In this document: positions 1 to 10,609 of the stretch, one piece after another
Layout of the letters: each line of letters opens with the position of its first letter
How positions within the stretch are numbered: the first letter of the stretch is position 1
Virus genome (UHGV): UHGV-0223590
DNA length: 10,609 nt
Origin: a virus
Reading direction: 5' to 3' (one strand)
Notes under the pieces: model-generated
The model's database searches: none
What the model saw: only the letters and a program-made list of their open reading frames with translations
Told to the model about the DNA's origin: nothing
Position numbers and translations under genes: made by a program

Positions 1-119
1 GGTGGGTGTTAGGGGCACCCACCAGCCATCTGCTCATGCGTTGGGTTCACAAGCAAACCTCAGGCCCACTGCTTTGCGCAAAAGCAGAATGAGCCTATCA
101 GAGACAGGCTTAATGATCC

Positions 120-1169
120 ATGCTTAATACTGTAAAAATATCCAGTTGTGAGTTAATCAACGCCGACTGCCTGGAATTTATCCGGTCGTTACCCGAAAAT
201 TCTGTTGACCTGATAGTCACGGACCCGCCGTACTTTAAAGTGAAGCCTGAGGGCTGGGATAACCAGTGGAAGGGCGACGATGATTACCTGAAGTGGCTGG
301 ACCAGTGTCTGGCGCAGTTCTGGCGGGTGCTGAAACCTGCCGGAAGTCTTTACCTGTTCTGTGGTCATCGCCTGGCATCTGATATCGAAATCATGATGCG
401 TGAACGCTTCAGTGTGCTGAACCATATTATCTGGGCGAAGCCGTCCGGACGCTGGAACGGATGCAACAAGGAAAGCCTGCGGGCGTATTTCCCCGCCACA
501 GAGCGCATTCTGTTCGCGGAACATTATCAGGGGCCGTATCGTCCGAAAGATGCCGGGTATGCGGCGAAGGGCAGTGCACTGAAACAGCATGTGATGGCCC
601 CGCTGATTTCTTACTTTCGTGATGCGCGCGCGGCCCTGGGGATAACGGCAAAACAGATTGCAGATGCCACAGGAAAGAAAAACATGGTGTCGCACTGGTT
701 CAGTGCCAGTCAGTGGCAGCTACCGAACGAAAGCGATTATCTGAAATTACAGTCGCTGTTTGCCCGGGTGGCAGAAGAGAAACATCAGCGCGGTGAACTG
801 GAAAAGCCCCACCACCAGCTGGTGGATACGTATACGTCACTGAACCGGCAGTATGTGGAGCTGCAGAGTGAATATAAGCATCTGCGGCGGTATTTTGGTG
901 TGACGGCGCAGGTGCCGTACACGGATGTGTGGACACATAAACCGGTGCAGTTCTATCCCGGGAAACATCCGTGCGAAAAACCGGCAGAAATGCTGCAGCA
1001 GATAATCAGCGCAAGCAGTCGTCCGGGTGACCTGGTTGCAGATTTTTTTATGGGCTCAGGTTCAACGGTAAAAGCGGCACTGGCGCTCGGGCGTCGTGCG
1101 ATTGGCGTTGAACTGGAGACCGGACGTTTTGAGCAGACAGTCAGGGAAGTTCAGGATTTAATCGTTTGA
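120..1169 (+). CDS. DNA methyltransferase, beta-class (N6-adenine or N4-cytosine), phage-type orphan
   Basis: 349-aa ORF. DPPY (motif IV) near the N-terminus in ...LIVTDPPYF..., and F-x-G-S-G-S-T (motif I, AdoMet binding) near the C-terminus in ...DFFMGSGSTV.... The IV-before-I order is typical of beta-class amino-MTases. The ORF starts right after an in-frame stop at 114-116, so 120 is the only ATG start. Confidence 0.85.
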   Translation: MLNTVKISSCELINADCLEFIRSLPENSVDLIVTDPPYFKVKPEGWDNQWKGDDDYLKWLDQCLAQFWRVLKPAGSLYLFCGHRLASDIEIMMRERFSVLNHIIWAKPSGRWNGCNKESLRAYFPATERILFAEHYQGPYRPKDAGYAAKGSALKQHVMAPLISYFRDARAALGITAKQIADATGKKNMVSHWFSASQWQLPNESDYLKLQSLFARVAEEKHQRGELEKPHHQLVDTYTSLNRQYVELQSEYKHLRRYFGVTAQVPYTDVWTHKPVQFYPGKHPCEKPAEMLQQIISASSRPGDLVADFFMGSGSTVKAALALGRRAIGVELETGRFEQTVREVQDLIV

Positions 1170-1218
1170 AACGGATGAGATTGCAGAATTAATTACGCAC
1201 CATTATTATTCTGCTCCC

Positions 1219-1294
1219 GGCCCTTTAGCTCAGTGGTGAGAGCGAGCGACTCATAATCGCCAGGTCGCTGGTTCAAATCCAGCAAGGGCCACCA
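1219..1294 (+). tRNA. ileZ: tRNA-Ile2 (anticodon CAU, ileX/ileZ-like; formally Met by anticodon alone)
   Basis: 76 nt, GGCCCTTTAGCTCAGTGGTGAGAGCGAGCGACTCATAATCGCCAGGTCGCTGGTTCAAATCCAGCAAGGGCCACCA. Cloverleaf folds by hand: 7-bp acceptor stem GGCCCTT/AAGGGCC, anticodon loop ctCATaa, T-loop TTCAAAT, encoded CCA. Closely resembles E. coli ileX as I recall it. Gene symbol is by analogy to the ileZ-argN-argO array of Stx phages. Confidence 0.85.
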
Positions 1295-1303
1295 TATCAC
1301 ATA

Positions 1304-1380
1304 CCACCATTAGCTCATCGGGATAGAGCGCCAGCCTTCGAAGCTGGTTGCGCGGGGTTCGAGTTCTCGATGGCGGTCCA
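1304..1380 (+). tRNA. tRNA-Arg (anticodon UCG)
   Basis: 77 nt. D-stem GCTC/GAGC, perfect anticodon stem CCAGC/GCTGG, anticodon loop ctTCGaa, T-loop TTCGAGT, encoded CCA. The acceptor stem has one A-C mismatch and the T-stem has G-U pairs; the 5' boundary is +/- 2 nt. Confidence 0.7.
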
Positions 1381-1394
1381 TTTATCGGTATTCT

Positions 1395-1468
1395 GCGTTG
1401 TTAGCTCAGCCGGACAGAGCAATTGCCTTCTAAGCAGCTGTGGTTGCACTCCTGTTGTTTCTGGTGGT
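1395..1468 (+). pseudogene. Degenerate tRNA-Arg(UCU)-like sequence (argU-like 5' half, broken T-arm and acceptor 3' strand)
   Basis: GCGTTGTTAGCTCAGCCGGACAGAGCAATTGCCTTCTAAGCAGC gives acceptor 5' strand, D-arm and an anticodon arm with loop ctTCTaa (anticodon UCU). Downstream there is no T-stem (GGTTGCACTCCTG instead of GGTTCGAATCC with pairing flanks) and no complement to GCGTTGT. The 3' end is approximate. Confidence 0.4.
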
Positions 1469-1614
1469 GATGGTGGACTTCAGCAGCCGGATAATGTCGG
1501 TGCTGTCTGATGGTGTTTTGGTGGCGGGTGTGTGGTTGTTGCTTTCCCGTTGCTGAAAAAGAAAGCATCAGGCGATTAGCAGGGTATCAGTTACCCGTTG
1601 AAATTTTTAAATAC

Positions 1615-1834
1615 CTCACAATTCCACAGCTTGATGATTGTCTGGCTGCCGGAGAATTTGTTAAAAATTACATCGCATGGTGAATCCCCCTCAGCGGCGG
1701 GGCATCTGGCAAAGTGTATGATCCAGAGAACATGCAAATTCAGTAGACAGGCTGAATTTACCGGGAGTCCCCTGGCACCATGCGACAGACAGAAATTAGG
1801 CTATACTTCAGCCCCTCTCCGGAGGGGCTTTTCT
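1615..1834 (+). repeat. Repeat copy A (~220 bp), ends in terminator-like hairpin
   Basis: Aligns by eye with 2083-2301 over its length. Shared blocks include TTGTCTGGC, GTTAAAAA(T)T, GCATGGTGAATCCCCCT, a CCCCT-N6-AGGGG hairpin, CACCGGGAG, GGCACCATGC and the terminal AGCCCCTCTCCGGAGGGGCT. Confidence 0.6.
1810..1834 (+). terminator. Putative intrinsic terminator (8-bp GC-rich stem, 4-nt loop, TTTCT tail)
   Basis: AGCCCCTC/TCCG/GAGGGGCT is a perfect hairpin followed by TTTCT on the + strand. There is no U-run on the opposite strand. Confidence 0.5.
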
Positions 1835-2082
1835 GTGCAGGATGTGTCACAGTTTCCTGAATTCTGAGTACTGTCCTGTTACTCAGGGTGCTATATTTTC
1901 TGACGTGATGAAAGTCTGCCGGAAGGCGGAACGTATCGGAAATGACCCAGTAGAGAAAACGTTGACTCAGATACCGATGCTGAGTTACCGGGAAACCGGC
2001 ATCACATGACCGCTATCCTTCCAGGCTCGCTCCGGCGGGCCTTTTTACTGCAGAAAACAGTTTTCCCGTAAAATGCCACGTT

Positions 2083-2301
2083 GCTCATAATTCAGGCTGG
2101 CGATTATTGTCTGGCCGGCGGGAAGTTTGTTAAAAAATTTCGCATGGTGAATCCCCCTGTGCGGAGGGGTAATCAGCGAGTAGGTATATGGGATAATCGC
2201 GGATTCAGGTGCTGGTACTGAATTCACCGGGAGGCACCCGGCACCATGCAATGGCACATAGCGCCACTCTCCAGCCCCTCTCCGGAGGGGCTGTTTATAT
2301 T
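2083..2301 (+). repeat. Repeat copy B (~220 bp), diverged copy of 1615-1834
   Basis: Same block order as copy A, with substitutions and small indels. The terminal hairpin is identical (AGCCCCTC-TCCG-GAGGGGCT). Confidence 0.6.
2273..2301 (+). terminator. Putative intrinsic terminator (same hairpin, weaker GTTTATATT tail)
   Basis: Identical 8-bp stem and loop to 1810-1829, followed by GTTTATATT. Confidence 0.35.
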
Positions 2302-2907
2302 GATTTTGTCAGATGTGAGTAAACTCCTTATGGACTTTGTTGTTTTAGCCCATAAGGACATATTTGCAGAGTGCAACGGTTATTAAAGCATTCATTCAAT
2401 ACGTTATCTGTATTTGTAGGGCATTCCTGGCTGTTTTTGATTAAATTCCAGAATGTTTTATTGAATGGTACTACGTTGTAAATGGTTACAGGTAGCACTT
2501 TGTTATTGAGCATGATGCCTGTGTGAGTCAGTGTAAATATACTTTCAGGAGGTAAGAAAGCATCCGATTGATACCAGATTATTAATTTTATTTTACTCCA
2601 TATGACTGAAAAAGATATTCCGCATGATGGCTGGATAACTGTATCAATCACAATCCACTTCATTTAGTTTCCTTGTTTATGCCTTGCTGGTGATGTTCTG
2701 AAAAGTATAAATGATATTTTTGAATTAAACCATAGAGCAGAATTATTTTTCTGATGTTGTTTATTGTTTATTTAAATGCAGGGTGGTTTATATCTCGTCT
2801 TGTAGTTTATCCATGCATATCTGCTTGATGATGAGGTTTTTATTTAAGGTATGGTTTTGTGTTTTTTCTGTATTACATGTCAGGTATTTTAAAGAATCAT
2901 TTTTCAG

Positions 2908-4401
2908 ATGGTGGAAAGAACCATGGCATTTAAACACTATGATGTTGTCAGGGCGGCGTCGCCGTCAGATCTTGCGGAAAAGCTGACACATAAACTGAAA
3001 GAGGGCTGGCAGCCGTTTGGTAGTCCGGTGGCCATAACCCCTTATACCCTGATGCAGGCGATTGCAGCAGAAGGTGATGTGGTCGTCAGTGGTGCAACTG
3101 AGCCGGAGTGGTACTACGTCATCGTACTGGCCGGGCAATCCAATGCCATGGCTTACGGTGAAGGGCTTCCGCTTCCGGATTCATACGATGCGCCCCATCC
3201 GCGCATTAAGCAACTGGCCCGTCGTAACACAGTGACTCCCGGTGGTGAAGTATGCGTATTTAACGACATCATTCCTGCTGACCATTGTCTGCATGATGTT
3301 CAGGATATGAGTACGATTAATCATCCCCGGGCTGACCTGAGCAAAGGGCAGTACGGCTGTGTCGGACAGGGCTTACATATTGCCAAAAAACTGCTTCCGT
3401 ATATCCCTAATAACGCGGGGATCCTGCTGGTACCATGCTGTCGTGGTGGTTCGGCATTCACCCAGGGCACGGAGGGGACATTCAGCGAGTCCACGGGGGC
3501 CAGTCAGGATTCGGCTCGCTGGGGAGTGGGTAAGCCGTTATATCAGGATCTGCTTTTCCGCACGAAGGCAGCATTGCAGAAAAACCCGAAAAACGTTTTG
3601 CTGGCGATATGCTGGATGCAGGGGGAATTCGATATGACGAATGCCAGTTACGCCCAGCAGCCAGCAGCATTTCTTGCAATGGTACAGCAGTTCCGTGCTG
3701 ACCTTGCCGGGCTGGCGGCGCAGTGTCACGGTGGAAGTCCGGCATCAGTCCCCTGGATTTGTGGCGACACGACATACGCGTGGAAACAAGAACACGGTAC
3801 GCAATATGAAGTGGTATATGGTGCATATAAAGGTAAAGAATCCCAGCAGATTTATTTTGTTCCCTTTATGACCGATGGTAGCGGAGTTAATACACCGACA
3901 AACAACCCGTCAGAAGATCCTGATATTGCCGGGTCTGGTTATTACGGTTCGGCATCCCGAACGAACAAAAACTGGGTATCATCAAATCGCCCGACGCATT
4001 TCAGCTCATGGGCGCGTCGTGGCATTATTCCCGATCGTATGGCAACTGCTATTCTGAACGTAGCCGGTCGCACCTTAGCCTTCATTAGTGGTAAGGCACC
4101 GGAAATCAAACCCTCGCCCGGCGGCGACACGCCATCGGGGCCGTCTGAAGATGCATCCGTACGCACAATCTCCCTGTTGCCGACAGCCGGAGATGCTGCT
4201 GCGCAGGGCTGGAGCATTAAGAATGGCGGAATTCAGTTGTCAGATGGTGTATTTAAGATCACCAAGCAGAGCAATAAAACCTGGTCCCTGATGCATCCGG
4301 TGGATGACGCAGTCTCCCTGCTGACACGGGGTGGCAGACTGAGCTGTAAGTTTCGACTGTCAGGCGCACTGACCAACAACCAGTTCGGTCTGGGAATTTA
4401 G
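2908..4401 (+). CDS. nanS-p: Prophage-encoded NanS-p-like sialate O-acetylesterase (DUF1737-like N-terminal domain + SGNH/DUF303 esterase)
   Basis: 497-aa ORF. The N-terminus (MAFKHYDVVRAASPSDLAEKLTHKLKEGWQPFGSP...) matches the small DUF1737-type domain typical of these phage proteins. An SGNH block-I-like GQSNAMAYGEG follows. Sitting downstream of the late-region tRNA array is the canonical nanS-p position in Stx/lambdoid prophages. An alternative start at ATG 2923 (MAFKHYDV) is plausible. Confidence 0.8.
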   Translation: MVERTMAFKHYDVVRAASPSDLAEKLTHKLKEGWQPFGSPVAITPYTLMQAIAAEGDVVVSGATEPEWYYVIVLAGQSNAMAYGEGLPLPDSYDAPHPRIKQLARRNTVTPGGEVCVFNDIIPADHCLHDVQDMSTINHPRADLSKGQYGCVGQGLHIAKKLLPYIPNNAGILLVPCCRGGSAFTQGTEGTFSESTGASQDSARWGVGKPLYQDLLFRTKAALQKNPKNVLLAICWMQGEFDMTNASYAQQPAAFLAMVQQFRADLAGLAAQCHGGSPASVPWICGDTTYAWKQEHGTQYEVVYGAYKGKESQQIYFVPFMTDGSGVNTPTNNPSEDPDIAGSGYYGSASRTNKNWVSSNRPTHFSSWARRGIIPDRMATAILNVAGRTLAFISGKAPEIKPSPGGDTPSGPSEDASVRTISLLPTAGDAAAQGWSIKNGGIQLSDGVFKITKQSNKTWSLMHPVDDAVSLLTRGGRLSCKFRLSGALTNNQFGLGI

Positions 4402-4610
4402 TGCTGGCGAGCCTTGACGGGCTGATCTCCTATGCAGCAAAGGTTCATCTCAAAGTAAGACGAACGCTATGACAAACCAAGATTCTATAGACCTATCTGA
4501 TCTTCGTGGAATGGTCAGTTTTCCAGACAAAAGGTAATCACCATAGTCGTATGGCTATGAATCTTGTTGCTGCAGATAAGCATTTTGTGATTGAAGTGGT
4601 CAAATCTCTC

Positions 4611-4639
4611 AAATGCAGTAAAATGCAGTGCGCTATAAT
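4611..4639 (+). promoter_or_regulatory. Putative sigma70 promoter for the 206-aa gene (perfect -10 TATAAT at 4634-4639, weak -35), overlapped by a tandem 9-bp direct repeat
   Basis: TATAAT lies 28 nt upstream of ATG 4668, with SD AAGGAG at 4655-4660. AAATGCAGT occurs at 4611-4619 and again at 4621-4629. Confidence 0.4.
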
Positions 4640-4667
4640 TCAATAACGGAGGGAGTAAGGAGAAGTC

Positions 4668-5288
4668 ATGAAAGATCAAGATGTTAGGTTCGCGGTGCAT
4701 CATAAGCTTTTGAAAGAATCGCATTTAGATCCAGACTGCCTTGTGGTCGATGAATTTTCCATATCCCTTGGCGCCAGTAGAGCAGACATTGCTGTAATAA
4801 ATGGTGTTATACACGGGTACGAGCTCAAAAGTGAATATGACTCTTTGGAGCGTTTGCCTCTTCAAATCAAGCATTATTCTTCTGTAATGGACAAGGTTAC
4901 TCTTGTCGTAGCTGAGAAACACCTTGAGGGAGCATTAAAGTTAATTCCAGGTTGGTGGGGCGTTAAAACGGTTTCTGTTGGGCCAAAAGGCGCCATTCTT
5001 ATAAAGCACATGCGTGGAGAAAAGCTTAATCGAAACCATGACACATTGATGCTCGCTCAATTGCTTTGGAAAGATGAATGTATCGACGTACTTGAACGAT
5101 GGGGCTATTCCAAAGGAATCAAAAGCAAGCCCCGATTTGAGTTATGGAATATTATTGCGGAAAATATTCCAATAGCGAATCTCAGGCTTGAAGTCAGAAC
5201 AGCCTTAAAGAAACGCGTAGGCTGGAAAGTTAAGGCTTGGCAGGCTGAGTCTGCGCCAACCAATAAAGCTGTCTCACGACTAACGTAA
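4668..5288 (+). CDS. Hypothetical protein, 206 aa, with PD-(D/E)xK-like motif arrangement (putative nuclease)
   Basis: ORF with strong SD (AAGGAG, 7-nt spacer) and an upstream TATAAT. Carries ...VVDEFSI...SRADIAVING..HGYELKSEYD..., i.e. E29, D39, E52-x-K54 spaced like a restriction-endonuclease-fold core. Lies in AT-rich DNA unlike the flanking phage genes. Confidence 0.65.
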   Translation: MKDQDVRFAVHHKLLKESHLDPDCLVVDEFSISLGASRADIAVINGVIHGYELKSEYDSLERLPLQIKHYSSVMDKVTLVVAEKHLEGALKLIPGWWGVKTVSVGPKGAILIKHMRGEKLNRNHDTLMLAQLLWKDECIDVLERWGYSKGIKSKPRFELWNIIAENIPIANLRLEVRTALKKRVGWKVKAWQAESAPTNKAVSRLT

Positions 5289-6297
5289 TATGGTGCGTAT
5301 GTGCAACTTTACGCCATTCTTTAGAGCCGCCAGATTTGTTAGCGCCTAATGATCTTTGGTAAATGTAATCATCCCCCCAACTAAATTTGGAGCCAAAGAC
5401 TTGATACTCTGGCGAACTAACAAGGGTAGTACATAAGTTTTTAGTTTGGCCCCATCCATTTCCTTTAACTGCGGTACCTTTTACAAAGATCCATGAGGTA
5501 TCGTTCGAATATCTCACTGAGACATACTGAGACATGAAGCGTGGGTCTACGCTCGTAATGGTAGAGCTAGCGGTGGGATAATCACTAAAACTTGGCGTTC
5601 TTCCATTGCTAAAATTCTGTACTACGTACATCCAAAGATCGTATTCATGGCGCGGAATATGATGAACTTGATGTTGCGGTATCCCTGCCTGTGATGCCGG
5701 GTATGCGGTTGAAGATAAAATCAAGTTTCTCCACGGAGCTTGGCCTGATAATGTGTTGACCATGCTTAATGCTTGTTGTTTTAAACTATCAGTTGCGTTT
5801 TGAATATCTCCAAAATCAATGATTACATCAATTAAACTAGGATGAATATTTAAGTGGTTAACCAGACTTGTGAATTGGTGCCATGTCTGGGGGGTGATAG
5901 ATATAGCGAGCCCATTGATTAAGTTGCGTTGAACAGCATGTATATAGTTTGTTGAATATGCGGGAGAAACAACAGGGATAATTTCCTTACCATTTACTCT
6001 AGCATCTTGGATACACATATCTAGAGGATGATGGCGGCTCGAACCATGTTTATCTAAATATTTAACATCCAGCAAAACAGGACGATTGGCTTTCCAGGAT
6101 GCCGCAAGGTTAATACCGAAGTCAGATAAGTAAGAACTCAAACTCTTCTTGTAGCATTCGTTTTCATAATCCCAGTCTATGTCTGGAATGGTAATGATCG
6201 GAGTAAAACCAGAGAGCGTAGTTTGATCTAAAAGCATCAGAGATTCATATTCAGCAGGCTTCCATTTCAGCTGTGGATAATATTGATGTTGACTCAT
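5230..6297 (-). CDS. Hypothetical protein, 355 aa, partner of the 206-aa gene (convergent, 59-bp 3' overlap)
   Basis: Long minus-strand ORF with a strong SD (AAGGAG, 6 nt before ATG, seen as CTCCTT at 6303-6308 on +). AT-rich like its partner. No catalytic motif I can assign by eye. Confidence 0.65.
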   Translation of the reverse strand: MSQHQYYPQLKWKPAEYESLMLLDQTTLSGFTPIITIPDIDWDYENECYKKSLSSYLSDFGINLAASWKANRPVLLDVKYLDKHGSSRHHPLDMCIQDARVNGKEIIPVVSPAYSTNYIHAVQRNLINGLAISITPQTWHQFTSLVNHLNIHPSLIDVIIDFGDIQNATDSLKQQALSMVNTLSGQAPWRNLILSSTAYPASQAGIPQHQVHHIPRHEYDLWMYVVQNFSNGRTPSFSDYPTASSTITSVDPRFMSQYVSVRYSNDTSWIFVKGTAVKGNGWGQTKNLCTTLVSSPEYQVFGSKFSWGDDYIYQRSLGANKSGGSKEWRKVAHTHHITLVVRQLYWLAQTQPAKP

Positions 6298-6327
6298 TAA
6301 AACTCCTTAAAATCTTTACTTATCCTA

Positions 6328-6356
6328 AGTATAGTGTTATGGCGTAACGCCAATTG
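6328..6356 (-). promoter_or_regulatory. Putative promoter/operator for the 355-aa gene (-10 TATACT; inverted repeat TGGCG-N3-CGCCA in spacer/-35 region)
   Basis: On the minus strand TATACT lies about 30 nt upstream of the start codon. The palindrome TGGCGTAACGCCA (6340-6352) sits immediately upstream of it. Confidence 0.3.
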
Positions 6357-6520
6357 TTTTTATACACTTGAAAACATTGGGAAAAGTTGAGCTATATCTA
6401 AATTTACAAAATTGGATGTTATAGAAATCGAGGTTTCAACTAGGCATGGAACTGCAAAATTTTTAATGCCTGCACGCGAAAGTCGTTGGCGGGTCCTTTC
6501 CGGTGATCCAGATCGTTACG

Positions 6521-6532
6521 GGGCGGCGACCT
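6521..6532 (+). other. cos: cosN (lambda-type cohesive end site, GGGCGGCGACCT)
   Basis: Exact match to the lambda 12-nt cohesive end. The preceding CTTTCCGGTGATCC...GTTACG resembles the lambda right end, and the following CTCGCGG(T)TTTTC(A)CTATTTATGAAAATTTT matches the lambda left end almost base for base. Distance to the Nu1 start (187 nt) is close to lambda's. Confidence 0.9.
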
Positions 6533-6707
6533 CGCGGTTTTTCACTATTTATGAAAATTTTTCAGGGAAAATCGTGTCGGTACTTCTCGAATATAACTTT
6601 TTGTTTTTTTTAATATTGCATTCATAAATGTCCGACATGAAAGTGTCCGAAAATGCCTTTTTTTGGCGTTTTCATGTCGGGCCTTGTATTTGATAATGAG
6701 TTGTTCT
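6533..6707 (+). promoter_or_regulatory. cosB-like region (terminase small-subunit binding sites) between cosN and Nu1
   Basis: Repeated motif related to CGACATGAAA in both orientations: TGTCCGACATGAAAG at 6629-6643, TGTCCGAAAATG at 6645-6656, and the inverted TTTTCATGTCGGG at 6669-6681. Position corresponds to the lambda R3-I1-R2-R1 region. Confidence 0.6.
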
Positions 6708-7256
6708 ATGAAGGTTAATAAAAAGAGGCTTGCCGAAATTTTCAACGTGGATCCGCGAACGATTGAACGCTGGCAGTCTCAGGGGCTCCCTTGCGTCTCC
6801 AAAGGCAGTAAGGGCATTGAATCTGTATTTGATACTGCCATGGCAATTCAGTGGTATGCGCAGAGGGAAACTGATATCGAAAACGAAAAGCTCCGCAAAG
6901 AACTGGCCGATTTGCGTGCGGCAGCGGAGTCAGATTTACAACCCGGCACCATTGACTATGAACGCTACCGGCTCACAAAAGCGCAGGCAGATGCGCAGGA
7001 ACTGAAAAATGCCCGTGAAGACGGAGTGGTGCTGGAAACTGAACTATTTACCTTCATTCTGCAACGTGTGGCACAGGAGATTTCGGGGATACTTGTGCGT
7101 GTGCCGTTGACATTACAGCGTAAATATCCGGACATTTCACCATCACACCTTGATGTGGTGAAAACTGAAATCGCGAAAGCCTCCAATGTTGCAGCTAAGG
7201 CCGGTGAAAACGTGGGCGGGTGGATCGATGATTTCAGACGCACAGAAGGCAGCTAA
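6708..7256 (+). CDS. nu1: Terminase small subunit (lambda gpNu1 homologue)
   Basis: [28 protein letters not shown]...[48 protein letters not shown]... is colinear with lambda Nu1 (MEVNKKQLADIFGASIRTIQNWQEQGMP...). Start moved to the internal ATG 6708 (MKVNKK) rather than the track's 6663, matching the lambda N-terminus and the distance from cosN. Confidence 0.9.
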
Positions 7257-9156
7257 TGCAGCCGGTGCGATAGCTACAGGGCTTTTATCTCTCATTATTC
7301 CTGTTCCACTGACGACAGTTCAGTGGGCCAATAAACATTATTACCTTCCTAAAGAGTCGTCTTATACCCCGGGGCGGTGGGAAACACTGCCGTTTCAGGT
7401 TGGCATCATGAACTGTATGGGCAACGATTTGATTCGCACTGTTAACCTGATTAAATCTGCCCGTGTTGGTTATACAAAGATGTTGCTGGGAGTGGAGGCT
7501 TATTTTATTGAGCATAAATCACGCAACAGCCTTCTTTTTCAGCCCACGGACTCAGCTGCTGAAGATTTTATGAAATCTCATGTTGAGCCAACGATAAGGG
7601 ATGTTCCTGCATTGCTGGAGCTGGCTCCATGGTTCGGAAGAAAACACCGCGATAATACGCTCACCCTGAAGCGTTTTTCCTCCGGTGTGGGTTTCTGGTG
7701 TCTGGGGGGAGCGGCAGCAAAAAACTACCGTGAAAAATCCGTGGATGTGGTTTGTTATGACGAGCTTTCCTCGTTCGAACCGGATGTTGAAAAAGAGGGT
7801 TCGCCAACCCTGCTGGGGGATAAACGTATTGAGGGCTCTGTATGGCCAAAATCCATTCGCGGCTCGACGCCTAAAATCAAAGGCTCCTGCCAGATCGAAA
7901 AAGCCGCTAACGAGTCGGCACATTTCATGCGTTTTTATGTGCCCTGTCCGCACTGTGGGGAGGAGCAGTATCTGAAATTTGGCGATGATGCCTCGCCTTT
8001 CGGTCTTAAGTGGGAGAAGAATAAGCCAGAAAGTGTTTTCTACCTTTGTGAGCATCATGGCTGTGTGATCCATCAGTCTGAGCTTGACCAGAGTAACGGG
8101 CGGTGGATCTGTGAAAACACGGGCATGTGGACTCGTGACGGTCTGACATTTTTCAGCGCCGCGGATAATGAAATTCCGCCGCCGCGCTCCATCACATTCC
8201 ATATCTGGACGGCGTACAGTCCGTTCACCACCTGGGTACAGATTGTCTATGACTGGCTGGATGCACTGAAAGATCCCAACGGCCTGAAAACCTTTGTGAA
8301 CACCACGCTGGGCGAGACCTGGGAAGAGGCCGTGGGCGAAAAACTCGATCACCAGGTGCTGATGGATAAGGTTGTGCGTTACACGGCTGCGGTGCCTTCC
8401 CGGGTGGTTTATCTGACGGCGGGCATTGACTCGCAGCGAAACCGTTTTGAGATGTATGTCTGGGGATGGGCTCCGGGAGAGGAAGCCTTTCTGGTGGATA
8501 AAATCATCATTATGGGGCGTCCCGATGAGGAAGAGACGCTGTTACGTGTGGATGTGGCGATCAACAAAAAATACCGCCATGCAGACGGAACCGAAATGAC
8601 CATTTCCCGTGTCTGCTGGGACACCGGGGGGATCGATGGCGAAATTGTCTATCAGAGGTCAAAAAAACACGGTGTTTTCCGGGTGCTGCCGGTAAAAGGT
8701 GCATCTGTTTATGGCAAGCCGGTGATCACCATGCCAAAAACCCGCAATCAGCGGGGCGTGTATCTGTGCGAAGTGGGGACGGACACCGCAAAAGAAATTC
8801 TCTATGCCCGTATGAAAGCCGATCCCACGCCTGCGGATGAAGCCACGTCGTATGCCATCCGTTTTCCTGATGATCCGGAGATTTTTTCGCAGACAGAGGC
8901 GCAGCAACTGGTGGCGGAAGAGCTTGTGGAGAAGTGGGAAAAAGGAAAGATGCGTCTGCTGTGGGATAACAAAAAGCGGCGTAACGAAGCGCTGGACTGC
9001 CTGGTGTATGCCTACGCGGCATTACGTGTGTCCGTGCAACGCTGGCAGCTTGATCTGGCTGTACTGGCAAAATCCCGGGAAGAAGAGACGACCCGGCCAA
9101 CCCTTAAAGAACTGGCAGCGAAGCTGTCCGGAGGAGTGAATGGTTACAGTCGCTGA
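7228..9156 (+). CDS. A: Terminase large subunit (lambda gpA homologue)
   Basis: Long stretches match lambda gpA as I recall it: [145 protein letters not shown]. Start set at ATG 7228 (MISDAQ...), overlapping the Nu1 3' end by 29 nt as in lambda; the track's ATG 7186 lies in the same frame but inside Nu1. Confidence 0.9.
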
Positions 9157-9346
9157 ACTGCAGGCGCTGCGTCAGGCGCGCCTTGATTTATTAACCGGTA
9201 AACGGGTGGTGTCTGTCCAGAAAGATGGTCGCAGAATTGAATATACGGCAGCTTCTCTGGATGAGCTTAACCGGGCGATCAATGATGCGGAGTCGGTACT
9301 GGGGACAACCCGCCGTCGCCGTCGTCCGCTGGGAGTGAGGTTATGA
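9140..9346 (+). CDS. W: Head-tail joining protein (lambda gpW homologue)
   Basis: 68 aa; LTGKRVVSVQKDGRRIEYTAASLDEL...RRRRRP matches lambda gpW ([26 protein letters not shown]...). GGAGG SD upstream; overlaps the A stop. Confidence 0.9.
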   Translation: MVTVAELQALRQARLDLLTGKRVVSVQKDGRRIEYTAASLDELNRAINDAESVLGTTRRRRRPLGVRL

Positions 9347-9915
9347 AACGAACGCCTGTCCTGATTGATGTGAACGGCGTTCCGCTTCGGGAGAGCCTCA
9401 GCTACAACGGTGGCGGTGCAGGATTTGGCGGGCAAATGGCAGAGTGGTTGCCACCCTCGCAGAGTGCCGATGCGGCCCTGCTGCCCGCGTTGCGTCTGGG
9501 GAATGCCCGTGCAGATGATCTGGTGCGCAATAACGGAATAGCGGCCAATGCGGTGGCCCTGCATAAGGATCACATTGTCGGGCATATGTTTCTGATTAGC
9601 TACCGTCCGAACTGGCGCTGGCTGGGGATGCGGGAGACCGCGGCAAAAAGTTTTGTCGATGAGGTGGAGGCGGCCTGGTCAGAATACGCAGAAGGGATGT
9701 TTGGTGAGATCGACGTGGAAGGGAAACGCACGTTTACGGAATTTATCCGTGAAGGTGTGGGCGTTCATGCGTTTAACGGCGAAATCTTTGTGCAGCCGGT
9801 CTGGGATACGGAGAGTACGCAACTGTTTCGTACGCGTTTTAAAGCCGTGAGTCCGAAACGGGTGGACACGCCAGGACACGGTAGCTGCCAGTATCAATAT
9901 CAAGCCGGGCCATGA
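9343..9915 (+). pseudogene. B: Portal protein gene B, truncated (N-terminal ~180 codons only)
   Basis: MKRTPVLIDVNGVPLRESLSYNGGGAGFGGQMAEWLPP...[15 protein letters not shown] is near-identical to the lambda gpB N-terminus. Homology stops at about 9882 and the ORF ends 11 codons later ([10 protein letters not shown]). Lambda gpB is over 500 aa. Confidence 0.85.
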
Positions 9916-10609
9916 TTATTATTTTTATATCCGCAGTGTGAATACAGTCGGCAAATCGGCATTCGTGGAGGCTGTCGGTCGGGCGAGCGATGATGCGGAA
10001 GGTTACCTGGATTTTTTCAAAGGAGAAATCGGGAAAACACATCTGGCCCAGGAGCTGTGGACGCAGATTGATAACGGTCAGCTTGCGCCGGACCTGGCTG
10101 AAATCAGGACGTCCATTACGAATGTCAGCAATGAAATCACGCAGACCGTCAATAAAAAACTGGAAAATCAGAGTGCGGCAATCCAGCAGATACAGAAAGT
10201 TCAGGTTGATACAAATAATAACCTGAACAGCATGTGGGCCGTGAAACTGCAGCAGATGCAGGACGGACGCCTTTATATTGCGGGTATCGGTGCCGGTATT
10301 GAGAATACGCCAGCAGGAATGCAGAGTCAGGTGCTGCTGGCGGCAGACAGGATTGCGATGATTAATCCTGCGAATGGCAACACAAAGCCGATGTTTGTTG
10401 GTCAGGGCGATCAGATATTTATGAATGAAGTGTTCCTGAAATATCTGACGGCTCCCACCATTACCAGCGGCGGTAATCCTCCGGCATTTTCCCTGACACC
10501 GGACGGGCGGCTGACGGCGAAAAATGCCGATATCAGCGGTAACGTGAATGCGAACTCCGGGACGCTCAACAACGTCACGATTAACGAGAACTGTCGGGTT
10601 CTGGGAAAA
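9884..10609 (+). pseudogene. J: Tail fibre/host-specificity protein J, 5'-truncated internal fragment (no start codon; runs off window end)
   Basis: A frame different from B translates to [47 protein letters not shown]...[76 protein letters not shown]..., colinear with the distal part of lambda gpJ. Open to the window end. An in-frame stop at 9848-9850 lies just upstream and there is no ATG near the junction. Confidence 0.85.

What the first reader, a model, noticed from the sequence alone, without database searches (positions are those of the whole stretch)
812..825. Palindromic double Chi (CCACCAGCTGGTGG) inside the methyltransferase gene
The 14-bp perfect palindrome contains the E. coli Chi octamer GCTGGTGG on both strands (plus strand 818-825, minus strand 812-819), with a second minus-strand Chi at 19-26. 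Any effect on RecBCD processing of the linear phage end is speculative.
Basis: seen in the sequence. Interest (0 to 1): 0.2.

Follow-up and report, generated by a model that had tools for sequence, protein, structure and literature searches.

The report
Overlapping Chi pair in prophage methylase
Two back-to-back copies of the E. coli recombination signal Chi really do overlap inside a prophage DNA-methylase gene, but the pairing looks like a by-product of how a conserved peptide is encoded, and only the copy that faces the phage's right end fits an already described use of Chi by lambda-like phages.

Summary
CCACCAGCTGGTGG lies at 812-825, with Chi on the + strand at 818-825 and on the - strand at 812-819 and 19-26.

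Chi density is not above the host. The window has 3 Chi in 10.6 kb, where about 2.3 are expected at E. coli density. The intact reference prophage has 12 in 50.3 kb.

The palindrome is codons 230-236 (P-H-H-Q-L-V-D) of a 349-aa orphan adenine methylase of the M.EcoGI/GII type. It sits in the late operon of a lambda-like prophage, 5.7 kb left of cosN (6521).

The top-strand Chi has the orientation that RecBCD recognises when it enters at the right cos end. It is orthologous to one of the 20 active-orientation Chi sites of phage LLS, a described Chi-dependent lambdoid phage. It is kept across species far more often than codon usage predicts.

The bottom-strand Chi shows no such excess. Synonymous changes remove it in LLS and in many other relatives.

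The Chi at 19-26 is the 3' arm of a conserved hairpin whose 5' arm carries another top-strand Chi.

This copy of the prophage has lost its lysis and head-tail genes, so here the sites can act only as chromosomal Chi. This is an ordinary member of a known phenomenon.

The parts
812..825 (.). 14-bp perfect palindrome CCACCAGCTGGTGG, made of two overlapping, opposed Chi octamers with a central CAGCTG
   Evidence: Read directly. It is the only perfect palindrome of 12 bp or more in the window.
818..825 (+). Top-strand Chi, 5'-GCTGGTGG-3', read as (CA)G CTG GTG G(AT) = Q233-L234-V235-D236. This orientation is recognised by RecBCD travelling leftward from the right cos end.
   Evidence: Orientation relative to cosN at 6521, with the orientation rule from PMC12315714. 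Orthologous Chi at LLS 40138. Present in 25 of 33 species-level homologues, against 10% expected from codon usage.
812..819 (-). Bottom-strand Chi. The top strand reads CCACCAGC = (CC)C CAC CAG C.., codons P230/H231-H232-Q233-L234. It would be recognised by RecBCD travelling rightward.
   Evidence: Lost by CAC>CAT or CAG>CAA in LLS and many relatives. Its 8-mer conservation ranks 150 of 1040.
19..26 (-). Bottom-strand Chi that forms the 3' arm of a conserved hairpin in the leader of the methylase gene
   Evidence: Hairpin fold -33.7 kcal/mol, z = -4.8. Arm variants.
1..33 (+). Right part of the leader hairpin: end of the 5' arm (GGTGGGTG), the loop, and the 3' arm. In the reference the 5' arm starts 10 nt before the window and carries a + strand Chi (L001 19998-20005 = window -2..5).
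120..1169 (+). Orphan beta-class N6-adenine DNA methyltransferase gene (349 aa) of the M.EcoGI/M.EcoGII type, lying between antiterminator Q and the phage tRNA genes
   Evidence: PF01555 at E = 2e-44. DPPY followed by FMGSG in the translation. 95.5% nucleotide identity to the phage 1720a-02 methylase, which PMC5778455 names as very similar to the 349-aa M.EcoGII. Synteny.
6521..6532 (+). cosN cohesive-end sequence GGGCGGCGACCT, which would be the right or left end of the packaged genome. It lies 5.7 kb right of the palindrome.
   Evidence: Exact match to the sequence I recall as the lambda cohesive end (own knowledge). It lies just upstream of the Nu1 and gpA terminase genes.
4398..4400 (.). 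Junction of a 2,276-bp deletion relative to the intact reference. The deletion removes the esterase C-terminus, holin, lysozyme and spanin, plus one top-strand Chi in the lysozyme gene.
9882..9884 (.). Junction of a deletion of about 15.0 kb that fuses the portal gene to tail gene J

Best explanation
The palindrome is not a functional unit. It is an ordinary top-strand Chi site that happens to sit next to codons whose complement spells a second Chi in the opposite direction.

The top-strand Chi (818-825) lies in the codons CAG-CTG-GTG-G of a conserved peptide, PHHQLV, in a prophage adenine-methylase gene.

In intact relatives this Chi belongs to a set of Chi sites confined to the right arm of the phage genome. 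These phages lack a RecBCD inhibitor. When RecBCD enters the DNA at the free right cos end, or at a rolling-circle tail, it unwinds and degrades leftward. On meeting 5'-GCTGGTGG-3' from its 3' side it switches to loading RecA. That spares the genome and promotes the recombination that yields packageable concatemers.

The bottom-strand Chi (812-819) exists because the two preceding histidine codons are CAC CAC, followed by CAG C. It would work for RecBCD coming from the left, but it shows no sign of being kept for that reason.

The bottom-strand Chi at 19-26 is simply the complementary arm of a conserved leader hairpin. The other arm of that hairpin carries a top-strand Chi.

The window's own prophage is a deletion remnant that cannot lyse or package. 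All three sites there can act only as normal chromosomal Chi sites during double-strand-break repair.

Shown here: the sequence, reading frame, orientation relative to cos, orthology, conservation statistics and the defectiveness of this copy. Inferred: Chi activity, and selection on the top-strand site.
For: 1. Frame and peptide.

2. Given the protein and the gene's own codon usage, a sense-strand Chi arises in 43% of synonymous shuffles. The antisense Chi arises in 4.4% and the palindrome in 2.5%.

3. Orientation. cosN is at 6521, to the right of the site, and the methylase is on the same strand as the terminase genes, as in LLS. The orientation rule and the right-end clustering are described in PMC12315714.

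4. Reference prophage. It has 12 Chi, 8 on the top strand and 4 on the bottom. All 12 lie in the right 46% of the virion map, and there are none in the 26-kb structural arm despite its higher G+C. If sites were spread evenly, all 12 would fall in that arm with P = 1.7e-4. Five of the 12 lie in 5.1 kb of non-coding DNA, where 1.1 would be expected at host density. Coding Chi number 7, against 2.2 in synonymous shuffles.

5. The early-left operon has only a DnaQ-like exonuclease next to xis. No Gam-like or annealing protein was detected.

6. LLS has top-strand Chi at both orthologous positions (40138 in the methylase gene, 39318 in the leader hairpin). Both opposite-strand partners are destroyed there.

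7. Across one-genome-per-species homologues with HHQLV, the top-strand Chi is present in 25 of 33, against 10% expected. Leu234-CTG and Val235-GTG are the most codon-conserved of the 16 Leu and 6 Val invariant columns. His231-CAC is average.

8. The Chi+ 8-mer ranks 19 of 1040 for conservation. The Chi- 8-mer ranks 150.

9. This copy is defective.
Against: - Among close relatives the top-strand Chi is lost more often than the bottom-strand one. In 183 unique genes, 133 keep the top Chi and 142 keep the bottom Chi. In the 80 nearest IMG/VR loci the figures are 46 and 72. Losses come through Val>Leu or GTG>GTC changes.
- Local synonymous diversity around the site is average in the close set.
- The cross-species excess is not corrected for shared ancestry. 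Other 8-mers with highly degenerate codons are equally conserved, for example at gene nt 349-362 and 892-894.
- In the reference strain the + strand is also the leading strand (GC skew +0.037; flank Chi 7 top, 2 bottom). Ordinary chromosomal Chi skew or amelioration of an old prophage could therefore give the same strand bias. PMC12315714 raises this same caveat for prophages.
- Whole-prophage density equals the host's.
- No experiment supports Chi activity at this site.
Confidence: 0.6

Rival explanations
1. Pure coincidence and hitch-hiking. Neither Chi is selected at this site. Both octamers follow from a conserved peptide (PHHQLV) written in common enterobacterial codons, and the 14-mer spreads by descent and recombination of the methylase gene.
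For: - The sense Chi is expected in 43% of synonymous shuffles of this gene.
- Window and prophage Chi densities equal the host's.
- A palindrome of 14 bp or more is expected 0.58 times per window.
- Many synonymous variants lacking one or both Chi exist: 31 codon configurations, 12 of them with no Chi.
- Local synonymous diversity is average.
- About three quarters of the 120 IMG/VR stretches that carry the 14-mer have it in an HHQLV reading frame, consistent with spread by descent.
Against: - The cross-species top-strand Chi is present in 76%, against 10% expected. Leu234 and Val235 are the most codon-conserved Leu and Val columns.
- The Chi 8-mer is in the top 2% for conservation.
- Right-arm confinement, and the excess of Chi in non-coding DNA of the reference prophage, cannot be explained by codon usage.
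Confidence: 0.27
2. A selected bidirectional hotspot. The palindrome, together with the inverted Chi pair in the leader hairpin 0.8 kb upstream, is kept because it stops RecBCD arriving from either side. It would protect rolling-circle tails of either polarity, or mark the edges of an exchangeable module and so drive mosaic exchange among lambdoid phages.
For: - Two inverted Chi pairs lie within 830 bp.
- Eight Chi of both orientations lie in 3.3 kb around the Q gene, where 0.7 are expected at host density.
- Three bottom-strand Chi lie in right-arm coding DNA, against 0.26 in synonymous shuffles.
- In otherwise more than 99% identical alleles, a hypervariable patch of about 100 nt starts within about 5-20 nt of the palindrome. 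Pairwise maximum-chi-square breakpoints peak at gene nt 633-704.
- The palindrome is present in 45% of species-level homologues, against 2.5% expected.
Against: - The bottom-strand halves are the ones that decay. LLS lacks both, and His231-CAC conservation is average.
- In most species the hairpin's 3' arm is bulged or changed, so Chi- is absent while the structure is kept.
- The breakpoint pairs are not independent and may represent two to four events.
- The patch coincides with the target-recognition region of the enzyme, where diversifying selection is a simpler cause.
- The cluster statistics are post hoc.
Confidence: 0.08
3. The palindrome is a protein-binding or enzyme target site, for example the embedded PvuII-type CAGCTG, an operator, or a site tied to the methylase's own action.
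For: - The sequence is a perfect dyad with a CAGCTG core.
- The gene family (PF01555) includes M.PvuII as a weak PDB match, E = 2.6e-7.
Against: - The enzyme has DPPY, the motif typical of adenine methylases.
- It belongs to the M.EcoGI/GII group, whose tested member M.EcoGII is non-specific (PMC5778455).
- The dyad is broken by synonymous or conservative changes in a third of relatives without any change in gene organisation.
- No partner restriction or regulator gene is adjacent.
Confidence: 0.03
4. The palindrome acts through nucleic-acid structure, either as a cruciform in DNA or as a hairpin in the late mRNA.
For: It is a perfect inverted repeat with no spacer.
Against: - The RNA fold of 790-850 is not unusual: -17.5 kcal/mol, z = -1.0, with 35 of 200 shuffles folding as well. 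The minimum-energy structure does not use the dyad as a hairpin.
- Seven-bp arms with no loop are too short for stable extrusion (established knowledge).
- Half-sites change independently.
Confidence: 0.02

Closest known systems
[quoted passage not shown]
   Same: Exact octamer 5'-GCTGGTGG-3'. It lies in an Escherichia prophage. Its commonest reading frame, G-CTG-GTG-G, uses the most frequent Leu codon. The top-strand copy is co-oriented with the local leading strand in the reference genome.
   Different: Two octamers overlap by two bases in opposite orientation, so a single 14-bp site is in principle readable from both directions. I found no paper that contains this 14-mer. Activity was not tested.
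Chi-rich lambdoid phages without a RecBCD inhibitor (phage LLS class; Zheng, Casjens, Davidson, Amundsen & Smith, Genome Res 2025, PMC12315714; earlier Bobay et al. 2013, PMC3784561)
   Same: - Lambda-like late region and cos.
- No Gam-like or annealing protein detected in the early-left operon of the intact reference.
- Chi sites confined to the right arm with a top-strand majority (8 top, 4 bottom).
- LLS carries a homologous methylase (76% amino-acid identity) with a Chi at the same codons, and the same leader hairpin with a Chi.
   Different: - Chi number is modest: 12 in 50 kb, equal to host density, against 23 in 43 kb for LLS.
- The strand bias is weaker (8:4 against 20:3).
- The element studied here is a prophage, and the window copy is a deletion remnant. 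The paper itself warns that prophages may acquire Chi like any other chromosomal DNA.
M.EcoGI / M.EcoGII, prophage-encoded beta-class N6-adenine DNA methyltransferases (Murray et al., NAR 2018, PMC5778455)
   Same: 349 aa. DPPY motif first and FxGxG last. Prophage late-region location. 95.5% nucleotide identity to the methylase of phage 1720a-02, which that paper lists as very similar.
   Different: I could not align the window protein directly to the published M.EcoGII sequence. Non-specific activity is not shown for this allele. The palindrome lies in the central target-recognition part, which is the most variable part of the family.

Membership tests
Enteric Chi site (RecBCD hotspot) | Exact sequence 5'-GCTGGTGG-3' | tested here: met
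   Three exact occurrences at 818-825 (+), 812-819 (-) and 19-26 (-).
Enteric Chi site (RecBCD hotspot) | Resides in a host whose RecBCD recognises this octamer (Escherichia and other enterics) | tested here: met
   Window bases 1-1400 are 99.9% identical to many E. coli chromosomes. Window bases 1-1766 are 99.9% identical to an E. albertii contig.
Enteric Chi site (RecBCD hotspot) | Orientation-dependent stimulation of RecBCD-RecA recombination, or attenuation of degradation | not testable with these tools
   Only orientation could be determined. The + site faces the right cos end, and the - sites face left.
Chi-using lambdoid phages lacking anti-RecBCD (LLS class) | Lambdoid genome organisation | tested here: met
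   Gene order is Q, methylase, tRNAs, lysis genes, cos, Nu1, gpA, portal, with a lambda-type cosN.
Chi-using lambdoid phages lacking anti-RecBCD (LLS class) | No RecBCD inhibitor and no Rec module in the early-left operon | tested here: inconclusive
   In the intact reference prophage Pfam finds only a DnaQ-like exonuclease, DUF1482, DicB and DUF1391. Unrecognised inhibitors cannot be excluded. The window itself does not contain this region.
Chi-using lambdoid phages lacking anti-RecBCD (LLS class) | Many top-strand Chi (the paper's benchmark: 4 or more, typically 8 or more) with few on the bottom strand | tested here: met
   The reference prophage has 8 top and 4 bottom, at the low end of the published range.
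Chi-using lambdoid phages lacking anti-RecBCD (LLS class) | Clustering of Chi toward the right end | tested here: met
   All 12 Chi lie at 0.54-0.94 of the virion map, with none in the 26-kb left arm.
Chi-using lambdoid phages lacking anti-RecBCD (LLS class) | Chi density above that of the host | tested here: not met
   The density is 1 per 4.2 kb over the whole prophage and 1 per 3.5 kb in the window, against 1 per 4.6 kb in K-12. Only the right arm exceeds the host, at 1 per 2.0 kb (P = 0.008).
Chi-using lambdoid phages lacking anti-RecBCD (LLS class) | Phage growth enhanced by host RecBCD | not testable with these tools
   This needs an experiment. The window copy cannot grow at all.
M.EcoGI/M.EcoGII-type beta-class adenine methyltransferase | N6_N4_Mtase domain with motif order DPPY ... 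FxGxG | tested here: met
   PF01555 at E = 2e-44. VTDPPY at residues 33-38 and FFMGSGST at residues 309-316.
M.EcoGI/M.EcoGII-type beta-class adenine methyltransferase | Close sequence relationship to the characterised enzymes | tested here: inconclusive
   The length is the same (349 aa). The gene is 95.5% identical at nucleotide level to the phage 1720a-02 gene, which the paper calls very similar. No direct alignment to M.EcoGII was possible.
M.EcoGI/M.EcoGII-type beta-class adenine methyltransferase | Sequence-non-specific adenine methylation | not testable with these tools
   This is a biochemical property.

The most novel reading that the evidence does not exclude
The two inverted Chi pairs are the leader hairpin at the window's left edge and the 14-bp palindrome at 812-825. 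They could be maintained as bidirectional RecBCD stop-and-load points that bracket an exchangeable segment of about 0.8 kb (the leader plus the catalytic half of the methylase gene). Chi would then help set module junctions in lambdoid phage mosaics. This would explain why a hypervariable patch, and several inferred recombination junctions in the methylase family, begin within a few to tens of bases of the palindrome.
Probability: 0.06. Interest if true: 0.5.

Novelty: new member of a known kind. Interest (0 to 1): 0.15.

Why it matters
It matters little. The result adds one concrete, orthologous example to the published picture that lambda-like phages without a RecBCD inhibitor carry Chi sites in their right arm, oriented toward the cos end. 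It also shows that an eye-catching 'double Chi' palindrome can arise from a conserved peptide written in preferred codons.

The conserved methylase codons and the conserved leader hairpin do give two fixed, alignable positions where gain and loss of Chi can be followed across many phages and species. That could serve as a small natural test of selection for Chi. If the module-boundary reading were true, it would link Chi to phage mosaicism.

Tried and rejected
- **Looking for the window's exact source.** No complete E. coli genome in the collection has the lysis deletion or the portal-J fusion; the best hits cover 89% of the query in two pieces. The 30-mer across the lysis-deletion junction is absent from the GTDB representative genomes. 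The truncated esterase protein is found only on one 2.4-kb metagenome contig. Whole-prophage counts therefore had to use an intact relative, NZ_CP029574.1.
- **Literature.** No paper in the library contains the 14-mer. The supplementary tables of PMC12315714 are not held, so I could not look up SfV, mEp460 or phiP27 in their Chi table.
- **RNA or DNA structure at the palindrome.** The fold is ordinary, z = -1.0. Rejected.
- **Rfam.** No family matches the leader hairpin; the only hit is a sub-threshold P26 match at E = 0.054.
- **PvuII-type or N4-cytosine methylase link to the central CAGCTG.** Rejected on the DPPY motif and the M.EcoGII relationship.
- **Special synonymous constraint around the site among close relatives.** None seen; codon entropy is 0.33 locally against a gene mean of 0.38.
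- **His-codon oddity.** Two of the gene's three CAC codons sit in the palindrome. This turned out to reflect position-specific codon states that are conserved at every His column of this closely related set.
- **Pairwise breakpoint scans.** They gave a peak next to the palindrome, but the pairs are not independent. The signal coincides with a hypervariable patch in the target-recognition region, so I do not count it as evidence of Chi action.
- **L059.** An apparent junction inside the hairpin turned out to be a rearranged draft contig containing an N.
- **RNAalifold on the hairpin.** Only three pairs show double changes, because indels in the 3' arm blur the alignment.
Full report
**1. The observation**

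The window reads ...AAAAGCCCCACCACCAGCTGGTGGATACG... The perfect 14-bp palindrome CCACCAGCTGGTGG lies at 812-825. A pattern search finds GCTGGTGG exactly three times: 818-825 on the + strand, and 812-819 and 19-26 on the - strand (confirmed). The coordinates in the finding are exact.

Dinucleotide-preserving shuffles of the window give 0.34 sites on average, and only 1 of 200 shuffles reaches three. Composition is the wrong yardstick, however, because Chi is over-represented throughout E. coli. K-12 has 1008 sites in 4.6 Mb, one per 4.6 kb (PMC12315714). At that density the window should hold 2.3 sites, and P(>=3) = 0.41.

A perfect palindrome of 14 bp or more is also unremarkable. Shuffled windows carry 0.58 on average; the real window has one. 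From the Chi frequency and an assumed GC-dinucleotide frequency, I estimate roughly 0.7 palindromic double Chi per E. coli genome by simple independence.

**2. What the surroundings are**

The window is the late region of a lambda-like prophage.

- ORF 120-1169 is a PF01555 DNA methylase.
- It is followed by two tRNA genes and a SASA-family esterase.
- Next comes an sce7726 / Beta-protein gene pair.
- The terminase genes Nu1 and gpA and a portal fragment follow.
- The lambda cohesive-end sequence GGGCGGCGACCT is at 6521-6532, just upstream of Nu1.

Window 1-1400 is 99.9% identical to many E. coli chromosomes. In strain DA33133 the region is part of a 50.3-kb prophage inserted at ompW, and I used this prophage as the intact reference (L001 plus L082). 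An E. albertii contig matches window 1-1766 at 99.9%.

Relative to the reference, the window lacks two segments:

- 2,276 bp covering the esterase C-terminus, holin, lysozyme and spanin; the junction is near 4398-4400.
- About 15.0 kb running from portal codon ~180 to the middle of tail gene J; the junction is at 9882-9884.

The copy in the window is therefore a remnant that can neither lyse cells nor build particles.

**3. The gene that holds the palindrome**

The 349-aa product has VTDPPY near its N-terminus and FFMGSGST near its C-terminus. This is the motif order of beta-class amino-methyltransferases. Its closest solved relatives are adenine methylases; M.PvuII is only a weak match.

The gene is 95.5% identical to the methylase of phage 1720a-02. 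Murray et al. name that enzyme as very similar to the 349-aa, prophage-borne, non-specific adenine methylase M.EcoGII (PMC5778455). I therefore regard it as an M.EcoGI/GII-type enzyme by inference, since no direct alignment to M.EcoGII was possible.

The gene order Q, small ORF, methylase, then tRNAs, stx or lysis genes recurs in 1720a-02, phiP27, SfV, mEp460, Hafnia phage yong2 and LLS.

In frame, the palindrome is (CC)C CAC CAC CAG CTG GTG G(AT) = P230 H231 H232 Q233 L234 V235 D236.

**4.

The reference prophage has 12 Chi in 50.3 kb, or 1 per 4.2 kb. This is indistinguishable from the host: 1 per 4.6 kb in K-12, and 9 in 35 kb of flanking chromosome.

The distribution, however, is very uneven.

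- All 12 sites lie between 0.54 and 0.94 of the virion map. None lies in the 26-kb head-tail arm, although that arm has the higher G+C.
- Eight sites are on the top strand.
- Five of the 12 lie in the 5.1 kb of non-coding right-arm DNA, where codon usage cannot be the cause.
- Coding Chi in the right arm number 7, against 2.2 in synonymous-codon shuffles.
- The early-left operon shows a DnaQ-like exonuclease next to xis, but no recognisable annealing protein or RecBCD inhibitor.

This matches what Zheng et al. (PMC12315714) describe. Lambdoid phages without an anti-RecBCD function carry many Chi, mostly on the top strand and clustered toward the right end, where RecBCD enters. Phage LLS grows better with RecBCD. 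Bobay et al. (PMC3784561) had seen the same trend in prophages.

There is a confound. In the reference strain the + strand is also the replication leading strand (GC skew +0.037; flank Chi 7 top and 2 bottom). Ordinary chromosomal Chi skew could therefore contribute to the strand bias, and Zheng et al. raise the same caveat for prophages.

**5. Orientation and orthology**

cos lies to the right of the methylase gene, and the gene is on the same strand as the terminase genes. The + strand Chi at 818-825 therefore has the orientation that is active for RecBCD entering at the right end. The two - strand sites face the other way.

LLS carries a homologue of this methylase (76% amino-acid identity) 2.4-3.4 kb from its right end. 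Among its 20 top-strand Chi sites, one (40138) sits at exactly the same codons. Another (39318) sits in the same leader hairpin as L001 19998. In LLS both opposite-strand partners are destroyed: CAT replaces CAC, and there is a one-base insertion in the hairpin's 3' arm.

**6.

I collected 183 unique methylase genes without regard to the palindrome. They came from three IMG/VR searches plus nine phage records. The peptide PHHQLV is almost invariant in this set.

| Feature | Genes with it (of 183) |
|---|---|
| Top-strand Chi | 133 |
| Bottom-strand Chi | 142 |
| Full palindrome | 115 |

There are 31 different codon configurations. Twelve of them have no Chi at all, produced by changes such as CAT, CAA, TTG, CTT-GTT, GTC or Val>Leu. 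Synonymous diversity around the site is average in the close set.

About three quarters of the 120 IMG/VR stretches that contain the 14-mer have it in an HHQLV reading frame, which points to spread by descent.

In a one-genome-per-species sample of Enterobacterales homologues (median pairwise nucleotide identity 72%), the results were as follows.

- The top-strand Chi is present in 25 of 33 genes with HHQLV. The product of each gene's own CAG, CTG and GTG usage predicts 10%.
- Leu234-CTG (88%) and Val235-GTG (91%) are the most codon-conserved of the 16 Leu and 6 Val invariant columns. His231-CAC (55%) is ordinary.
- The Chi+ 8-mer ranks 19th of 1040 windows for conservation. The Chi- 8-mer ranks 150th.

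These figures are not corrected for shared ancestry, and a few other 8-mers with degenerate codons are as conserved. I read them as suggestive evidence that the top-strand octamer is maintained, and as no evidence that the bottom-strand one or the dyad as such is maintained.

Given the protein and the gene's own codon usage, synonymous shuffles produce the sense Chi in 43% of trials, the antisense Chi in 4.4% and the palindrome in 2.5%.

**7. The second minus-strand Chi (19-26)**

This Chi is the 3' arm of a strong hairpin about 82 nt upstream of the methylase start codon: GGCGGCTGGTGGGTG-TTAGGGG-CACCCACCAGCC, at -33.7 kcal/mol with z = -4.8. Its 5' arm, which begins just outside the window, carries a top-strand Chi.

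The hairpin is present in nearly all relatives, including many enterobacterial genera. The 5' arm is almost invariant. The 3' arm changes in ways that keep RNA pairing (C>U giving G.U) or introduce a bulge. There are a few true compensatory changes in Rosenbergiella and Hafnia, where Chi is lost.

The hairpin has no U tract and matches no Rfam family. The minus-strand Chi at 19-26 is therefore a by-product of the stem.

**8. Mechanism**

The established steps are these. RecBCD binds a duplex end, unwinds and degrades. It recognises 5'-GCTGGTGG-3' on the 3'-ended strand when approaching from the octamer's 3' side, and then loads RecA on that strand.

In an intact phage of this type, the right cos end or a rolling-circle tail is the entry point. 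Top-strand Chi in the right arm would limit degradation and promote the recombination that yields concatemers for packaging (PMC12315714).

The 14-mer could in principle be read from both directions. I found no indication that this is used.

In the window's defective copy the sites can serve only in chromosomal break repair. RecBCD reads the GCTGGTGG strand, which contains no adenine. Methylation by the encoded enzyme should therefore not affect recognition; this is my inference.

**9. Rivals**

- Pure coincidence remains a serious alternative; I give it 0.27.
- A selected bidirectional hotspot or module boundary is kept alive by three observations: the local cluster of eight Chi of both orientations in 3.3 kb, the excess of bottom-strand coding Chi (3 against 0.26), and a hypervariable patch that starts at the palindrome with pairwise breakpoints peaking at gene nt 633-704. 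The pairs are not independent, the patch lies in the target-recognition region, and the bottom-strand halves are the ones that decay. I give it 0.08.
- Protein-binding and structural readings are poorly supported.

**10. Verdict**

The palindrome is best seen as one inherited, correctly oriented Chi of a known class of Chi-bearing lambdoid phages, plus an incidental mirror image. It sits in a prophage remnant where it no longer has a phage role. This is a new example of a known kind, and interest is low.

Noticed in passing
window 4398-4400 and 9882-9884: The prophage in the window is a deletion remnant. Relative to the intact prophage in NZ_CP029574.1 it lacks 2,276 bp (end of the esterase gene, holin, lysozyme, spanin) and about 15.0 kb (the portal gene fused to tail gene J). 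No complete E. coli genome in the collection, and no GTDB representative, has the lysis-deletion junction. One small metagenome contig does.
   Followed up: yes
window 1-33 (continues about 10 nt to the left of the window; L001 19991-20033): A very stable hairpin (-33.7 kcal/mol, z = -4.8) lies about 82 nt upstream of the methylase start codon. It is conserved across many enterobacterial genera. Its 5' arm is nearly invariant and contains a top-strand Chi. Its 3' arm drifts with G.U-compatible changes or a bulge, and there are a few compensatory changes. It has no U tract and no Rfam match, and its function is unknown.
   Followed up: partly
window 800-900 (gene nt ~688-790): In alleles that are otherwise more than 99% identical, a hypervariable patch of about 100 nt begins within about 5-20 nt of the palindrome. 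Pairwise maximum-chi-square breakpoints in the methylase family peak at gene nt 633-704. This could reflect recombination junctions or diversifying selection in the target-recognition region.
   Followed up: partly
L001 17519-20825 (window equivalent -2481 to 825): Eight Chi sites of both orientations lie within 3.3 kb around the Q antiterminator gene of the reference prophage, where 0.7 are expected at host density. Three of them are inside the DUF968 gene. Five of the prophage's 12 Chi are in non-coding DNA.
   Followed up: partly
window 1645-1838, 2114-2302 and (weak) 1874-2049: Two full-length copies and one weak copy of the sRNA family STnc100 (RF02076; 138, 132 and 30 bits) lie in tandem between the tRNA genes and iraM.
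   Followed up: no
window 1219-1440: The phage tRNA cluster has a CAU-anticodon tRNA, which ARAGORN calls Met and RefSeq annotates as Ile, followed by tRNA-Arg(UCG). After these comes what looks like the truncated 5' part of a third tRNA (~1394-1440), which is complete in Stx phages.
   Followed up: no
window 4668-6297: A convergent gene pair, sce7726-family (206 aa, +) and Beta protein PF14350 (355 aa, -), is inserted between the lysis region and cos. Its G+C looks lower than its surroundings. It may be an accessory or defence cargo.
   Followed up: no
window 2328-2663 (-): The reference genome annotates this ORF as the anti-adapter protein IraM. It has no Pfam hit at the default threshold in my scan, although a precomputed PmrD-family hit is listed for the same protein on a metagenome contig.
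   Followed up: no

What the first reader, a model, noticed from the sequence alone, without database searches (positions are those of the whole stretch)
1219..2907. Stx-phage-like late region (MTase, tRNA array, nanS-p) with no toxin genes in the stx position
In Stx-converting phages the ileZ-argN-argO tRNA array is immediately followed by stxAB and then nanS-p. Here the interval between the tRNAs and nanS-p has no long ORF. It holds two repeat/terminator units and an AT-rich tract, so the backbone is the toxin-phage type but the toxin locus is empty or replaced.
Basis: partly seen in the sequence, partly recalled or inferred. Interest (0 to 1): 0.5.

Follow-up and report, generated by a model that had tools for sequence, protein, structure and literature searches.

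The report
Toxin-free prophage cargo site carrying iraL
This is the prophage cargo site where Shiga-toxin phages carry stxAB, but here it has no toxin and is not empty: it holds two tRNA genes, three STnc100-type small-RNA units and iraL, a known stress-response regulator gene, in an arrangement found in many non-toxigenic E. coli.

Summary
A DNA methyltransferase gene (120-1169), ileZ and argN (1219-1380) and a nanS-p-type esterase gene (from 2908) are present, and there is no stx. Three details are wrong. argO is only a 5' half, ending at 1436. The "repeat/terminator units" are STnc100-family small-RNA genes: two strong Rfam matches and a weak third. The AT-rich tract holds a 111-codon minus-strand gene whose product is identical to IraL of E. 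coli CFT073, an experimentally characterised RssB anti-adaptor that stabilises RpoS.

The flanks are the ones that bracket stx2. Stx2c phage 1717 reads tRNAs, stx2AB, STnc100, an iraM-like gene on the minus strand, nanS-p. In Stx2 phages stxAB sits between the terminator after argO and STnc100. The window has that same junction (2023-2113) with a roughly 40-nt spacer, as in the stx-free phage phi296. No stx remnant was found.

The interval is present in 1006 of 5426 complete E. coli genomes. It is an ordinary toxin-free version of the late-region cargo ("moron") site of lambda-like prophages, and its parts are already known. The prophage is defective: the nanS-p 3' end, the lysis genes and most head and tail genes are deleted.

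The parts
120..1169 (+). N6/N4 DNA methyltransferase gene, full length (349 aa). 933W and F765 keep only its last ~100 nt.
   Evidence: Pfam PF01555, E 2e-44. PADLOC MTase_II, E 4e-167. Homology with 933W and F765 starts only at window 1068.
1181..1209 (+). Putative tRNA promoter pT (TTGCAG, 17 nt, TATTAT). Assigned by homology only.
   Evidence: Aligns with the feature annotated in 933W as 'pT; putative tRNA promoter'. Not tested here.
1219..1294 (+). tRNA with anticodon CAT (ileZ type), intact.
   Evidence: ARAGORN. Rfam tRNA, 72.5 bits. No differences from Stx2a F765 or phi296 within the gene in the alignment.
1304..1380 (+). tRNA-Arg with anticodon TCG (argN type), intact.
   Evidence: ARAGORN. 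Rfam tRNA, 44.9 bits.
1395..1436 (+). argO (tRNA-Arg, anticodon TCT), 5' half only. The gene breaks off just after the anticodon loop.
   Evidence: Alignment with 933W, F765, phi296 and CFT073. Homology with Stx phages ends at 1436. Not called by ARAGORN.
1437..1556 (+). tciB (DUF3927) remnant joined directly to the broken argO. The first 6 codons are lost and the C-terminus is frameshifted.
   Evidence: Pfam DUF3927, 42.6 bits, matching profile positions 11-39 of 53. 84% nucleotide identity to phage JLK-2012 tciB and the sequence downstream of it. Protein comparison.
1645..1838 (+). STnc100-family sRNA unit A with an intrinsic terminator at 1810-1829.
   Evidence: Rfam RF02076, 132.9 bits, E 9e-30. 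Forms 35 of 35 consensus pairs. Terminator scan.
1874..2049 (+). Divergent STnc100-like unit B. Its terminator (2023-2042) resembles the terminator that follows argO in Stx2 phages and phi296.
   Evidence: Rfam RF02076, 30 bits, below the gathering score of 47, E 0.002. Forms 26 of 35 consensus pairs, 7 of them through changes on both sides. Terminator similarity.
2047..2088 (+). Spacer at the exact point where stxAB sits in Stx2 phages. It is unoccupied here, as in phi296.
   Evidence: Alignments of the argO-end and stxB-end junctions. Window 2021-2292 is collinear with phi296 L003 4379-4666.
2114..2302 (+). STnc100-family sRNA unit C with an intrinsic terminator at 2272-2293, convergent with iraL.
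   Evidence: Rfam RF02076, 132.5 bits, E 1e-29. Forms 35 of 35 pairs. Lies within a stretch (window 2085-3142) that is 97% identical to CFT073.
2328..2663 (-). iraL, the RssB anti-adaptor gene that stabilises RpoS.
   Evidence: NCBIfam NF007393 (anti-adapter protein IraM subfamily), 162 bits against a cut-off of 121. 112 of 112 codons identical to CFT073 WP_000871291.1. IraL function is shown in PMC4045071.
2664..2730 (-). iraL 5' UTR and promoter. The transcription start is inferred at 2696 and the TATACT/TACTTT -10 region at 2702-2709. The predicted -35 (TTTACA in CFT073) lacks its C here.
   Evidence: The published 5'-RACE sequence matches window 2696 to 2665 at 31 of 32 positions. Promoter comparison with CFT073, JKHS016, the metagenome contig L012 and phage 640R1.
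2908..4401 (+). nanS-p-type esterase gene (DUF1737 plus SASA), truncated at its 3' end by a deletion that also removed the lysis cassette.
   Evidence: Pfam. The closest relative has 618 aa followed by holin, DUF1327, lysozyme and Rz genes, and window 4398 joins to L004 14557.

Best explanation
Window 1219-2907 is the cargo ("moron") site of the late operon of a lambda-like prophage. This is the stretch between the Q-dependent late promoter region and the nanS-p and lysis genes, and it is where Stx phages carry stxAB.

In this prophage the site holds a mosaic of other self-contained modules:
- a tRNA cassette (ileZ, argN and a broken argO);
- a tciB remnant followed by STnc100-type unit A, as in JLK-2012-type phages;
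- a divergent unit B;
- the terminator, spacer and STnc100 unit C arrangement seen in stx-free phages;
- iraL on the minus strand, convergent with unit C, directly upstream of nanS-p.

Shown here: the identity and position of each part, the absence of stx, and collinearity with Stx-phage flanks.

Inferred from published work on homologues: these modules have their own promoters and terminators and are expressed from the repressed prophage. The tRNAs would decode rare codons. The STnc100-family RNAs would act as Hfq-associated small RNAs. IraL binds RssB and so protects RpoS from ClpXP. After induction, Q-modified polymerase would read through the terminators into nanS-p and the lysis genes.

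The prophage here is defective, so only the lysogen-expressed functions could matter. The mosaic most likely arose by recombination between related prophages carrying different cargo at this site, not by loss of a toxin operon.
For: - tRNAs.
- STnc100 units at 133 and 132 bits, each forming 35 of 35 consensus pairs.
- IraL is 100% identical to the CFT073 protein, and its 5' UTR matches the published 5'-RACE sequence at 31 of 32 positions.
- The argO-to-tciB junction.
- Layouts of Stx2a, Stx2c, Stx2k and Stx1 phages and the stx-free phage phi296.
- Collinearity with phage 1717 from STnc100 through nanS-p.
- Empty-site junction alignments.
- No stx remnant.
- The interval is present in 1006 of 5426 complete genomes, and CFT073 has the same locus type in its potB prophage.
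- Literature: the cargo site 3' of the late promoter PR' carrying convergent sRNAs (PMC4045071 is the IraL paper; the site is described in PMC4104026); STnc100 located downstream of stx2 (PMC12370729); the STnc100/PasD relationship and its link to the esterase gene (bioRxiv 10.64898/2026.05.13.724894); IraL function (PMC4045071).
Against: - No expression data exist for this locus.
- The simple sigma-70 scan found no convincing + strand promoter for the STnc100 units.
- The window's iraL promoter lacks one base in the predicted -35 hexamer, which may weaken it.
- Unit B is below the Rfam gathering score.
- The direction of evolution, never having had stx versus having lost it long ago, cannot be proved from sequence comparison alone.
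Confidence: 0.85

Rival explanations
1. The prophage was once an Stx-converting phage. The toxin operon was deleted or replaced, leaving the flanks behind.
For: The flanks are shared with stx loci: the tRNA array is 89-94% identical to Stx2 phages up to the middle of argO, and STnc100, an iraM-type gene and nanS-p follow as in Stx2c phage 1717. argO is broken close to where the stx cassette would begin, so a rearrangement did occur there. The Pas sRNA preprint raises repeated stx loss in bacterial genomes as one possibility.
Against: No stx remnant was found at protein or DNA level. The true insertion point (2047-2088) carries a spacer homologous to that of the stx-free phage phi296, and Stx phages lack that spacer. 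The sequence that replaces the argO 3' half is tciB plus STnc100 from a JLK-2012-type module, not stx-flanking sequence. The right flank is only about 68-75% identical to Stx2c phages. The same interval is in 1006 complete genomes, including CFT073 and ST131 strains. No Stx phage in the phage collection carries the iraL allele.
Confidence: 0.06
2. The interval is decaying sequence in a dead prophage. The sRNA-like units and iraL are relics that are no longer expressed or useful.
For: The prophage is clearly defective: argO is broken, tciB is a remnant, nanS-p is truncated, the lysis cassette is deleted and the portal gene is fused to tail-fibre sequence. The window has a one-base deletion in the predicted iraL -35 element.
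Against: IraL is intact and identical to the functional CFT073 protein. Units A and C keep all 35 consensus base pairs, some through compensatory changes. The interval is held at 99% identity or more in 465 complete-genome records.
Confidence: 0.1
3. The three STnc100-like units act mainly in cis. As a series of structured terminators they would insulate nanS-p and the lysis genes from upstream constitutive transcription (for example from the tRNA promoter) until Q antitermination. They would not act as trans-acting small RNAs.
For: Each unit ends in a strong intrinsic terminator. The units always lie in the late transcript just upstream of nanS-p in every phage examined that has nanS-p. No clear promoter of their own was found. 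No trans target of STnc100 came up in the papers read.
Against: A transcript corresponding by position to the Stx2-phage copy was detected as an Hfq-crosslinked sRNA convergent with AsxR (PMC4104026; the match to STnc100 is my inference from position). STnc100 was also detected by RT-PCR in vesicle preparations (PMC12370729). The related PasD is an abundant Hfq-bound sRNA with RIL-seq partners. A plain terminator would not need a conserved 35-pair structure. The two roles are not mutually exclusive.
Confidence: 0.15

Closest known systems
iraL locus of the potB prophage of uropathogenic E. coli CFT073 (Hryckowian et al. 2014, PMC4045071)
   Same: Order Q, ileZ-argN-argO, DUF3927/tciB, STnc100, iraL(-), nanS-p-type gene. 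The IraL protein is identical. Window 2085-3142 is 97% identical to CFT073. The 5' UTR matches at 31 of 32 positions.
   Different: CFT073 has an intact argO, about 500 bp of other sequence before tciB, and a single STnc100 copy. The window has a broken argO fused to a JLK-2012-type tciB remnant, plus two extra STnc100-type units (A and B). It also lacks one base in the predicted -35 element. nanS-p is truncated at different points in the two.
stx2c and stx2k loci of Stx2-converting phages 1717, 2851 and phiSTEC1575-Stx2k
   Same: tRNA array, then STnc100(+) convergent with an iraM-family gene(-); nanS-p follows in 1717. Phage 1717 is collinear with window 2126-4056.
   Different: These phages carry stx2AB between the argO terminator and STnc100; the window does not. 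Their anti-adaptor is a third allele, 72% identical in protein to IraL and 65% to K-12 IraM. Nucleotide identity to the window is only about 68-75%.
stx2a locus of phage 933W and Sp5-type phages
   Same: pT promoter, ileZ-argN-argO, terminator, then STnc100 and nanS-p. 91% identical to window 1068-1436.
   Different: stx2AB is present. The minus-strand partner of STnc100 is the 53-nt anti-sRNA AsxR rather than iraL. The methyltransferase gene is reduced to a ~100-nt remnant. The phage is a podovirus with different morphogenesis genes.
stx-free relatives of Stx phages (vB_EcoP_phi296, TL-2011a, PPwrbA prophages)
   Same: The tRNA array and terminator are followed directly by a short spacer and STnc100, with no toxin. 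This is the same empty-site junction as window 2021-2292.
   Different: These phages have an intact argO, a single STnc100, no iraL and no tciB remnant.
tciA-tciB-STnc100/PasD-esterase modules of phage JLK-2012 and phage 2B8
   Same: tciB (DUF3927) is followed by an STnc100-family RNA just upstream of the esterase gene. Window 1437-1783 is 84% identical to JLK-2012.
   Different: Those phages have a complete tciA-tciB pair and different tRNAs or none. In the window only a tciB fragment survives, fused to argO.

Membership tests
Shiga toxin (stx) locus of an Stx-converting prophage | stxA and stxB genes present | tested here: not met
   tblastn with Stx2 A and B gave a best E-value of 1.6. blastn-short with the 1.4-kb stx2 cassette gave only chance-level matches.
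Shiga toxin (stx) locus of an Stx-converting prophage | Flanking context: tRNA array upstream, STnc100 and nanS-p downstream | tested here: met
   Comparisons with 933W, F765, 1717 and the Stx2k phage. This context is not specific to Stx phages: it occurs in CFT073 and at least 80% of the interval is in 1006 of 5426 complete genomes.
STnc100 sRNA (Rfam RF02076) | Covariance-model score at or above the gathering score of 47 bits | tested here: met
   Units A (132.9 bits) and C (132.5 bits) pass. Unit B (30 bits) does not.
STnc100 sRNA (Rfam RF02076) | Conserved secondary structure: a long-range helix enclosing hairpins, followed by a terminator | tested here: met
   Units A and C form 35 of 35 consensus pairs. 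Unit B forms 26 of 35, 7 of them through changes on both sides. The test used an 8-sequence alignment.
STnc100 sRNA (Rfam RF02076) | Expressed as a discrete, Hfq-associated transcript | not testable with these tools
   Known only for homologues (PMC4104026, PMC12370729). No clear promoter was found by the consensus scan.
IraM/IraL family of RssB anti-adaptors | Sequence membership (NCBIfam NF007393 above its cut-off) | tested here: met
   162 bits against a cut-off of 121, covering residues 1-110.
IraM/IraL family of RssB anti-adaptors | Identity with the experimentally characterised IraL of CFT073 | tested here: met
   112 of 112 codons identical. 59.5% identical to K-12 IraM, in line with the published 58.9%.
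IraM/IraL family of RssB anti-adaptors | Native sigma-70 promoter and 5' UTR as mapped in CFT073 | tested here: inconclusive
   The 5' UTR matches at 31 of 32 positions and the -10 region is identical, but the predicted -35 TTTACA has lost its C in the window.
IraM/IraL family of RssB anti-adaptors | Binds RssB and stabilises RpoS | not testable with these tools
   Shown for the identical CFT073 protein in PMC4045071.
ileZ-argN-argO tRNA array of lambda-like phages | Three intact tRNA genes | tested here: not met
   ileZ and argN are intact. argO ends at 1436 after the anticodon loop.
NanS-p sialate O-acetylesterase (DUF1737 plus SASA) | Both domains present in a full-length protein (about 618-645 aa) | tested here: not met
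   The ORF stops at 497 aa at a deletion junction, against 618 aa in JKHS016 and 645 aa in 933W. DUF1737 is complete. The SASA match covers profile positions 4-157 of 226 at residues 71-267, which lie upstream of the truncation point.
TciB / DUF3927 | Complete small membrane protein (about 43-54 aa) with its own start codon | tested here: not met
   The Pfam hit is 42.6 bits but covers only profile positions 11-39. The first 6 codons are replaced by argO sequence and the C-terminus is frameshifted relative to JLK-2012.

The most novel reading that the evidence does not exclude
STnc100(+) paired with a convergent minus-strand partner, just upstream of nanS-p, may be one conserved functional unit. 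The partner is interchangeable: AsxR in Stx2a phages, an AgvB-like RNA in an Stx1 phage, an iraM-like gene in Stx2c and Stx2k phages, and iraL here. In this reading, convergent transcription or antisense pairing between the iraL 3' end and STnc100 unit C (only 25 nt separate them, and iraL has no canonical terminator of its own) would couple anti-adaptor output to sRNA output. The three tandem STnc100-type units, which differ in their variable regions, would form an sRNA array with distinct targets. I did not find such a link between an RpoS-stabilising protein and a prophage sRNA, or such a tandem array, described in the papers I read.
Probability: 0.12. Interest if true: 0.45.

Novelty: already known. 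Interest (0 to 1): 0.2.

Why it matters
The result explains an apparent "empty toxin locus" as something ordinary. The late-region cargo site of lambda-like prophages takes interchangeable cargo, and Shiga toxin is only one option. Here the cargo is a stress-response regulator (IraL), small RNAs and tRNAs, as in uropathogenic and many other E. coli. This is a caution for genome screening: Stx-type flanks (tRNA array, STnc100, nanS-p) do not indicate a former or potential toxin phage.

One modest point may deserve follow-up. IraL, its IraM-like relatives and the anti-sRNAs AsxR and AgvB all occupy the same minus-strand position opposite STnc100. That points to a common recombination framework for host-regulating cargo.

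Tried and rejected
- **stx remnants.** tblastn with Stx2 A and B and blastn-short with the whole stx2 cassette found nothing beyond a 26-nt terminator resemblance.
- **AsxR or AgvB anti-sRNAs in the window.** The Rfam scan at E up to 1 found none. In this locus iraL occupies that position.
- **Short + strand ORFs as genes.** ORFs overlapping the repeat units (1510-1683, 1598-1867, 1842-2009, 2246-2386), the minus-strand ORF 2045-2257 and ORF 2783-2986 have no Pfam hit and overlap the sRNA units or the iraL/nanS-p regions. They were rejected as coding.
- **Unit B as PasD.** PasD of phage 2B8 lies in the equivalent position and also scores below threshold against STnc100 (38 bits), but it shows no BLAST similarity to unit B. 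Unit B is therefore a separate divergent member.
- **Promoters for the STnc100 units.** The consensus scan gave only minus-strand, chance-level sites, so no promoter is claimed.
- **Source genome.** The deletion junctions at about 4400 and about 9882 are not contiguous in any of 5426 complete E. coli genomes. They are also absent from the species-representative genome collection. The exact truncated NanS-p product is on one short metagenome contig only. The host strain is therefore unidentified.
- **Defence-system membership of IraL.** The PADLOC search gave no hit.
Full report
**What is in the window.** The 10.6-kb window is the late region of a defective lambda-like prophage of E. coli. From left to right it contains:
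- a full-length N6/N4 DNA methyltransferase gene at 120-1169;
- two intact tRNA genes, at 1219-1294 (anticodon CAT, ileZ type) and 1304-1380 (anticodon TCG, argN type);
- the interval discussed below;
- a DUF1737 plus SASA (nanS-p-type) esterase gene starting at 2908;
- an sce7726-family gene and a Beta-protein gene;
- lambda-type Nu1, gpA and W genes and a portal gene fragment, which runs into tail-tip (gpJ) sequence.

The closest complete genome is E. coli JKHS016, 99.2% identical over window 1-4400. Compared with it, the window has lost the 3' end of nanS-p and the holin, DUF1327, lysozyme and Rz genes. Window position 4398 joins to L004 position 14557.

**Checking the observation.** The methyltransferase gene, ileZ, argN and nanS-p are real, and no toxin gene is present. 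tblastn with Stx2 A and B gave a best E-value of 1.6. A sensitive blastn with the whole 1.4-kb stx2 cassette gave only chance-level short matches. The AT-rich tract is real: 31-39% GC over about 2250-3000 against 50-56% in the flanks. The repeats are real: segments of 30-35 nt recur about 467 nt apart, and there are three related terminator hairpins at 1806-1832, 2019-2045 and 2269-2295.

Three details need correction:
- argO is not intact. It matches the argO of 933W, F765, phi296 and CFT073 only through the anticodon loop, then breaks at 1436. ARAGORN does not call it.
- The repeat units are small-RNA genes (see below).
- The AT-rich tract is not free of ORFs (see below).

**The repeat units.** An Rfam scan identifies 1645-1838 (132.9 bits, E 9e-30) and 2114-2302 (132.5 bits, E 1e-29) as STnc100 (RF02076, gathering score 47). 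A third, weak match lies at 1874-2049 (30 bits, E 0.002). I aligned these units with STnc100 copies from five phages and derived a consensus structure. Units A and C form all 35 consensus base pairs. Unit B forms 26 of 35, seven of them through changes on both sides. Unit B is therefore a divergent family member rather than a chance match. This resembles PasD of phage 2B8, which sits in the equivalent position and scores 38 bits. A 2026 preprint groups PasD with STnc100. Units A and C are only about 73% identical to each other, judged from each unit's match to the other copy in near-identical relatives. They are therefore not a recent tandem duplication.

**The AT-rich tract.** The minus strand carries a 111-codon ORF at 2328-2663. 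It scores 162 bits against NCBIfam NF007393, the IraM anti-adaptor subfamily, where the cut-off is 121. It is identical at 112 of 112 codons, stop codon included, to protein WP_000871291.1 of E. coli CFT073. That protein lies in the potB prophage of CFT073 and is IraL. IraL was shown experimentally to bind RssB and to stabilise RpoS during logarithmic growth (PMC4045071).

The published 5'-RACE sequence of the iraL mRNA matches the window's minus strand from 2696 to 2665 at 31 of 32 positions. This places the transcription start at about 2696. The -10 region is identical to that of CFT073. The predicted -35 hexamer, TTTACA in CFT073, JKHS016 and the metagenome contig L012, has lost its C in the window. 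Phage 640R1 has TTTATA at the same place. Whether iraL is still transcribed in this genome is therefore uncertain.

**The rest of the interval.** Directly after the argO break, window 1437-1783 is 84% identical to tciB (DUF3927) and the sequence downstream of it in phage JLK-2012. The surviving tciB piece (1440-1556) hits Pfam DUF3927 at profile positions 11-39 of 53. It has lost its first six codons and is frameshifted at its C-terminus. No useful microhomology is visible at the junction.

**Comparison with stx loci.** I fetched and scanned representative phages. In this list, (+) and (-) give the strand.
- **933W and F765 (Stx2a):** pT promoter, ileZ-argN-argO, terminator, stx2AB, STnc100(+), AsxR(-), nanS-p.
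- **1717 (Stx2c) and phiSTEC1575 (Stx2k):** tRNA array, stx2AB, STnc100(+), iraM-like gene(-), then nanS-p in 1717 or a holin gene in the Stx2k phage.
- **YYZ-2008 (Stx1):** Q, stx1AB, STnc100(+), AgvB-like(-), nanS-p.
- **phi296 (no stx):** tRNA array, terminator, short spacer, STnc100, nanS-p.

The window matches Stx2 phages at 89-94% identity from the methyltransferase 3' end or the tRNA promoter region to the middle of argO. From STnc100 unit C through iraL and nanS-p it is collinear with phage 1717, at 68% identity over window 2126-4056.

**The exact insertion point.** In Stx2 phages the stx cassette lies between the terminator that follows argO and a conserved TCACAATTCAG box upstream of STnc100. 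The window has a closely related terminator at 2023-2046. A roughly 40-nt spacer (2047-2088) follows it, and then that box and unit C. This is the same arrangement as in the stx-free phi296. Window 2021-2292 aligns with L003 4379-4666 at 74% identity, and Stx phages lack this spacer. The strict stx site is therefore unoccupied and looks like an alternative allele, not a deletion scar. The extra material (the tciB remnant, unit A and unit B) sits between the broken argO and that terminator.

**Distribution.**
- At least 80% of window 1390-2920 is present in 1006 of 5426 complete E. coli genomes, with 465 records at 99% identity or more.
- ST131 strains and CFT073 carry a variant with an intact argO and one STnc100 copy.
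- Among 50,697 phage records, only four non-Stx phages carry the iraL segment at 95% identity or more. The Stx2c, Stx2k and some Stx2a phages carry a different allele at about 75% nucleotide identity.
- At protein level that allele is 72% identical to IraL and 65% to K-12 IraM.

The interval is thus a common, toxin-free version of this site.

**How it most likely works.** The parts and their order are shown directly. The mechanism is inferred from homologues. The region 3' of the Q-dependent late promoter of lambda-like prophages tolerates inserted cargo with its own promoters and terminators. In EHEC prophages it carries convergent sRNA pairs (PMC4104026). AsxR lies 282 bp 3' of stx2B in that paper, which is exactly the position found in 933W. 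The + strand partner described there therefore corresponds by position to the STnc100 copy; this assignment is my inference.

In a lysogen the tRNAs, the STnc100-type RNAs and iraL would be expressed independently. IraL would raise RpoS levels by blocking RssB. After induction, Q-modified polymerase would read through the three terminators into nanS-p and the lysis genes. In this genome the lysis and morphogenesis genes are gone, so only the lysogen-expressed functions remain possible. The simple consensus scan found no convincing promoter for the STnc100 units. A mainly cis-acting role as terminators therefore cannot be excluded.

**Rivals.**
- **Loss of a former toxin operon is unlikely.** There is no stx remnant, the junction is of the empty-site type, similarity to Stx phages on the right flank is low, and the locus is widespread in genomes such as CFT073 and ST131 strains.
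- **Pure decay is unlikely for iraL and for units A and C.** The IraL protein is identical to the functional one, and all base pairs of the two units are conserved. Decay is clearly true for argO, tciB and nanS-p.

**Novelty.** Every component is already described or annotated:
- iraL (PMC4045071);
- STnc100 downstream of stx2 (PMC12370729) and its relationship to PasD and the esterase gene (bioRxiv 10.64898/2026.05.13.724894);
- the cargo site with convergent sRNAs (PMC4104026);
- stx-free relatives of Stx phages in the phage collection.

I did not see two things stated in the papers I read. One is that iraL, the iraM-like genes, AsxR and AgvB occupy the same minus-strand position opposite STnc100. 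The other is that this allele carries three tandem STnc100-type units. Both points are modest. My verdict is that this is an ordinary, already known kind of locus.

Noticed in passing
window 4398-4401: A deletion junction truncates nanS-p at 497 aa and removes the holin, DUF1327, lysozyme and Rz genes that JKHS016 has at L004 12305-14557. The junction is not contiguous in any of 5426 complete E. coli genomes and is absent from the species-representative genomes. The exact truncated protein occurs on one ENA metagenome contig only.
   Followed up: partly
window 4668-6297: An sce7726-family gene (4668-5288, +) and a convergent Beta-protein gene (5230-6297, -) lie between the former lysis cassette and the terminase genes. 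Both hit PADLOC models: 'cll' at E 4e-31, and PD-Lambda-2_C at E 4e-32 plus 'beta'. They may be anti-phage defence cargo.
   Followed up: partly
window about 9882: The portal gene (from 9343) runs into sequence 99% identical to the C-terminal part of tail-tip protein gpJ, so most head and tail genes are deleted. This junction is also not found in complete E. coli genomes.
   Followed up: partly
window 2725-2729, minus strand: One base is missing from the predicted iraL -35 hexamer (TTTACA in CFT073, JKHS016 and the metagenome contig L012; TTTATA in phage 640R1). It could be a private mutation or a sequencing error, and it may reduce iraL transcription.
   Followed up: partly
window 1436/1437: The argO 5' half is fused to codon 7 of a JLK-2012-type tciB with no obvious microhomology. 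RefSeq (PGAP) annotation of near-identical genomes calls the 38-aa remnant a DUF3927 family protein.
   Followed up: yes
L010 5985-6037; L011 6417-6476; L005 5003-5326; L006 5003-5326; window 2328-2663: The minus-strand element convergent with STnc100 differs among phages: AsxR (933W), AgvB-like (Stx1 phage YYZ-2008), an iraM-like gene (Stx2c phage 1717 and the Stx2k phage) and iraL (window, CFT073). This suggests an exchangeable position.
   Followed up: partly
window 1068-1169 against L010 3970-4078 and L002 6468 onward: 933W-type Stx2a phages keep only the last ~100 nt of the methyltransferase gene upstream of the tRNA promoter. The window has the full 349-aa gene, so in this respect the Stx2a arrangement is the deleted one.
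   Followed up: no
L009 7681-8004 (E. coli K-12 iraM): K-12 iraM lies just outside the annotated e14 boundary, next to ycgX (DUF1398, a prophage-type gene). It matches window 2344-2665 at 71% nucleotide identity. This fits an origin of iraM from the same kind of prophage late-region position.
   Followed up: no

What the first reader, a model, noticed from the sequence alone, without database searches (positions are those of the whole stretch)
1395..1560. Third tRNA of the array is degenerate and followed by a GT-rich tract
The 5' half (acceptor strand, D-arm, anticodon arm with anticodon UCU) is recognisably argU-like. The T-arm and acceptor 3' strand cannot pair. Immediately downstream is a strongly GT-skewed stretch (TGGTGGTGATGGTGG...GGTGGCGGGTGTGTGGTTGTTG). 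Either the tRNA has decayed or its 3' half was displaced by an insertion or rearrangement.
Basis: seen in the sequence. Interest (0 to 1): 0.4.

Follow-up and report, generated by a model that had tools for sequence, protein, structure and literature searches.

The report
Deletion scar: half tRNA fused to tciB
The "degenerate third tRNA" is the first 42 bases of a prophage arginine tRNA gene (argO), joined by a 654-base deletion to the middle of its former downstream neighbour, the small membrane-protein gene tciB, whose Val/Leu/Gly codons make the GT-rich tract; it is an ordinary decay scar in an E. coli prophage.

Summary
Window 1395-1436 is 42/42 identical to the 5' part of the lambdoid-prophage tRNA-Arg(UCU) gene argO. 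The match stops inside the 3' strand of the anticodon stem. ARAGORN and Rfam find no tRNA there, only a 14.2-bit partial match to the D and anticodon arms.

The GT-rich tract (75% G+T, the highest in the window) is not a special element. It is the + strand coding sequence of tciB (Pfam DUF3927, a hydrophobic protein of about 54 aa), starting at its codon 8.

Prophages of E. coli E02 and ABU 83972 carry the intact order: methylase, ileZ, argN, argO, terminator, tciA (TerB family), tciB. The window is collinear with them on both sides and lacks exactly 654 bp. The missing stretch holds the argO 3' 35 nt, a 170-bp spacer with the terminator, all of tciA, and the first 21 nt of tciB. The join is blunt, with no microhomology.

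The same junction occurs in 325 of 5426 complete E. coli genomes, in E. albertii, in 30 IMG/VR contigs and in four phage records. It sits behind different argN alleles. A minority of copies lack the 1-nt frameshift that the window's tciB remnant carries, so the frameshift came later.

Verdict: a non-functional deletion scar. It is ordinary and of low interest.

The parts
1219..1294 (+). ileZ, first tRNA of the prophage array (anticodon CAT). PGAP calls it tRNA-Ile and ARAGORN calls it tRNA-Met. Intact. Context only.
   Evidence: ARAGORN; Rfam tRNA 72.5 bits; RefSeq annotation.
1304..1380 (+). argN, tRNA-Arg (anticodon TCG). Detected as a tRNA, but with an A3.C70 acceptor-stem mismatch in this allele. 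Context only.
   Evidence: ARAGORN; Rfam 44.9 bits with non-canonical pairs flagged; other alleles have G at this position.
1395..1436 (+). argO remnant: the 5' 42 nt of tRNA-Arg(UCU). It holds the acceptor 5' strand, the D arm, the anticodon-stem 5' strand, the anticodon loop with TCT, and the first 3 nt of the stem's 3' strand.
   Evidence: 42/42 identical to intact argO in L007; alignment with Stx2-phage argO; only a 14.2-bit partial tRNA match covering model positions 10-42; no ARAGORN call.
1436..1437 (+). Deletion junction: argO nt 42 joined to tciB nt 22 (first base of codon 8). The join is blunt, with 0 nt of microhomology. 654 bp are missing relative to E. coli E02 and ABU 83972.
   Evidence: Window 1-1436 matches L007 843-2278 and window 1437-2169 matches L007 2933-3681; base-by-base walk to the junction.
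1437..1579 (+). tciB (DUF3927) remnant. It covers codon 8 onward to the original TAG stop at 1577-1579. This is the GT-rich tract.
   Evidence: 95% identical to tciB of phage JLK-2012; Pfam DUF3927 42.6 bits, profile positions 11-39 of 53; translation.
1440..1556 (+). 38-codon ORF that RefSeq/PGAP annotates as 'DUF3927 family protein' WP_000226111.1. Its GTG start is an internal Val codon of tciB. The ORF ends at a premature TGA created by the frameshift.
   Evidence: Annotation; translation VVALLLFLVVMVDFSSRIMSVLSDGVLVAGVWLLLSRC*.
1532..1533 (+). 1-nt deletion: GGGTGTGGTGG in intact alleles reads GGGTGTG-TGG here. It shifts the tciB C-terminus from ...VVVVAFPLLKKKASGD* to ...VWLLLSRC*. It arose after the 654-bp deletion.
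   Evidence: Alignment. Loci L033, L034, L038 and L042 carry the junction without this frameshift.
1645..1838 (+). STnc100-family sRNA copy 1, with its own terminator at 1810-1829. It is the first terminator-like site downstream of the tRNA array now that the argO terminator is deleted. Context only.
   Evidence: Rfam RF02076, 132.9 bits; terminator scan.

Best explanation
The feature is a deletion scar in the accessory ('moron') region of a lambdoid E. coli prophage. This region lies between the late regulatory genes and the sialate-esterase and lysis genes.

The ancestral order was DNA methylase, ileZ, argN, argO, intrinsic terminator, tciA (TerB family), tciB (DUF3927), STnc100. One illegitimate, blunt recombination event with no microhomology removed 654 bp. 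It ran from argO nucleotide 43 to tciB nucleotide 21. It left the 5' 42 nt of argO abutting tciB codon 8.

Shown consequences: tRNA-Arg(UCU) can no longer be made from this prophage, tciA is gone, and tciB has lost its start codon and N-terminus. Most copies of the tciB remnant, including this window, later acquired a 1-nt frameshift. That is what an unconstrained remnant would be expected to do.

Shown: the GT-rich tract is the coding-strand composition of a hydrophobic transmembrane peptide (GTN Val, CTG/TTG Leu, GGT Gly, TGG Trp, TTT/TTC Phe).

Inferred, not shown: because the argO terminator was deleted, transcripts of the tRNA array probably read through the scar to the STnc100 terminator, and the argO fragment is part of the argN 3' trailer rather than a processed RNA.

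The scar arose once. It has since been carried between prophage backbones by homologous recombination and between hosts by phage transfer.
For: 1. Collinearity. Window 1-1436 matches E. coli E02 locus L007 843-2278 at 95.5%, and window 1437-2169 matches L007 2933-3681. Exactly 654 bp of L007 (2279-2932) are unmatched.
2. Intact arrangement. L007 and ABU 83972 (L009) are annotated methyltransferase, tRNA-Ile, tRNA-Arg, tRNA-Arg, TerB family protein, DUF3927 protein. O157:H7 F8952 has the same tRNA-tciA-tciB order.
3. The argO fragment is 42/42 identical to intact argO.
4. The downstream tract matches tciB of phage JLK-2012 at 95%. It hits Pfam DUF3927 above the cut-off but only over profile positions 11-39 of 53.
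5. No tRNA is detected at the site, and the argO 3' half is not elsewhere in the window.
6. The junction 70-mer is present in 325 of 5426 complete E. coli genomes, in E. albertii NBRC 107761, in 30 IMG/VR contigs and in four phage records.
7. The identical junction lies behind at least three argN alleles, one of them a degenerate argN. This indicates one origin followed by recombinational spread.
8. Four junction-bearing loci lack the 1-nt frameshift, which orders the events.
9. The RNA folds are unremarkable: z = -1.02 for 1381-1644 and +0.78 for 1395-1475.
10. The same window carries a second deletion, of 2,276 bp, which removes the lysis cassette. This prophage is decaying by deletion.
Against: No intact tciB allele carrying the window's own variants was found. 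The best full-length match is 96.6%, so the direct parent is unsampled and the deletion is inferred from a related arrangement, not the identical one.

Six of the seven substitutions in the remnant relative to L007 are synonymous. This could hint at continuing selection on the ORF. It is equally explained by divergence between intact alleles before the deletion.

PGAP still calls a 38-aa DUF3927 protein at this position.

Readthrough transcription and lack of function are inferred. No expression data were available.
Confidence: 0.93

Rival explanations
1. The scar is still functional. The 38-codon DUF3927 ORF (GTG at 1440) would be translated as a small membrane peptide, with the argO 5' fragment serving as a structured leader. 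Alternatively, the retained D-arm and anticodon stem-loop would act as a small RNA or decoy.
For: PGAP annotates the ORF. It still scores 42.6 bits against DUF3927. Six of seven substitutions relative to an intact allele are synonymous. The junction persists in 325 genomes and in four phage records.
Against: The ORF has no ATG. The in-frame TAA at 1431-1433 (sequence) leaves only an internal Val GTG as a start. The closest Shine-Dalgarno-like hexamer (AAGCAG) ends 2 nt before that GTG. The N-terminal 7 to 10 residues are missing. Most copies are frameshifted at the C-terminus while a minority keep the original C-terminus, so that end is unconstrained. Other prophages carry independent tciB truncations at different points, so remnants are common by-products. 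The region has no unusual RNA structure.
Confidence: 0.06
2. An insertion, such as a mobile element or moron cassette, split argO and displaced its 3' half downstream.
For: The abrupt loss of identity at 1437 would look the same at the left edge of an insertion.
Against: The argO 3' half is absent from the whole window at up to 3 mismatches, including the 9 kb downstream. The sequence to the right of the break is the normal downstream neighbour tciB, minus its first 21 nt. Both flanks are collinear with the intact arrangement. No transposase or integrase gene is annotated between the tRNA array and the esterase gene. I did not run a repeat search for terminal repeats.
Confidence: 0.01
3. It is an attachment-site remnant: a partial tRNA copy left by integrase-mediated integration into a tRNA gene, like the pseudo-tRNAs ptwF and pawZ of K-12 (my own recollection of those examples).
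For: Integrases often cross over within or just 3' of the anticodon loop, which is close to where this break lies (established knowledge, not tested here).
Against: The fragment lies between the late regulatory genes and the esterase, lysis and packaging genes, not at a prophage end. It is the 5' part of the tRNA gene, whereas att duplications copy the 3' part (my own knowledge). No integrase gene is adjacent. The partner sequence is a coding gene interrupted mid-codon-series, not an attP core. A simple 654-bp deletion accounts for everything.
Confidence: 0.01
4. Gradual mutational decay of a once-complete tRNA gene in place.
For: The neighbouring argN shows point-mutation damage in some prophages.
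Against: The 5' 42 nt carry no mutation at all. Identity falls from 100% to none at a single position. The sequence beyond that position is 95% identical to a different gene.
Confidence: 0.005

Closest known systems
ileZ-argN-argO tRNA array of lambdoid and Stx-converting prophages (e.g. Stx2a_F765, Oslovirus PA2)
   Same: Same position downstream of the late regulatory genes and the same order. ileZ and argN are present. The fragment matches the first 42 nt of Stx2a_F765 argO with a single A/G difference at tRNA position 37.
   Different: The third gene is cut after position 41 and cannot form a T arm or acceptor stem. In Stx phages the stx genes follow argO. Here, as in ABU 83972-type prophages, the follower is tciA-tciB, which is deleted or truncated in the window.
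tciA-tciB module (TerB family plus DUF3927) of phage JLK-2012 and of E. coli prophages such as ABU 83972, E02 and O157:H7 F8952
   Same: Window 1437-1579 is homologous to tciB nt 22 to the stop codon (95% to JLK-2012). It is followed by the same downstream sequence.
   Different: tciA is entirely absent. tciB lacks its first 7 codons and its start codon. It also has a 1-nt frameshift that replaces the last 16 residues with 7 others.
Other tciB remnants at the same prophage position (mEp460_ev081 / FDAARGOS_536 type; FDAARGOS_1293 type)
   Same: 5'-truncated DUF3927 remnants lying immediately upstream of the STnc100-like element. PGAP also annotates them as 'DUF3927 family protein'.
   Different: The breakpoints and left partners differ. 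One type has intact argO plus about 500 bp of unrelated DNA. The other has no tRNAs at all. These are independent events, so the 5' side of tciB is a recurrent mosaic boundary.

Membership tests
Functional tRNA (Rfam RF00005; tRNA-Arg UCU, argO) | Complete cloverleaf (acceptor stem, D arm, anticodon arm, T arm) scoring at or above the family threshold | tested here: not met
   No ARAGORN call at 1395-1480. No Rfam match at gathering threshold. The best permissive match is 14.2 bits against a cut-off of 29, covering model positions 10-42 only.
Functional tRNA (Rfam RF00005; tRNA-Arg UCU, argO) | Sequence homology to argO over the 5' strand, D arm and anticodon loop with anticodon TCT | tested here: met
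   42/42 identical to intact argO of L007. Aligned with Stx2a_F765 argO.
Functional tRNA (Rfam RF00005; tRNA-Arg UCU, argO) | T arm and 3' acceptor strand present, adjacent or displaced | tested here: not met
   No match to the argO 3' 32 nt anywhere in the window at up to 3 mismatches. The only GGTTCGAATCC-like sites belong to ileZ and argN.
DUF3927 / TciB (Pfam PF13064) | Profile match above Pfam's gathering score | tested here: met
   42.6 bits against a cut-off of 25, E = 5.8e-11.
DUF3927 / TciB (Pfam PF13064) | Full-length coverage with its own start codon, as in the intact 54-aa proteins | tested here: not met
   Only profile positions 11-39 of 53 are matched, whereas intact L007 TciB matches 4-50. 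The first 21 nt are deleted. The C-terminus is frameshifted.
DUF3927 / TciB (Pfam PF13064) | Paired with an upstream, overlapping tciA (TerB family) gene | tested here: not met
   tciA lies within the 654 bp missing from the window.
Integration-site (att) tRNA duplication | A partial tRNA copy at the boundary of an integrated element, next to an integrase gene, duplicating the tRNA's 3' part | tested here: not met
   The fragment is the 5' part of the gene. It lies inside the prophage between the methylase gene and the esterase, lysis and terminase genes, with no integrase nearby.

The most novel reading that the evidence does not exclude
The chimeric argO'-'tciB transcript has acquired a use. 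Two forms are conceivable. The retained tRNA-Arg(UCU) anticodon stem-loop, transcribed as the argN 3' trailer, could act as a decoy for enzymes that recognise the tRNA-Arg anticodon loop, such as anticodon nucleases of the colicin D type. Or the 38-aa hydrophobic remnant could be translated as a new small membrane peptide. Nothing observed here favours either form over neutral persistence.
Probability: 0.05. Interest if true: 0.5.

Novelty: new member of a known kind. Interest (0 to 1): 0.08.

Why it matters
It matters little beyond annotation.

First, the tRNA fragment is not a tRNA gene, and prophages carrying it supply only two of the three accessory tRNAs. They have lost the AGA/AGG-decoding tRNA-Arg(UCU).

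Second, the 'DUF3927 family protein' that RefSeq annotates here (seen in every junction-bearing genome listed) is almost certainly a pseudogene fragment.

Third, the exact junction (GCCTTCTAAGCA|GCTGTGGTTGC) is a single-origin marker. It could be used to trace recombination and transfer of this prophage module among E. coli and E. albertii.

Fourth, the case is a reminder that strong G+T skew can simply be the coding strand of a Val/Leu/Gly-rich transmembrane peptide.

Tried and rejected
- Alternative tRNA fold using downstream sequence: rejected. ARAGORN finds nothing, Rfam gives only a partial 14.2-bit match, and the MFE folds have z = -1.02 and +0.78.
- Displaced 3' half (insertion model): rejected. 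No copy of the argO 3' half exists in the window.
- Minus-strand ORF 1401-1568 (55 aa, His/Gln-rich on my reading of the sequence), which I considered first because the complement is CA-rich: dropped. The + strand matches tciB/DUF3927.
- Microhomology or direct repeats at the deletion ends: none (0 nt) against four tciB alleles.
- Chi-site involvement: there is no GCTGGTGG in 1395-1560. The window's three Chi octamers all lie within 19-825, in or just upstream of the methylase gene. By direct reading, the tract holds only a 7/8 Chi-like TCTGGTGG at 1460-1467. I treat that as a by-product of Leu-Val-Val codons.
- Search for the direct intact parent allele, using a hybrid query of the L007 tciB 5' end plus the window remnant: the best full-length hit is 96.6%, so the parent was not found.
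- Literature: no paper in the library holds ileZ, argN and argO together. Searches for TciB and DUF3927 gave nothing relevant among the 10 papers listed. Papers on STnc100 and the Pas sRNAs gave context only.
- tRNAscan-SE itself is not available. ARAGORN and the Rfam tRNA covariance model were used in its place.

Full report
**1. What is in the sequence**

The window is the late-regulatory to packaging region of a lambdoid prophage of Escherichia coli. It is 99-100% identical to many complete E. coli chromosomes, for example strain DA33133.

The gene order on the + strand is:
- a DNA methyltransferase at 120-1169 (Pfam N6_N4_Mtase);
- tRNA ileZ (anticodon CAT) at 1219-1294;
- tRNA argN (anticodon TCG) at 1304-1380 (ARAGORN; Rfam tRNA 72.5 and 44.9 bits).

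No third tRNA is detected by ARAGORN or by Rfam at gathering threshold. A permissive Rfam search of 1381-1644 returns one sub-threshold tRNA match. It lies at 1404-1438, scores 14.2 bits against a cut-off of 29 (E = 2.9), and covers model positions 10-42 only, which are the D arm and anticodon arm.

The GT skew is also real. Positions 1437-1556 are 75% G+T, the highest of any 120-nt stretch in the window. GC skew is +0.41 and AT skew -0.65 at 1450-1549.

**2. Identity of the two halves**

Stx2-converting phages and many E. coli prophages carry ileZ-argN-argO at this position. Alignment shows that the window follows intact argO from its first base and then loses all similarity.

Against E. coli E02 (locus L007) the identical run is 42 nt, window 1395-1436, with the first mismatch at 1437. 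The break therefore falls after tRNA position 41, three bases into the 3' strand of the anticodon stem.

The sequence from 1437 onward matches tciB of phage JLK-2012 at 95%. RefSeq annotates it on the + strand as a 38-aa 'DUF3927 family protein' at window 1440-1556. Its translation is VVALLLFLVVMVDFSSRIMSVLSDGVLVAGVWLLLSRC*. It hits Pfam DUF3927 at 42.6 bits, but only over profile positions 11-39 of 53. An intact 54-aa TciB hits positions 4-50 at 71.7 bits.

The GT-richness is the codon make-up of this hydrophobic peptide: GTG/GTT Val, CTG/TTG Leu, GGT Gly, TGG Trp and TTT/TTC Phe. The GRAVY score is 1.85. Intact tciB alleles are also 61-67% G+T.

**3. What happened**

Prophages in E. coli E02 and ABU 83972 carry the complete arrangement: antiterminator, hypothetical protein, DNA methyltransferase, tRNA-Ile, tRNA-Arg, tRNA-Arg, TerB-family protein (tciA), DUF3927 protein (tciB), then a sialate esterase. 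O157:H7 F8952 has the same tRNA-tciA-tciB core.

BLAST of the window against L007 gives two collinear blocks. Window 1-1436 matches L007 843-2278 at 95.5%, and window 1437-2169 matches L007 2933-3681. Exactly L007 2279-2932 (654 bp) is unmatched. That interval contains:
- the argO 3' 35 nt;
- a 170-bp spacer with an intrinsic terminator (CCCGGCTCGCTTTTGCGGGCCTTTTTT);
- the 432-bp tciA gene;
- the first 21 nt of tciB.

Window base 1437 is the first base of tciB codon 8. The join is blunt. Neither the base after the argO breakpoint nor the base before the tciB breakpoint matches the other parent, in any of four tciB alleles examined. The argO 3' half is nowhere else in the window. This is a deletion, or an equivalent illegitimate recombination between two phages. 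It is not an insertion.

**4. History of the scar**

The 70-nt junction sequence is present in 325 of 5426 complete E. coli genomes. It is also in the type strain of E. albertii, in 30 IMG/VR viral contigs and in four deposited phage records named vB_EcoS-*.

The identical junction lies downstream of at least three different argN alleles. One of these is a version whose interior has been replaced and which is no longer recognised as a tRNA (L002, L040). The junction also lies in prophages with different upstream genes. This pattern points to one origin followed by spread through homologous recombination among mosaic lambdoid prophages.

Most copies, including the window, have a 1-nt deletion at 1532/1533 (GGGTGTG-TGG). 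It changes the TciB C-terminus and creates the TGA at 1554-1556. Four junction-bearing loci (L033, L034, L038, L042) keep the original frame. The frameshift therefore came after the big deletion, as expected for an unconstrained remnant.

Other prophages carry independent 5' truncations of tciB with different partners. The 5' side of tciB is thus a recurrent mosaic boundary.

**5. Function**

The best-supported reading is that 1395-1579 has no function of its own. The tRNA cannot fold. tciA is gone. The tciB remnant has no ATG: an in-frame TAA at 1431-1433 leaves only an internal Val GTG, with no properly spaced Shine-Dalgarno sequence (direct reading of the sequence). Its C-terminus is not conserved among junction-bearing copies. 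RNA folding shows nothing beyond shuffled controls.

Because the argO terminator is deleted, I infer that transcripts of the tRNA array now continue across the scar. They would run to the terminator of the first STnc100 copy at 1810-1829. This was not tested.

One caveat applies. Six of the seven substitutions between the remnant and the L007 allele are synonymous. I attribute this to divergence between intact alleles before the deletion, because the direct parent allele is not in the collection and the best full-length match is 96.6%. It nevertheless leaves a small probability that the ORF is still expressed.

**6. Comparison with known things, and verdict**

The feature is a truncated member of the well-known ileZ-argN-argO prophage tRNA array, fused to a truncated member of the tciA-tciB (TerB/DUF3927) module. 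It fails the defining tests of a tRNA and of a full-length DUF3927 protein. It also fails the tests of an att-site tRNA duplication, because it is the wrong half, in the wrong place, with no integrase.

This is a gene-remnant scar of a known kind and has low interest.

Noticed in passing
window 4398-4400 (junction); corresponds to L043 4405-6680: There is a second deletion in the same prophage. Relative to E. coli DA33133 the window lacks 2,276 bp. The missing stretch holds the 3' end of the SASA sialate-esterase gene (the window ORF 2908-4401 is 497 aa, against 618 aa for the DA33133 protein), the class II holin gene, ydfR, the lysozyme gene and the lysis-protein (Rz-like) gene. This prophage therefore lacks its lysis cassette and is probably defective.
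   Followed up: partly
window 1304-1380 (argN), base 1306 and its partner near 1371: The window's argN allele has A at acceptor-stem position 3 (CCACCAT...ATGGCGG), giving an A.C mismatch. Other junction-bearing loci have G (CCGCCAT). It also has a G.U pair in the T stem (GTTCTCG versus GTCCTCG). The Rfam score is only 44.9 bits and the mismatch is flagged. The second tRNA may be mildly impaired too.
   Followed up: partly
L002 about 5125-5200 and L005 1625-1700 (position of argN): In phages vB_EcoS-640R1 and mEp460_ev081 the argN slot keeps both acceptor-stem strands (CCGCCAT...ATGGCGGTCCA). Its interior is replaced by unrelated sequence, and ARAGORN no longer calls a tRNA. This is a second kind of tRNA wreck in the same array.
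   Followed up: no
window 1645-1838 and 2114-2302 (+): Two tandem copies of the STnc100 sRNA family (RF02076, 132.9 and 132.5 bits) lie about 275 bp apart, each with its own terminator hairpin GCCCCTCTCCGGAGGGGC. They are about 74% identical to each other. A 2026 preprint relates STnc100 to the PasD sRNAs that sit upstream of the sialate-esterase gene (10.64898/2026.05.13.724894).
   Followed up: partly
window 2023-2047 (+): A terminator-like hairpin (AGGCTCGCTCCGGCGGGCCTTTTT) closely resembles the terminator that follows argO, or the last tRNA, in intact arrays of Stx2 phages, JLK-2012 and L007. It sits between the two STnc100 copies with no tRNA before it. This suggests that the 1839-2113 segment comes from another array-bearing module.
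   Followed up: no
window 19-26 (-), 812-819 (-), 818-825 (+): Three exact Chi octamers (GCTGGTGG) lie within 19-825: two (812-819, 818-825) overlap head-to-head inside the methylase gene, and the third (19-26) is about 100 bp upstream of it. About 0.34 would be expected by chance, and 1 of 200 shuffles reached three.
   Followed up: no
window 4668-5288 (+) and 5230-6297 (-): A convergent, overlapping gene pair is inserted between the former lysis region and the terminase small-subunit gene. One is annotated 'sce7726 family protein' and the other 'beta family protein' (Pfam PF14350 Beta_protein, E = 8e-56). It looks like another accessory (moron) module. Its function was not examined.
   Followed up: no
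window 2328-2663 (-): An IraM-like anti-adapter gene, as annotated by RefSeq, lies on the opposite strand between the second STnc100 copy and the esterase gene. It has no Pfam hit.
   Followed up: no

What the first reader, a model, noticed from the sequence alone, without database searches (positions are those of the whole stretch)
1615..2301. Two diverged ~220-bp repeats, each ending in the identical GC-rich hairpin (possible duplicated sRNA or tR'-like terminator modules)
Copies at about 1615-1834 and 2083-2301 share block order (GCATGGTGAATCCCCCT, an internal CCCCT-N6-AGGGG hairpin, GGCACCATGC, terminal AGCCCCTCTCCGGAGGGGCT). Only copy A has a good U-tail. They read in the direction of late transcription and carry no convincing ORF. 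The short ORFs called here differ between copies, which argues against coding. They could be tandem Q-dependent terminators, small RNA genes analogous to sRNAs arising from premature termination upstream of stx, or decayed tRNA-like elements (GGTGAATCCCC resembles a T-loop).
Basis: seen in the sequence. Interest (0 to 1): 0.55.

Follow-up and report, generated by a model that had tools for sequence, protein, structure and literature searches.

The report
Three tandem STnc100-family prophage sRNA genes
The two repeats are copies of a known prophage small-RNA gene (Rfam STnc100, related to EcOnc27/sRNA103 and PasD), and an overlooked, more diverged third copy lies between them, so the locus is a known kind of element in a rarely described tandem arrangement.

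Summary
Window 1615-1838 and 2083-2302 are two diverged copies of one unit, about 80% identical. Both match Rfam STnc100 (RF02076) over the full model at 132.9 and 132.5 bits (threshold 47). It scores 30 bits (E 5e-5) and keeps every helix through compensatory changes.

Each unit looks like a complete gene:
- an extended -10 promoter;
- a start at the first base of an 8-bp closing helix, inferred from the mapped ends of the homologue PasD2;
- a roughly 105-nt multi-helix 5' domain;
- a variable single-stranded linker, which is the seed position in PasD;
- a GC hairpin terminator.

Covariation across 47 distinct homologues supports the fold. It also reveals a pseudoknot that the Rfam structure line lacks.

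The family is already known. Members are transcribed, Northern-verified and Hfq-bound in EHEC and EPEC, at the moron site of lambdoid prophages. The tR'-like, tRNA-like and coding readings are not supported.

The A-M-B triple occurs in about 12% of complete E. coli genomes and is not annotated in the RefSeq record inspected. Verdict: already known family. The modest additions are the tandem array, unit M, the pseudoknot and the promoter reading.

The parts
1615..1674 (+). Unit A upstream and promoter DNA. Conserved box CTCACAATTCC at 1615-1625, -35-like TTGTCT at 1638-1643, an 18-nt spacer, and TGTTAAAAAT (extended -10 type) at 1659-1668.
   Evidence: This stretch is conserved between A and B and across the unique upstream sequences of 139 homologous units. 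It lies upstream of the position matching the RNA-seq-mapped 5' end of PasD2. Promoter function is inferred.
1675..1783 (+). Unit A structured 5' domain. P1 is 1675-1682 paired with 1776-1783, enclosing hairpins P2, P3, P5 and P6. The pseudoknot is weak in this copy.
   Evidence: Rfam STnc100 132.9 bits for 1645-1838. The minimum-energy fold reproduces P1, P2, P5 and P6, z -2.8. The J/loop duplex is only -3.2 kcal/mol.
1784..1809 (+). Unit A single-stranded linker GACAGACAGAAAUUAGGCUAUACUUC, the presumed seed. It is related to the linker of the stx2-linked STnc100 in 933W.
   Evidence: Unpaired in the minimum-energy and centroid folds. It occupies the position of the PasD seed. Similarity to the 933W linker is seen.
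1810..1834 (+). Unit A intrinsic terminator: stem-loop 1810-1829 followed by UUUUC.
   Evidence: Terminator scan, fold, Rfam terminal helix.
1846..1902 (+). Unit M upstream and promoter DNA. Box GTCACAGTTTC at 1846-1856 and the extended -10 TGCTATATT at 1889-1897.
   Evidence: CAGGGTGCTATATTTTC is invariant between the two M variants, which are 86% identical, while the -35 region differs. It is in the same register relative to P1 as in A and B. Function is inferred.
1903..2007 (+). Unit M structured 5' domain. P1 is 1903-1910 paired with 2000-2007, with one C.A mismatch. P2 is 1915-1920 paired with 1925-1930, P5 is GACUCAG paired with CUGAGUU, and P6 is CCGG paired with CCGG. The pseudoknot pairs UAUCGG (1934-1939) with CCGAUG (1974-1979).
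   Evidence: Full-length alignment to RF02076 at 30 bits, E 5e-5, below the threshold of 47. Compensatory changes relative to A and B, and between the M variants. The fold has z -2.6 and picks the pseudoknot helix.
2008..2022 (+). Unit M linker GACCGCUAUCCUUCC, the presumed seed, pyrimidine-rich.
   Evidence: Unpaired in the fold and invariant between the M variants.
2023..2047 (+). Unit M intrinsic terminator AGGCUCGCUCCGGCGGGCCU followed by UUUU, which is five consecutive U counting the last stem base. This is the best U-tail of the three units.
   Evidence: Terminator scan. A 74% copy of the A and B hairpin with compensatory stem changes. Fold.
2083..2141 (+). Unit B upstream and promoter DNA. 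Box CTCATAATTCA at 2084-2094, -35-like TTGTCT at 2107-2112, an 18-nt spacer, and TGTTAAAAA at 2128-2136.
   Evidence: Function is inferred.
2142..2249 (+). Unit B structured 5' domain. P1 is 2142-2149 paired with 2242-2249. The pseudoknot pairs AUCAGC (2172-2177) with GCUGGU (2211-2216).
   Evidence: Rfam STnc100 132.5 bits for 2114-2302. Fold z -3.2. Covariation. It differs by one base from the commonest 5' domain in the viral-contig sample.
2250..2271 (+). Unit B linker AAUGGCACAUAGCGCCACUCUC, the presumed seed. It is partly a small hairpin, with CUCUCC exposed.
   Evidence: Fold. The same linker recurs with other 5' domains and terminators in homologues.
2272..2302 (+). Unit B terminator hairpin 2272-2293 with an interrupted U-tail UUUAUAUUG.
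   Evidence: Terminator scan, Rfam, fold.

Best explanation
Window 1615-2302 holds three tandem, same-strand, independently transcribed small-RNA genes of the STnc100/PasD family. They sit at the 'moron' site of a lambdoid prophage late region, between Q/pR'/tRNAs and the lysis genes.

Each gene has the same parts:
- a sigma-70 promoter of extended -10 type;
- a transcript that starts at or near the first base of an 8-bp closing helix;
- a compact 5' domain of about 105 nt (P1, P2, a variable insert, P5, P6, and a pseudoknot between the strand after P2 and the P5 loop);
- a 15-26-nt mostly unpaired linker that differs among A, M and B;
- a GC-rich intrinsic terminator.

By analogy with PasD1/PasD2 and EcOnc27/sRNA103, the RNAs most likely bind Hfq through the terminator and U-tail. 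They would base-pair with host or prophage mRNAs through the linker seed, so the three units give three target specificities from one scaffold. The terminators also stop these promoters from reading into the downstream late genes in a lysogen.

Shown here: the repeats, family membership of A and B, the homology and fold of M, covariation, and genomic context. Inferred: promoter activity, exact RNA ends, Hfq dependence, and seed function.
For: - **Family membership.** A and B match RF02076 end to end at 132.9 and 132.5 bits, against a threshold of 47.
- **Unit M.** It aligns to the whole model (30 bits, E 5e-5) with compensatory changes in P1, P2, P5 and the terminator.
- **Transcript ends.** The RNA-seq-mapped ends of PasD2 (NC_011601 741157-741328) and PasD1 run from the G of GCATGGTG to the end of the U-tract. 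That places the start of transcription at the first base of P1.
- **Promoter.** The TGTTAAAA block and the TTGNCT 18 nt upstream of it are the most conserved upstream columns across 89 unique units. M has TGCTATATT in the same register.
- **Structure.** On 47 distinct homologues 94.8% of cells pair, against 34-45% when partners are slid. Fifteen pairs change on both sides, and all six pseudoknot pairs covary. Cognate J/loop duplexes average -9.1 kcal/mol against -3.8 for non-cognate pairs. Single-sequence folds give z of -2.6 to -3.2.
- **Expression of family members.** Eleven STnc100 copies are listed in EDL933; ten have hundreds to thousands of transcriptome reads (RPKM 97-1897) and one is Northern-verified. 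EcOnc27/sRNA103 is Hfq-crosslinked and Northern-verified. PasD1 and PasD2 are abundant RIL-seq sRNAs, and their predicted seed lies in the linker.
- **Context.** The order is Q, methyltransferase, tRNAs, DUF3927, units, esterase, lysis genes. This matches the PasD loci and the Stx-phage locus.
- **Not coding.**
Against: - There are no expression data for this locus or this strain background.
- The transcription start is transferred by homology from PasD, with an uncertainty of a few nucleotides. In unit A the -10 to P1 spacing is 2 nt longer.
- U-tails are short (A has 4 U, M has 5 U) or interrupted (B). That predicts weaker termination and weaker Hfq binding than PasD, which has 8 U.
- Unit A has a nearly lost pseudoknot (-3.2 kcal/mol), and unit M has a C.A mismatch in P1, so some copies may be decaying.
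- The prophage in the window has lost its lysis cassette.
- No direct target has been established for any STnc100 member. The reported fimZ and espA effects of sRNA103 have no known mechanism.
- A 105-nt pseudoknotted domain is more structure than a plain seed-plus-terminator sRNA needs.
Confidence: 0.78

Rival explanations
1. The units act mainly in cis as a stack of intrinsic terminators or insulators in the late operon. They would be read through only by Q-modified RNA polymerase and would keep the lysis genes silent in the lysogen. On this view the RNAs are by-products.
For: There are three + strand terminator-like hairpins within 700 bp, against 1.9 expected in shuffles. They lie on the late-transcript strand between Q/pR' and the lysis genes.
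Against: - The conserved part is not the terminator. It is the 105-nt 5' domain and the promoter.
- Terminator sequences are swapped freely among homologues.
- A tR'-like terminator already sits about 85 nt after Q.
- Homologues accumulate as discrete Hfq-bound RNAs in uninduced cells.
- Two of the three U-tails are poor.

This role can coexist with the best explanation as a secondary effect.
Confidence: 0.1
2. The conserved pseudoknotted 5' domain is the functional core. It would be a protein- or ligand-binding or otherwise autonomous structured RNA, with seed pairing secondary or absent.
For: Junction nucleotides are nearly invariant, peripheral helices covary, and the pseudoknot is maintained in at least seven different sequence versions. 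One 5' domain is combined with several different linkers and terminators. The Rfam E-value scan of 1380-2950 found no other family matching the units.
Against: - RIL-seq chimeras and the predicted seed of PasD map to the 3' linker, not the 5' domain.
- PasD has lost P6.
- Unit A has almost lost the pseudoknot.
- No partner or ligand is known.
- A 5' end sequestered in a helix is a common stabilising feature of sRNAs.
Confidence: 0.15
3. The near-identical blocks act at the DNA level as recombination linkers that let lambdoid prophages exchange moron cargo. The tandem array would be a recombination scar.
For: There are up to 12 matching places per genome. 5' domains, linkers and terminators occur in mosaic combinations. 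In 11 of 13 loci M is flanked by canonical units of differing type.
Against: This does not explain RNA-level covariation, including the pseudoknot. It also does not explain the conserved promoter or the observed transcripts of homologues. Recombination is a likely origin of the array, not a function.
Confidence: 0.05
4. The units are decayed tRNA-like elements or fragments of a protein-coding gene.
For: They lie next to phage tRNA genes and a truncated third tRNA. The fold is a multi-helix junction closed by an 8-bp stem. RefSeq places a minus-strand pseudogene over unit B.
Against: - ARAGORN and the Rfam tRNA model find nothing in 1600-2302.
- The six overlapping ORFs have no Pfam match.
- Homologue lengths of 99-127 nt fall in all three classes mod 3.
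- No frame is open in more than 29 of 47 homologues.
Confidence: 0.02

Closest known systems
STnc100 (Rfam RF02076, 'Gammaproteobacterial sRNA STnc100')
   Same: Units A and B are members. They match the full model at 132.9 and 132.5 bits (threshold 47), with the same helices and the same prophage context. One phage record already annotates a homologue under this name.
   Different: Unit M scores only 30 bits. Judged by the mapped 5' end of PasD, the first 29 or so model positions are promoter DNA, not RNA. The consensus structure line printed by cmscan lacks the J/P5-loop pseudoknot supported here.
EcOnc27 / sRNA103, the STnc100 copy 75 nt downstream of stx2B in Stx2 phages
   Same: Same family (207.7 bits in 933W). 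It sits at the same place in the late region, on the same strand, and its linker type is related to that of unit A. It is Hfq-crosslinked and Northern-verified.
   Different: In Stx phages it is a single unit paired with a convergent anti-sRNA, AsxR or AgvB. Here there are three same-strand units, no AsxR or AgvB, and an iraM homologue on the opposite strand instead.
PasD1 / PasD2 of EPEC E2348/69 (EcOnc13 homologues)
   Same: They are structural homologues of STnc100 that also fall below the Rfam threshold (37.7 and 41.4 bits), like unit M. The context is the same: Q, a hypothetical gene, DUF3927, the sRNA, then esterase or holin. Their ends are mapped from the first base of P1 to the U-tract.
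   Different: M is not PasD-like in sequence. PasD lacks P6 and has a different seed (UUGUGAG), a different terminator and an 8-U tail. The preprint describes Pas copies as distal, not tandem.
Tandem 'sibling' sRNAs such as OmrA/OmrB and PrrF1/PrrF2
   Same: Adjacent paralogous sRNA genes, each with its own promoter and terminator, sharing some parts and differing in others. This comparison rests on established knowledge and on citations.
   Different: Those pairs are core-genome genes. Here the shared part is a large structured 5' domain and the variable part is the 3' linker.
Lambda tR'/6S RNA and StxS (short pR' transcript ending at tR')
   Same: A short non-coding RNA on the late strand that ends at an intrinsic terminator read through during lytic growth. 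This rests on established knowledge.
   Different: Those RNAs start at pR' next to Q and are defined by the Q-utilisation site. The units here lie 2.1-2.8 kb further downstream, have their own promoters, and show no sequence relation.

Membership tests
STnc100 (RF02076), units A and B | Score at or above the curated Rfam gathering threshold (47 bits) over the full model | tested here: met
   132.9 bits (1645-1838) and 132.5 bits (2114-2302), model positions 1-206.
STnc100 (RF02076), unit M | Score at or above the curated Rfam gathering threshold (47 bits) | tested here: not met
   30.0 bits, E 5e-5 to 2.8e-4, model positions 1-206. M is therefore filed as an STnc100-like diverged relative, like PasD at 37.7-41.4 bits.
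STnc100 family, all three units | Consensus architecture: closing helix P1 enclosing hairpins P2, P5 and P6, then a linker and a terminator hairpin | tested here: met
   cmscan alignments. Minimum-energy folds. Pair counts on 47 homologues give 94.8% paired against 34-45% for slid partners.
STnc100 family | Location in the late region ('moron' site) of a lambdoid prophage, on the late-transcript strand | tested here: met
   RefSeq annotation of the 99.9% identical locus: Q, methyltransferase, tRNAs, DUF3927, units, esterase, holin and lysozyme. The layout is the same in E2348/69 and 933W.
STnc100 family / Hfq-dependent sRNA | Accumulates as a discrete RNA and binds Hfq | not testable with these tools
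   Only literature on homologues is available. The U-tails here are short or interrupted.
PasD | Sequence-level similarity to PasD1/PasD2, including the UUGUGAG seed and the GGCUGCGC terminator | tested here: not met
   None of A, M or B carries the PasD linker or terminator. The alignment shows similarity only in the shared 5' domain.
tRNA or tRNA-like element | Cloverleaf recognised by ARAGORN or the Rfam tRNA model | tested here: not met
   ARAGORN finds tRNAs only at 1219-1294 and 1304-1380. There is no tRNA hit at E up to 5 in 1380-2950.
Lambda-type tR' (Q-dependent terminator of the pR' transcript) | Lies directly downstream of pR'/qut next to the Q gene | tested here: not met
   Q ends at L001 7346, and unit A begins at L001 about 9416. 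A strong terminator-like site at L001 7429-7444 fills the expected tR' position.
AsxR/AgvB anti-sRNAs (RF02703, RF02702) | Rfam match on the strand opposite to STnc100, convergent with it | tested here: not met
   Present in 933W at 88.1 bits. Absent from the window at the gathering threshold and at E up to 5 in 1380-2950.

The most novel reading that the evidence does not exclude
The STnc100/PasD scaffold may be more than a stabilising 5' hairpin. It is a conserved, pseudoknotted RNA domain of about 105 nt that could have a function of its own, such as binding a protein or a ligand, or acting as a decoy. Interchangeable seed and terminator modules are fused to it. On this reading the A-M-B array is a three-channel version of one structured regulator. 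A related possibility is that promoter-core polymorphisms of the stx2-linked copy underlie the HUS-predictive markers reported downstream of stx2B.
Probability: 0.18. Interest if true: 0.55.

Novelty: already known. Interest (0 to 1): 0.24.

Why it matters
STnc100-family RNAs are among the most numerous prophage sRNAs in pathogenic E. coli, with up to 12 matching places per genome. One copy sits right after stx2B and overlaps markers that predict HUS. Even so, no direct target or mechanism is established for any member.

This locus adds four points to a known family:
- The family also forms tandem arrays of three genes with three different linkers.
- A diverged subtype (unit M) is missed by the Rfam threshold and is not annotated in the RefSeq record inspected. 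It occurs in about 12% of complete E. coli genomes.
- The 5' portion of the Rfam model is probably promoter DNA rather than RNA.
- The fold contains a well-supported pseudoknot.

These points sharpen annotation and give concrete constructs for experiments. They do not reveal a new kind of system.

Tried and rejected
- **Genome-contig scan.** I used the 15-specified-base pattern GCATGGTGAATCCNCC. I therefore have no taxonomic breadth outside E. coli and IMG/VR contigs. A longer gapped pattern worked on viral contigs.
- **Is unit M a PasD copy?** No. The alignment shows only the shared scaffold.
- **tRNA-like origin.** Rejected.
- **Coding on either strand.** Rejected.
- **Other Rfam families in 1380-2950.** At E up to 5 there are only noise-level snoRNA, istR and Rev41 hits.
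- **PasA/PasC-like sRNA elsewhere in the window.** A BLAST of the E2348/69 esterase-holin spacer found nothing, consistent with the deletion of that region.
- **Minus-strand promoter-like matches.** The generic promoter scan reported only these, inside the conserved block (TTAACA-16-GACAAT at 1664-1637 and 2133-2106). I did not adopt them because the PasD homologues lack a usable minus-strand -10 there and the mapped RNAs are on the + strand.
- **Custom covariance model.** I did not build one. The Rfam model was already independent of unit M.
Full report
**1. The observation**

Reading 1300-2700, the pairwise alignment and the repeat finder confirm two diverged copies of one unit. The copies are about 80% identical. 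They share four blocks in the same order, and both end in the identical hairpin AGCCCCTCTCCGGAGGGGCT (1810-1829 and 2273-2292).

**2. Identity**

A gathering-threshold Rfam scan of the whole window gives four hits. Two are tRNAs, at 1219-1291 and 1304-1377. The other two are full-length matches to STnc100 (RF02076): 1645-1838 at 132.9 bits and 2114-2302 at 132.5 bits, against a threshold of 47 and with E about 1e-29. The repeats are therefore members of a curated sRNA family.

The literature held here supports the family as real RNA:
- Eleven STnc100 copies are listed in EHEC EDL933. Ten have hundreds to thousands of transcriptome reads (RPKM 97-1897), and one is Northern-verified.
- The copy 75 nt downstream of stx2B corresponds to the Hfq-crosslinked, Northern-verified sRNA EcOnc27/sRNA103.
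- The abundant RIL-seq sRNAs PasD1 and PasD2 of EPEC E2348/69 are structural homologues of STnc100.
- Tree et al. placed these genes at the 'moron' site 3' of pR' in at least eight Sakai prophages, usually as convergent dyads with an anti-sRNA, AsxR or AgvB.

**3. A third unit**

The repeat finder lists a 74% copy of the terminal hairpin at 2019-2045. An E-value-threshold Rfam scan aligns 1874-2049 to the whole STnc100 model at 30 bits, with E 2.8e-4 in 1.6 kb and 5e-5 in 281 nt. I call this unit M. It keeps every helix, but with different sequence:
- P1 is ACGUGAUG paired with CAUCACAU. That is three double compensatory changes and one C.A mismatch relative to GCAUGGUG/CACCAUGC.
- P2 is CUGCC paired with GGCGG.
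- P5 is GACUCAG paired with CUGAGUU.
- P6 is CCGG paired with CCGG.
- The terminator is AGGCUCGC paired with GCGGGCCU, with two compensatory pairs and one wobble.

A second M variant, 86% identical, occurs in other prophages. It repairs the P1 mismatch (U-A) and carries further compensatory and wobble changes in P2. M is not PasD-like beyond the shared scaffold. PasD itself scores only 37.7-41.4 bits, so the Rfam threshold misses diverged branches of this family.

**4. Anatomy of a unit**

PasD2 (NC_011601 741157-741328) and PasD1 (1060260-1060432) were delimited by RNA-seq coverage. In the fetched loci these coordinates run exactly from the G of GCATGGTG to the last U of the terminator tail. 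The RNA therefore begins at the first base of the closing helix. The first 29 or so positions of the Rfam model are upstream DNA.

That upstream DNA is where the repeat homology starts. It contains the most conserved upstream columns among 89 unique units:
- a -35-like hexamer, TTGTCT in A and B and TTGACT in PasD;
- an 18-nt spacer;
- TGTTAAAA, which is of the extended -10 type.

M carries TGCTATATT in the same register, and this block is invariant between the two M variants although the -35 region differs. Downstream of the start come the 5' domain (99-127 nt in homologues), a linker of 15-26 nt in the window's units and the terminator. The linker is unpaired in the folds. It is where the predicted PasD seed lies, and PasD1 RIL-seq chimeric fragments map to the 3' ~50 nt that contains it.

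The three window units have three different linkers:
- A has GACAGACAGAAAUUAGGCUAUACUUC, related to the 933W/EcOnc27 type.
- M has GACCGCUAUCCUUCC.
- B has AAUGGCACAUAGCGCCACUCUC.

Across homologues, one 5' domain is found joined to several linker and terminator types. Promoter activity, the exact start and seed function are inferences.

**5. Structure**

A viral-contig scan with a gapped pattern returned 120 loci. Together with the window and three fetched E. coli loci these hold 139 units, with 48 unique 5' domains. I aligned 45 of these plus the two M variants and counted pairs for P1, P2, P5, P6 and a candidate pseudoknot.
- 94.8% of cells pair, against 34-45% when the 3' partners are slid by 1-3 columns.
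- Fifteen pairs change on both sides, against 7.2 +/- 1.6 in shuffles (0 of 500 shuffles reach the observed value).

The pseudoknot joins the strand just 3' of P2 to the loop of P5. All six of its pairs covary. It exists in at least seven sequence versions:
- AUCAGC with GCUGAU, or with GCUGGU
- AUCAGU with ACUGAU
- CUGGUG with CACCAG, or with CACCGG
- CUGGCU with AGCCAG
- AAUGAUC with GAUCAUU (PasD)
- AAUGAC with GUCAUU
- UAUCGG with CCGAUG (unit M)

One variant makes the same helix in nested form (GUGAUACC with GGUAUCAC). Cognate J/loop duplexes average -9.1 kcal/mol, against -3.8 for 294 non-cognate combinations (Mann-Whitney p 1.7e-11, not corrected for relatedness).

Caveats: P1, P2 and P6 are nearly invariant in the sample, partly because my search pattern required them. 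Their covariation rests mainly on M. Unit A is the outlier, with an almost lost pseudoknot (-3.2 kcal/mol). The structure line printed by cmscan does not show this helix, and the most relevant preprint does not mention a pseudoknot or a promoter. I cannot exclude that the pseudoknot is annotated elsewhere.

**6. Not coding, not tRNA, not tR'**

- The six ORFs overlapping the units have no Pfam family.
- Homologue lengths fall in all classes mod 3, and no frame is open in more than 29 of 47 homologues.
- ARAGORN and the Rfam tRNA model find nothing in the units.
- In the intact relative DA33133 the Q gene ends about 2.1 kb upstream of unit A. A strong terminator-like site lies about 85 nt after Q, the expected tR' position.

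**7. Distribution and context**

The window is 99.9% identical to a prophage in many human E. coli isolates.
- The A-M-B block is covered at 80% or more in 669 of 5,426 complete genomes.
- M is found in 673 genomes, in two variants. No annotated feature lies under 13 of the 14 listed matches.
- In 11 of 13 loci that hold M it is flanked on both sides by canonical units, which can be of different types.
- Some part of the block matches in 2,862 genomes, at up to 12 places per genome.
- The RefSeq record inspected annotates no ncRNA here, only a minus-strand pseudogene over unit B. One phage record does label a homologue as STnc100.

In 933W the single STnc100 (207.7 bits) is followed by the convergent anti-sRNA AsxR at 88.1 bits. 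In the window no AsxR or AgvB is present, and an iraM homologue occupies the opposite strand.

**8. Mechanism and rivals**

The best-supported reading is three sibling sRNA genes of the STnc100/PasD family. Each has its own promoter and terminator. They share a structured scaffold and differ in the presumed seed, and they probably act through Hfq as their characterised relatives do. The terminators additionally insulate the downstream late genes from these promoters.

Four rivals were weighed:
- A primary role as cis terminators is weakened because the 5' domain and promoter are conserved, not the terminator.
- An autonomous function of the 5' domain is not excluded, and it is the most novel reading left.
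- A DNA-level role as a recombination linker is a plausible origin for the array but does not explain RNA covariation.
- A tRNA-like or coding origin is disfavoured by direct tests.

Weaknesses of the best reading are the lack of expression data for this locus, short or interrupted U-tails, signs of decay in A and M, and the absence of a proven direct target for any family member.

**9. Verdict**

The element belongs to a known, curated and experimentally detected family, so novelty is low. The additions are the unnoticed third unit and the recurrent triple array, the promoter reading of the 5' end of the Rfam model, and the covariation-supported pseudoknot.

Noticed in passing
window ~4398-4400 (junction); L001 12206-14481: The window lacks 2,276 bp that are present in the otherwise 99%-identical prophage of strain DA33133. 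The missing stretch holds the 3' end of the SASA/NanS-p esterase gene, holin, YdfR, lysozyme and the Rz-like lysis gene. The window's prophage should therefore be lysis-defective, and ORF 2908-4401 is a truncated esterase.
   Followed up: partly
window ~1390-1430 and 1440-1556: The 5' half of a third tRNA (argO-like, anticodon loop CTTCTAA) follows tRNA-Arg. ARAGORN and Rfam do not call it. Right after it lies a 38-aa DUF3927 ORF (Pfam 42.6 bits). The same small ORF precedes PasD1 and PasD2 in E2348/69.
   Followed up: partly
window 2328-2663 (-): A prophage-borne homologue of the RpoS anti-adaptor IraM (NCBIfam PRK09919, 162 bits against a cutoff of 121) converges on unit B. It occupies the position that the anti-sRNA AsxR or AgvB holds in Stx phages.
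   Followed up: partly
window 1615-1625, 1846-1856, 2084-2094; also L244 662-672: A conserved box (C/G)TCACA(A/G)TT(C/T)(C/A) lies about 47-60 nt upstream of each unit's inferred start, and also upstream of the 933W copy. It could be an upstream promoter element or a regulator site. Its function is unknown.
   Followed up: no
L244 615-718 (933W) vs L245 (Stx2c phage): In 933W the inferred STnc100 start (G718) is 104 nt after the stx2B stop. The HUS-predictive changes reported at +90 and +103 (PMC12711010) therefore fall in the inferred extended -10/discriminator, not in the RNA. In the one Stx2c phage compared, the whole stx2B-to-start spacer is identical to 933W except for two changes inside that promoter core. 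This suggests a promoter-strength polymorphism. I did not test it.
   Followed up: partly
window 1664-1637 and 2133-2106 (-): The conserved promoter block also reads as a sigma-70-like site on the minus strand (TTAACA, 16 nt, GACAAT; 9 of 12 matches) in units A and B. The PasD homologues do not preserve it. Antisense transcription was not examined.
   Followed up: no
L001 3956-4130: The intact relative carries a hokD/sok type I toxin-antitoxin locus (Rfam sok, 114 bits) upstream of the Q region. This lies outside the window.
   Followed up: no

What the first reader, a model, noticed from the sequence alone, without database searches (positions are those of the whole stretch)
4440..6480. AT-rich two-gene cassette in the lysis-gene position: candidate uncharacterised defence or abortive-infection module
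An AT-rich ~2-kb island sits between nanS-p and cos. It carries two ORFs with their own strong ribosome-binding sites and promoter-like elements, arranged convergently with overlapping 3' ends. Neither resembles holin, endolysin, spanin, Bor or Lom, which normally occupy this spot. The region between the late-regulatory module and cos is a recognised moron/accessory hotspot in lambdoid prophages, and such hotspots are enriched for anti-phage systems. The size pairing (about 355 aa plus about 205 aa, one with a nuclease-like core) recalls prophage-associated pairs such as Beta-protein/sce7725 with sce7726, and gop-beta-cII-type modules. I cannot confirm any family membership without a search.
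Basis: partly seen in the sequence, partly recalled or inferred. Interest (0 to 1): 0.8.

Follow-up and report, generated by a model that had tools for sequence, protein, structure and literature searches.

The report
Gop-less beta/cII nuclease defence cassette
The AT-rich insert is a mobile two-gene module (a conserved DNA-cutting enzyme plus a fast-evolving barrel-shaped partner) that forms the bare core of two proven anti-phage systems, and it survives intact in a decaying E. coli prophage that has lost its lysis genes.

Summary
A 2.0-kb AT-rich insert (about 4473-6482; GC 0.405 against 0.53 in both flanks) carries two convergent genes whose 3' ends overlap by 59 bp. The 206-aa protein belongs to the P4 cII / sce7726 family and has a PD-(D/E)xK nuclease fold with an invariant active-site motif. 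The 355-aa protein belongs to the P4 beta / Pfam Beta_protein family and is a TIM barrel.

The "lysis-gene position" is an artefact. An intact sister prophage has holin, lysozyme and Rz upstream of the cassette. This window has lost them in a 2.3-kb deletion and has lost about 15 kb of head and tail genes in a second deletion.

Comparative work shows that cII and beta form a near-obligate pair: 78 of 80 species genomes and 50 of 50 other loci, spanning Proteobacteria, Firmicutes, CPR bacteria and an archaeon. The pair is always convergent and usually overlaps by 38-62 bp. P4's gop is absent everywhere else. Some loci carry the PD-lambda-2 genes upstream of beta, which links the two validated systems Gop-beta-cII and PD-lambda-2 through one shared core.

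The most likely function is anti-phage defence, with beta controlling the nuclease. The two-gene form has not been tested. I rate it a new variant of a known kind, of moderate interest.

The parts
4473..6482 (.). Mobile AT-rich two-gene cassette (insert relative to cassette-free lambdoid phages). The core conserved across genera spans about 4575-6440.
   Evidence: Left: P22-type Rz-rha homology ends at L001 20071, which is window ~4472. Right: phage 21 cos homology starts at ~6483. GC 0.405 against 0.53 in the flanks. Cross-genus homology limits.
4668..5288 (+). cII-like / sce7726-family gene (206 aa): a PD-(D/E)xK nuclease of the RecB/MmcB type followed by a C-terminal helical domain. Residues 188-206 are predicted disordered.
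5230..6297 (-). beta-family gene (355 aa): a family-specific TIM-barrel protein.
5230..5288 (.). 59-bp overlap of the two convergent 3' ends. No terminator or stable RNA structure lies between the genes.
   Evidence: Fold z-scores +0.54 and -0.60. Overlap is near-universal in homologous pairs, with a mode of 44 bp.
4601..4640 (+). Conserved non-coding block upstream of cII. It contains the direct repeat AAATGCAGT (4611-4619 and 4621-4629) and a perfect -10 hexamer TATAAT (4634-4639). Putative promoter and operator.
   Evidence: Nearly invariant in E. coli, Klebsiella, Edwardsiella and Pectobacterium cassettes whose coding identity is only about 80%. Sequence.
4657..4662 (+). Shine-Dalgarno AAGGAG, 5 nt before the cII ATG.
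6358..6401 (-). Two conserved non-coding blocks upstream of beta: TTAGATATAGCTCAACTTTT and TTTTCAAGTGTATAAAA, the latter with a -10-like TATAAA. Putative beta promoter region.
   Evidence: Conserved across four genera. Sequence.
6303..6308 (-). Shine-Dalgarno AAGGAG, 5 nt before the beta ATG (6297).
4398..4400 (.). Deletion junction (context only). nanS-p is cut at codon 497 and joined to the sequence downstream of Rz. Holin, YdfR, lysozyme and Rz are lost.
   Evidence: blastn against the intact prophage: window 1-4400 matches L001 13317-17720, and window 4398-9883 matches L001 19997-25482. L001 annotation.
6521..6532 (+). cosN (GGGCGGCGACCT) of the lambda/21-type packaging site (context only). 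It leaves about 220 bp upstream of beta, which is too little for a gop gene.
   Evidence: Phage 21 cos matches.

Best explanation
The insert is a self-contained mobile module of two convergently transcribed genes.
- One encodes a RecB/MmcB-type PD-(D/E)xK nuclease (P4 cII / sce7726 family).
- The other encodes a TIM-barrel protein (P4 beta / Beta_protein family).

It is the bare core of a module whose decorated forms are two validated anti-phage systems: Gop-beta-cII of satellite P4, and PD-lambda-2.

Most likely it protects the lysogen against superinfecting phages. By analogy with its relatives, the targets would be lambdoid or P1-like phages. I propose that beta, the fast-evolving partner, senses a phage cue and controls the strictly conserved nuclease, which then cuts DNA.

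Shown here: family memberships, folds, active-site conservation, the near-obligate pairing and overlap architecture, the link to both named systems, and the prophage context with its deletions.

Inferred: that the two-gene form defends at all, that the nuclease is the effector, and that beta is the sensor or regulator.
For: Identity: PF14350 8e-56, NF033832 2e-54, PADLOC cll 4e-31, PD-Lambda-2_C 4e-32 and beta 3.5e-10. P4 has the same layout: beta is 355 aa, convergent with cII, and the module sits next to cos.

Pairing: 50/50 loci fetched from the beta side and 78/80 species genomes fetched from the cII side have the convergent pair. The 3' overlap mode is 44 bp.

Beta diverges roughly twice as fast as cII. 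Examples are 53% against 28% identity and 45% against 23%. This is the pattern expected of a sensing surface.

Beta is the shared hub:
- L106 has PD-lambda-2 A (1e-37), B (7e-140) and C (7e-42) plus a convergent cII.
- About 21 alpha-proteobacterial loci have DUF6932, PD-lambda-2 B and C, plus cII.
- L133 has B and C without cII.

Published function of relatives:
- Gop-beta-cII protects against lambda and P1 (PMC9122126).
- Its toxicity is triggered by phage gene orf184 (bioRxiv 10.1101/2023.04.06.535777).
- PD-lambda-2C is needed for defence but not for toxin neutralisation (PMC9519451).

Context: the pair sits in accessory slots of prophages, satellites and plasmids in many genera.

Retention: both ORFs are intact and match the large E. 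coli clusters (beta 100%, 412 member sequences; cII 99%, 203 member sequences) while adjacent phage genes were deleted.

Regulation: the non-coding regulatory blocks are conserved across genera.
Against: - No experiment exists on any gop-less two-gene pair in the literature I could search.
- gop, the only component shown to be toxic in P4, is absent.
- PD-lambda-2 defended from a clone with no room for cII, so a contribution of cII to defence has never been shown.
- Beta has conserved polar residues at barrel-strand ends and could be an enzyme rather than a sensor.
- As far as I recall, P4 cII was named for a lysogeny phenotype. I could not check this because Ghisotti 1990 is not held.
- As far as I recall, standard PADLOC and DefenseFinder rules require all three genes, so they would not call this locus. 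I did not verify this.
Confidence: 0.6

Rival explanations
1. Plain toxin-antitoxin or addiction module with no role in phage defence. The nuclease is a constitutive toxin and beta is its antitoxin. The pair stabilises the prophage or plasmid that carries it.
For: - gop and beta were described as a toxin-antitoxin-like pair.
- The pair also occurs on large plasmids.
- It associates with HigB and Xre-peptidase genes.
- Overlapping convergent transcripts could give antisense control.
Against: - Three of 79 informative genomes keep an intact cII with all catalytic residues while beta is absent or frameshifted.
- At 355 aa, beta is large, fast-evolving and TIM-barrel-shaped, unlike typical antitoxins.
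- PD-lambda-2C is not needed to neutralise the toxin but is needed for defence.
- The convergent layout is atypical for type II toxin-antitoxin operons.
Confidence: 0.15
2. A function for the carrying phage itself, such as lysogeny control, recombination or genome processing. The nuclease would act as a phage exonuclease or regulator.
For: - Sources name homologues 'regulatory protein', 'exonuclease' or 'MmcB-like DNA repair protein'.
- Some pairs lie next to integrase or repressor genes.
- As far as I recall, P4 cII mutants have a lysogeny phenotype (not checked).
Against: - The slot varies widely among phages: Rz-cos, the nin region, next to the repressor, next to the integrase.
- The pair occurs outside phages, on rhizobial and Rhodococcus plasmids, and in an archaeon and CPR bacteria.
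- It is AT-rich foreign cargo with its own conserved promoters.
- It is kept intact while essential phage genes decay.
Confidence: 0.1
3. A restriction-modification-like pair. Beta is a TIM-barrel enzyme that marks self DNA, as the DNA transglycosylase DpdA does, and the nuclease cuts unmarked DNA.
For: - Convergent gene pairs are common in type II restriction-modification systems (general knowledge).
- Beta has conserved acidic, basic and aromatic residues at barrel-strand C-termini.
- The nuclease resembles restriction enzymes in fold.
Against: - DpdA ranks 50th among generic TIM barrels, so the similarity is not specific.
- The conservation pattern is the reverse of typical restriction-modification systems: here the nuclease is highly conserved and the partner diverges fast.
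- Beta also partners with a membrane toxin and with HigB/Xre-peptidase genes, which fits a regulator better.
Confidence: 0.08
4. Inert cargo: a decaying remnant in a defective prophage with no current function.
For: The surrounding prophage has two large deletions and cannot lyse the cell or build particles.
Against: - Both ORFs are full length and match proteins found in hundreds of E. coli sequences at 99-100% identity.
- 126 complete genomes carry the cassette at 99.9% identity.
- The active-site residues are intact.
Confidence: 0.03

Closest known systems
Gop-beta-cII of satellite phage P4 (validated anti-lambda and anti-P1 system; Rousset 2022)
   Same: - A beta homologue of identical length (355 aa).
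- A cII homologue with the same nuclease motif.
- A convergent beta/cII arrangement.
- A position next to cos in an accessory hotspot.
   Different: - There is no gop gene and no room for one.
- The proteins are only 22% and 27% identical to P4's.
- cII lacks P4's C-terminal ~60 aa.
- The genes overlap by 59 bp, whereas in P4 they are 27 bp apart.
- The carrier is a lambdoid prophage, not a P4-like satellite.
PD-lambda-2 (HigB-like A, Xre-M78 peptidase B, beta-like C; Vassallo 2022)
   Same: - The window's beta scores better against PD-Lambda-2_C models (4e-32) than against PADLOC 'beta'.
- Natural loci exist that combine PD-lambda-2 A, B and C with a convergent cII (L106, L131, L134).
   Different: - Components A and B are absent from the window.
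- The cloned, active PD-lambda-2 fragment had no cII.
- The match to the C model covers only residues 141-344.
MmcB / RecB / Cas4-type PD-(D/E)xK nucleases (including 3dnx, the Can2 nuclease domain and NucS)
   Same: - The E...D...ExK...QxxxY motif set is present.
   Different: - No significant sequence match to any solved structure.
- It is an obligate partner of a TIM-barrel protein.
- It has an extra conserved C-terminal helical domain (W134, E137, R177, K181, R183).
beta / 'CII phage-like protein' pair of Escherichia phage Rac-SA53 (KU052037)
   Same: A gop-less convergent pair in a lambdoid E. coli phage, with a 41-bp overlap.
   Different: - About 30% identity to the window's beta.
- It sits in the nin region near hok/mok rather than at Rz-cos.
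- It was labelled by its depositors only; no function was tested.

Membership tests
Pfam PF14350 Beta_protein | Full-length match above the gathering score (27 bits) | tested here: met
   190.4 bits, 8.2e-56, model positions 1-342 of 342.
NCBIfam NF033832 sce7726 family (equivalent to Pfam PF26915 Phage_P4_cII) | Full-length match above the curated cut-off (70 bits) | tested here: met
   184.1 bits, 2.3e-54, model positions 1-182 of 184. The 99%-identical cluster P0001 carries a precomputed PF26915 hit.
NCBIfam sce7725 family | Match of the larger protein to the sce7725 model | tested here: not met
   No hit at E <= 1 for the window's beta. No NCBIfam hit for seven diverse beta proteins, including P4 beta and two from Myxococcota.
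Gop-beta-cII system | beta homologue present | tested here: met
   PADLOC beta 3.5e-10. BLASTP against P4 beta gives 22% identity, 3e-7, and the same length.
Gop-beta-cII system | cII homologue present and convergent with beta | tested here: met
   PADLOC cll 4.3e-31. 27% identity to P4 cII, 1e-18. Layout.
Gop-beta-cII system | gop (133-aa membrane toxin) directly upstream of beta | tested here: not met
   tblastn and phmmer find nothing in the window, in L001 or in about 130 related loci. Only about 220 bp lie between the beta start and cosN.
Gop-beta-cII system | Protection against phage (lambda, P1), and toxicity triggered by orf184 | not testable with these tools
   Requires cloning and phage challenge.
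PD-lambda-2 system | Component C (beta-like) | tested here: inconclusive
   PDLC03984 4.4e-32, but the match covers only residues 141-344 in two stretches.
PD-lambda-2 system | Components A (HigB-like) and B (Xre-M78 peptidase) upstream of C | tested here: not met
   No such ORFs in the window. The region upstream of beta runs into cos. A and B are present in relatives L106, L131 and L133.
PD-(D/E)xK nuclease superfamily | Core alpha-beta-beta-beta-alpha-beta fold with the catalytic D...(D/E)xK motif | tested here: met
   [not shown]
PD-(D/E)xK nuclease superfamily | Metal-dependent nuclease activity | not testable with these tools
   Requires biochemistry.
TIM-barrel fold (beta protein) | (beta/alpha)8 barrel | tested here: met
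   [not shown]
Type II toxin-antitoxin operon | Two small co-directional genes, with the antitoxin neutralising and autoregulating the toxin | tested here: not met
   The genes are convergent and overlap. Beta is 355 aa. Orphan intact cII genes exist. Toxicity itself is not testable here.
Lambdoid lysis or accessory genes (holin, endolysin, spanin, Bor, Lom) | Profile match to any of these families | tested here: not met
   No such hits in Pfam, NCBIfam or PHROGs.

The most novel reading that the evidence does not exclude
The beta + cII-nuclease pair is an ancient, self-sufficient anti-phage core. It comprises about 5,500 protein clusters across bacterial phyla and at least one archaeon. The conserved nuclease is the real effector and the fast-evolving TIM-barrel protein is the phage sensor. 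On this reading, the named systems Gop-beta-cII and PD-lambda-2 are lineage-specific elaborations of this core that add extra effectors or regulators (gop; HigB or DUF6932 with an Xre-M78 peptidase). The near-universal 3' gene overlap would be part of its control logic.
Probability: 0.4. Interest if true: 0.7.

Novelty: new variant of a known kind. Interest (0 to 1): 0.55.

Why it matters
Two validated defence systems are currently treated as unrelated three-gene toxin-antitoxin-like systems. Here they share a hub protein (beta) and often a second conserved gene (the cII-like nuclease) that published models ignore.

The minimal two-gene form in this window is widespread:
- 126 of 5,426 complete E. 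coli genomes;
- 213 of about 100,000 species genomes;
- about 5,500 protein clusters at 50% identity.

As far as I recall, standard defence-finder rules need all three genes and would not call it. It is also experimentally untouched in the literature I could search.

It is a 2-kb fragment with native promoters. That makes it a simple test case for three questions. Is the nuclease the effector? What does the TIM-barrel partner sense? Does the conserved convergent overlap regulate the system?

The locus also shows accessory cargo being kept intact while the prophage around it decays.

Tried and rejected
- Consensus promoter and terminator scan: not enriched over shuffles. Replaced by cross-genus footprinting.
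- Repeat search in the cassette: only short, chance-level pairs. The palindrome at 6340-6352 is not conserved in other genera.
- RNA structure in the 3' overlap: none.
- gop homologue or remnant: none by tblastn, blastn or phmmer.
- sce7725 membership of beta: no hits.
- Sequence search of the PDB with both proteins: only noise.
- Fold search of beta: generic TIM barrels only, so no functional lead. The AFDB library was unavailable.
- Longer cII homologues with possible domain fusions: no Pfam domains.
- Exact deletion junction: absent from 5,426 complete E. coli genomes, so the source strain is not identified.
- Literature:
  - 'sce7726' appears only in passing annotations.
  - No relevant papers for PF14350, gop_beta_cll, PF26915, sce7725, Phage_P4_cII or Beta_protein.
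  - Ghisotti 1990 and Brenes & Laub 2025 are not held. I could not check the P4 cII phenotype, or whether the 2025 prophage screen tested this cassette.
  - The 2023 preprint gives no per-gene suppressor data in its text.
- A third conserved gene across all lineages: none. The upstream partners are lineage-specific.
Full report
OBSERVATION

The window holds two ORFs at the stated place: 4668..5288 on + (206 aa) and 5230..6297 on - (355 aa). They are convergent and their 3' ends overlap by 59 bp. GC falls to 0.35-0.44 across 4350-6750, against 0.50-0.58 on both sides. The cassette has GC 0.405, against 0.53 in both flanks. Both genes have AAGGAG Shine-Dalgarno sites 5 nt from the ATG. Sigma-70-like sites are not enriched over shuffles (4 found, 5.6 expected), so that part of the description has no statistical weight on its own.

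IDENTITY

The 355-aa protein is a full-length Pfam Beta_protein (PF14350, 8e-56). The 206-aa protein is a full-length NCBIfam sce7726-family member (2e-54). PADLOC calls the pair 'cll' (4e-31) and PD-Lambda-2_C / 'beta' (4e-32 / 3.5e-10). PHROGs lists both as unknown function. RefSeq already annotates the identical genes as 'sce7726 family protein' and 'beta family protein' in 126 of 5,426 complete E. coli genomes, at 99.9% DNA identity. No sequenced phage record carries this cassette; only the phage 21 cos region matches.

CONTEXT AND THE 'LYSIS POSITION'

An intact sister prophage (L001, strain DA33133) has this gene order: Q, DNA methylase, two tRNAs, IraM, a 618-aa SASA esterase, holin, YdfR, lysozyme, Rz, then the cassette, then the small and large terminase subunits.

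Alignment shows that the window lacks L001 17721-19996. That is a 2,276-bp deletion with its junction at window 4398-4400. It truncates nanS-p to 497 aa and removes all lysis genes. The window also lacks about 15 kb from portal to J, with the junction at about 9882. Pfam confirms the flanking genes and the truncated portal.

The cassette's native slot is therefore Rz-to-cos. Homology to cassette-free phages ends at about 4472 and resumes at about 6483. The exact junction is not present in any complete E. coli genome, and one strain has a different deletion at the same place.

In Klebsiella, a cassette with about 78% beta and 85% cII protein identity sits at the same functional junction (spanin | cassette | HNH, terminase) in a prophage with unrelated flanks.

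RELATION TO P4

P4 encodes gop (133 aa), then beta (355 aa), convergent with cII (264 aa; RefSeq 'sce7726 family protein'), next to cos. The window's proteins are 22% and 27% identical to P4 beta and cII. No gop homologue exists in the window or in L001. Only about 220 bp separate the beta start from cosN at 6521-6532.

Published results on the relatives:
- Gop-beta-cII protects against lambda and P1 (PMC9122126).
- It is triggered to kill by phage gene orf184 (bioRxiv 10.1101/2023.04.06.535777).
- PD-lambda-2 has a HigB-like A component, an Xre-peptidase B component that is toxic alone, and a C component 'related to a P4 phage antitoxin'. C is needed for defence but not for toxin neutralisation (PMC9519451).

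THE PAIR IS THE CONSERVED UNIT

Starting from cII homologues, all 11 places examined in Vibrio, Enterobacteriaceae, Acinetobacter and Pasteurella prophages or satellites show the convergent pair without gop. Starting from beta in viral contigs, and adding the loci fetched earlier, 50 of 50 loci have it.

A scan of one genome per species found relatives in 213 species. The best 80 span Proteobacteria, Myxococcota, Firmicutes, Bifidobacterium, Chloroflexi, Elusimicrobiota, CPR, Melainabacteria and an archaeon. In 78 of these 80, beta lies convergent right after cII. The 3' overlap is mostly 38-62 bp, with a mode of 44 bp, and none has gop. The exceptions are:
- one contig end (L058);
- one truly solitary cII (L057);
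- two loci counted in the 78 where beta is split by a frameshift (L059, L084).

In the three loci without an intact beta (L057, L059, L084), the cII active-site residues are intact.

The cII family has 5,524 cluster representatives at 50% identity. The pair also occurs on rhizobial, Rhodococcus and Acinetobacter plasmids, and in Gordonia, Mycolicibacterium and Pasteurella phages. It occurs in phage Rac-SA53 as well, where the depositors had already labelled the genes beta and CII-like.

LINK TO PD-LAMBDA-2

No third gene is shared by all lineages. Some lineages do have genes coupled upstream of beta:
- In a CPR genome (L106) these are PD-lambda-2 A (1e-37) and B (7e-140, full length). Its beta matches C (7e-42) and a cII lies convergent to it.
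- About 21 alpha-proteobacterial loci and a Sinorhizobium plasmid have a different small first gene (DUF6932 in the alpha-proteobacterial loci, an unnamed 132-aa gene on the plasmid), then PD-lambda-2 B and C, plus cII.
- A Rhizobium plasmid has B and C but no cII in any frame.
- The active ECOR42 PD-lambda-2 clone had no room for cII.

So cII almost never occurs without beta, but beta can serve other partners. Beta is the hub and the window carries the bare core.

FOLDS AND CONSERVATION

Neither protein has a sequence relative in the PDB.

Across 82 distinct pairs, E29, D40, E52, K54 and Q66 are invariant and Y70 is present in 81/82. This is the RecB/Cas4-type E-D-ExK-QxxxY motif set. Beta keeps only sparse polar residues (E16, D77, D161, R216, D239, Y263, H336). 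Beta diverges about twice as fast as cII, although the two identities are correlated (rho 0.56).

REGULATION

Non-coding blocks are nearly invariant across four genera whose coding identity is only about 80%:
- Upstream of cII: the AAATGCAGT direct repeat plus TATAAT, at 4611-4640.
- Upstream of beta: two blocks at 6358-6401.

The overlap region has no terminator or stable RNA structure, so convergent transcripts should collide or pair. Whether that matters for regulation is not known.

INTERPRETATION

The best reading is a prophage-borne anti-phage module in which beta controls a conserved nuclease (confidence 0.6 for the overall statement; the mechanistic roles are inferred).

Rival explanations:
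- a pure addiction module (0.15);
- a function in the phage's own life cycle (0.10);
- a restriction-modification-like pair (0.08);
- inert cargo (0.03).

The orphan intact cII genes, and the PD-lambda-2C genetics, argue against a simple model in which cII is the toxin and beta the essential antitoxin.

The main weakness is that no gop-less pair has been tested. I also could not read Ghisotti 1990 or Brenes & Laub 2025.

VERDICT

It is a gop-less variant of a known defence kind. The 'lysis position' is a deletion artefact. Interest is moderate (0.55). It rises if the two-gene core is shown to be autonomous and to unify Gop-beta-cII with PD-lambda-2.

Noticed in passing
window 4398-4400 (junction); nanS-p ORF 2908-4401: A 2,276-bp deletion relative to the intact sister prophage. 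It truncates the SASA/nanS-p esterase at 497 of 618 aa and removes holin, YdfR, lysozyme and Rz, so this prophage cannot lyse its host. The exact junction is absent from 5,426 complete E. coli genomes. Strain DLI.5a (NZ_CP103972.1) has a different deletion at the same spot.
   Followed up: yes
window ~9882-10594: A second deletion of about 15 kb. The lambda-family portal gene is cut after about 180 aa and joined to a gpJ-like tail-fibre fragment (91.6% identity to L001 40526-41238). All head and most tail genes are lost.
   Followed up: partly
window 2250-2900 (ORF 2328-2663, minus strand): A second, even more AT-rich island (GC 0.346) carries a 111-aa gene. PGAP annotates the syntenic gene in the sister prophage as anti-adapter protein IraM. 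It looks like another accessory gene (moron) between the tRNAs and nanS-p.
   Followed up: no
window 1219-1294 and 1304-1380: Two phage-borne tRNA genes lie downstream of the DNA methylase. ARAGORN calls them tRNA-Met (CAT) and tRNA-Arg (TCG). PGAP calls the first tRNA-Ile in the sister genome, which suggests a lysidine-modified ileX-type tRNA.
   Followed up: no
window 4611-4629: Tandem direct repeat AAATGCAGT-A-AAATGCAGT, sitting where a -35 element would be for the TATAAT at 4634-4639. It is almost invariant in the Klebsiella, Edwardsiella and Pectobacterium cassettes, so it is a candidate operator for an unknown regulator.
   Followed up: partly
window 6340-6352: A perfect palindrome, TGGCGTAACGCCA, followed by a T-run and flagged as terminator-like on the + strand. 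It lies in the beta leader region and is not conserved in the cassettes of other genera.
   Followed up: partly
L106 3968-7129; L131 3890-7614; L134 2336-5639: These natural loci combine PD-lambda-2 components with a convergent cII-like nuclease. The first gene is HigB-like in L106, DUF6932 in L131 and an unnamed 132-aa gene in L134, followed by an Xre-M78 peptidase and beta. This four-gene architecture is not described in the PD-lambda-2 paper.
   Followed up: yes
L057 4001-4567; L059 1127-2821; L084 3962-5624: Orphan or near-orphan cII genes with intact catalytic residues. Beta is absent in Xenorhabdus koppenhoeferi and frameshifted in X. vietnamensis and Brevundimonas nasdae. These are draft assemblies, so sequencing errors are possible.
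   Followed up: partly
window 6627-6685: A 27-nt imperfect inverted repeat (TGTCCGACATGAAAG... / ...TTTCATGTCGGG) straddles the start of the Nu1 gene. It probably corresponds to phage 21-type cosB terminase-binding sites.
   Followed up: no
L135 5299-5891 (Gordonia phage Powerball): A HicA/HicB toxin-antitoxin pair lies about 0.5 kb from the beta/cII pair and near the integrase. This suggests a small defence or accessory island in an actinophage.
   Followed up: no

What the first reader, a model, noticed from the sequence alone, without database searches (positions are those of the whole stretch)
4402..6520. No holin/endolysin/spanin genes between nanS-p and cos
In lambda and Stx phages the late operon runs Q, (stx), (nanS-p), S, R, Rz/Rz1, then cos and terminase. 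Here the interval between the nanS-p stop and cosN holds only the two-gene cassette. Neither protein looks like a lysozyme, transglycosylase or amidase, and there is no small holin ORF with transmembrane character. The element therefore seems unable to lyse its host, unless lysis genes sit elsewhere.
Basis: partly seen in the sequence, partly recalled or inferred. Interest (0 to 1): 0.55.

Follow-up and report, generated by a model that had tools for sequence, protein, structure and literature searches.

The report
Lysis genes deleted from decayed prophage
This E. coli prophage has no host-lysis genes because one 2.3-kb deletion removed them, and a second 15-kb deletion removed the head and tail genes, so this is ordinary prophage decay that left a likely anti-phage gene pair intact next to cos.

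Summary
Between the nanS-p stop (4399-4401) and cosN (GGGCGGCGACCT, 6521-6532) there are only two real genes, and nothing resembles a holin, endolysin or spanin.

The cause is a simple deletion, not a replacement. Intact E. coli relatives read nanS-p (618 aa), P21-type pinholin, ydfR-like gene, SAR endolysin, Rz/Rz1, then the same two-gene cassette, then cos. The cassette follows lysozyme-Rz in 124 of 127 complete genomes that carry it. The window has lost about 2.3 kb (2,251-2,576 bp depending on the reference) at a 3-bp TTA microhomology. That junction creates the TAG that ends a truncated NanS-p.

A second deletion of about 15 kb at 9882/9883 fuses portal codon 180 to the 3' part of J, removing all other head and tail genes. 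The element is therefore a grounded prophage remnant. Both junctions recur in many independent E. coli draft assemblies, so they are not artefacts.

The cassette encodes a PD-(D/E)XK nuclease-like protein (sce7726 / P4 cII family) and a TIM-barrel protein (P4 beta / PD-lambda-2C family). It is a mobile convergent pair and probably an anti-phage module. It is not muralytic.

Two limits remain. The left arm of the element (left of cro) was not recovered. The cassette's function is inferred, not shown.

The parts
2908..4401 (+). Truncated nanS-p (DUF1737 + SASA sialate O-acetylesterase). It is 497 aa from the first ATG, or 492 aa as called in assemblies (start 2923). The C-terminal 125 residues of the 618-aa protein (DUF6645 region) are missing.
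   Evidence: Pfam DUF1737 1.3e-15 and SASA 7.2e-13. tblastn of the intact 618-aa protein aligns only residues 1-493. Intact relatives have 617-618 aa with an added PF20350.
4398..4400 (.). Deletion junction D1. A 3-bp TTA microhomology joins nanS-p codon 493 to a point 146 bp downstream of the Rz stop. It creates the TAG stop at 4399-4401.
   Evidence: blastn of the window against L001 and six other cassette-bearing relatives gives the same endpoints, 4400|4398. Flanking sequences were read directly. An identical junction is present in 14 independent loci.
4668..5288 (+). sce7726 / P4 cII-family protein, a predicted PD-(D/E)XK nuclease (206 aa). A sigma-70-like promoter match lies at 4597-4624.
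5230..6297 (-). Beta-family protein (P4 beta / PD-lambda-2C relative), a TIM-barrel fold (355 aa). It is convergent with the sce7726 gene and overlaps its 3' end by 59 bp.
6491..6532 (+). Right edge of the variable Rz-cos slot (6491), then cosN at 6521-6532 (GGGCGGCGACCT).
   Evidence: Homology to cassette-less relatives resumes at window 6491. Homology to phage 21 and PhiR57_1 resumes at 6483, and phage 21 coordinate 1 aligns to 6521. Sequence read directly.
6708..7256 (+). Terminase small subunit Nu1 (182 aa), intact.
   Evidence: Pfam Phage_Nu1 2.6e-81. Same length as in intact relatives.
7228..9156 (+). Terminase large subunit gpA (642 aa), intact.
   Evidence: Pfam GpA_ATPase 9.1e-57 and GpA_nuclease 5.1e-71. 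Same length as in relatives.
9140..9346 (+). gpW head-tail joining protein (68 aa), intact.
   Evidence: Annotated as gpW (PF02831) in identical loci. 97.6-98% identity to phage 21.
9343..9915 (+). Portal gene remnant: 180 portal codons plus 10 codons read from J-derived DNA. Deletion junction D2 lies at 9882/9883, and the 3' part of J follows to the window end.
   Evidence: Window 4398-9883 aligns to L001 19997-25482, and window 9882-10594 aligns to L001 40526-41238 inside gpJ, so 15,043 bp are missing. The fusion protein is found in 135 collection blocks and 55 contigs, annotated as E. coli. The junction 30-mer is present in 14 loci.

Best explanation
The interval lacks lysis genes because one illegitimate-recombination deletion removed them. 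The deletion is about 2.3 kb and is joined at a 3-bp TTA microhomology. It removed the last 125 codons of nanS-p, the phage-21-type pinholin, a ydfR-like gene, the SAR endolysin and the Rz/Rz1 spanins, plus 146 bp beyond Rz.

A second deletion of about 15 kb joined portal codon 180 to the 3' part of J and removed the head and tail genes. What remains is a grounded lambdoid prophage (Qin-like early genes, phage-21-like cos and terminase). It can neither lyse the cell by the canonical route nor build virions.

The two-gene cassette was already present in the Rz-cos moron slot of the intact ancestor, and both deletions left it intact. It encodes a PD-(D/E)XK nuclease-like protein and a TIM-barrel P4-beta-like protein.

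I infer that the cassette is an anti-phage (abortive-infection or toxin-antitoxin-like) module, with the nuclease as effector and the beta-like protein as regulator or sensor.

Shown here: the deletions and their endpoints, the absence of lysis homologues, the family and fold assignments, and the cassette's position in intact relatives. Inferred: the cassette's function, and selection for losing lysis genes while keeping the cassette.
For: - Collinearity with two gaps against the intact prophage of E. coli DA33133. The D1 endpoints are the same against six further relatives.
- The deleted segment in relatives encodes Phage_holin_2_1, DUF1327, Phage_lysozyme and Phage_lysis proteins. The lysozyme has an N-terminal hydrophobic SAR-like segment, and Rz1 is embedded in Rz.
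- The junction sequence shows TTA at both parental sites and makes the TAG stop.
- 124 of 127 complete E. coli genomes with the cassette have lysozyme-Rz directly upstream of it.
- The junctions are real. D1 is identical in 14 independent loci from NCBI isolates, Logan and ENA. The D2 fusion protein is in 135 collection blocks and is annotated as E. coli.
- No lysis homologues occur from cro to the chromosomal flank yciE/yciF.
- Cassette identity.
- The same convergent pair occurs as a unit elsewhere: next to an integrase gene in Vibrio, and between the endolysin gene and a DUF2570/LysC gene in a Yersinia prophage.
- Literature: P4 gop-beta-cII protects against lambda and P1 and sits next to P4 cos (PMC9122126). 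[quoted passage not shown]
- Independent deletions of holin and endolysin, each running from within nanS-p into Rz, occur in two other cassette-bearing prophages, L017 and L027.
Against: - The left arm of this exact element (left of cro) was not recovered, so a relocated or non-canonical lysis gene there is not excluded. Relatives carry ydfD, which causes lysis when overexpressed (PMC8835842).
- No complete RefSeq E. coli genome carries either junction, so the whole element has only been seen in draft assemblies.
- The cassette's anti-phage role is untested. It lacks gop, and it lacks the HigB/Xre-peptidase partners of PD-lambda-2. Its genes are convergent, unlike the P4 operon.
- A TIM barrel is also the fold of some glycosidases, so fold alone does not exclude a hydrolase.
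Confidence: 0.9

Rival explanations
1. Module exchange: the two-gene cassette was recombined in to replace the lysis cassette, as an alternative module at the same position.
For: The Rz-cos region is a variable slot. Some relatives carry DUF3950/DUF1398 genes there instead of the cassette, and the cassette has lower GC (about 0.38-0.43) than its flanks.
Against: In 124 of 127 complete genomes the cassette lies downstream of an intact lysozyme-Rz rather than replacing it. The window is 99.2-99.8% identical to those prophages on both sides of one clean gap with 3-bp microhomology, and the left breakpoint is inside nanS-p.
Confidence: 0.03
2. Lysis functions are supplied from elsewhere: from the unrecovered left arm (for example ydfD, the Qin lytic peptide) or in trans from other prophages of the host. 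The element could then still cause or exploit lysis.
For: Close relatives carry ydfD (DUF1482) and dicB in the left arm. YdfD overexpression lyses E. coli (PMC8835842). E. coli genomes commonly carry several lambdoid prophages: lysozyme/Rz-like sequence is found in 5,070 of 5,426 genomes, with a median of 2 places per genome.
Against: YdfD is not part of the late-operon lysis programme. No lysis homologue is found from cro to the right end. With the head and tail genes gone, lysis would release no particles of this element's own making.
Confidence: 0.06
3. Assembly artefact: the window is a chimeric contig that collapsed repeated lambdoid sequence and skipped the lysis genes.
For: nanS-p and late-region sequence are multi-copy in E. 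coli: 3,407 places in 1,296 genomes for the 301-bp probe. Neither junction is in any complete RefSeq genome.
Against: The identical D1 junction is present in 14 loci from different samples and assemblers, including isolate contigs of 142-263 kb. Both junctions lie at 2-3 bp microhomologies, not at repeats.
Confidence: 0.01
4. One cassette protein is itself the lytic enzyme. For example, the TIM-barrel Beta protein could be a glycosidase acting on the cell wall.
Against: The hits are generic: the top one is a de novo designed barrel, and all are at 12% identity or less. The protein has no hydrophobic signal or SAR segment (maximum 19-residue hydropathy 1.05). It belongs to the P4 beta / PD-lambda-2C family. 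It coexists with a complete lysis cassette in intact prophages, and no holin is present.
Confidence: 0.02

Closest known systems
Cryptic (grounded) lambdoid prophages of E. coli, such as Qin, Rac and DLP12 of K-12
   Same: It is a chromosomally fixed lambdoid element, collinear with intact phages, that lost essential morphogenesis genes by internal deletions while keeping accessory genes. Its early region is Qin-like in relatives (dicB, ydfA-D, rem, hokD).
   Different: By my recollection, not tested here, Qin and DLP12 keep their holin, lysozyme and Rz genes. Here exactly that block is deleted, while cos, Nu1, gpA and gpW are kept.
Phage 21 / Stx-phage late region (Q, tRNAs, [stx], nanS-p, S21 pinholin, SAR endolysin R21, Rz/Rz1, cos)
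   Same: The gene order up to nanS-p and from cos onward is the same, with 97.5-98% DNA identity to phage 21 from cos through the portal gene. Intact relatives carry a 71-aa class II holin and an endolysin with an N-terminal hydrophobic anchor. The canonical Q-to-S order is described in PMC10462455.
   Different: There is no stx; an iraM-like gene lies on the opposite strand in that region. The lysis block is deleted, and an extra two-gene cassette sits between Rz and cos.
Gop-beta-cII anti-phage system of satellite P4
   Same: The cassette has homologues of beta (Pfam Beta_protein 8e-56; PADLOC beta 3.5e-10) and cII (PADLOC cll 4e-31). In both elements the genes lie directly next to cos (PMC9122126).
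   Different: No gop homologue is present. There are two genes rather than three, and they are convergent and overlapping rather than one operon. Anti-phage activity is untested.
PD-lambda-2 defence system (Vassallo et al. 2022)
   Same: The Beta protein matches the PD-Lambda-2_C model best (4.4e-32). PD-lambda-2C is needed for defence against lambda-vir (PMC9519451).
   Different: The HigB-like A and Xre-peptidase B components are absent. The partner here is a PD-(D/E)XK nuclease-like protein.

Membership tests
Canonical lambdoid lysis cassette (holin-endolysin-spanin) | A small membrane protein (holin or pinholin) encoded just downstream of nanS-p. | tested here: not met
   tblastn with the 71-aa holin of the intact relative gives no hit at E<1. 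No credible transmembrane ORF lies in 4402-6520. The small ORFs have no Pfam hits.
Canonical lambdoid lysis cassette (holin-endolysin-spanin) | A muralytic enzyme (lysozyme, transglycosylase or amidase). | tested here: not met
   There is no tblastn hit to the SAR lysozyme. The cassette proteins match Beta_protein and sce7726/cII families only. Their folds are a generic TIM barrel and a PD-(D/E)XK nuclease.
Canonical lambdoid lysis cassette (holin-endolysin-spanin) | Spanins Rz and embedded Rz1. | tested here: not met
   Rz and Rz1 give no tblastn hit in the window, L021 or L003. Both are found in L014, L017 and L027 as positive controls.
Defective (cryptic) lambdoid prophage | Collinear with intact lambdoid prophages but lacking genes essential for virion production. 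| tested here: met
   There are two clean gaps relative to DA33133: 2,276 bp (lysis genes) and 15,043 bp (portal to J).
Defective (cryptic) lambdoid prophage | Resident in a bacterial chromosome and inherited in a lineage. | tested here: met
   The same element lies in E. coli isolate contigs of 142-263 kb, with the host genes yciE/yciF, yciG and trpA to the right. The fusion protein is on 55 contigs.
Defective (cryptic) lambdoid prophage | Failure to lyse or to yield plaque-forming particles on induction. | not testable with these tools
   This needs mitomycin C or UV induction of a junction-bearing isolate.
Gop-beta-cII system (P4) | A beta homologue. | tested here: met
   Pfam PF14350 8.2e-56 over the full length. 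PADLOC beta 3.5e-10.
Gop-beta-cII system (P4) | A cII homologue. | tested here: met
   PADLOC cll 4.3e-31. Precomputed Pfam PF26915 Phage_P4_cII in identical loci.
Gop-beta-cII system (P4) | A gop (toxin) homologue in the same operon. | tested here: not met
   There is no third gene. The small ORFs of the interval have no PADLOC hit at E<=1. The two genes are convergent.
Gop-beta-cII system (P4) | Protection against phage infection. | not testable with these tools
   This needs plaque assays with the cloned cassette.
PD-lambda-2 | Three components: HigB-like A, Xre-peptidase B and beta-like C. | tested here: not met
   Only the C-like protein is present. Neither A nor B was found among the other ORFs of 42 aa or more in and around the interval.

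The most novel reading that the evidence does not exclude
The convergent beta-like/cII-like pair may be an autonomous two-gene anti-phage system without gop, with a TIM-barrel sensor or regulator controlling a PD-(D/E)XK nuclease effector. It moves as a unit between prophage lysis-cos regions and integrase-proximal sites in Enterobacterales and Vibrionaceae. Its benefit to the host could be why this prophage remnant is kept after its lysis and structural genes were lost.
Probability: 0.35. Interest if true: 0.45.

Novelty: new member of a known kind. Interest (0 to 1): 0.2.

Why it matters
The practical value is in annotation:
- This locus should be annotated as a defective prophage, not as an intact or inducible one.
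- nanS-p should be marked as a truncated pseudogene.
- The absence of S/R/Rz should not be read as an unusual lysis strategy.

The cassette is of modest biological interest. The sce7726/Beta pair is a widespread, uncharacterised relative of two experimentally validated defence systems (P4 gop-beta-cII and PD-lambda-2). Here it survives two deletions that destroyed the phage. Holin and endolysin were also lost independently in two other prophages that carry the cassette. That pattern fits the known picture of hosts keeping useful prophage genes while lethal ones are lost.

Tried and rejected
- Exact-pattern scan of GTDB representative genomes for the D1 junction: 0 hits. The pattern turned out to include a T>C SNP private to the window and L024, and only one genome per species is held, so this negative says little.
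- megablast of both junctions against 5,426 complete E. coli genomes: no contiguous match. The element was found instead by exact-protein look-ups of the two junction-made proteins.
- Look-up of the window's methylase, to reach the left arm: it returned only other, longer contigs with intact lysis genes. These were useful as references, but the left arm of the deleted element stayed out of reach, because only window-encoded proteins can be looked up.
- PDB sequence search for both cassette proteins: only noise.
- tblastn of Beta against 50,697 deposited phage genomes: best match 30% identity (Rac-SA53), and P4 was not retrieved. No isolated phage in that collection carries this cassette.
- Literature searches for sce7725/sce7726 and for the Beta_protein family: only incidental mentions.
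- The consensus scan did not flag the hairpin plus T-run that I read 40 bp after the Rz stop in L001, so I make no claim about a terminator being lost.
- Considered and rejected: module replacement, assembly chimera, and a muralytic cassette protein (see rival explanations).
Full report
WHAT IS IN THE WINDOW

The window is the late region of a lambdoid prophage of E. coli. In order it contains:
- an N6-adenine DNA methylase (120-1169)
- two tRNA genes (1219-1294, 1304-1380)
- an iraM-like gene on the minus strand (2328-2663), in a low-GC stretch
- a DUF1737/SASA esterase gene, nanS-p (2908-4401)
- two convergent genes (4668-5288 on the plus strand, 5230-6297 on the minus strand)
- the terminase genes Nu1 and gpA, then gpW
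- a 190-codon portal ORF

From 6483 to 9883 the DNA is 97.5-98% identical to phage 21. Coordinate 1 of the phage 21 genome aligns to window 6521, where the cohesive-end sequence GGGCGGCGACCT lies.

CHECK OF THE OBSERVATION

I took the holin, YdfR-like protein, lysozyme, Rz and Rz1 of an intact relative and searched them by tblastn against the window. I also searched two overlapping loci, L021 and L003, that cover the same deleted element in an isolate genome from cro to the chromosomal flank. There was no hit at E<1, while the same queries found their targets in control loci.

No ORF of 25 codons or more in the interval is a credible holin. The two highest hydropathy scores belong to an ORF nested antisense inside the sce7726 gene and to one that spans cosN. 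None of the ORFs of 42 codons or more matches Pfam or PADLOC at E<=1.

WHY THE LYSIS GENES ARE ABSENT

The interval 4402-6520 occurs at 99% identity or more in 127 of 5,426 complete E. coli genomes. One of them, strain DA33133, has the following order:
- Q, methylase, tRNAs, iraM
- nanS-p (618 aa)
- class II holin (71 aa)
- YdfR-family gene
- lysozyme
- Rz
- sce7726-family gene and beta-family gene
- Nu1, gpA, gpW, portal, then a full set of head and tail genes through J and lom

By direct reading of the translations, the lysozyme has an N-terminal hydrophobic segment of the signal-anchor-release type, and Rz1 is embedded in Rz. This is the phage-21 style pinholin/SAR-endolysin arrangement, also described for Stx phages in PMC10462455.

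blastn of the window against that prophage gives three collinear blocks:
- window 1-4400 = L001 13317-17720 (99.2%)
- window 4398-9883 = L001 19997-25482 (99.8%)
- window 9882-10594 = L001 40526-41238 (91.6%, inside J)

The window therefore carries two deletions.

Deletion D1 removes 2,276 bp relative to DA33133, or 2,251-2,576 bp relative to other relatives, always with the same endpoints. The lost segment comprises the last 125 codons of nanS-p, the holin, the ydfR-like gene, the lysozyme, Rz/Rz1 and 146 bp beyond the Rz stop. Both parental sites read TTA at the breakpoint. The joint...GGGAATT-TAG-TGCTGG..., creates the TAG that ends the shortened NanS-p.

Deletion D2 removes 15,043 bp. It joins portal codon 180 to the 3' part of J and eliminates the protease, decoration, capsid, head-completion, tail tube, tape-measure and tip genes.

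THE JUNCTIONS ARE REAL

Neither junction is present in the complete RefSeq genomes. Exact look-ups of the two proteins created by the junctions found the element repeatedly, however:
- The truncated NanS-p is on 17 contigs.
- The portal fusion is in 135 collection blocks and on 55 contigs, annotated as E. coli.
- Three isolate loci cover the whole window contiguously at 99.9% identity.
- All 14 loci that span D1 have the identical joint. The window and L024 differ only by one T>C change eight bases further on. That SNP also explains the empty pattern scan.

An assembly artefact is excluded.

THE CASSETTE DOES NOT REPLACE THE LYSIS GENES

A 1.4-kb probe spanning the lysozyme 3' end, Rz and the cassette 5' end is covered 80% or more in 124 genomes, against 127 that hold the cassette. 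So the cassette normally sits downstream of a complete lysis block.

The segment between Rz and about 30 bp left of cosN is a variable slot. Relatives without the cassette carry DUF3950/DUF1398 genes there or other short, unrelated sequence, and homology resumes at window 6491.

WHAT THE CASSETTE IS

The 206-aa protein is an sce7726-family member:
- NCBIfam sce7726_fam 2.3e-54.
- It matches the cII component of P4 gop-beta-cII in PADLOC at 4.3e-31.
- In 44 homologues E29, D40, E52 and K54 are invariant, which is the PD-(D/E)XK pattern.

The 355-aa protein belongs to the P4 beta family:
- It matches Pfam Beta_protein end to end at 8.2e-56.
- PADLOC gives PD-Lambda-2_C 4.4e-32 and P4 beta 3.5e-10.
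- Its model (pLDDT 93.3, pTM 0.92) is a TIM barrel with only generic structural neighbours.

Neither protein has a signal or membrane segment, and there is no gop-like third gene.

The pair travels as a convergent unit. In Vibrio it lies next to an integrase gene. In a Yersinia prophage it lies between the endolysin gene and a DUF2570/LysC gene.

P4 gop-beta-cII protects against lambda and P1 and lies next to P4 cos (PMC9122126). It is triggered by a phage accessory gene (bioRxiv 10.1101/2023.04.06.535777). [quoted passage not shown] I therefore infer, without proof, that this cassette is an anti-phage module with a nuclease effector.

MECHANISM AND CONSEQUENCE

- Shown: two deletions at 2-3 bp microhomologies, typical of illegitimate recombination.
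- Inferred from the sequence: the element cannot carry out holin-endolysin-spanin lysis and cannot assemble particles. It still has Q (seen in L021), cos, Nu1, gpA and gpW.
- Inferred: loss of the lethal lysis block is tolerated or favoured, while accessory genes persist (methylase, tRNAs, iraM-like gene, the cassette, lom).

Consistent with this, two other cassette-bearing prophages lost holin and endolysin through different deletions, each running from within nanS-p into Rz, and each also has deletions of structural genes. These are L017 (NanS-p cut at residue 293) and strain DLI.5a, L027 (cut at residue 507, with Rz1 left).

LIMITS

The sequence left of cro in this exact element was not obtainable. 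Relatives carry dicB and ydfD there, and YdfD causes lysis when overexpressed (PMC8835842). A non-canonical lytic gene may therefore remain, although it is not part of the late lysis programme.

The cassette's function is untested. A TIM-barrel fold does not by itself rule out a hydrolase, although context and family argue against it.

VERDICT

The explanation is ordinary prophage decay by deletion, in a lineage of E. coli. Interest is low. The only moderately interesting element is the uncharacterised two-gene relative of known defence systems that the deletions left intact.

Noticed in passing
window 9343-10609 (junction at 9882/9883): A second deletion of about 15 kb joins portal codon 180 to the 3' part of gpJ and removes all other head and tail genes. 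The downstream J fragment is only 91.6% identical to the J gene of the otherwise 99.8%-identical relative, so the tail-tip end has a different ancestry.
   Followed up: yes
window 2200-2900 (iraM-like gene 2328-2663, minus strand): A low-GC island (0.33-0.41) lies between the tRNAs and nanS-p, where Stx phages carry stx. It holds an anti-adapter IraM homologue (NCBIfam 4.7e-48) on the opposite strand. A PmrD/IraM-family gene also lies near the same cassette in a Yersinia prophage (L030 3859-4143).
   Followed up: partly
window 1219-1380: ARAGORN calls tRNA-Met(CAT) and tRNA-Arg(TCG) just downstream of the methylase. RefSeq annotates the first as tRNA-Ile in relatives, which is the lysidine-modified ileZ type typical of Stx-phage late regions.
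   Followed up: no
window 1633-1832 and 2102-2296: The cross-matches in the blastn against L001 imply a diverged direct duplication of about 200 bp (about 74% identity) in the non-coding stretch between the tRNAs and the iraM-like gene.
   Followed up: no
L017 12325-13652; L027 7674-9394: Two other E. coli prophages with the same cassette lost holin and endolysin through independent deletions. In L017 NanS-p is cut at residue 293 and joined to the start of Rz. In L027 it is cut at residue 507 and only the 3' part of Rz, with Rz1, is left. Both also have truncated terminase and tail genes.
   Followed up: partly
L030/L031 4357-7630 (Yersinia); L028/L029 (Vibrio): The convergent Beta/sce7726 pair is a portable two-gene unit. 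In a Yersinia prophage it lies between the endolysin gene and a DUF2570/LysC gene. In Vibrio it lies directly beside an integrase gene.
   Followed up: partly
window 5230-5288 and 6340-6352: The two cassette genes overlap by 59 bp at their 3' ends. The E. coli sce7726 protein has a C-terminal extension of about 16 residues, modelled with low confidence (pLDDT below 50 for residues 189-206), that most homologues (about 190 aa) lack. A perfect palindrome, TGGCG-TAA-CGCCA, lies 43 bp upstream of the Beta start codon and could be an operator.
   Followed up: no
L013 18717-19553; L027 4545-5657; hit H2: IS elements have inserted in relatives of this prophage: IS1 between the cassette and Nu1, IS421 inside the methylase gene, and IS2 within the cassette region in strain CUVET17-972. 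This is further evidence of ongoing decay in this prophage family.
   Followed up: no

What the first reader, a model, noticed from the sequence alone, without database searches (positions are those of the whole stretch)
4668..5288. 206-aa protein has an E...D...E-x-K arrangement consistent with a PD-(D/E)xK nuclease core
In the N-terminal ~60 residues, VVDEF (E29), RADIAVING (D39) and GYELKSE (E52, K54) follow the spacing and hydrophobic context of restriction-endonuclease-fold active sites: an acidic residue at the start of one beta-strand and E-x-K in the next. The C-terminal ~100 residues are basic (KKRVGWKVKAW) and could bind nucleic acid. A nuclease effector would fit a defence or toxin role.
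Basis: inference. Interest (0 to 1): 0.6.

Follow-up and report, generated by a model that had tools for sequence, protein, structure and literature searches.

The report
Prophage cII-like nuclease paired with beta
The 206-residue protein is very likely a real DNA-cutting enzyme of the restriction-endonuclease type, a relative of satellite phage P4's cII protein, and it always travels with a partner gene ("beta") found in two validated anti-phage systems, so the nuclease idea is right but the fold assignment is already on record and the biochemistry is untested.

Summary

The protein belongs to NCBIfam sce7726 and is a homologue of P4 cII. Published HHpred data (Rousset 2022, Table S3) already link P4 cII to MmcB-like and other PD-(D/E)xK families.

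Its convergent neighbour at 5230-6297 (-) is a Beta_protein with a TIM-barrel model. The pair is convergent in 82 of 84 loci. Stop codons overlap in 79 of 82, in a fixed frame phase. The pair is shared by P4 gop-beta-cII and PD-lambda-2-type loci. This window holds the bare two-gene form, a low-GC cassette next to cos in a lysis-deleted lambdoid prophage.

Verdict: interpretation supported. It is a new member of a known kind, with no biochemical test yet.

The parts
4668..5288 (+). CDS of the 206-aa sce7726-family / P4 cII-like PD-(D/E)xK protein. Nuclease core about residues 1-120, basic helical domain 121-187, non-conserved tail 188-206.
4752..4829 (+). Codons of the predicted active site: E29 (4752-4754), D40 (4785-4787), E52 (4821-4823), K54 (4827-4829), on strands beta1, beta2 and beta3.
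   Evidence: Invariant or 99% conserved in 151 representatives and invariant in 84 loci. Strand assignment from DSSP of the model.
4863..4877 (+). Q66-x-x-x-Y70 motif in the helix following the E-x-K strand.
   Evidence: Q66 100% and Y70 95% conserved (F in the rest). Helix 63-73.
4634..4662 (+). Candidate -10 box TATAAT (4634-4639) and Shine-Dalgarno AAGGAG (4657-4662) for the nuclease gene.
   Evidence: Read directly from the sequence. Not tested experimentally. The consensus scan listed a different weak promoter at 4597-4624.
5230..6297 (-). CDS of the 355-aa Beta_protein (P4 beta / PD-lambda-2C relative) with a TIM-barrel model. It is the convergent partner of the nuclease gene. Its SD AAGGAG is at 6308-6303.
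5230..5288 (.). 59-bp 3'-3' overlap of the two convergent coding regions. No intrinsic terminator was detected between or near the stop codons.
   Evidence: Coordinates. The overlap is conserved in 79 of 82 loci, with length = 2 mod 3 in 77 of 83 pairs, and is 50 bp in 72 of 75 beta-selected loci. Terminator scan.
6521..6532 (+). cosN cohesive-end sequence GGGCGGCGACCT. It marks the cassette as the last cargo before cos and Nu1.
   Evidence: Exact match with 0 expected by chance. Similarity to phage 21 cos records. Nu1 at 6663-7256.
4401..6520 (.). Extent of the low-GC accessory cassette (GC 0.37-0.44, flanks 0.50-0.57) holding only these two genes.
   Evidence: Composition profile. No other ORF of at least 50 aa with family support, and no minus-strand ORF at all between 6298 and 6544. 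Same cassette in 126 of 5426 complete E. coli genomes.

Best explanation
The 206-aa protein is a metal-dependent PD-(D/E)xK nuclease of the sce7726 / P4-cII family. E29, D40 and E52 on three adjacent strands would bind the metal, K54 would complete the site, and a Q-x-x-x-Y helix and a basic helical C-terminal domain would hold the nucleic acid.

It is one half of an ancient, obligatorily paired module. Its partner is the convergent TIM-barrel 'beta' protein. This pair is the shared core of two experimentally validated anti-phage systems: P4 gop-beta-cII, and loci of the PD-lambda-2 type.

In this window the pair occurs bare, as a low-GC cassette next to cos in a lysis-deleted lambdoid prophage. 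The most likely role is a prophage-carried defence or abortive-infection module. In that model the nuclease is the effector and beta is the sensor or controller. Because the two genes overlap at their 3' ends with no terminator, their convergent transcription probably antagonises each other and sets the balance between them.

Shown here: the fold, motif invariance, family membership, pairing, overlap and genomic context. Inferred: catalysis, substrate, the defence role of the two-gene form, the roles of beta, and antisense control.

For: Family: NF033832 at 184 bits, PADLOC cll. Published HHpred of P4 cII to MmcB-like gives 99.76% probability.

Pairing: 82 of 84 nuclease-selected loci have a convergent adjacent beta. 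65 of 65 beta-selected loci have the nuclease. Mantel r is 0.85 against a permutation maximum of 0.12.

Defence link: gop-beta-cII protects against lambda and P1 (PMC9122126). PD-lambda-2C is required for defence (PMC9519451). PD-lambda-2 A and B sit upstream of beta in about 21 of 82 loci.

Context: low GC, next to cosN, between the lysis genes and terminase in intact relatives. Strong SD sequences precede both genes.

No alternative effector: there is no gop, HigB-like or Xre-peptidase gene in the window.
Against: No member of the family has been shown to cleave nucleic acid, and no paper in the searchable library tests cII.

In P4 the known toxin is Gop and beta is its antidote, and cII has no assigned role in defence.

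The PD-lambda-2 clone that protected against lambda-vir extended only about 396 bp past the 3' end of gene C. If ECOR42 carries the usual convergent nuclease gene, which I could not check, that clone lacked its first ~45-50 codons and its promoter. The nuclease would then be dispensable there.

Beta has many conserved polar residues and could itself be the active enzyme.

Stand-alone family members occur in lytic phages, with an exonuclease gene about 1.5 kb away in phage Grass. This shows the fold also serves non-defence roles.

The two-gene form has never been tested for defence.
Confidence: 0.6

Rival explanations
1. Addiction (toxin-antitoxin) module without an anti-phage role. The nuclease is a toxin and beta its antidote, or the reverse. 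The pair merely stabilises the prophage, plasmid or island that carries it.
For: Beta neutralises a toxin in P4. The pair sits on plasmids, phage-plasmids and islands beside hok, VapBC and HicAB modules. The tight convergent coupling fits reciprocal control. The cassette is retained in a prophage that has lost its lysis genes.
Against: Both characterised systems containing beta do protect against phage. Addiction and abortive infection are not mutually exclusive. No toxicity data exist for either protein of the two-gene form.
Confidence: 0.15
2. A phage DNA-metabolism or repair enzyme (MmcB-like, or a structure-specific nuclease) that serves the prophage's own replication, recombination or packaging near cos, rather than conflict with other phages.
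For: The closest structural and profile relatives are MmcB-like (3dnx) and NucS. One source names a homologue 'DNA repair protein MmcB-like'. Stand-alone homologues occur in lytic Herelleviridae, with an exonuclease gene about 1.5 kb away in phage Grass, and in about 241 Staphylococcus phage records. The gene is adjacent to cos.
Against: The cassette has foreign GC content. It is absent from phage 21 and other relatives that share the same cos and terminase, and present in only 126 of roughly 1200 E. coli genomes that match part of the query. So it is accessory, not core. It also occurs in chromosomes and plasmids of many phyla outside phage contexts. The obligate pairing with beta and the link to validated defence systems are not explained by this reading.
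Confidence: 0.13
3. A nuclease-fold DNA-binding regulator with no catalysis, for example a repressor of beta or of lysogeny functions, as the historical name 'cII' might suggest.
Against: Inactivated PD-(D/E)xK domains normally lose the acidic/lysine motif. Here E29, D40, E52 and K54 are invariant or nearly so in sequences down to 27-33% identity, which argues for retained chemistry.
Confidence: 0.08
4. The motif is a chance match in a spurious ORF.
For: The loose motif occurs in 13.6% of shuffles.
Against: 5669 homologous clusters, a strong SD, a high-confidence fold and residue invariance.
Confidence: 0.01

Closest known systems
P4 cII protein of the gop-beta-cII anti-phage system (satellite phage P4, NC_001609; Rousset et al. 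2022)
   Same: Homologous over the full length (27% identity, BLASTP 2e-18; PADLOC 'cll' 4e-31). RefSeq calls both 'sce7726 family protein'. Same E...D...E-x-K...Q motif. Same convergent arrangement with a beta gene. Both cassettes lie next to a cos site.
   Different: P4 cII is 264 aa with a C-terminal extension. In P4 the two genes are separated by 27 bp and a terminator rather than overlapping. P4 has the two-TM toxin Gop upstream of beta, and the window has none. The host element is a lambdoid prophage, not a P4 satellite.
PD-lambda-2 (Vassallo et al. 2022): HigB-like A, Xre-peptidase B, beta-like C
   Same: The window's beta matches PD-Lambda-2_C models better than the P4 beta model (4e-32 against 3.5e-10). 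In PD-lambda-2-type loci a cII-like nuclease gene is convergent with C in 65 of 65 cases with enough sequence (example L071; S. meliloti plasmid).
   Different: The window lacks A and B. PD-lambda-2 was defined as three genes without the nuclease, and the clone tested probably could not contain an intact one (conditional inference).
MmcB-like family (Pfam PF06319; structure 3dnx, SPO1766)
   Different: No hmmscan match of the query or of 50 homologues to the local Pfam, even at E up to 10. The source collection assigns a separate Pfam entry, PF26915. The extra C-terminal helical domain and the obligate beta partner are not features I know for MmcB. That 3dnx belongs to PF06319 is from my memory and was not tested.
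Effector nuclease domains of Can2/Card1 and Cap4 (type III CRISPR and CBASS)
   Different: No CARF or SAVED sensor domain is fused here. The putative controller is a separate TIM-barrel protein. There is no evidence for a nucleotide signal.

Membership tests
PD-(D/E)xK (restriction-endonuclease-like) superfamily | alpha-beta-beta-beta-alpha-beta core fold | tested here: met
PD-(D/E)xK (restriction-endonuclease-like) superfamily | Acidic residue on beta2 and (D/E)-x-K on beta3, plus a further acidic ligand, conserved across homologues | tested here: met
   D40 lies in E37-44, E52-x-K54 in E48-54 and E29 in E25-32. Conservation is 99-100%. Convergence of the side chains is inferred from hairpin registers, not measured on coordinates.
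PD-(D/E)xK (restriction-endonuclease-like) superfamily | Metal-dependent phosphodiester cleavage | not testable with these tools
   Needs a biochemical assay. No published assay for this family was found.
sce7726 family (NCBIfam NF033832; Pfam PF26915 as precomputed) | Full-length HMM match above the curated cutoff | tested here: met
   184.1 bits against a cutoff of 70, covering residues 1-183 of 184 profile positions. All homologues carry PF26915. RefSeq annotates the identical locus as sce7726 family.
P4 gop-beta-cII defence system | cII homologue | tested here: met
   PADLOC cll 4.3e-31. BLASTP to P4 cII 2e-18 over 205 residues.
P4 gop-beta-cII defence system | Beta homologue adjacent and convergent | tested here: met
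   PF14350 8e-56 and PADLOC beta 3.5e-10. Geometry as in P4.
P4 gop-beta-cII defence system | gop (two-TM toxin) upstream of beta | tested here: not met
   There is no minus-strand ORF of at least 20 aa between 6298 and 6544. phmmer with P4 Gop finds nothing in the window or in the other 82 loci searched (80 genome loci, Rac-SA53 and Powerball) at E up to 10.
P4 gop-beta-cII defence system | Protection against phage | not testable with these tools
   Shown for the P4 three-gene locus only (PMC9122126).
PD-lambda-2 | C component (beta-like) | tested here: met
   PDLC03984 4.4e-32 and PDLC03983 2.2e-25.
PD-lambda-2 | A (HigB-like) and B (Xre-HTH + ImmA/IrrE peptidase) upstream of C | tested here: not met
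   Neither ORF is present. The window is not in the A or B clusters found in about 21 other loci.
MmcB-like (PF06319) | Pfam HMM match | tested here: not met
   No hmmscan hit for the query or for 50 homologues at E up to 10. It is related at the profile-profile level only (published HHpred for P4 cII) and by fold.
RecB/Cas4/lambda-exonuclease branch | Q-x-x-x-Y motif after the E-x-K strand (definition from my own knowledge) | tested here: met

The most novel reading that the evidence does not exclude
The convergent, 3'-overlapping beta/cII pair is itself an autonomous and ancient two-gene immune module, found in many bacterial phyla and their phages. Its PD-(D/E)xK nuclease is the effector, and it is kept in check by the TIM-barrel beta protein and by head-on antisense transcription. 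The validated systems gop-beta-cII and PD-lambda-2 would then be this core decorated with extra toxins, and PD-lambda-2 would really be a four-gene system whose nuclease gene was overlooked.
Probability: 0.3. Interest if true: 0.6.

Novelty: new member of a known kind. Interest (0 to 1): 0.38.

Why it matters
The cII component of gop-beta-cII has no assigned function in the main text of the papers that validated the system. Here the nuclease signature is shown to be invariant or nearly so across thousands of homologous clusters, and the nuclease gene is shown to be locked to beta in a fixed-phase convergent overlap.

This gives a concrete, testable effector for a widespread but uncharacterised module (5669 clusters at 50% identity). 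It suggests that two separately named defence systems share one core, and it points to an unusual regulatory layout: obligate head-on transcription.

For E. coli, it identifies cargo carried by about 2% of complete genomes at the accessory-gene position next to cos in lambdoid prophages.

Tried and rejected
- Pfam hmmscan of the query and of 50 homologues, even at E up to 10, found no PD-(D/E)xK family. The local Pfam copy gave no PF26915 match.
- A profile search of PDB sequences gave only noise, such as TAF1 bromodomains.
- Foldseek against the PDB was nearly empty, with one SfsA hit. The afdb50 library was unavailable.
- Ten long family members were scanned for fused domains and none was found.
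- NCBIfam has no model matching any beta protein, so I could not test whether 'sce7725' is beta and dropped that idea.
- I tried to reach the ECOR42 PD-lambda-2 locus by searching homologues of the B protein. The search returned only metagenomic relatives. Plasmid HigB + ImmA/IrrE pairs turned out to be stand-alone modules without beta.
- A beta-seeded scan of viral contigs returned almost only near-identical copies of this cassette.
- Two broad beta alignments were too diverse for pattern extraction before a narrower one worked.
- Ghisotti et al. 1990 is not held. My recollection that mutating the cII terminator gives a temperature-sensitive phenotype through reduced beta expression is memory only.
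- I considered and rejected a chance motif or a spurious ORF.

Full report
OBSERVATION. The ORF at 4668-5288 on the plus strand starts with ATG and encodes 206 residues. The numbering is right for E29, E52 and K54 but the aspartate is D40, not D39. AAGGAG lies 5 nt upstream of the ATG, and a perfect TATAAT lies at 4634-4639. The loose motif alone is weak evidence: E-x(8-14)-D-x(9-14)-E-x-K appears in 13.6% of shuffles of this same protein and in 3 of the 16 window ORFs of at least 100 aa.

CONSERVATION. A word-indexed search found 315 homologues, all carrying the precomputed Pfam domain PF26915. Many are named 'sce7726 family protein' and one is named 'DNA repair protein MmcB-like'. An exhaustive profile search found 5669 clusters (at 50% identity) with E up to 0.001. 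Among the best 150 representatives plus the query (151 sequences; the representatives are 33-47% identical to the query), E29, E52 and K54 are invariant and D40 is 150/151, with one conservative D-to-E. D58, R62, Q66, E137 and R183 are also invariant, and Y70 is 95% conserved. That yields a Q-x-x-x-Y motif in the helix after the E-x-K strand, a feature I know from RecB/Cas4/lambda-exonuclease-type enzymes (own knowledge). In 84 genomic loci, including P4 cII, E29, D40, E52, K54, Q66 and R183 are all invariant. Pairwise alignments show the motif in P4 cII (27% identity) and in a stand-alone member from Bacillus phage Grass (25% identity).

WHAT IS ALREADY KNOWN. NCBIfam NF033832 (sce7726_fam) matches at 184 bits against a cutoff of 70. 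PADLOC's 'cll' model, built on P4 cII, matches at 4e-31. P4 carries gop (+), beta (+) and a convergent cII (-), which RefSeq now annotates as an sce7726 family protein. Rousset et al. showed that gop-beta-cII protects against lambda and P1. Their Table S3 lists HHpred hits of P4 cII to MmcB-like (99.76%, E 2e-17), AHJR-like, NucS, DpnII-MboI, PDDEXK_9/3 and RecU, and lists Gop with two TM segments. So the restriction-endonuclease fold of this family is on record, though only in a supplement. I found no paper that tests cII biochemically or genetically.

In 84 loci selected through the nuclease (80 genomes from many phyla, P4, Rac-SA53, Gordonia phage Powerball and the window), 82 have a convergent adjacent beta gene. 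In 79 of those 82 the stop codons overlap, with a median of 50 bp. The overlap length is 2 mod 3 in 77 of 83 pairs. In most loci beta's stop codon lies 2 or 8 nt before the invariant R183 codon, so conserved parts of both proteins are encoded on opposite strands in a fixed phase. The divergence matrices of the two proteins correlate with Mantel r 0.85, against a permutation maximum of 0.12.

In the reverse direction, I selected 80 metagenomic loci through a PD-lambda-2C-type beta. All 65 with enough downstream sequence carry the convergent nuclease gene, 57 of 59 carry PD-lambda-2B, 58 of 58 carry PD-lambda-2A, and the overlap is exactly 50 bp in 72 of 75. RefSeq-annotated plasmids show the same picture, for example S. 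meliloti pEm1132a. Gop has no homologue outside P4 in this sample. HigB + ImmA/IrrE pairs also exist alone. The beta/cII pair is therefore the constant core, and the toxin modules are optional additions.

THIS LOCUS. The window contains the bare pair. No minus-strand ORF of at least 20 aa lies between beta's start and 6544, and there is no A- or B-type gene. The cassette has GC 0.37-0.44 against 0.50-0.57 in the flanks. It ends about 220 bp from cosN (GGGCGGCGACCT, 6521-6532), just before Nu1 and terminase. In E. coli DA33133 the identical cassette lies between the lysis genes and the small terminase subunit. It is present in 126 of 5426 complete E. coli genomes, while about 1200 genomes match some part of the query (in the phage records, the cos-proximal end). 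No intrinsic terminator was detected near either stop codon, and both genes have strong SD sequences.

MECHANISM. I commit to the following model. The protein is an active metal-dependent nuclease that acts as the effector of a prophage-borne defence or abortive-infection module. The beta protein senses or controls it, and head-on transcription across the 59-bp overlap couples their expression. The fold, motif, pairing and context are shown. The rest is inferred.

The main caveat concerns the PD-lambda-2 clone that protected against lambda-vir. It extended only about 396 bp beyond gene C. If ECOR42 follows the 65-of-65 rule, that clone lacked the 5' third of the nuclease gene. The nuclease would then be dispensable when a HigB-like toxin is present. 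In the two-gene form no other effector candidate exists apart from beta itself.

The rivals are a pure addiction module, a phage DNA-metabolism enzyme and a non-catalytic regulator. Each is weighed in its own entry.

VERDICT. This is a new member of a known, named family whose nuclease fold was already predicted. The added value lies in the systems-level picture: an invariant active site, an obligate fixed-phase convergent overlap with beta, and a core shared between gop-beta-cII and PD-lambda-2.

Noticed in passing
window ~4398-4400 (junction); compare L087 6721-8996: Relative to the otherwise 99% identical prophage of E. coli DA33133, the window lacks 2277 bp carrying the 3' end of the SASA esterase gene and the holin, YdfR, lysozyme and Rz-like lysis genes. 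The esterase ORF here is 497 aa instead of 618. This prophage copy should be unable to lyse its host, yet it keeps the nuclease/beta cassette intact.
   Followed up: yes
window 5230-5288; loci L002-L083 and L132-L211: The convergent 3' overlap of the two genes has a fixed reading-frame phase (length = 2 mod 3 in 77 of 83 and 74 of 75 pairs). It is exactly 50 bp in many unrelated phyla. Conserved C-terminal segments of both proteins are encoded on opposite strands of the same DNA.
   Followed up: yes
L071 5947-9133; L132-L211; L213 1279-4639: Loci of the PD-lambda-2 type (HigB-like A, Xre-peptidase B, beta-like C) carry a fourth, convergent cII-like nuclease gene in 65 of 65 beta-selected cases. 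The published system is described as three genes, and the clone tested probably could not include an intact copy (only 396 bp of flank).
   Followed up: partly
L088 and L090 (Acinetobacter plasmids pAC1633-1 and pNDM-AP_882), locus 4710-5980: The IS30-family element carrying blaNDM-1 is inserted into the beta gene of a HigB-like/ImmA-IrrE/beta/sce7726 locus. A 66-aa beta stub is left on one side, and the remaining beta C-terminal part with sce7726 lies about 10 kb away.
   Followed up: partly
L089 2465-3184 (Bacillus phage Grass); one search list: Stand-alone sce7726-family genes without beta occur in lytic Herelleviridae. Weaker matches (E about 1e-4) occur in about 241 Staphylococcus phage records. 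The Grass protein keeps the E...D...E-x-K...Q-x-x-x-Y motif, and an exonuclease gene lies about 1.5 kb upstream of it.
   Followed up: partly
window 2328-2663 (-): An IraM anti-adapter homologue (NF007393, 4.7e-48) sits in a very AT-rich island (GC 0.33) between the tRNA genes and the esterase gene.
   Followed up: no
window 1219-1294 and 1304-1380 (+): Two phage-borne tRNA genes: CAT anticodon (called Met by ARAGORN, annotated Ile in RefSeq) and Arg-TCG. They lie downstream of an orphan N6/N4 DNA methyltransferase gene (120-1169).
   Followed up: no
L002 (Rac-SA53) 5001-6636; L212 (pSTEC1024_3) 3489-5124: A second, diverged E. coli version of the bare pair (54% and 30% identity) sits at a different prophage position, next to hok/mok in the early region. 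So the module has entered lambdoid elements more than once.
   Followed up: no

What the first reader, a model, noticed from the sequence alone, without database searches (positions are those of the whole stretch)
5230..6297. 355-aa partner protein with no recognisable motif
A long, well-initiated ORF (AAGGAG 6 nt before ATG) in the same AT-rich island. It has no Walker, HxH, SGNH, HNH or other motif that I can see. Its size and pairing with a ~200-aa nuclease-like protein suggest a sensor or regulator component. It is possibly a Beta-protein (PF14350)-like protein, but that is a guess from size and context only.
Basis: inference. Interest (0 to 1): 0.55.

Follow-up and report, generated by a model that had tools for sequence, protein, structure and literature searches.

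The report
Gop-less beta/cII prophage defence pair
The 355-aa ORF is a real, conserved gene for a "Beta family" (PF14350) TIM-barrel protein that is always paired tail-to-tail with a small restriction-endonuclease-like protein; the pair is the two-gene core of the satellite-phage P4 gop-beta-cII anti-phage system, so its kind is known but its mechanism is not.

Summary
The ORF at 5230-6297 is real. RefSeq already names it "beta family protein". Its partner at 4668-5288 (+) is an sce7726 / Phage_P4_cII family protein. An AlphaFold model and an invariant E-D-ExK motif place the partner among MmcB-like PD-(D/E)xK nucleases. The Beta model (pLDDT 93) is a TIM barrel with no close solved relative and a conserved Asp/Arg/His set.

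The two genes converge and their 3' ends overlap by 59 bp. Every informative locus pairing Beta with a cII homolog showed this convergent layout (Proteobacteria, a Bacteroidetes MAG, P4, Rac-SA53). No gop toxin gene is present. A distant Beta homolog instead follows HigB and an Xre-peptidase, as in PD-lambda-2.

The pair sits about 220 bp from cosN in a decayed E. coli-type lambdoid prophage. The prophage has lost its lysis and head/tail genes but kept this pair intact. dN/dS is about 0.05.

Best reading: a mobile two-gene anti-phage or abortive-infection module. The nuclease is the effector and Beta is the controlling or sensing subunit. This is inferred from homologous systems, not shown. 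The locus is a variant of a known kind, of moderate interest.

The parts
5230..6297 (-). Gene for the 355-aa Beta-family protein (PF14350), predicted to be a (beta/alpha)8 TIM barrel with a C-terminal hairpin and helical extension
6303..6308 (-). Ribosome-binding site AAGGAG, 5 nt upstream of the ATG; AAGGA is conserved in homologous loci
   Evidence: Sequence. Alignment of upstream regions, A5.
6356..6401 (-). Upstream block conserved among the enterobacterial loci aligned (TTAGAT-n-TAGCTCAA ... TTTTCA ... TATAAAA); probably the module's own promoter/operator region
   Evidence: Alignment A5 covers 7 loci; their sequence further upstream is much less conserved in the same alignment. The simple sigma-70 scan found no match on this strand, so a promoter function is inferred only.
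4668..5288 (+). Partner gene: a 206-aa sce7726 / Phage_P4_cII family protein, an MmcB-like PD-(D/E)xK nuclease fold with the catalytic E29, D40 and E52-x-K54 intact
5230..5288 (.). The 59-bp stretch where the 3' ends of the two convergent genes overlap. On the cII side it encodes a non-conserved, disordered tail (aa 189-206).
   Evidence: Coordinates. pLDDT below 50 for residues 189-206. The tail is absent from most homologs. Convergent layout in 37 of 38 distinct pairs, with stop-to-stop spacing from -27 to +62 nt.
4597..4624 (+). Weak sigma-70-like promoter candidate (TGGTCA-16-TAAAAT), 44 nt upstream of the cII-like gene
   Evidence: Consensus scan only. The number of sites found does not exceed the shuffled expectation.

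Best explanation
The ORF encodes a Beta-family TIM-barrel protein. Together with the convergently transcribed MmcB-like PD-(D/E)xK nuclease (cII/sce7726 family), it forms a self-contained, horizontally mobile two-gene conflict module. The module is carried as a 'moron' next to cos in a lambdoid prophage. It is the gop-less core of the P4 gop-beta-cII anti-phage system.

Proposed mechanism (inferred): in the lysogen, Beta holds the effector in check. On superinfection a phage cue acts through Beta's conserved pocket or surface. One candidate is a phage accessory protein like orf184, which triggers P4-type gop-beta-cII. The cue releases or activates the nuclease, which cuts DNA and aborts the infection. 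Convergent, 3'-overlapping transcription lets the two genes be expressed independently, and possibly antagonistically.

Shown here: family membership, both folds (predicted), the intact nuclease motif, the conserved pairing and orientation, purifying selection, mobile/defence-type contexts, and the absence of gop.

Inferred: defence function, which protein is the effector, and the trigger.
For: - Family and folds.
- Conserved pairing: every informative locus pairing Beta with a cII homolog (37 of 38 distinct pairs; the exception is a 1.1-kb contig) has the cII homolog directly downstream and convergent. The identities to the window protein run from 100% down to 21-22%.
- The same layout appears when starting from the cII side, in Burkholderia, Acinetobacter and an alphaproteobacterial contig. 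It also appears in distant Betas of 26-30% identity.
- The two proteins diverge in parallel, 78/83, 53/63, 48/51, 32/41 and 22/27 % identity for Beta/cII. One locus (Rac-SA53, 30/54) departs from this.
- dN/dS is 0.04-0.08 for both genes.
- Contexts are typical accessory or defence sites. They include lysis-to-terminase in a Cronobacter prophage and beside int in a Vibrio P2-like prophage. Others lie beside a cI-like repressor, Shedu SduA_C, or ImmA/IrrE-HTH and Multi_ubiq.
- Published function of homologs: gop-beta-cII protects against lambda and P1, and beta counters Gop toxicity (PMC9122126). orf184 triggers its cell-death activity (bioRxiv 10.1101/2023.04.06.535777). The Beta-like PD-lambda-2C is required for defence but not for toxin neutralisation (PMC9519451).
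- The pair remains intact in a prophage that has lost its lysis and head/tail genes.
Against: - No experiment exists for any gop-less two-gene beta/cII locus that I could find.
- The window protein is only 22% identical to P4 beta and scores 37 bits on PADLOC's 'beta' model. Transfer of function is therefore long-range.
- In P4 the known toxin is Gop, not cII. The role of cII there is undefined.
- Beta has the conserved polar constellation of an enzyme: D77, D161, D239, R216, R262, D309, H335, H336. A purely stoichiometric 'antitoxin' role would not explain this.
- No physical interaction between Beta and cII was tested.
Confidence: 0.55

Rival explanations
1. Restriction-modification-like logic. 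Beta is a TIM-barrel enzyme that modifies DNA, or makes or destroys a nucleotide-derived compound, and so protects 'self'. The cII-like PD-(D/E)xK nuclease attacks unprotected (incoming) DNA.
For: - Beta has an enzyme-like set of invariant or near-invariant polar residues. Several of them, D77, D239 and R262, lie in or at the ends of predicted beta-strands.
- From general knowledge, convergent gene pairs are common in type II R-M systems, where independent expression of the two genes matters.
Against: - Beta also serves in systems without any nuclease: PD-lambda-2.
- Beta neutralises a membrane-type toxin in P4 (PMC9122126). That does not fit a DNA-modification role.
Confidence: 0.17
2. A pure addiction (toxin-antitoxin) module that stabilises the prophage or island, with no role in phage defence.
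For: - P4 gop/beta behave as a toxin-antitoxin pair (PMC9122126).
- Authors of an A. baumannii island proposed a stabilising role for HigAB plus Beta (PMC7643966).
- The pair persists in a decayed prophage.
Against: - The two experimentally tested systems that contain a Beta homolog both protect against phage (PMC9122126, PMC9519451).
- Convergent, separately promoted genes are atypical for type II TA operons.
- Several neighbourhoods are defence-island-like.
Confidence: 0.15
3. A phage life-cycle function, for example control of lysogeny (hence the historical name 'cII' in P4) or DNA processing near cos, rather than inter-phage conflict.
For: - The pair is adjacent to cosN both here and in P4 (PMC9122126).
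- Some database entries call cII homologs 'regulatory protein'.
Against: - The pair occupies quite different positions in different phages: the nin/Q region in Rac-SA53, beside int, and beside the repressor.
- It also occurs in non-phage chromosomal contexts.
- It is non-essential in P4 (PMC9122126).
- It is absent from most lambdoid prophages: only 126 of 5426 E. coli genomes hold the whole pair.
Confidence: 0.08

Closest known systems
Satellite phage P4 gop-beta-cII anti-phage system (PADLOC/DefenseFinder 'gop_beta_cll'; Ghisotti 1990; Rousset 2022, PMC9122126)
   Same: - It has a Beta-family protein of the same length (355 aa) and an sce7726/cII-family nuclease-fold protein.
- The two genes are convergent in both.
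- Both loci lie next to a cos site on a mobile element.
- The D...ExK nuclease motif residues of cII are retained in both.
   Different: - The window has no gop gene, which is the known toxin.
- Sequence identity is only 22% for beta and 27% for cII.
- The cII-like protein is 206 aa here and 264 aa in P4.
- The genes overlap by 59 bp here. In P4 they are separated by 27 bp that hold a terminator.
- The host element is a lambdoid prophage, not a P4-like satellite.
PD-lambda-2 (Vassallo 2022, PMC9519451): HigB-like protein + Xre/IrrE-peptidase + Beta-like component C
   Same: - Component C belongs to the same Beta family. The window protein scores higher on the PADLOC PD-Lambda-2_C models (E=4e-32) than on the P4 'beta' model (E=3.5e-10).
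- Component C is an accessory factor required for defence.
   Different: - The window has no HigB-like or Xre-peptidase genes.
- PD-lambda-2 has no cII-type nuclease. The functional clone has no room for one, and a metagenomic PD-lambda-2-type locus shows none.
- Its genes are co-directional rather than convergent.
MmcB-like / DUF1052 PD-(D/E)xK proteins (for example SPO1766, PDB 3dnx), for the partner protein
   Same: - It shares the alpha-beta-beta-beta-alpha-beta core carrying the E/D/ExK motif.
   Different: - There is no significant sequence match to any PDB chain.
- The partner here has an extra C-terminal helical domain (aa 126-182).
- I know of no linkage of MmcB proteins to a Beta gene (from memory, not tested).
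Convergent type II restriction-modification gene pairs, and type I toxin-antitoxin loci with 3'-overlapping transcripts (for example txpA/RatA)
   Same: - A potentially toxic nuclease gene faces a second gene tail-to-tail.
- The overlapping 3' ends would yield complementary RNA ends.
   Different: - Beta has no methyltransferase motifs or fold.
- Both partners here are proteins; no antisense small RNA has been shown.
- The resemblance is architectural only and rests on general knowledge.

Membership tests
Pfam PF14350 Beta_protein | Whole-protein HMM score above the gathering cut-off (27 bits), with full-length coverage | tested here: met
   190.4 bits, E=8.2e-56, protein residues 6-342 on profile positions 1-342 of 342. 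All 34 homolog clusters carry PF14350.
P4 gop-beta-cII defence system | Presence of a gop homolog (a small toxin with hydrophobic N-terminal segments) directly upstream of beta | tested here: not met
   tblastn with P4 Gop finds it only in P4. No minus-strand ORF of 20 aa or more lies between the beta ATG and cos. The flanking small ORFs do not hit the PADLOC gop model, which does detect P4 Gop at E=5e-70.
P4 gop-beta-cII defence system | A beta homolog | tested here: met
   PADLOC 'beta' model E=3.5e-10 over the full length. BLASTP against P4 beta gives 22% identity and E=3e-7 over 338 aa. The relationship is distant.
P4 gop-beta-cII defence system | A cII homolog adjacent to beta and convergent with it | tested here: met
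   PADLOC 'cll' E=4.3e-31. BLASTP against P4 cII gives 27% identity and E=1e-18. Convergent layout.
P4 gop-beta-cII defence system | Protection against phage (lambda, P1) and toxicity triggered by phage orf184 | not testable with these tools
   Requires plaque and toxicity assays. Known only for the P4-type three-gene locus (PMC9122126; bioRxiv 10.1101/2023.04.06.535777).
PD-lambda-2 | A HigB-like component A and an Xre/IrrE-peptidase component B upstream of, and co-directional with, the Beta-like component C | tested here: not met
   The neighbours of the window gene are the cII-like gene on one side and cos/Nu1 on the other. Component B is easily recognised where it is present (L064, E=4e-154).
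NCBIfam NF033832 sce7726 family (partner protein) | Score above the curated cut-off (70 bits) | tested here: met
   184.1 bits, E=2.3e-54, residues 1-183 on profile positions 1-182 of 184.
NCBIfam 'sce7725 family' (the presumed neighbour family of sce7726; recalled from memory) | An HMM match of the 355-aa protein | tested here: not met
   The window protein has no NCBIfam hit at E<=0.1. None of the 68 diverse Beta proteins has a hit at E<=1e-3.
(beta/alpha)8 TIM-barrel fold (Beta protein) | Eight-fold beta/alpha barrel topology with significant structural matches to solved TIM barrels | tested here: met
   [not shown]
PD-(D/E)xK nuclease superfamily (partner protein) | An alpha-beta-beta-beta-alpha-beta core carrying the E...D...(D/E)xK catalytic residues | tested here: met
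   [not shown]
Type II restriction-modification system | A DNA methyltransferase (SAM-binding Rossmann fold with catalytic motifs) partnered with the nuclease | tested here: not met
   Beta matches only PF14350 in Pfam, and its model is a TIM barrel. The window's only methyltransferase (120-1169) lies 3.5 kb away in another module.

The most novel reading that the evidence does not exclude
Beta proteins are not passive antitoxins. They are a widespread family (more than 2400 clusters at 50% identity) of TIM-barrel enzymes or ligand sensors. They act as a common, exchangeable control module for unrelated effectors: a PD-(D/E)xK nuclease here, the membrane toxin Gop in P4, and HigB plus an Xre-peptidase in PD-lambda-2. 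They might work by making, destroying or binding a nucleotide-derived molecule or a phage product. The strictly conserved tail-to-tail, 3'-overlapping arrangement with the nuclease gene would add an RNA-level (antisense or transcriptional-collision) layer that sets the Beta:nuclease ratio.
Probability: 0.2. Interest if true: 0.75.

Novelty: new variant of a known kind. Interest (0 to 1): 0.4.

Why it matters
Two experimentally validated anti-phage systems contain a Beta-family protein: P4 gop-beta-cII and PD-lambda-2. The searchable literature I could reach contains no account of what that protein does.

This locus shows three things:
- The widely conserved unit among the sampled loci is Beta plus a nuclease-fold protein. 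Among the loci examined, gop occurs only in P4.
- Beta is predicted with high confidence to be a TIM barrel with an enzyme-like conserved pocket.
- The pair keeps an unusual convergent, overlapping gene layout across phyla.

A two-gene module is a simpler experimental handle than the three-gene systems. It can be used to ask how Beta senses infection and controls an effector. It also flags a common prophage cargo that defence-annotation tools keyed to the three-gene system may miss. For the window itself the practical message is modest: the 'mystery' ORF is an already named family member.

Tried and rejected
- **NCBIfam scan of the 355-aa protein and of 68 diverse relatives:** no hit. I therefore dropped my initial recollection that it might be the 'sce7725 family' partner of sce7726.
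- **Sequence searches against PDB chains, single sequences and profiles, for both proteins:** nothing significant.
- **Fold searches for Beta:** only generic TIM-barrel matches. The DpdA/TGT similarity is not specific enough to assign a function.
- **Search for a gop homolog or any small upstream ORF:** negative.
- **The search for related loci with broad alignments (A2, A4):** failed for lack of a conserved peptide stretch. I sampled distant members through the look-up of encoding contigs instead. Two of those contigs were too short to be informative.
- **Literature:** no paper mentions PF14350. The 'sce7726' hits, judged by title and abstract, appear to be genome or omics reports without mechanistic work on the protein; they were not opened. 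The original P4 paper (Ghisotti 1990, PMC249035) is not held and is cited only through Rousset 2022.
- **Promoters:** the sigma-70 consensus scan gave no excess over shuffles (4 found against 5.9 expected). Promoter assignments are therefore weak.
- **Palindrome at 6340-6352:** it is not conserved in homologous loci, so it was not pursued as an operator.
- **Chance ORF or structural/lysis protein:** considered and rejected. The gene shows conservation, purifying selection and a family match.

Full report
**Observation**

The window contains an ATG-initiated ORF of 355 codons at 5230-6297 on the minus strand. An AAGGAG Shine-Dalgarno (reverse complement of 6303-6308) lies 5 nt upstream of the start. 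The region 4500-6750 has GC 0.37-0.45, against about 0.51-0.56 in the adjoining prophage DNA. A 206-codon ORF lies at 4668-5288 on the plus strand. The two genes converge and their 3' ends overlap by 59 bp (5230-5288).

The ORF is a real gene:
- It has 34 homolog clusters at 90% identity, down to 31% identity, all carrying PF14350.
- An exhaustive search finds 2447 representatives at 50% identity with E<=1e-3, nearly all single-domain proteins of 350-380 aa.
- dN/dS against homologs that are 77-85% identical is 0.04-0.08 for both genes, with synonymous sites close to saturation.

**Identity**

The 355-aa protein matches Pfam PF14350 (Beta_protein) over the whole profile at E=8e-56. It also matches PHROG 9159 at E=7e-153. 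In PADLOC it hits the PD-Lambda-2_C models (E=4e-32) and, more weakly, the P4 'beta' model (E=3.5e-10). It hits no NCBIfam model.

The partner matches NCBIfam NF033832 'sce7726 family' at E=2e-54 and PADLOC 'cll' at E=4e-31. Its homologs carry the newer Pfam family PF26915, Phage_P4_cII.

RefSeq already annotates the same proteins in E. coli as 'beta family protein' (WP_000077907.1) and 'sce7726 family protein' (WP_000654791.1).

**Structure**

Across 68 family members, including P4 beta at 21% identity, these residues are invariant: Y6, P33, D161, P200, D239, W328 and H336. These are conserved in at least 90%: E16, D77, R216, Y240, R262, Y263, Q284, D309 and H335. Several of them (D77, D239, R262) sit in or at the ends of predicted strands, as barrel active sites do.

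**Genomic setting**

The window is a lambdoid prophage of E. coli type. It carries, in order:
- a phage DNA methyltransferase;
- two tRNAs;
- an IraM-like gene;
- a SASA/NanS-p-like esterase;
- the beta/cII pair;
- the lambda-type cohesive-end sequence GGGCGGCGACCT at 6521-6532;
- Nu1, gpA, gpW and the start of the portal gene.

The pair therefore sits at the extreme right end of the packaged genome, about 220 bp from cosN.

The prophage is decayed when compared with the prophage of strain DA33133. About 2.25 kb holding the esterase 3' end and the whole lysis cassette is missing at 4398-4400. The portal gene is cut after codon 180 and joined to gpJ DNA. The beta/cII pair is nevertheless intact.

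**Conserved pairing and orientation**

I compared every locus obtained. The loci came from:
- E. coli;
- E. albertii;
- Pantoea;
- Pectobacterium;
- Klebsiella;
- Edwardsiella;
- Vibrio;
- Cronobacter;
- IMG/VR viral contigs;
- a Bacteroidetes MAG;
- phage Rac-SA53;
- satellite P4.

In 37 of 38 distinct pairs a cII homolog lies immediately downstream of beta in convergent orientation. Stop-to-stop spacing runs from a 27-nt gap (P4) to a 62-nt overlap. The one exception is a 1.1-kb contig that is too short to judge.

Starting from the cII side gives the same picture in Burkholderia, an Acinetobacter prophage and an alphaproteobacterial chromosomal contig. Distant Betas of 26-30% identity also show it (probably 93). 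Beta and cII identities fall broadly in parallel, which indicates inheritance as a unit.

A gop homolog is found only in P4. One distant Beta (P0160) lies downstream of a HigB toxin gene and a protein matching PD-Lambda-2_B at E=4e-154, with no cII. The published functional PD-lambda-2 clone likewise has no room for a cII gene.

The family is therefore used in at least three architectures:
- Beta plus cII, which is the commonest in my sample;
- gop plus Beta plus cII, in P4;
- HigB plus Xre-peptidase plus Beta, in PD-lambda-2.

An upstream block about 45 nt long (6356-6401, minus strand) and the RBS are conserved among the enterobacterial loci aligned, whereas sequence further upstream is much less conserved. 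This suggests that the module carries its own control region.

**What is known**

Rousset et al. (PMC9122126) showed that P4 gop-beta-cII protects E. coli against lambda and P1. [quoted passage not shown] Silas et al. (bioRxiv 10.1101/2023.04.06.535777) found that the phage accessory gene orf184 triggers cell death through gop-beta-cII. Vassallo et al. (PMC9519451) showed that PD-lambda-2C, 'related to a P4 phage antitoxin', is not needed to neutralise the toxic component but is required for defence.

I found no paper on the fold or biochemistry of Beta or cII, and none on a gop-less two-gene system.

**Most likely mechanism**

I favour, at about 0.55, a mobile two-gene anti-phage or abortive-infection module. 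In this model the PD-(D/E)xK protein is the effector. Beta is the controlling or sensing subunit that keeps the effector silent until infection. Convergent overlapping transcription would allow independent, possibly mutually antagonistic, expression.

The shown steps are the family memberships, the predicted folds, the intact catalytic motif, the conserved linkage and orientation, purifying selection, the accessory or defence-type contexts, and the absence of gop. The defence function, the assignment of effector and sensor, and the trigger are inferred from distant homologs (22-27% identity to P4).

The rivals are:
- an RM-like scheme in which Beta is a protective enzyme (0.17);
- a pure addiction module (0.15);
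- a phage life-cycle role (0.08).

The enzyme-like conservation in Beta is the main observation that the simple 'antitoxin' picture does not explain.

**Verdict**

The locus is a gop-less variant of a known, experimentally validated but mechanistically unexplained defence system. The proteins themselves are already named in RefSeq.

Interest is moderate (0.4). A specialist would not be surprised by the identity. The TIM-barrel-plus-nuclease core, its invariant tail-to-tail layout and Beta's reuse with unrelated effectors together give a concrete, testable handle on how this family works.

Noticed in passing
window 4398-4400: Deletion junction. Compared with related prophages (for example E. 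coli DA33133), about 2.25 kb is missing. The lost DNA carries the 3' end of the SASA/NanS-p-like esterase gene, holin, YdfR, lysozyme and Rz. A 3-nt microhomology marks the junction. The esterase ORF is truncated to 497 aa from 618 aa.
   Followed up: partly
window 9883-10609: The lambda-family portal gene is cut after codon 180 and joined directly to DNA that is 99.7% identical to gpJ (tail tip). The head and tail genes have therefore been deleted, and the prophage is cryptic.
   Followed up: partly
window 6521-6532: GGGCGGCGACCT, which from memory is the lambda cosN cohesive-end sequence. It lies about 130-175 bp upstream of the Nu1 terminase small-subunit gene (depending on the start codon) and about 220 bp from the beta start codon. 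The P4 hotspot that carries gop-beta-cII is also adjacent to cos (PMC9122126).
   Followed up: partly
window 6340-6352: A perfect palindrome, TGGCGT-A-ACGCCA, followed by a T-rich run on the plus strand, 43 nt upstream of the beta ATG. It could be an operator, or a terminator for plus-strand (cII) read-through transcripts. It is not conserved in homologous loci.
   Followed up: partly
window 1219-1380: Two phage-borne tRNA genes: tRNA-Met(CAT), which RefSeq annotates as tRNA-Ile in the related prophage, and tRNA-Arg(TCG). They lie downstream of the methyltransferase gene.
   Followed up: no
window 120-1169: An N6/N4 DNA methyltransferase (PF01555, E=2e-44; PADLOC MTase_II, E=4e-167) with no adjacent restriction gene among the ORFs scanned. 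It is probably an orphan phage methyltransferase.
   Followed up: no
window 2328-2663 (minus strand): A 111-aa ORF at the position of the gene annotated as the anti-adapter IraM in the related prophage. It lies in a second AT-rich patch (GC 0.34-0.36). It has no Pfam or PADLOC hit.
   Followed up: no
L066 2440-3662 and 4294-4524; JGI 3300050046 contig; L006 9061-9704: Distant Beta/cII pairs sit beside other conflict genes. These are an ImmA/IrrE peptidase plus HTH and a Multi_ubiq protein, a Shedu SduA_C protein, and HicAB. The neighbourhoods look like defence islands.
   Followed up: no
L064 1432-4017: A metagenomic contig shows the PD-lambda-2 architecture: HigB_toxin, then a PD-Lambda-2_B protein (E=4e-154), then Beta. 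This Beta is only 26% identical to the window protein, and no cII is present. The Beta family therefore serves at least two unrelated effector sets.
   Followed up: yes

What the first reader, a model, noticed from the sequence alone, without database searches (positions are those of the whole stretch)
5230..5288. Convergent genes overlap by 59 bp at their 3' ends
The stop codons of the + gene (5286-5288) and the - gene (5230-5232) interlock, so the last ~19 codons of each gene are encoded on opposite strands of the same DNA. Transcripts must extend into each other, since there is no room for terminators between them. This could give mutual antisense regulation or transcriptional interference, similar to some toxin-antitoxin and restriction-modification control circuits.
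Basis: seen in the sequence. Interest (0 to 1): 0.45.

Follow-up and report, generated by a model that had tools for sequence, protein, structure and literature searches.

The report
Interlocked convergent beta–cII defence gene pair
The 59-bp tail-to-tail overlap is real: it is the E. coli form of an ancient arrangement in which a nuclease gene (cII/sce7726) and its partner (beta) are locked together at their 3' ends, a two-gene relative of known anti-phage systems, though the exact length of the overlap is an accident of where a stop codon falls.

Summary
The + ORF at 4668-5288 (206 aa) and the - ORF at 5230-6297 (355 aa) overlap by 59 bp, and RefSeq annotates them the same way. The + gene is a P4 cII/sce7726-family protein with a PD-(D/E)xK nuclease fold. 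The - gene is a P4 "beta" protein (PF14350) with a TIM-barrel fold. They form a gop-less two-gene relative of the anti-phage systems gop-beta-cII and PD-lambda-2, sitting in a decayed phage-21-like prophage.

Of 170 related loci with enough flanking sequence, 167 have the same convergent layout. These span enterobacteria, Alphaproteobacteria, Bacteroidetes, actinophages and metagenomes. Ninety-nine of 101 distinct junctions overlap, by 11-170 bp. In 86 distinct junctions the conserved cores sit 1 nt apart, so each stop codon lies inside the partner's core.

The window's clade has a 39-nt spacer and usually an 11-bp overlap. E. coli reads TGG where relatives read TAG, which adds 16 non-conserved, predicted-disordered residues and gives 59 bp.

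So the arrangement is conserved but the 59 bp is not. No intrinsic terminators follow the stops, so the two mRNAs should be complementary at their 3' ends. Mutual antisense control is plausible but untested.

The parts
4668..5288 (+). cII / sce7726-family gene (206 aa), a predicted PD-(D/E)xK nuclease. The conserved domain ends at W186; residues 188-206 are a disordered tail.
5230..6297 (-). beta-family gene (355 aa), a TIM-barrel protein related to P4 beta and PD-lambda-2C.
5230..5288 (.). 59-bp tail-to-tail overlap. It encodes beta residues 337-355 (a conserved helix plus tail) on the - strand and cII residues 188-206 (non-conserved tail) on the + strand.
5238..5240 (+). TGG (W191 of cII). 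This is the position where the closest relatives have the cII stop codon TAG. On the beta strand the difference is the synonymous GCC versus GCT.
   Evidence: Codon-level comparison with Pantoea, Pectobacterium, Klebsiella and Edwardsiella loci. Cronobacter has TCG at the same site, giving a 47-bp overlap.
5223..5225 (+). Codon of the conserved cII W186, the last conserved residue of the nuclease domain. Used as the anchor for the spacing analysis.
5266..5268 (-). Codon of the conserved beta L344, the last invariant residue of beta. Its first base lies 45 nt from the first base of the cII W186 codon here, against 6 nt in most of the family.
4597..4662 (+). Putative cII expression signals: a promoter-like site at 4597-4624, a perfect TATAAT at 4634-4639, and the Shine-Dalgarno sequence AAGGAG at 4657-4662.
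   Evidence: Consensus scan and direct reading of the sequence. Not tested.
6298..6365 (-). Upstream region of beta, with the Shine-Dalgarno sequence AAGGAG at 6308-6303. On the + strand there is a terminator-like hairpin at 6340-6352 with its T tract running to 6362, which would end cII read-through only after it has crossed all of beta in antisense.
   Evidence: Not tested.

Best explanation
SHOWN. The two ORFs form a stand-alone beta/cII module, a TIM-barrel protein plus a PD-(D/E)xK nuclease. It is a gop-less relative of the P4 gop-beta-cII anti-phage system and of PD-lambda-2, carried between the lysis region and cos of a decayed phage-21-like prophage.

Their tail-to-tail interlock is an ancestral feature of this gene pair. 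In most members the last conserved codon of cII (W) and the last conserved codon of beta (L/I) are separated by a single nucleotide. Each gene can therefore only terminate inside the conserved 3' core of the other. The overlapping ends are variable passenger tails: 1-39 residues for cII and 4-47 for beta. Any indel there would damage the partner, so the geometry is locked.

The window's enterobacterial clade acquired a 39-nt spacer, which cut the overlap to 11 bp. E. coli and E. albertii carry TGG where relatives carry the TAG stop, and the change is synonymous in beta. cII therefore runs on for 16 non-conserved, disordered residues to the next in-frame stop, giving 59 bp.

INFERRED. There is no intergenic DNA and no intrinsic terminator after either stop. 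Each transcript must therefore end inside the other gene, probably by Rho or by polymerase collision. The two mRNAs would then be complementary at their 3' ends, and expression of the nuclease and of beta would be reciprocally dampened by transcriptional interference and/or RNase III cleavage of the duplex. The selected or retained trait is the convergent, spacer-less arrangement, not the length of the ORF overlap.
For: No gop, HigB-like or PD-lambda-2B homologue is present in the window.

Family survey: convergent in 167 of 170 loci with adequate flank, with overlaps of 11-170 bp in 99 of 101 distinct junctions. The loci were found through cII alone, so the sample is not biased towards beta.

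Anchor spacing is 6 nt in 86 distinct junctions. The beta codon after L is always GCC, TCC or ACC, and the next codon always starts with A. Both are forced by the cII TGG codon. The tails are non-conserved in length and sequence.

Independent annotations show the same overlaps: PGAP, Rac-SA53 at 41 bp, and Mesorhizobium at 59 bp and Devosia at 83 bp.

The TAG/TGG difference and the 39-nt spacer are shown. There is a separate stop loss in Cronobacter. The tail is predicted disordered. No terminators follow the stops.

The defence role of relatives is reported in Rousset 2022, PMC9122126; Silas 2023, bioRxiv 10.1101/2023.04.06.535777; and Vassallo 2022, PMC9519451.
Against: No transcript mapping or expression data were available, so the regulatory step is pure inference.

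P4, the only experimentally studied member, has separated ORFs. A hairpin with a T tract stops cII transcripts exactly at the end of beta. Its gop-beta-cII locus confers resistance to lambda and P1, so ORF overlap is not required for function there.

Where a spacer exists, overlap length and even phase drift: 11, 18, 47 and 59 bp. A structural lock predicts this without any regulatory selection.

The direction of the TAG/TGG change is not resolved. E. coli is nested among 11-bp relatives in a neighbour-joining tree, but the outgroup L056 also has TGG and 59 bp.

No anti-phage activity has been shown for any gop-less two-gene module.
Confidence: 0.6

Rival explanations
1. Structural lock only. 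The overlap is a frozen consequence of two genes whose conserved cores came to abut. It persists because indels would damage one partner, and perhaps because it keeps the two genes inseparable during horizontal transfer. It has no regulatory role. Transcripts are simply ended by Rho inside the partner gene at harmless levels.
For: The tails are passengers with no conservation. Once a spacer exists, overlap length and phase drift or the overlap disappears: 11, 18, 47 and 59 bp, a gap of 14 bp in L051, and a gap of 27 bp plus a terminator in P4. P4's gop-beta-cII locus, whose ORFs do not overlap, confers resistance to lambda and P1.
Against: Convergent orientation is kept in every locus that has both genes, including those where the lock is broken. 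With no terminators present, complementary 3' ends are hard to avoid and would normally have some effect on expression.
Confidence: 0.33
2. One reading: the 59-bp dual-coding segment is itself a selected antisense control element.
For: It is fixed in the E. coli and E. albertii lineage. An independent 59-bp overlap occurs in L056 and in Mesorhizobium.
Against: The closest relatives have 11 bp, and the clade also shows 18 and 47 bp. The extension is non-conserved and disordered. A 16-codon run-on has P of about 0.23 by chance. The segment shows no unusual RNA structure, with z-scores of +0.72 and -1.0.
Confidence: 0.05
3. The C-terminal tails have a protein-level function, for example the cII tail contacting beta, and the overlap exists to encode them.
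For: The beta tail ending in PA(R/K)P is fairly conserved within the window's clade.
Against: cII tails range from 1 to 39 residues with unrelated sequences, and beta tails from 4 to 47. The cII tail is predicted disordered. The conservation of the beta tail can be explained by the dual-coding constraint.
Confidence: 0.03

Closest known systems
P4 gop-beta-cII (PADLOC gop_beta_cll), an anti-phage, toxin-antitoxin-like locus of satellite phage P4
   Same: It has homologous beta (PF14350) and cII (sce7726 / Phage_P4_cII) genes in the same convergent orientation. It is carried on a mobile element next to cos.
   Different: There is no gop gene here. In P4 the ORFs do not overlap: there is a 27-bp gap holding a hairpin with a T tract that terminates cII transcripts. 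P4 cII carries a 78-residue C-terminal extension. Identity to the window's cII is only 27%.
PD-lambda-2 (Vassallo et al. 2022): HigB-like A, Xre-peptidase B and beta-like C
   Same: Component C is a Beta_protein family member and is required for defence. In 31 metagenomic loci a PD-Lambda-2_B-type gene lies directly upstream of beta; a HigB-like ORF upstream of that was checked and found in two of them. In Mesorhizobium and Devosia genomes a DUF6932 gene takes the HigB-like position. In all of these the operon ends in the same interlocked beta/cII pair.
   Different: The window has no A or B component. The published system definition has three genes and no cII.
Type I toxin-antitoxin pairs with convergent, 3'-overlapping transcripts (B. 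subtilis txpA/RatA, bsrG/SR4), and lambda cII mRNA with OOP antisense RNA. Cited from my own knowledge.
   Same: Convergent transcription gives RNAs complementary at their 3' ends. In those systems this triggers RNase III-dependent decay and couples the levels of the two partners. This is the mechanism inferred here.
   Different: There one partner is a small non-coding RNA. Here both partners are protein-coding and the overlap is dual-coding. No RNA data exist for this module.
NCBIfam sce7726 family cassette, as RefSeq annotates it: 'sce7726 family protein' next to 'beta family protein'
   Same: The window's proteins are members and carry exactly these RefSeq names.
   Different: The annotation records coordinates only. 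In the held literature I found no description of the conserved convergent overlap.

Membership tests
P4 gop-beta-cII system | beta protein (Pfam PF14350) | tested here: met
   PF14350 8.2e-56, profile positions 1-342 of 342. PADLOC beta 3.5e-10.
P4 gop-beta-cII system | cII protein (sce7726 / Phage_P4_cII family) | tested here: met
   NCBIfam NF033832 184 bits against a cut-off of 70. PADLOC cll 4.3e-31. tblastn to P4 cII 1e-11.
P4 gop-beta-cII system | gop gene upstream of and co-directional with beta | tested here: not met
   No ORF of at least 60 aa lies on the - strand between 6298 and cos. tblastn of P4 Gop against the window gives a best E of 2.7.
P4 gop-beta-cII system | beta and cII convergently transcribed | tested here: met
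P4 gop-beta-cII system | Protects against phage (lambda, P1); toxic when triggered | not testable with these tools
   Reported for P4-type loci only.
PD-lambda-2 | HigB-like component A and Xre-peptidase (M78) component B | tested here: not met
   tblastn of a HigB-like protein and a PD-Lambda-2_B protein against the window gives E of at least 0.077.
PD-lambda-2 | beta-like component C | tested here: met
   PADLOC PD-Lambda-2_C 4.4e-32, but only over residues 141-344.
PD-(D/E)xK nuclease superfamily (for cII) | Restriction-endonuclease-like fold with a conserved D...(D/E)xK motif | tested here: met
Type I toxin-antitoxin (3'-overlap class) | The antitoxin is a small antisense RNA | tested here: not met
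   Both partners are conserved protein-coding genes.
Type I toxin-antitoxin (3'-overlap class) | Transcripts complementary at their 3' ends | not testable with these tools
   Inferred from the ORF overlap and the absence of terminators.

The most novel reading that the evidence does not exclude
The beta/cII pair is an ancient, physically interlocked two-gene core whose spacer-less convergent layout forms an obligatory antisense circuit between two protein-coding genes, in effect a protein-protein analogue of a type I toxin-antitoxin pair. This circuit would set the nuclease-to-partner ratio. The same core underlies at least three anti-phage architectures: gop-beta-cII, the PD-lambda-2 type with Xre-peptidase plus beta, and the stand-alone pair seen here. 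On this reading the published three-gene definition of PD-lambda-2 omits a natural fourth component.
Probability: 0.25. Interest if true: 0.7.

Novelty: new variant of a known kind. Interest (0 to 1): 0.5.

Why it matters
Long-lived antisense overlaps between two conserved protein-coding genes are rare in bacteria. Here one has been kept, with the cores 1 nt apart, across very distant lineages, inside a module linked to phage defence.

This gives a clean natural case for three questions. One is how dual coding constrains protein ends. Another is how an overlap can lock two genes together on mobile elements. The third is whether convergent transcription is used to balance a nuclease against its partner.

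Practically, defence-system finders that require gop, or the HigB-like and Xre-peptidase genes, will miss the stand-alone pair. Gene callers can also miss the overlapped gene: it is unannotated in Gordonia phage DumpsterDude.

Tried and rejected
1. Sequencing or annotation artefact: rejected. The pair is identical in more than 120 complete genomes and is annotated by PGAP.

2. Terminator in or near the overlap: none was found in the window or in L001. A family-wide scan with my own implementation of the same rule showed no enrichment.

3. Special RNA structure in the overlap: z-scores of +0.72 and -1.0, which is nothing unusual.

6. Ghisotti et al. 1990, the P4 transcript mapping paper (PMC249035), is not held.

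7. I tried to find out whether the original E. coli PD-lambda-2 locus (ECOR42, QOYB01000002 229385-232009) has a convergent cII. Plasmid and phage protein searches and a profile search returned no E. coli example, so this is unresolved.

8. Polarity of the TAG/TGG change: the neighbour-joining tree and the outgroup disagree, so it is left open.

9. One literature search, on 'beta family protein', was swamped by TGF-beta papers.

Full report
**1. The observation**

The window holds a + ORF at 4668-5288 (206 aa) and a - ORF at 5230-6297 (355 aa). The + stop TAA is at 5286-5288. The - stop reads TTA on the + strand at 5230-5232. The two reading frames therefore share 59 bp.

The same two genes with the same coordinates relative to each other are annotated by PGAP in E. 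coli DA33133. They appear as "sce7726 family protein" (WP_000654791.1) and "beta family protein" (WP_000077907.1). The 2.25-kb module is present at 99% identity or more in 123 complete E. coli genomes and in E. albertii.

**2. Genomic setting**

The window is a phage-21-like lambdoid prophage. Its genes are:
- a DNA methyltransferase at 120-1169;
- a SASA esterase at 2908-4401;
- Nu1 at 6663-7256 and the large terminase at 7186-9156;
- cos at about 6521.

The module sits between the lysis region and cos, a typical place for accessory genes. The prophage is decayed. Compared with DA33133, 2.28 kb carrying the 3' end of the esterase gene, the holin, lysozyme and Rz is deleted at about 4400. The portal gene is joined to gpJ at about 9883. 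The module itself is intact.

**3. What the genes are**

The - gene matches Pfam Beta_protein over the whole profile (8e-56) and PADLOC PD-Lambda-2_C and beta. Its model (pLDDT 92, pTM 0.91) is a TIM barrel ending in a long helix at 325-350.

P4 gop-beta-cII protects against lambda and P1 (Rousset 2022, PMC9122126). It is triggered to kill by a phage accessory gene (Silas 2023, bioRxiv 10.1101/2023.04.06.535777). PD-lambda-2C, "related to a P4 phage antitoxin", is required for defence (Vassallo 2022, PMC9519451).

The window has no gop, HigB-like or Xre-peptidase gene. It is a bare two-gene variant.

**4. Is the overlap conserved?**

I collected loci from four sources:
- GTDB genomes;
- annotated phage records;
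- IMG/VR;
- JGI metagenomes, using a query of distant cII sequences at 36-72% identity to an Acinetobacter homologue.

The IMG/VR and metagenome scans were seeded on cII only, so they are not biased towards having beta. Of 170 loci with enough flank, 167 have beta convergent with cII. The remaining three, Mx4, L052 and L157, have cII without beta.

Among 101 distinct junctions, 99 overlap, by 11-170 bp. The two that do not are P4 (27-bp gap) and L051 (14-bp gap).

Independent annotations agree: Rac-SA53 has 41 bp, Mesorhizobium sp. AR10 has 59 bp, and Devosia limi has 83 bp. The arrangement also occurs in a Bacteroidetes MAG (29 bp) and in Gordonia phage DumpsterDude (89 bp).

**5. Anatomy of the interlock**

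I measured the distance from the first base of the codon for the last conserved cII residue (W186) to the first base of the codon for the last invariant beta residue (L344). It is exactly 6 nt in 86 distinct, highly diverged junctions. This means the two cores are 1 nt apart.

Each gene's stop must therefore lie inside the other's conserved core. The overlapping parts are tails of arbitrary length, 1-39 residues for cII and 4-47 for beta, with unrelated sequences.

Dual coding is directly visible. The beta codon after L is GCC, TCC or ACC in all 82 junctions where cII has W, and the next codon always begins with A. Both are dictated by the cII TGG. To the left of the junction, nucleotide conservation follows the cII codon periodicity. 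To the right it follows beta's.

All overlaps in this survey are 2 mod 3, as the fixed spacing requires. One later example from the spacer-containing clade, Enterobacter sp. 63 at 18 bp, breaks the phase.

**6. Where the 59 bp comes from**

The window's clade has an anchor distance of 45 nt, that is, a 39-nt spacer encoding an 11-residue beta tail. In Pantoea, Pectobacterium, Klebsiella, Edwardsiella and related viral contigs, cII is 190 aa and ends ...DWKxxx-TAG. The overlap is then 11 bp.

E. coli has GCT TGG where they have GCC TAG. On the beta strand this is GCC AAG versus GCT AGG. The base that removes the stop is synonymous in beta, and the other change is R to K. cII then runs on through WQAESAPTNKAVSRLT to TAA.

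This extension has three properties:
- it is absent from the family profile;
- it is unrelated to the extensions in Cronobacter (TAG to TCG, 47 bp) and in L056;
- it is predicted disordered.

A 16-codon run-on in that frame has P of about 0.23. A neighbour-joining tree nests E. coli among the 11-bp relatives, which suggests stop loss. However, the outgroup L056 also has TGG and 59 bp, so the polarity is open.

**7. Transcription**

No intrinsic terminator-like site lies in or near the overlap. The first one on the + strand is at 6340-6362, beyond the beta start codon. Unterminated cII transcripts would therefore be antisense to all of beta.

Family-wide, terminator-like sites occur at 0.45-0.48 per kb in the 300 nt after each stop, against 0.27-0.39 per kb elsewhere in the genes. 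The overlap has no unusual RNA structure.

P4 is the exception. A hairpin followed by a T tract on the cII strand sits exactly between the stops.

**8. Interpretation**

What is shown: the genes, the family-wide interlock, its dual-coding signature, and the origin of the 59-bp length.

What is inferred: the mRNAs overlap at their 3' ends, and this reciprocally dampens expression of the nuclease and of beta.

The main rival is a pure structural lock with no regulatory role. It is supported by the drift of overlap length and phase wherever a spacer exists, and by P4 working without ORF overlap. I put the combined account at 0.6, the lock-only rival at about 0.33, and the idea that the 59-bp segment itself is a selected element at about 0.05.

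**9. Comparison with known systems, and novelty**

The locus is a member of the sce7726 and beta protein families, and a gop-less variant of gop-beta-cII. It fails the membership tests for the complete gop-beta-cII and PD-lambda-2 systems.

In 31 metagenomic loci a PD-Lambda-2_B-type gene (6e-143) lies directly upstream of beta. A HigB-like ORF upstream of that was checked and found in two of them. In Mesorhizobium and Devosia a DUF6932 gene takes that position. In all of these the operon ends in the same interlocked beta/cII pair. This suggests beta/cII is a shared core.

I found no description of the conserved overlap in the held literature.

Noticed in passing
window 4398-4400 (junction); compare L001 2723-4998: Relative to E. 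coli DA33133, the window lacks 2.28 kb carrying the 3' end of the SASA esterase gene, the holin, YdfR, lysozyme and Rz. The esterase ORF here is 497 aa instead of 618 aa. The prophage has lost its lysis cassette, yet the beta/cII module next to the deletion is intact.
   Followed up: partly
window about 9883: The portal gene (ORF 9343-9915) stops matching DA33133 at about 9883. The remaining sequence is 99.7% identical to the tail-tip gene gpJ in other E. coli genomes. This is a second large deletion that removes the head and most tail genes, so the element is a cryptic remnant.
   Followed up: partly
L107, L137, L156 and 28 other metagenome loci; L178 4765-6409; L179 4762-6397: PD-lambda-2-like operons commonly end in the same interlocked beta/cII pair. 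They consist of a HigB-like gene (seen in the two loci checked, L137 and L156) or a DUF6932 gene, then an Xre-M78 peptidase matching PADLOC PD-Lambda-2_B at 6e-143, then beta. The published PD-lambda-2 definition has three genes and no cII. Whether the original ECOR42 locus has a cII could not be checked.
   Followed up: partly
L011 3001-3633 (Gordonia phage DumpsterDude, MT024859.1 28666-29298): A full-length cII/sce7726 ORF (44% identity to the window's) is not annotated. A 71-aa gene 32 is called on the opposite strand instead. The ORF overlaps the beta-like gene 33 by 89 bp. This is probably a gene-calling miss caused by the overlap.
   Followed up: no
window 6340-6362, + strand: A terminator-like hairpin (TGGCGTAACGCCA followed by a T tract) lies 43 nt upstream of the beta start codon, on the opposite strand. 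It would stop cII or late read-through transcription only after it had crossed the whole of beta in antisense, just before cos.
   Followed up: no
L177 1295-1318 (Enterobacter sp. 63): This is the one member of the spacer-containing clade with an 18-bp overlap in a different relative reading phase. The beta stop TAG is exactly codon-aligned with a cII CTA codon. It shows that a 1-nt indel is tolerated once the cores are separated.
   Followed up: partly
L012 (Myxococcus phage Mx4), L052, L157: These cII/sce7726 homologues have no adjacent beta gene. In L052, ORFs of 165 and 247 aa follow on the same strand; they were not identified. More distant sce7726-like hits in Bacillus, Staphylococcus and Lactobacillus phages were not examined for partners.
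   Followed up: no
window 2328-2663, - strand: An IraM anti-adapter gene, so named in RefSeq, lies in a low-GC patch (33-41% GC against about 50% nearby) upstream of the esterase gene. It is another accessory gene in the same prophage.
   Followed up: no

Follow-up and report, generated by a model that had tools for sequence, protein, structure and literature searches.

The window analyzed here, a 10,609-nucleotide stretch of the virus genome UHGV-0223590, belongs to a lambdoid prophage, which is best assigned to the ompW-site family of E. coli and has packaging and head genes of the phage-21 type. Its gene order runs from a DNA methyltransferase gene through accessory functions and the cohesive-end site to the packaging genes, and it ends in a join between the 5' part of a portal gene (B') and the 3' part of the host-specificity gene J ('J). 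A phage-borne tRNA pair (1219-1380) lies directly downstream of the methyltransferase gene, and both copies of the STnc100 sRNA sit between this pair and an IraM/PmrD-like ORF. The window holds no Stx or effector cargo. Its features are as follows.

120-1169: DNA methyltransferase (N6/N4)
1219-1294, + strand: tRNA with anticodon CAT, called Met by ARAGORN and annotated as tRNA-Ile in RefSeq relatives
1304-1380, + strand: tRNA-Arg (TCG)
1645-1838, + strand: STnc100 sRNA copy 1 (Rfam RF02076, 133 bits, full-length)
2114-2302, + strand: STnc100 sRNA copy 2 (Rfam RF02076, 133 bits, full-length)
2328-2663, - strand: IraM/PmrD-like ORF
2908-4401, + strand: truncated SASA-family sialate O-acetylesterase (Pfam DUF1737 and SASA)
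4398-4400: second deletion junction with TTA microhomology; 2,279 bp missing, corresponding to 22405-24683 of the DA33133 locus (L001)
4668-5288, + strand: sce7726/P4-cII-like protein gene (PADLOC 'cll', E=4e-31)
5230-6297, - strand: Beta_protein gene (Pfam PF14350, E=8e-56; PADLOC PD-Lambda-2_C, E=4e-32; PADLOC 'beta')
6521-6532, + strand: cosN, 12-nt cohesive-end site GGGCGGCGACCT (exact match, 0.04 expected by chance)
6708-7256, + strand: Nu1, terminase small subunit, 182 aa, intact (Pfam Phage_Nu1 positions 1-163 of 164, E=2e-81)
7228-9156, + strand: A, terminase large subunit, 642 aa, intact (Pfam GpA_ATPase and GpA_nuclease, near full length)
9140-9346, + strand: W, head-tail joining (head completion) protein, 68 aa, intact (Pfam gpW)
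9343-9883, + strand: B', 5' fragment of the portal gene, codons 1-180 of 530, phage-21 type (99.3-95.4% nucleotide identity to portal genes)
9882-9883: deletion junction, 2-nt TA common to both parents (three-way comparison)
9884-9915, + strand: out-of-frame tail of the B' ORF, 10 J-derived codons and a TGA stop (from the translation)
9884-10609, + strand: 'J, 3' part of the tail-tip host-specificity gene from codon 774 of 1159, running off the window end

Megablast comparison of positions 9343-10609 with phage records returned matches from two sources and never one alignment over the full query. Query positions 1-541 (window 9343-9883) matched portal genes, with 99.3% nucleotide identity to those of PhiR12 phages and 95.4% to gene 4 of phage 21, and query positions 540-1267 (window 9882-10609) matched J host-specificity genes, with 99.6% identity to VT1-Sakai and PPompW phages and 99.7% to J of E. 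coli 042; E-values were 0 for all portal and J matches. The original prediction, made from the letters alone, had portal-like sequence running from 9343 to about 9882 and J-like sequence in a different frame from about 9884, and this is the arrangement that was found. The portal and J matches have exactly 2 nt in common, TA at 9882-9883, and in each comparison the portal matches stop at 9883 and the J matches begin at 9882. When the window was aligned with both the portal-side and the J-side sequence of E. coli 042 and DA33133, identity was seen to change parent at GGACACGG[TA]GCTGCC, so that the switch does occur within a few nucleotides and the breakpoint lies no more than 1 nt from the position first proposed. 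We found no IS element, att-like site, inserted sequence or repeat longer than 2 nt at the join, and Rfam and tRNA scans gave no match at the junction. In the 10 nt that precede the join, the portal-side and J-side parents are similar at six positions.

The B frame runs from 9343 and the J frame from 9884, a shift of +1. Because J is read in another frame than B, the portal ORF continues for 10 meaningless codons in J sequence before its stop codon at 9913-9915. Residues 1-180 of the resulting 190-aa ORF differ from a full portal protein by one substitution, and divergence begins at residue 181. The ORF matches Pfam Phage_portal_2 (PF05136) with E=6e-33 over profile positions 2-141 of 354, which places it in the portal family by sequence; it falls well short of the full-length (~530 aa) dodecameric portal, and B' is a gene fragment rather than a functional member of the family. 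The earlier description of this segment as lambda-gpB-like holds for the family and is refined as to type, since the fragment is 95% identical in nucleotide sequence to phage 21 and only 61% identical in amino acid sequence to lambda gpB (residues 7-182).

On the other side of the join, the J fragment encodes a protein that matches J of E. coli 042 (1159 aa) without a difference over residues 774-1015, and its first residue aligns to residue 774 of lambda gpJ, i.e., lambda nt 17822. In Pfam the fragment matches Ig_J_second over positions 63-104 of 105 together with Phage_Tail_Tip, and the Ig_GpJ_C domain was found in the J of other genomes that carry the junction; the breakpoint thus cuts the second Ig-like domain. 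The J frame has a TGA upstream at 9848-9850, its earliest possible start is a GTG at 9938, and no start codon or ribosome-binding context of its own was found for the remnant at the junction. Although sequence and domains assign this 386-codon start-less remnant to gpJ, 773 codons are gone and a complete ORF with N-terminal domains and a start is lacking. We found no expression signals for the portal stub or the J fragment, and both are best read as pseudogene fragments, probably without function. The name "tail-fibre gene J" given to this segment earlier was correct in identifying the distal part of J; the product is more precisely the tail-tip/central-fibre host-specificity protein and not a side tail fibre.

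Genes missing relative to intact ompW-site prophages

The junction was compared with intact relatives and with phage lambda, the reference named in the original prediction. Alignment with lambda gave only 62-89% identity and an approximate deletion from lambda nt 3,385 to 17,822; the informative references were phage-21-type and ompW-site relatives rather than lambda itself. With the intact relatives a single breakpoint was obtained, as predicted, and both flanks are collinear with ompW-site prophages in the following segments.

E. coli 042 (L002), window 6490-9883: locus 1521-4915, 97.5% identity
E. coli 042 (L002), window 9882-10609: locus 20001-20728, 99.7% identity
DA33133 (L001), window 4398-9883: locus 24681-30166, 99.8% identity
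DA33133 (L001), window 9882-10594: locus 45210-45922, 91.6% identity

Our results showed that 15,087 bp are missing at the B'/'J junction relative to E. coli 042 and 15,045 bp relative to DA33133. The genes in the missing stretch are the rest of B (350 codons), C/Nu3, D, E, FI, FII, Z, U, V, G, T, H, M, L, K, I and the first 773 codons of J, and the annotation of the relatives includes an S49 protease/scaffold, a decoration protein, the major capsid protein and the tape measure protein (H) in this interval. It had been proposed that one deletion removed the rest of B and the whole head and tail module. The single breakpoint and the loss of 15.0-15.1 kb of B-to-J genes bear this out, except that lom, stf (side tail-fibre) and tfa (tail-fibre assembly) survive downstream of J in carriers of the junction, so not all tail-related genes are gone. 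A single deletion event would be the parsimonious reading of the alignments; nested successive deletions would leave the same end product.

A second deletion was found in the lysis region. Window positions 1-4400 align to positions 18001-22404 of the DA33133 locus and positions 4398-9883 to 24681-30166, with the TTA at 4398-4400 common to both. The genes for holin, YdfR and lysozyme are gone, an Rz-type lysis gene is reduced to its last ~20 nt, and the esterase gene has lost its 3' end, which leaves 497 aa of the 617-618 aa of intact versions. The second junction is common to those carrier loci that extend to it. Since the lysis cassette is also gone, the prophage is even more defective than the original prediction stated: relative to its intact close relatives it lacks the 15.0-15.1 kb of virion genes and 2.3 kb of lysis genes. 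The intact ompW-site prophages of DA33133 and 042, like phage 21, have the same gene order and near-identical sequence flanking the junction; unlike the window, the two ompW-site prophages possess their own 15-kb B-to-J structural block and 2.3-kb lysis block.

Sister prophages of the same family have had the same modules deleted. One (L018, ENA ERZ28755773) has lost esterase-to-Rz, i.e., the lysis cassette, and A-to-Z, and another (L015, OX460323.1) has lost A-to-Z/U and V to the end of J. Their breakpoints differ from those of the window and their terminase A is truncated, and these deletions are therefore events separate from the window's. Loss of lysis and head/tail genes is recurrent in this prophage family, and such repeated loss fits the usual view of prophage decay, in which genes dangerous or useless to the host are lost (PMC6379469). 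A further locus, L014, carries an IS1 insertion beside cos.

Origin of the junction

The exact 190-aa fusion ORF was found on 55 public E. coli contigs (NCBI, ENA and Logan) of up to 354 kb. Eight carrier loci (L003-L010) from independent assemblies have the same junction; each aligns collinearly with the window over its available length at 99.9% identity and shows a few private SNPs. To the right of J the carriers have lom, stf and tfa, then an 'ompW remnant, yciE, yciF and trpA, which is the right-hand context of the ompW prophage of 042, and their chromosomal flank (yciE-trpA) is 100% identical to E. coli chromosomes. A look-up with the methyltransferase protein for the left end of the carriers' prophage (int, ompW) returned only other lineages. 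Chromosomal integration and vertical inheritance are indicated by the right flank, by the 55 contigs, and by the SNPs, an inversion and a further deletion among the carriers. Because the carriers share the junction and an overlap of 2 nt cannot yield a misjoin in an assembly graph, the deletion is real and inherited within an E. coli lineage. We assign a probability of about 0.9 to the reading that the junction records a genuine deletion, passed on vertically, within a lambdoid prophage at the ompW site, where the "within" rests on the right-hand context of the carriers and on the intact relatives.

A join with TA only and without an IS element, att site or long repeat is a signature of illegitimate recombination. 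Microhomology is confined to this TA at B'/'J and to the TTA at the second deletion. In the proposed mechanism, illegitimate recombination would have linked codon 180 of the portal gene with codon 774 of J at the 2-nt TA, probably in a single event that removed ~15 kb, from the rest of B through J codon 773. From established knowledge, replication slippage or microhomology-assisted end joining would be the likely process. The out-of-frame fusion would leave the 190-aa portal stub and the start-less J remnant, and after both deletions the prophage would be predicted to form no heads and no tails and to cause no cell lysis, while still carrying cos, an intact terminase, W, lom, the side tail-fibre genes and accessory genes. 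The deletions may have spread since the loss of lethal late functions would be neutral or advantageous to the host.

An alternative is that one cell contained two lambdoid prophages and that each contributed one side of the join. Illegitimate recombination accompanied by a chromosomal rearrangement could have linked them, or one prophage could have suffered a deletion and then acquired the J-lom-stf arm of the other through homologous replacement. E. coli genomes have several J copies each, and the best relatives of the two sides differ (99.8% to DA33133 and 97.5% to 042 on the left; 91.6% to DA33133 and 99.7% to 042 in J). However, differing best relatives are expected of lambdoid prophages, which are mosaics, and the head type and J allele like those of the window already occur together at ompW in 042 and AP022173. 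Furthermore, the right flank of the carriers is the normal ompW attR/yciE/trp context, and the spacing of the breakpoints equals the normal B-to-J distance in two relatives. None of the intact prophages of DA33133, 042, AP022173 and WP5-S17-ESBL-10 was at least 99.5% identical on both flanks, which points to a direct parent that is a mosaic not yet in hand. Because such a both-flank parent is missing from the set and the carriers are seen only from the right-hand side, we keep an origin of the J arm from another prophage as an unlikely alternative to deletion within one prophage.

Retained packaging genes and accessory functions

The original prediction that cos, Nu1, A and W are retained was upheld. 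The cosN site is exact, window position 6521 aligns to lambda nt 1, and Nu1, A and W each encode a full-length protein without a single difference from its counterpart in the intact DA33133 prophage (100% identity). That cos and these three genes show no damage is explained by recency, since the flanks are 99.8% identical to intact relatives. Separately, three clustered synonymous differences distinguish Nu1 codons 12, 15 and 17 (6743, 6752 and 6758) of the window from all eight carrier loci; this cluster looks like a short recombination patch rather than a set of independent mutations.

The sce7726/P4-cII-like and Beta_protein genes (4668-6297) are convergent and overlapping and lie between the lysis deletion and cos. 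The PADLOC 'cll' and 'beta' matches point to accessory genes first seen in P4 rather than to hijacking genes. On the basis of its profile matches the pair is a candidate anti-phage defence cargo left untouched by both deletions; it is missing in some sister prophages (L016, L017, L019 and L020).

The retained genes raise a second alternative, namely that the doubly deleted prophage, with its cos, terminase, W, switchable side tail-fibre genes and defence pair, might be a domesticated helper-dependent element that was kept because it is useful. In that case a 21-type phage, either co-resident or superinfecting, would supply heads and tails and so package and spread the element, or the element's portal stub or terminase would interfere with related incoming phages. 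The intact cos and terminase would suit this idea, as would the candidate defence pair between the two deletions, the restriction of both deletions to functions that kill the host or do nothing for it, the independent loss of the same modules in relatives, and the packaging of defective O157 prophages with the help of co-resident prophages (PMC2669165). Against it, intactness is explained by recency, and the three of 14 SNPs among carriers that fall in A (2 nonsynonymous and 1 synonymous, too few sites to carry weight) give no sign of purifying selection. Phage satellites of the P4-like and PICI type have dedicated helper-hijacking genes, whereas the window has no satellite hallmark genes and shows retention of cos and terminase only, so that we did not class it with them. 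That no expression signals were found for the fragments likewise speaks against this idea, and altogether we consider a selected, satellite-like role very unlikely.

Events of this kind have long been known and are ordinary prophage decay. E. coli K-12 itself carries DLP12, Rac and Qin, chromosomally fixed lambdoid remnants without head and tail genes, in which accessory genes, pieces of tail-fibre genes and isolated late genes (for example nohA/nohD, homologous to Nu1) have survived. These remnants are much older and more eroded than the window, whose flanks are still 99.8% identical to intact prophages and whose cos, Nu1, A and W are perfect. Defective lambdoid prophages with deletions such as those described here are well documented (PMC2669165; PMC6379469). 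In the O157:H7 Sakai lambdoid prophages Sp3-Sp15, deletions, frameshifts and IS insertions affect portal, head, tail and lysis functions, and the terminase is intact in nearly all of the defective ones (Asadulghani et al. 2009; PMC2669165). The window resembles these prophages in being lambdoid, in its virion and lysis defects, in its retained terminase and in its J allele, which is 99.6% identical to VT1-Sakai/PPompW; it differs in coming from another host lineage and in having one clean B-to-J junction and a separate lysis deletion.

Occurrence in public assemblies and later changes

A search of 5,426 complete RefSeq E. coli genomes did not turn up the B'/'J junction (no match covering at least 80% of the query), and a 30-mer across the join had no match in the GTDB species representatives, so all support for the junction comes from draft assemblies. 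An assembly artefact, in which an assembler would have misjoined B and J in a genome with an intact structural module, was first suggested by this absence from complete genomes and could draw on J being a multi-copy repeat in E. coli (median 3 places per genome), but it is hardly credible given the exact ORF on 55 draft contigs from several sources, the shared junction in eight independent assemblies that differ by private SNPs, and the 2 nt common to B and J, which are far too short for a k-mer graph misjoin.

None of the papers that we found describes this B'/'J allele; it is already present in public databases under the misleading name "phage portal protein [Escherichia coli]", which is attached to what is really a truncated, out-of-frame fusion. 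Similarly, gene callers take the GTG at 9938 in carrier genomes and report a downstream 368-aa "tail tip" ORF, which is a gene fragment. Beyond annotation the importance of the junction is small. It does provide a clean, datable case of the disarming of a lambdoid prophage, in which two microhomology deletions take exactly the lysis and virion modules and are accompanied by parallel independent losses in sister prophages, and it could be used to mark the lineage or be included in studies of prophage decay and domestication.

Two further rearrangements were seen among the carriers. A 3,119-bp segment comprising the tail-fibre C-terminus and tfa is inverted in L003 (14382-17500) relative to L004 and is bordered by gix-like inverted repeats (L003 14382-14413 and 17469-17500). 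The invertase gene beside it is reduced to an N-terminal remnant of 60-68 aa (L004 17525-17731), and flipping must therefore occur in trans, by another Din-family invertase. The host-range switch thus appears still to toggle in this tail-less prophage. Finally, L007 has an extra deletion of 1,437 bp (equivalent to L003 12118-13554) that joins the lom region to the stf region, which indicates that erosion goes on within the carrier lineage.
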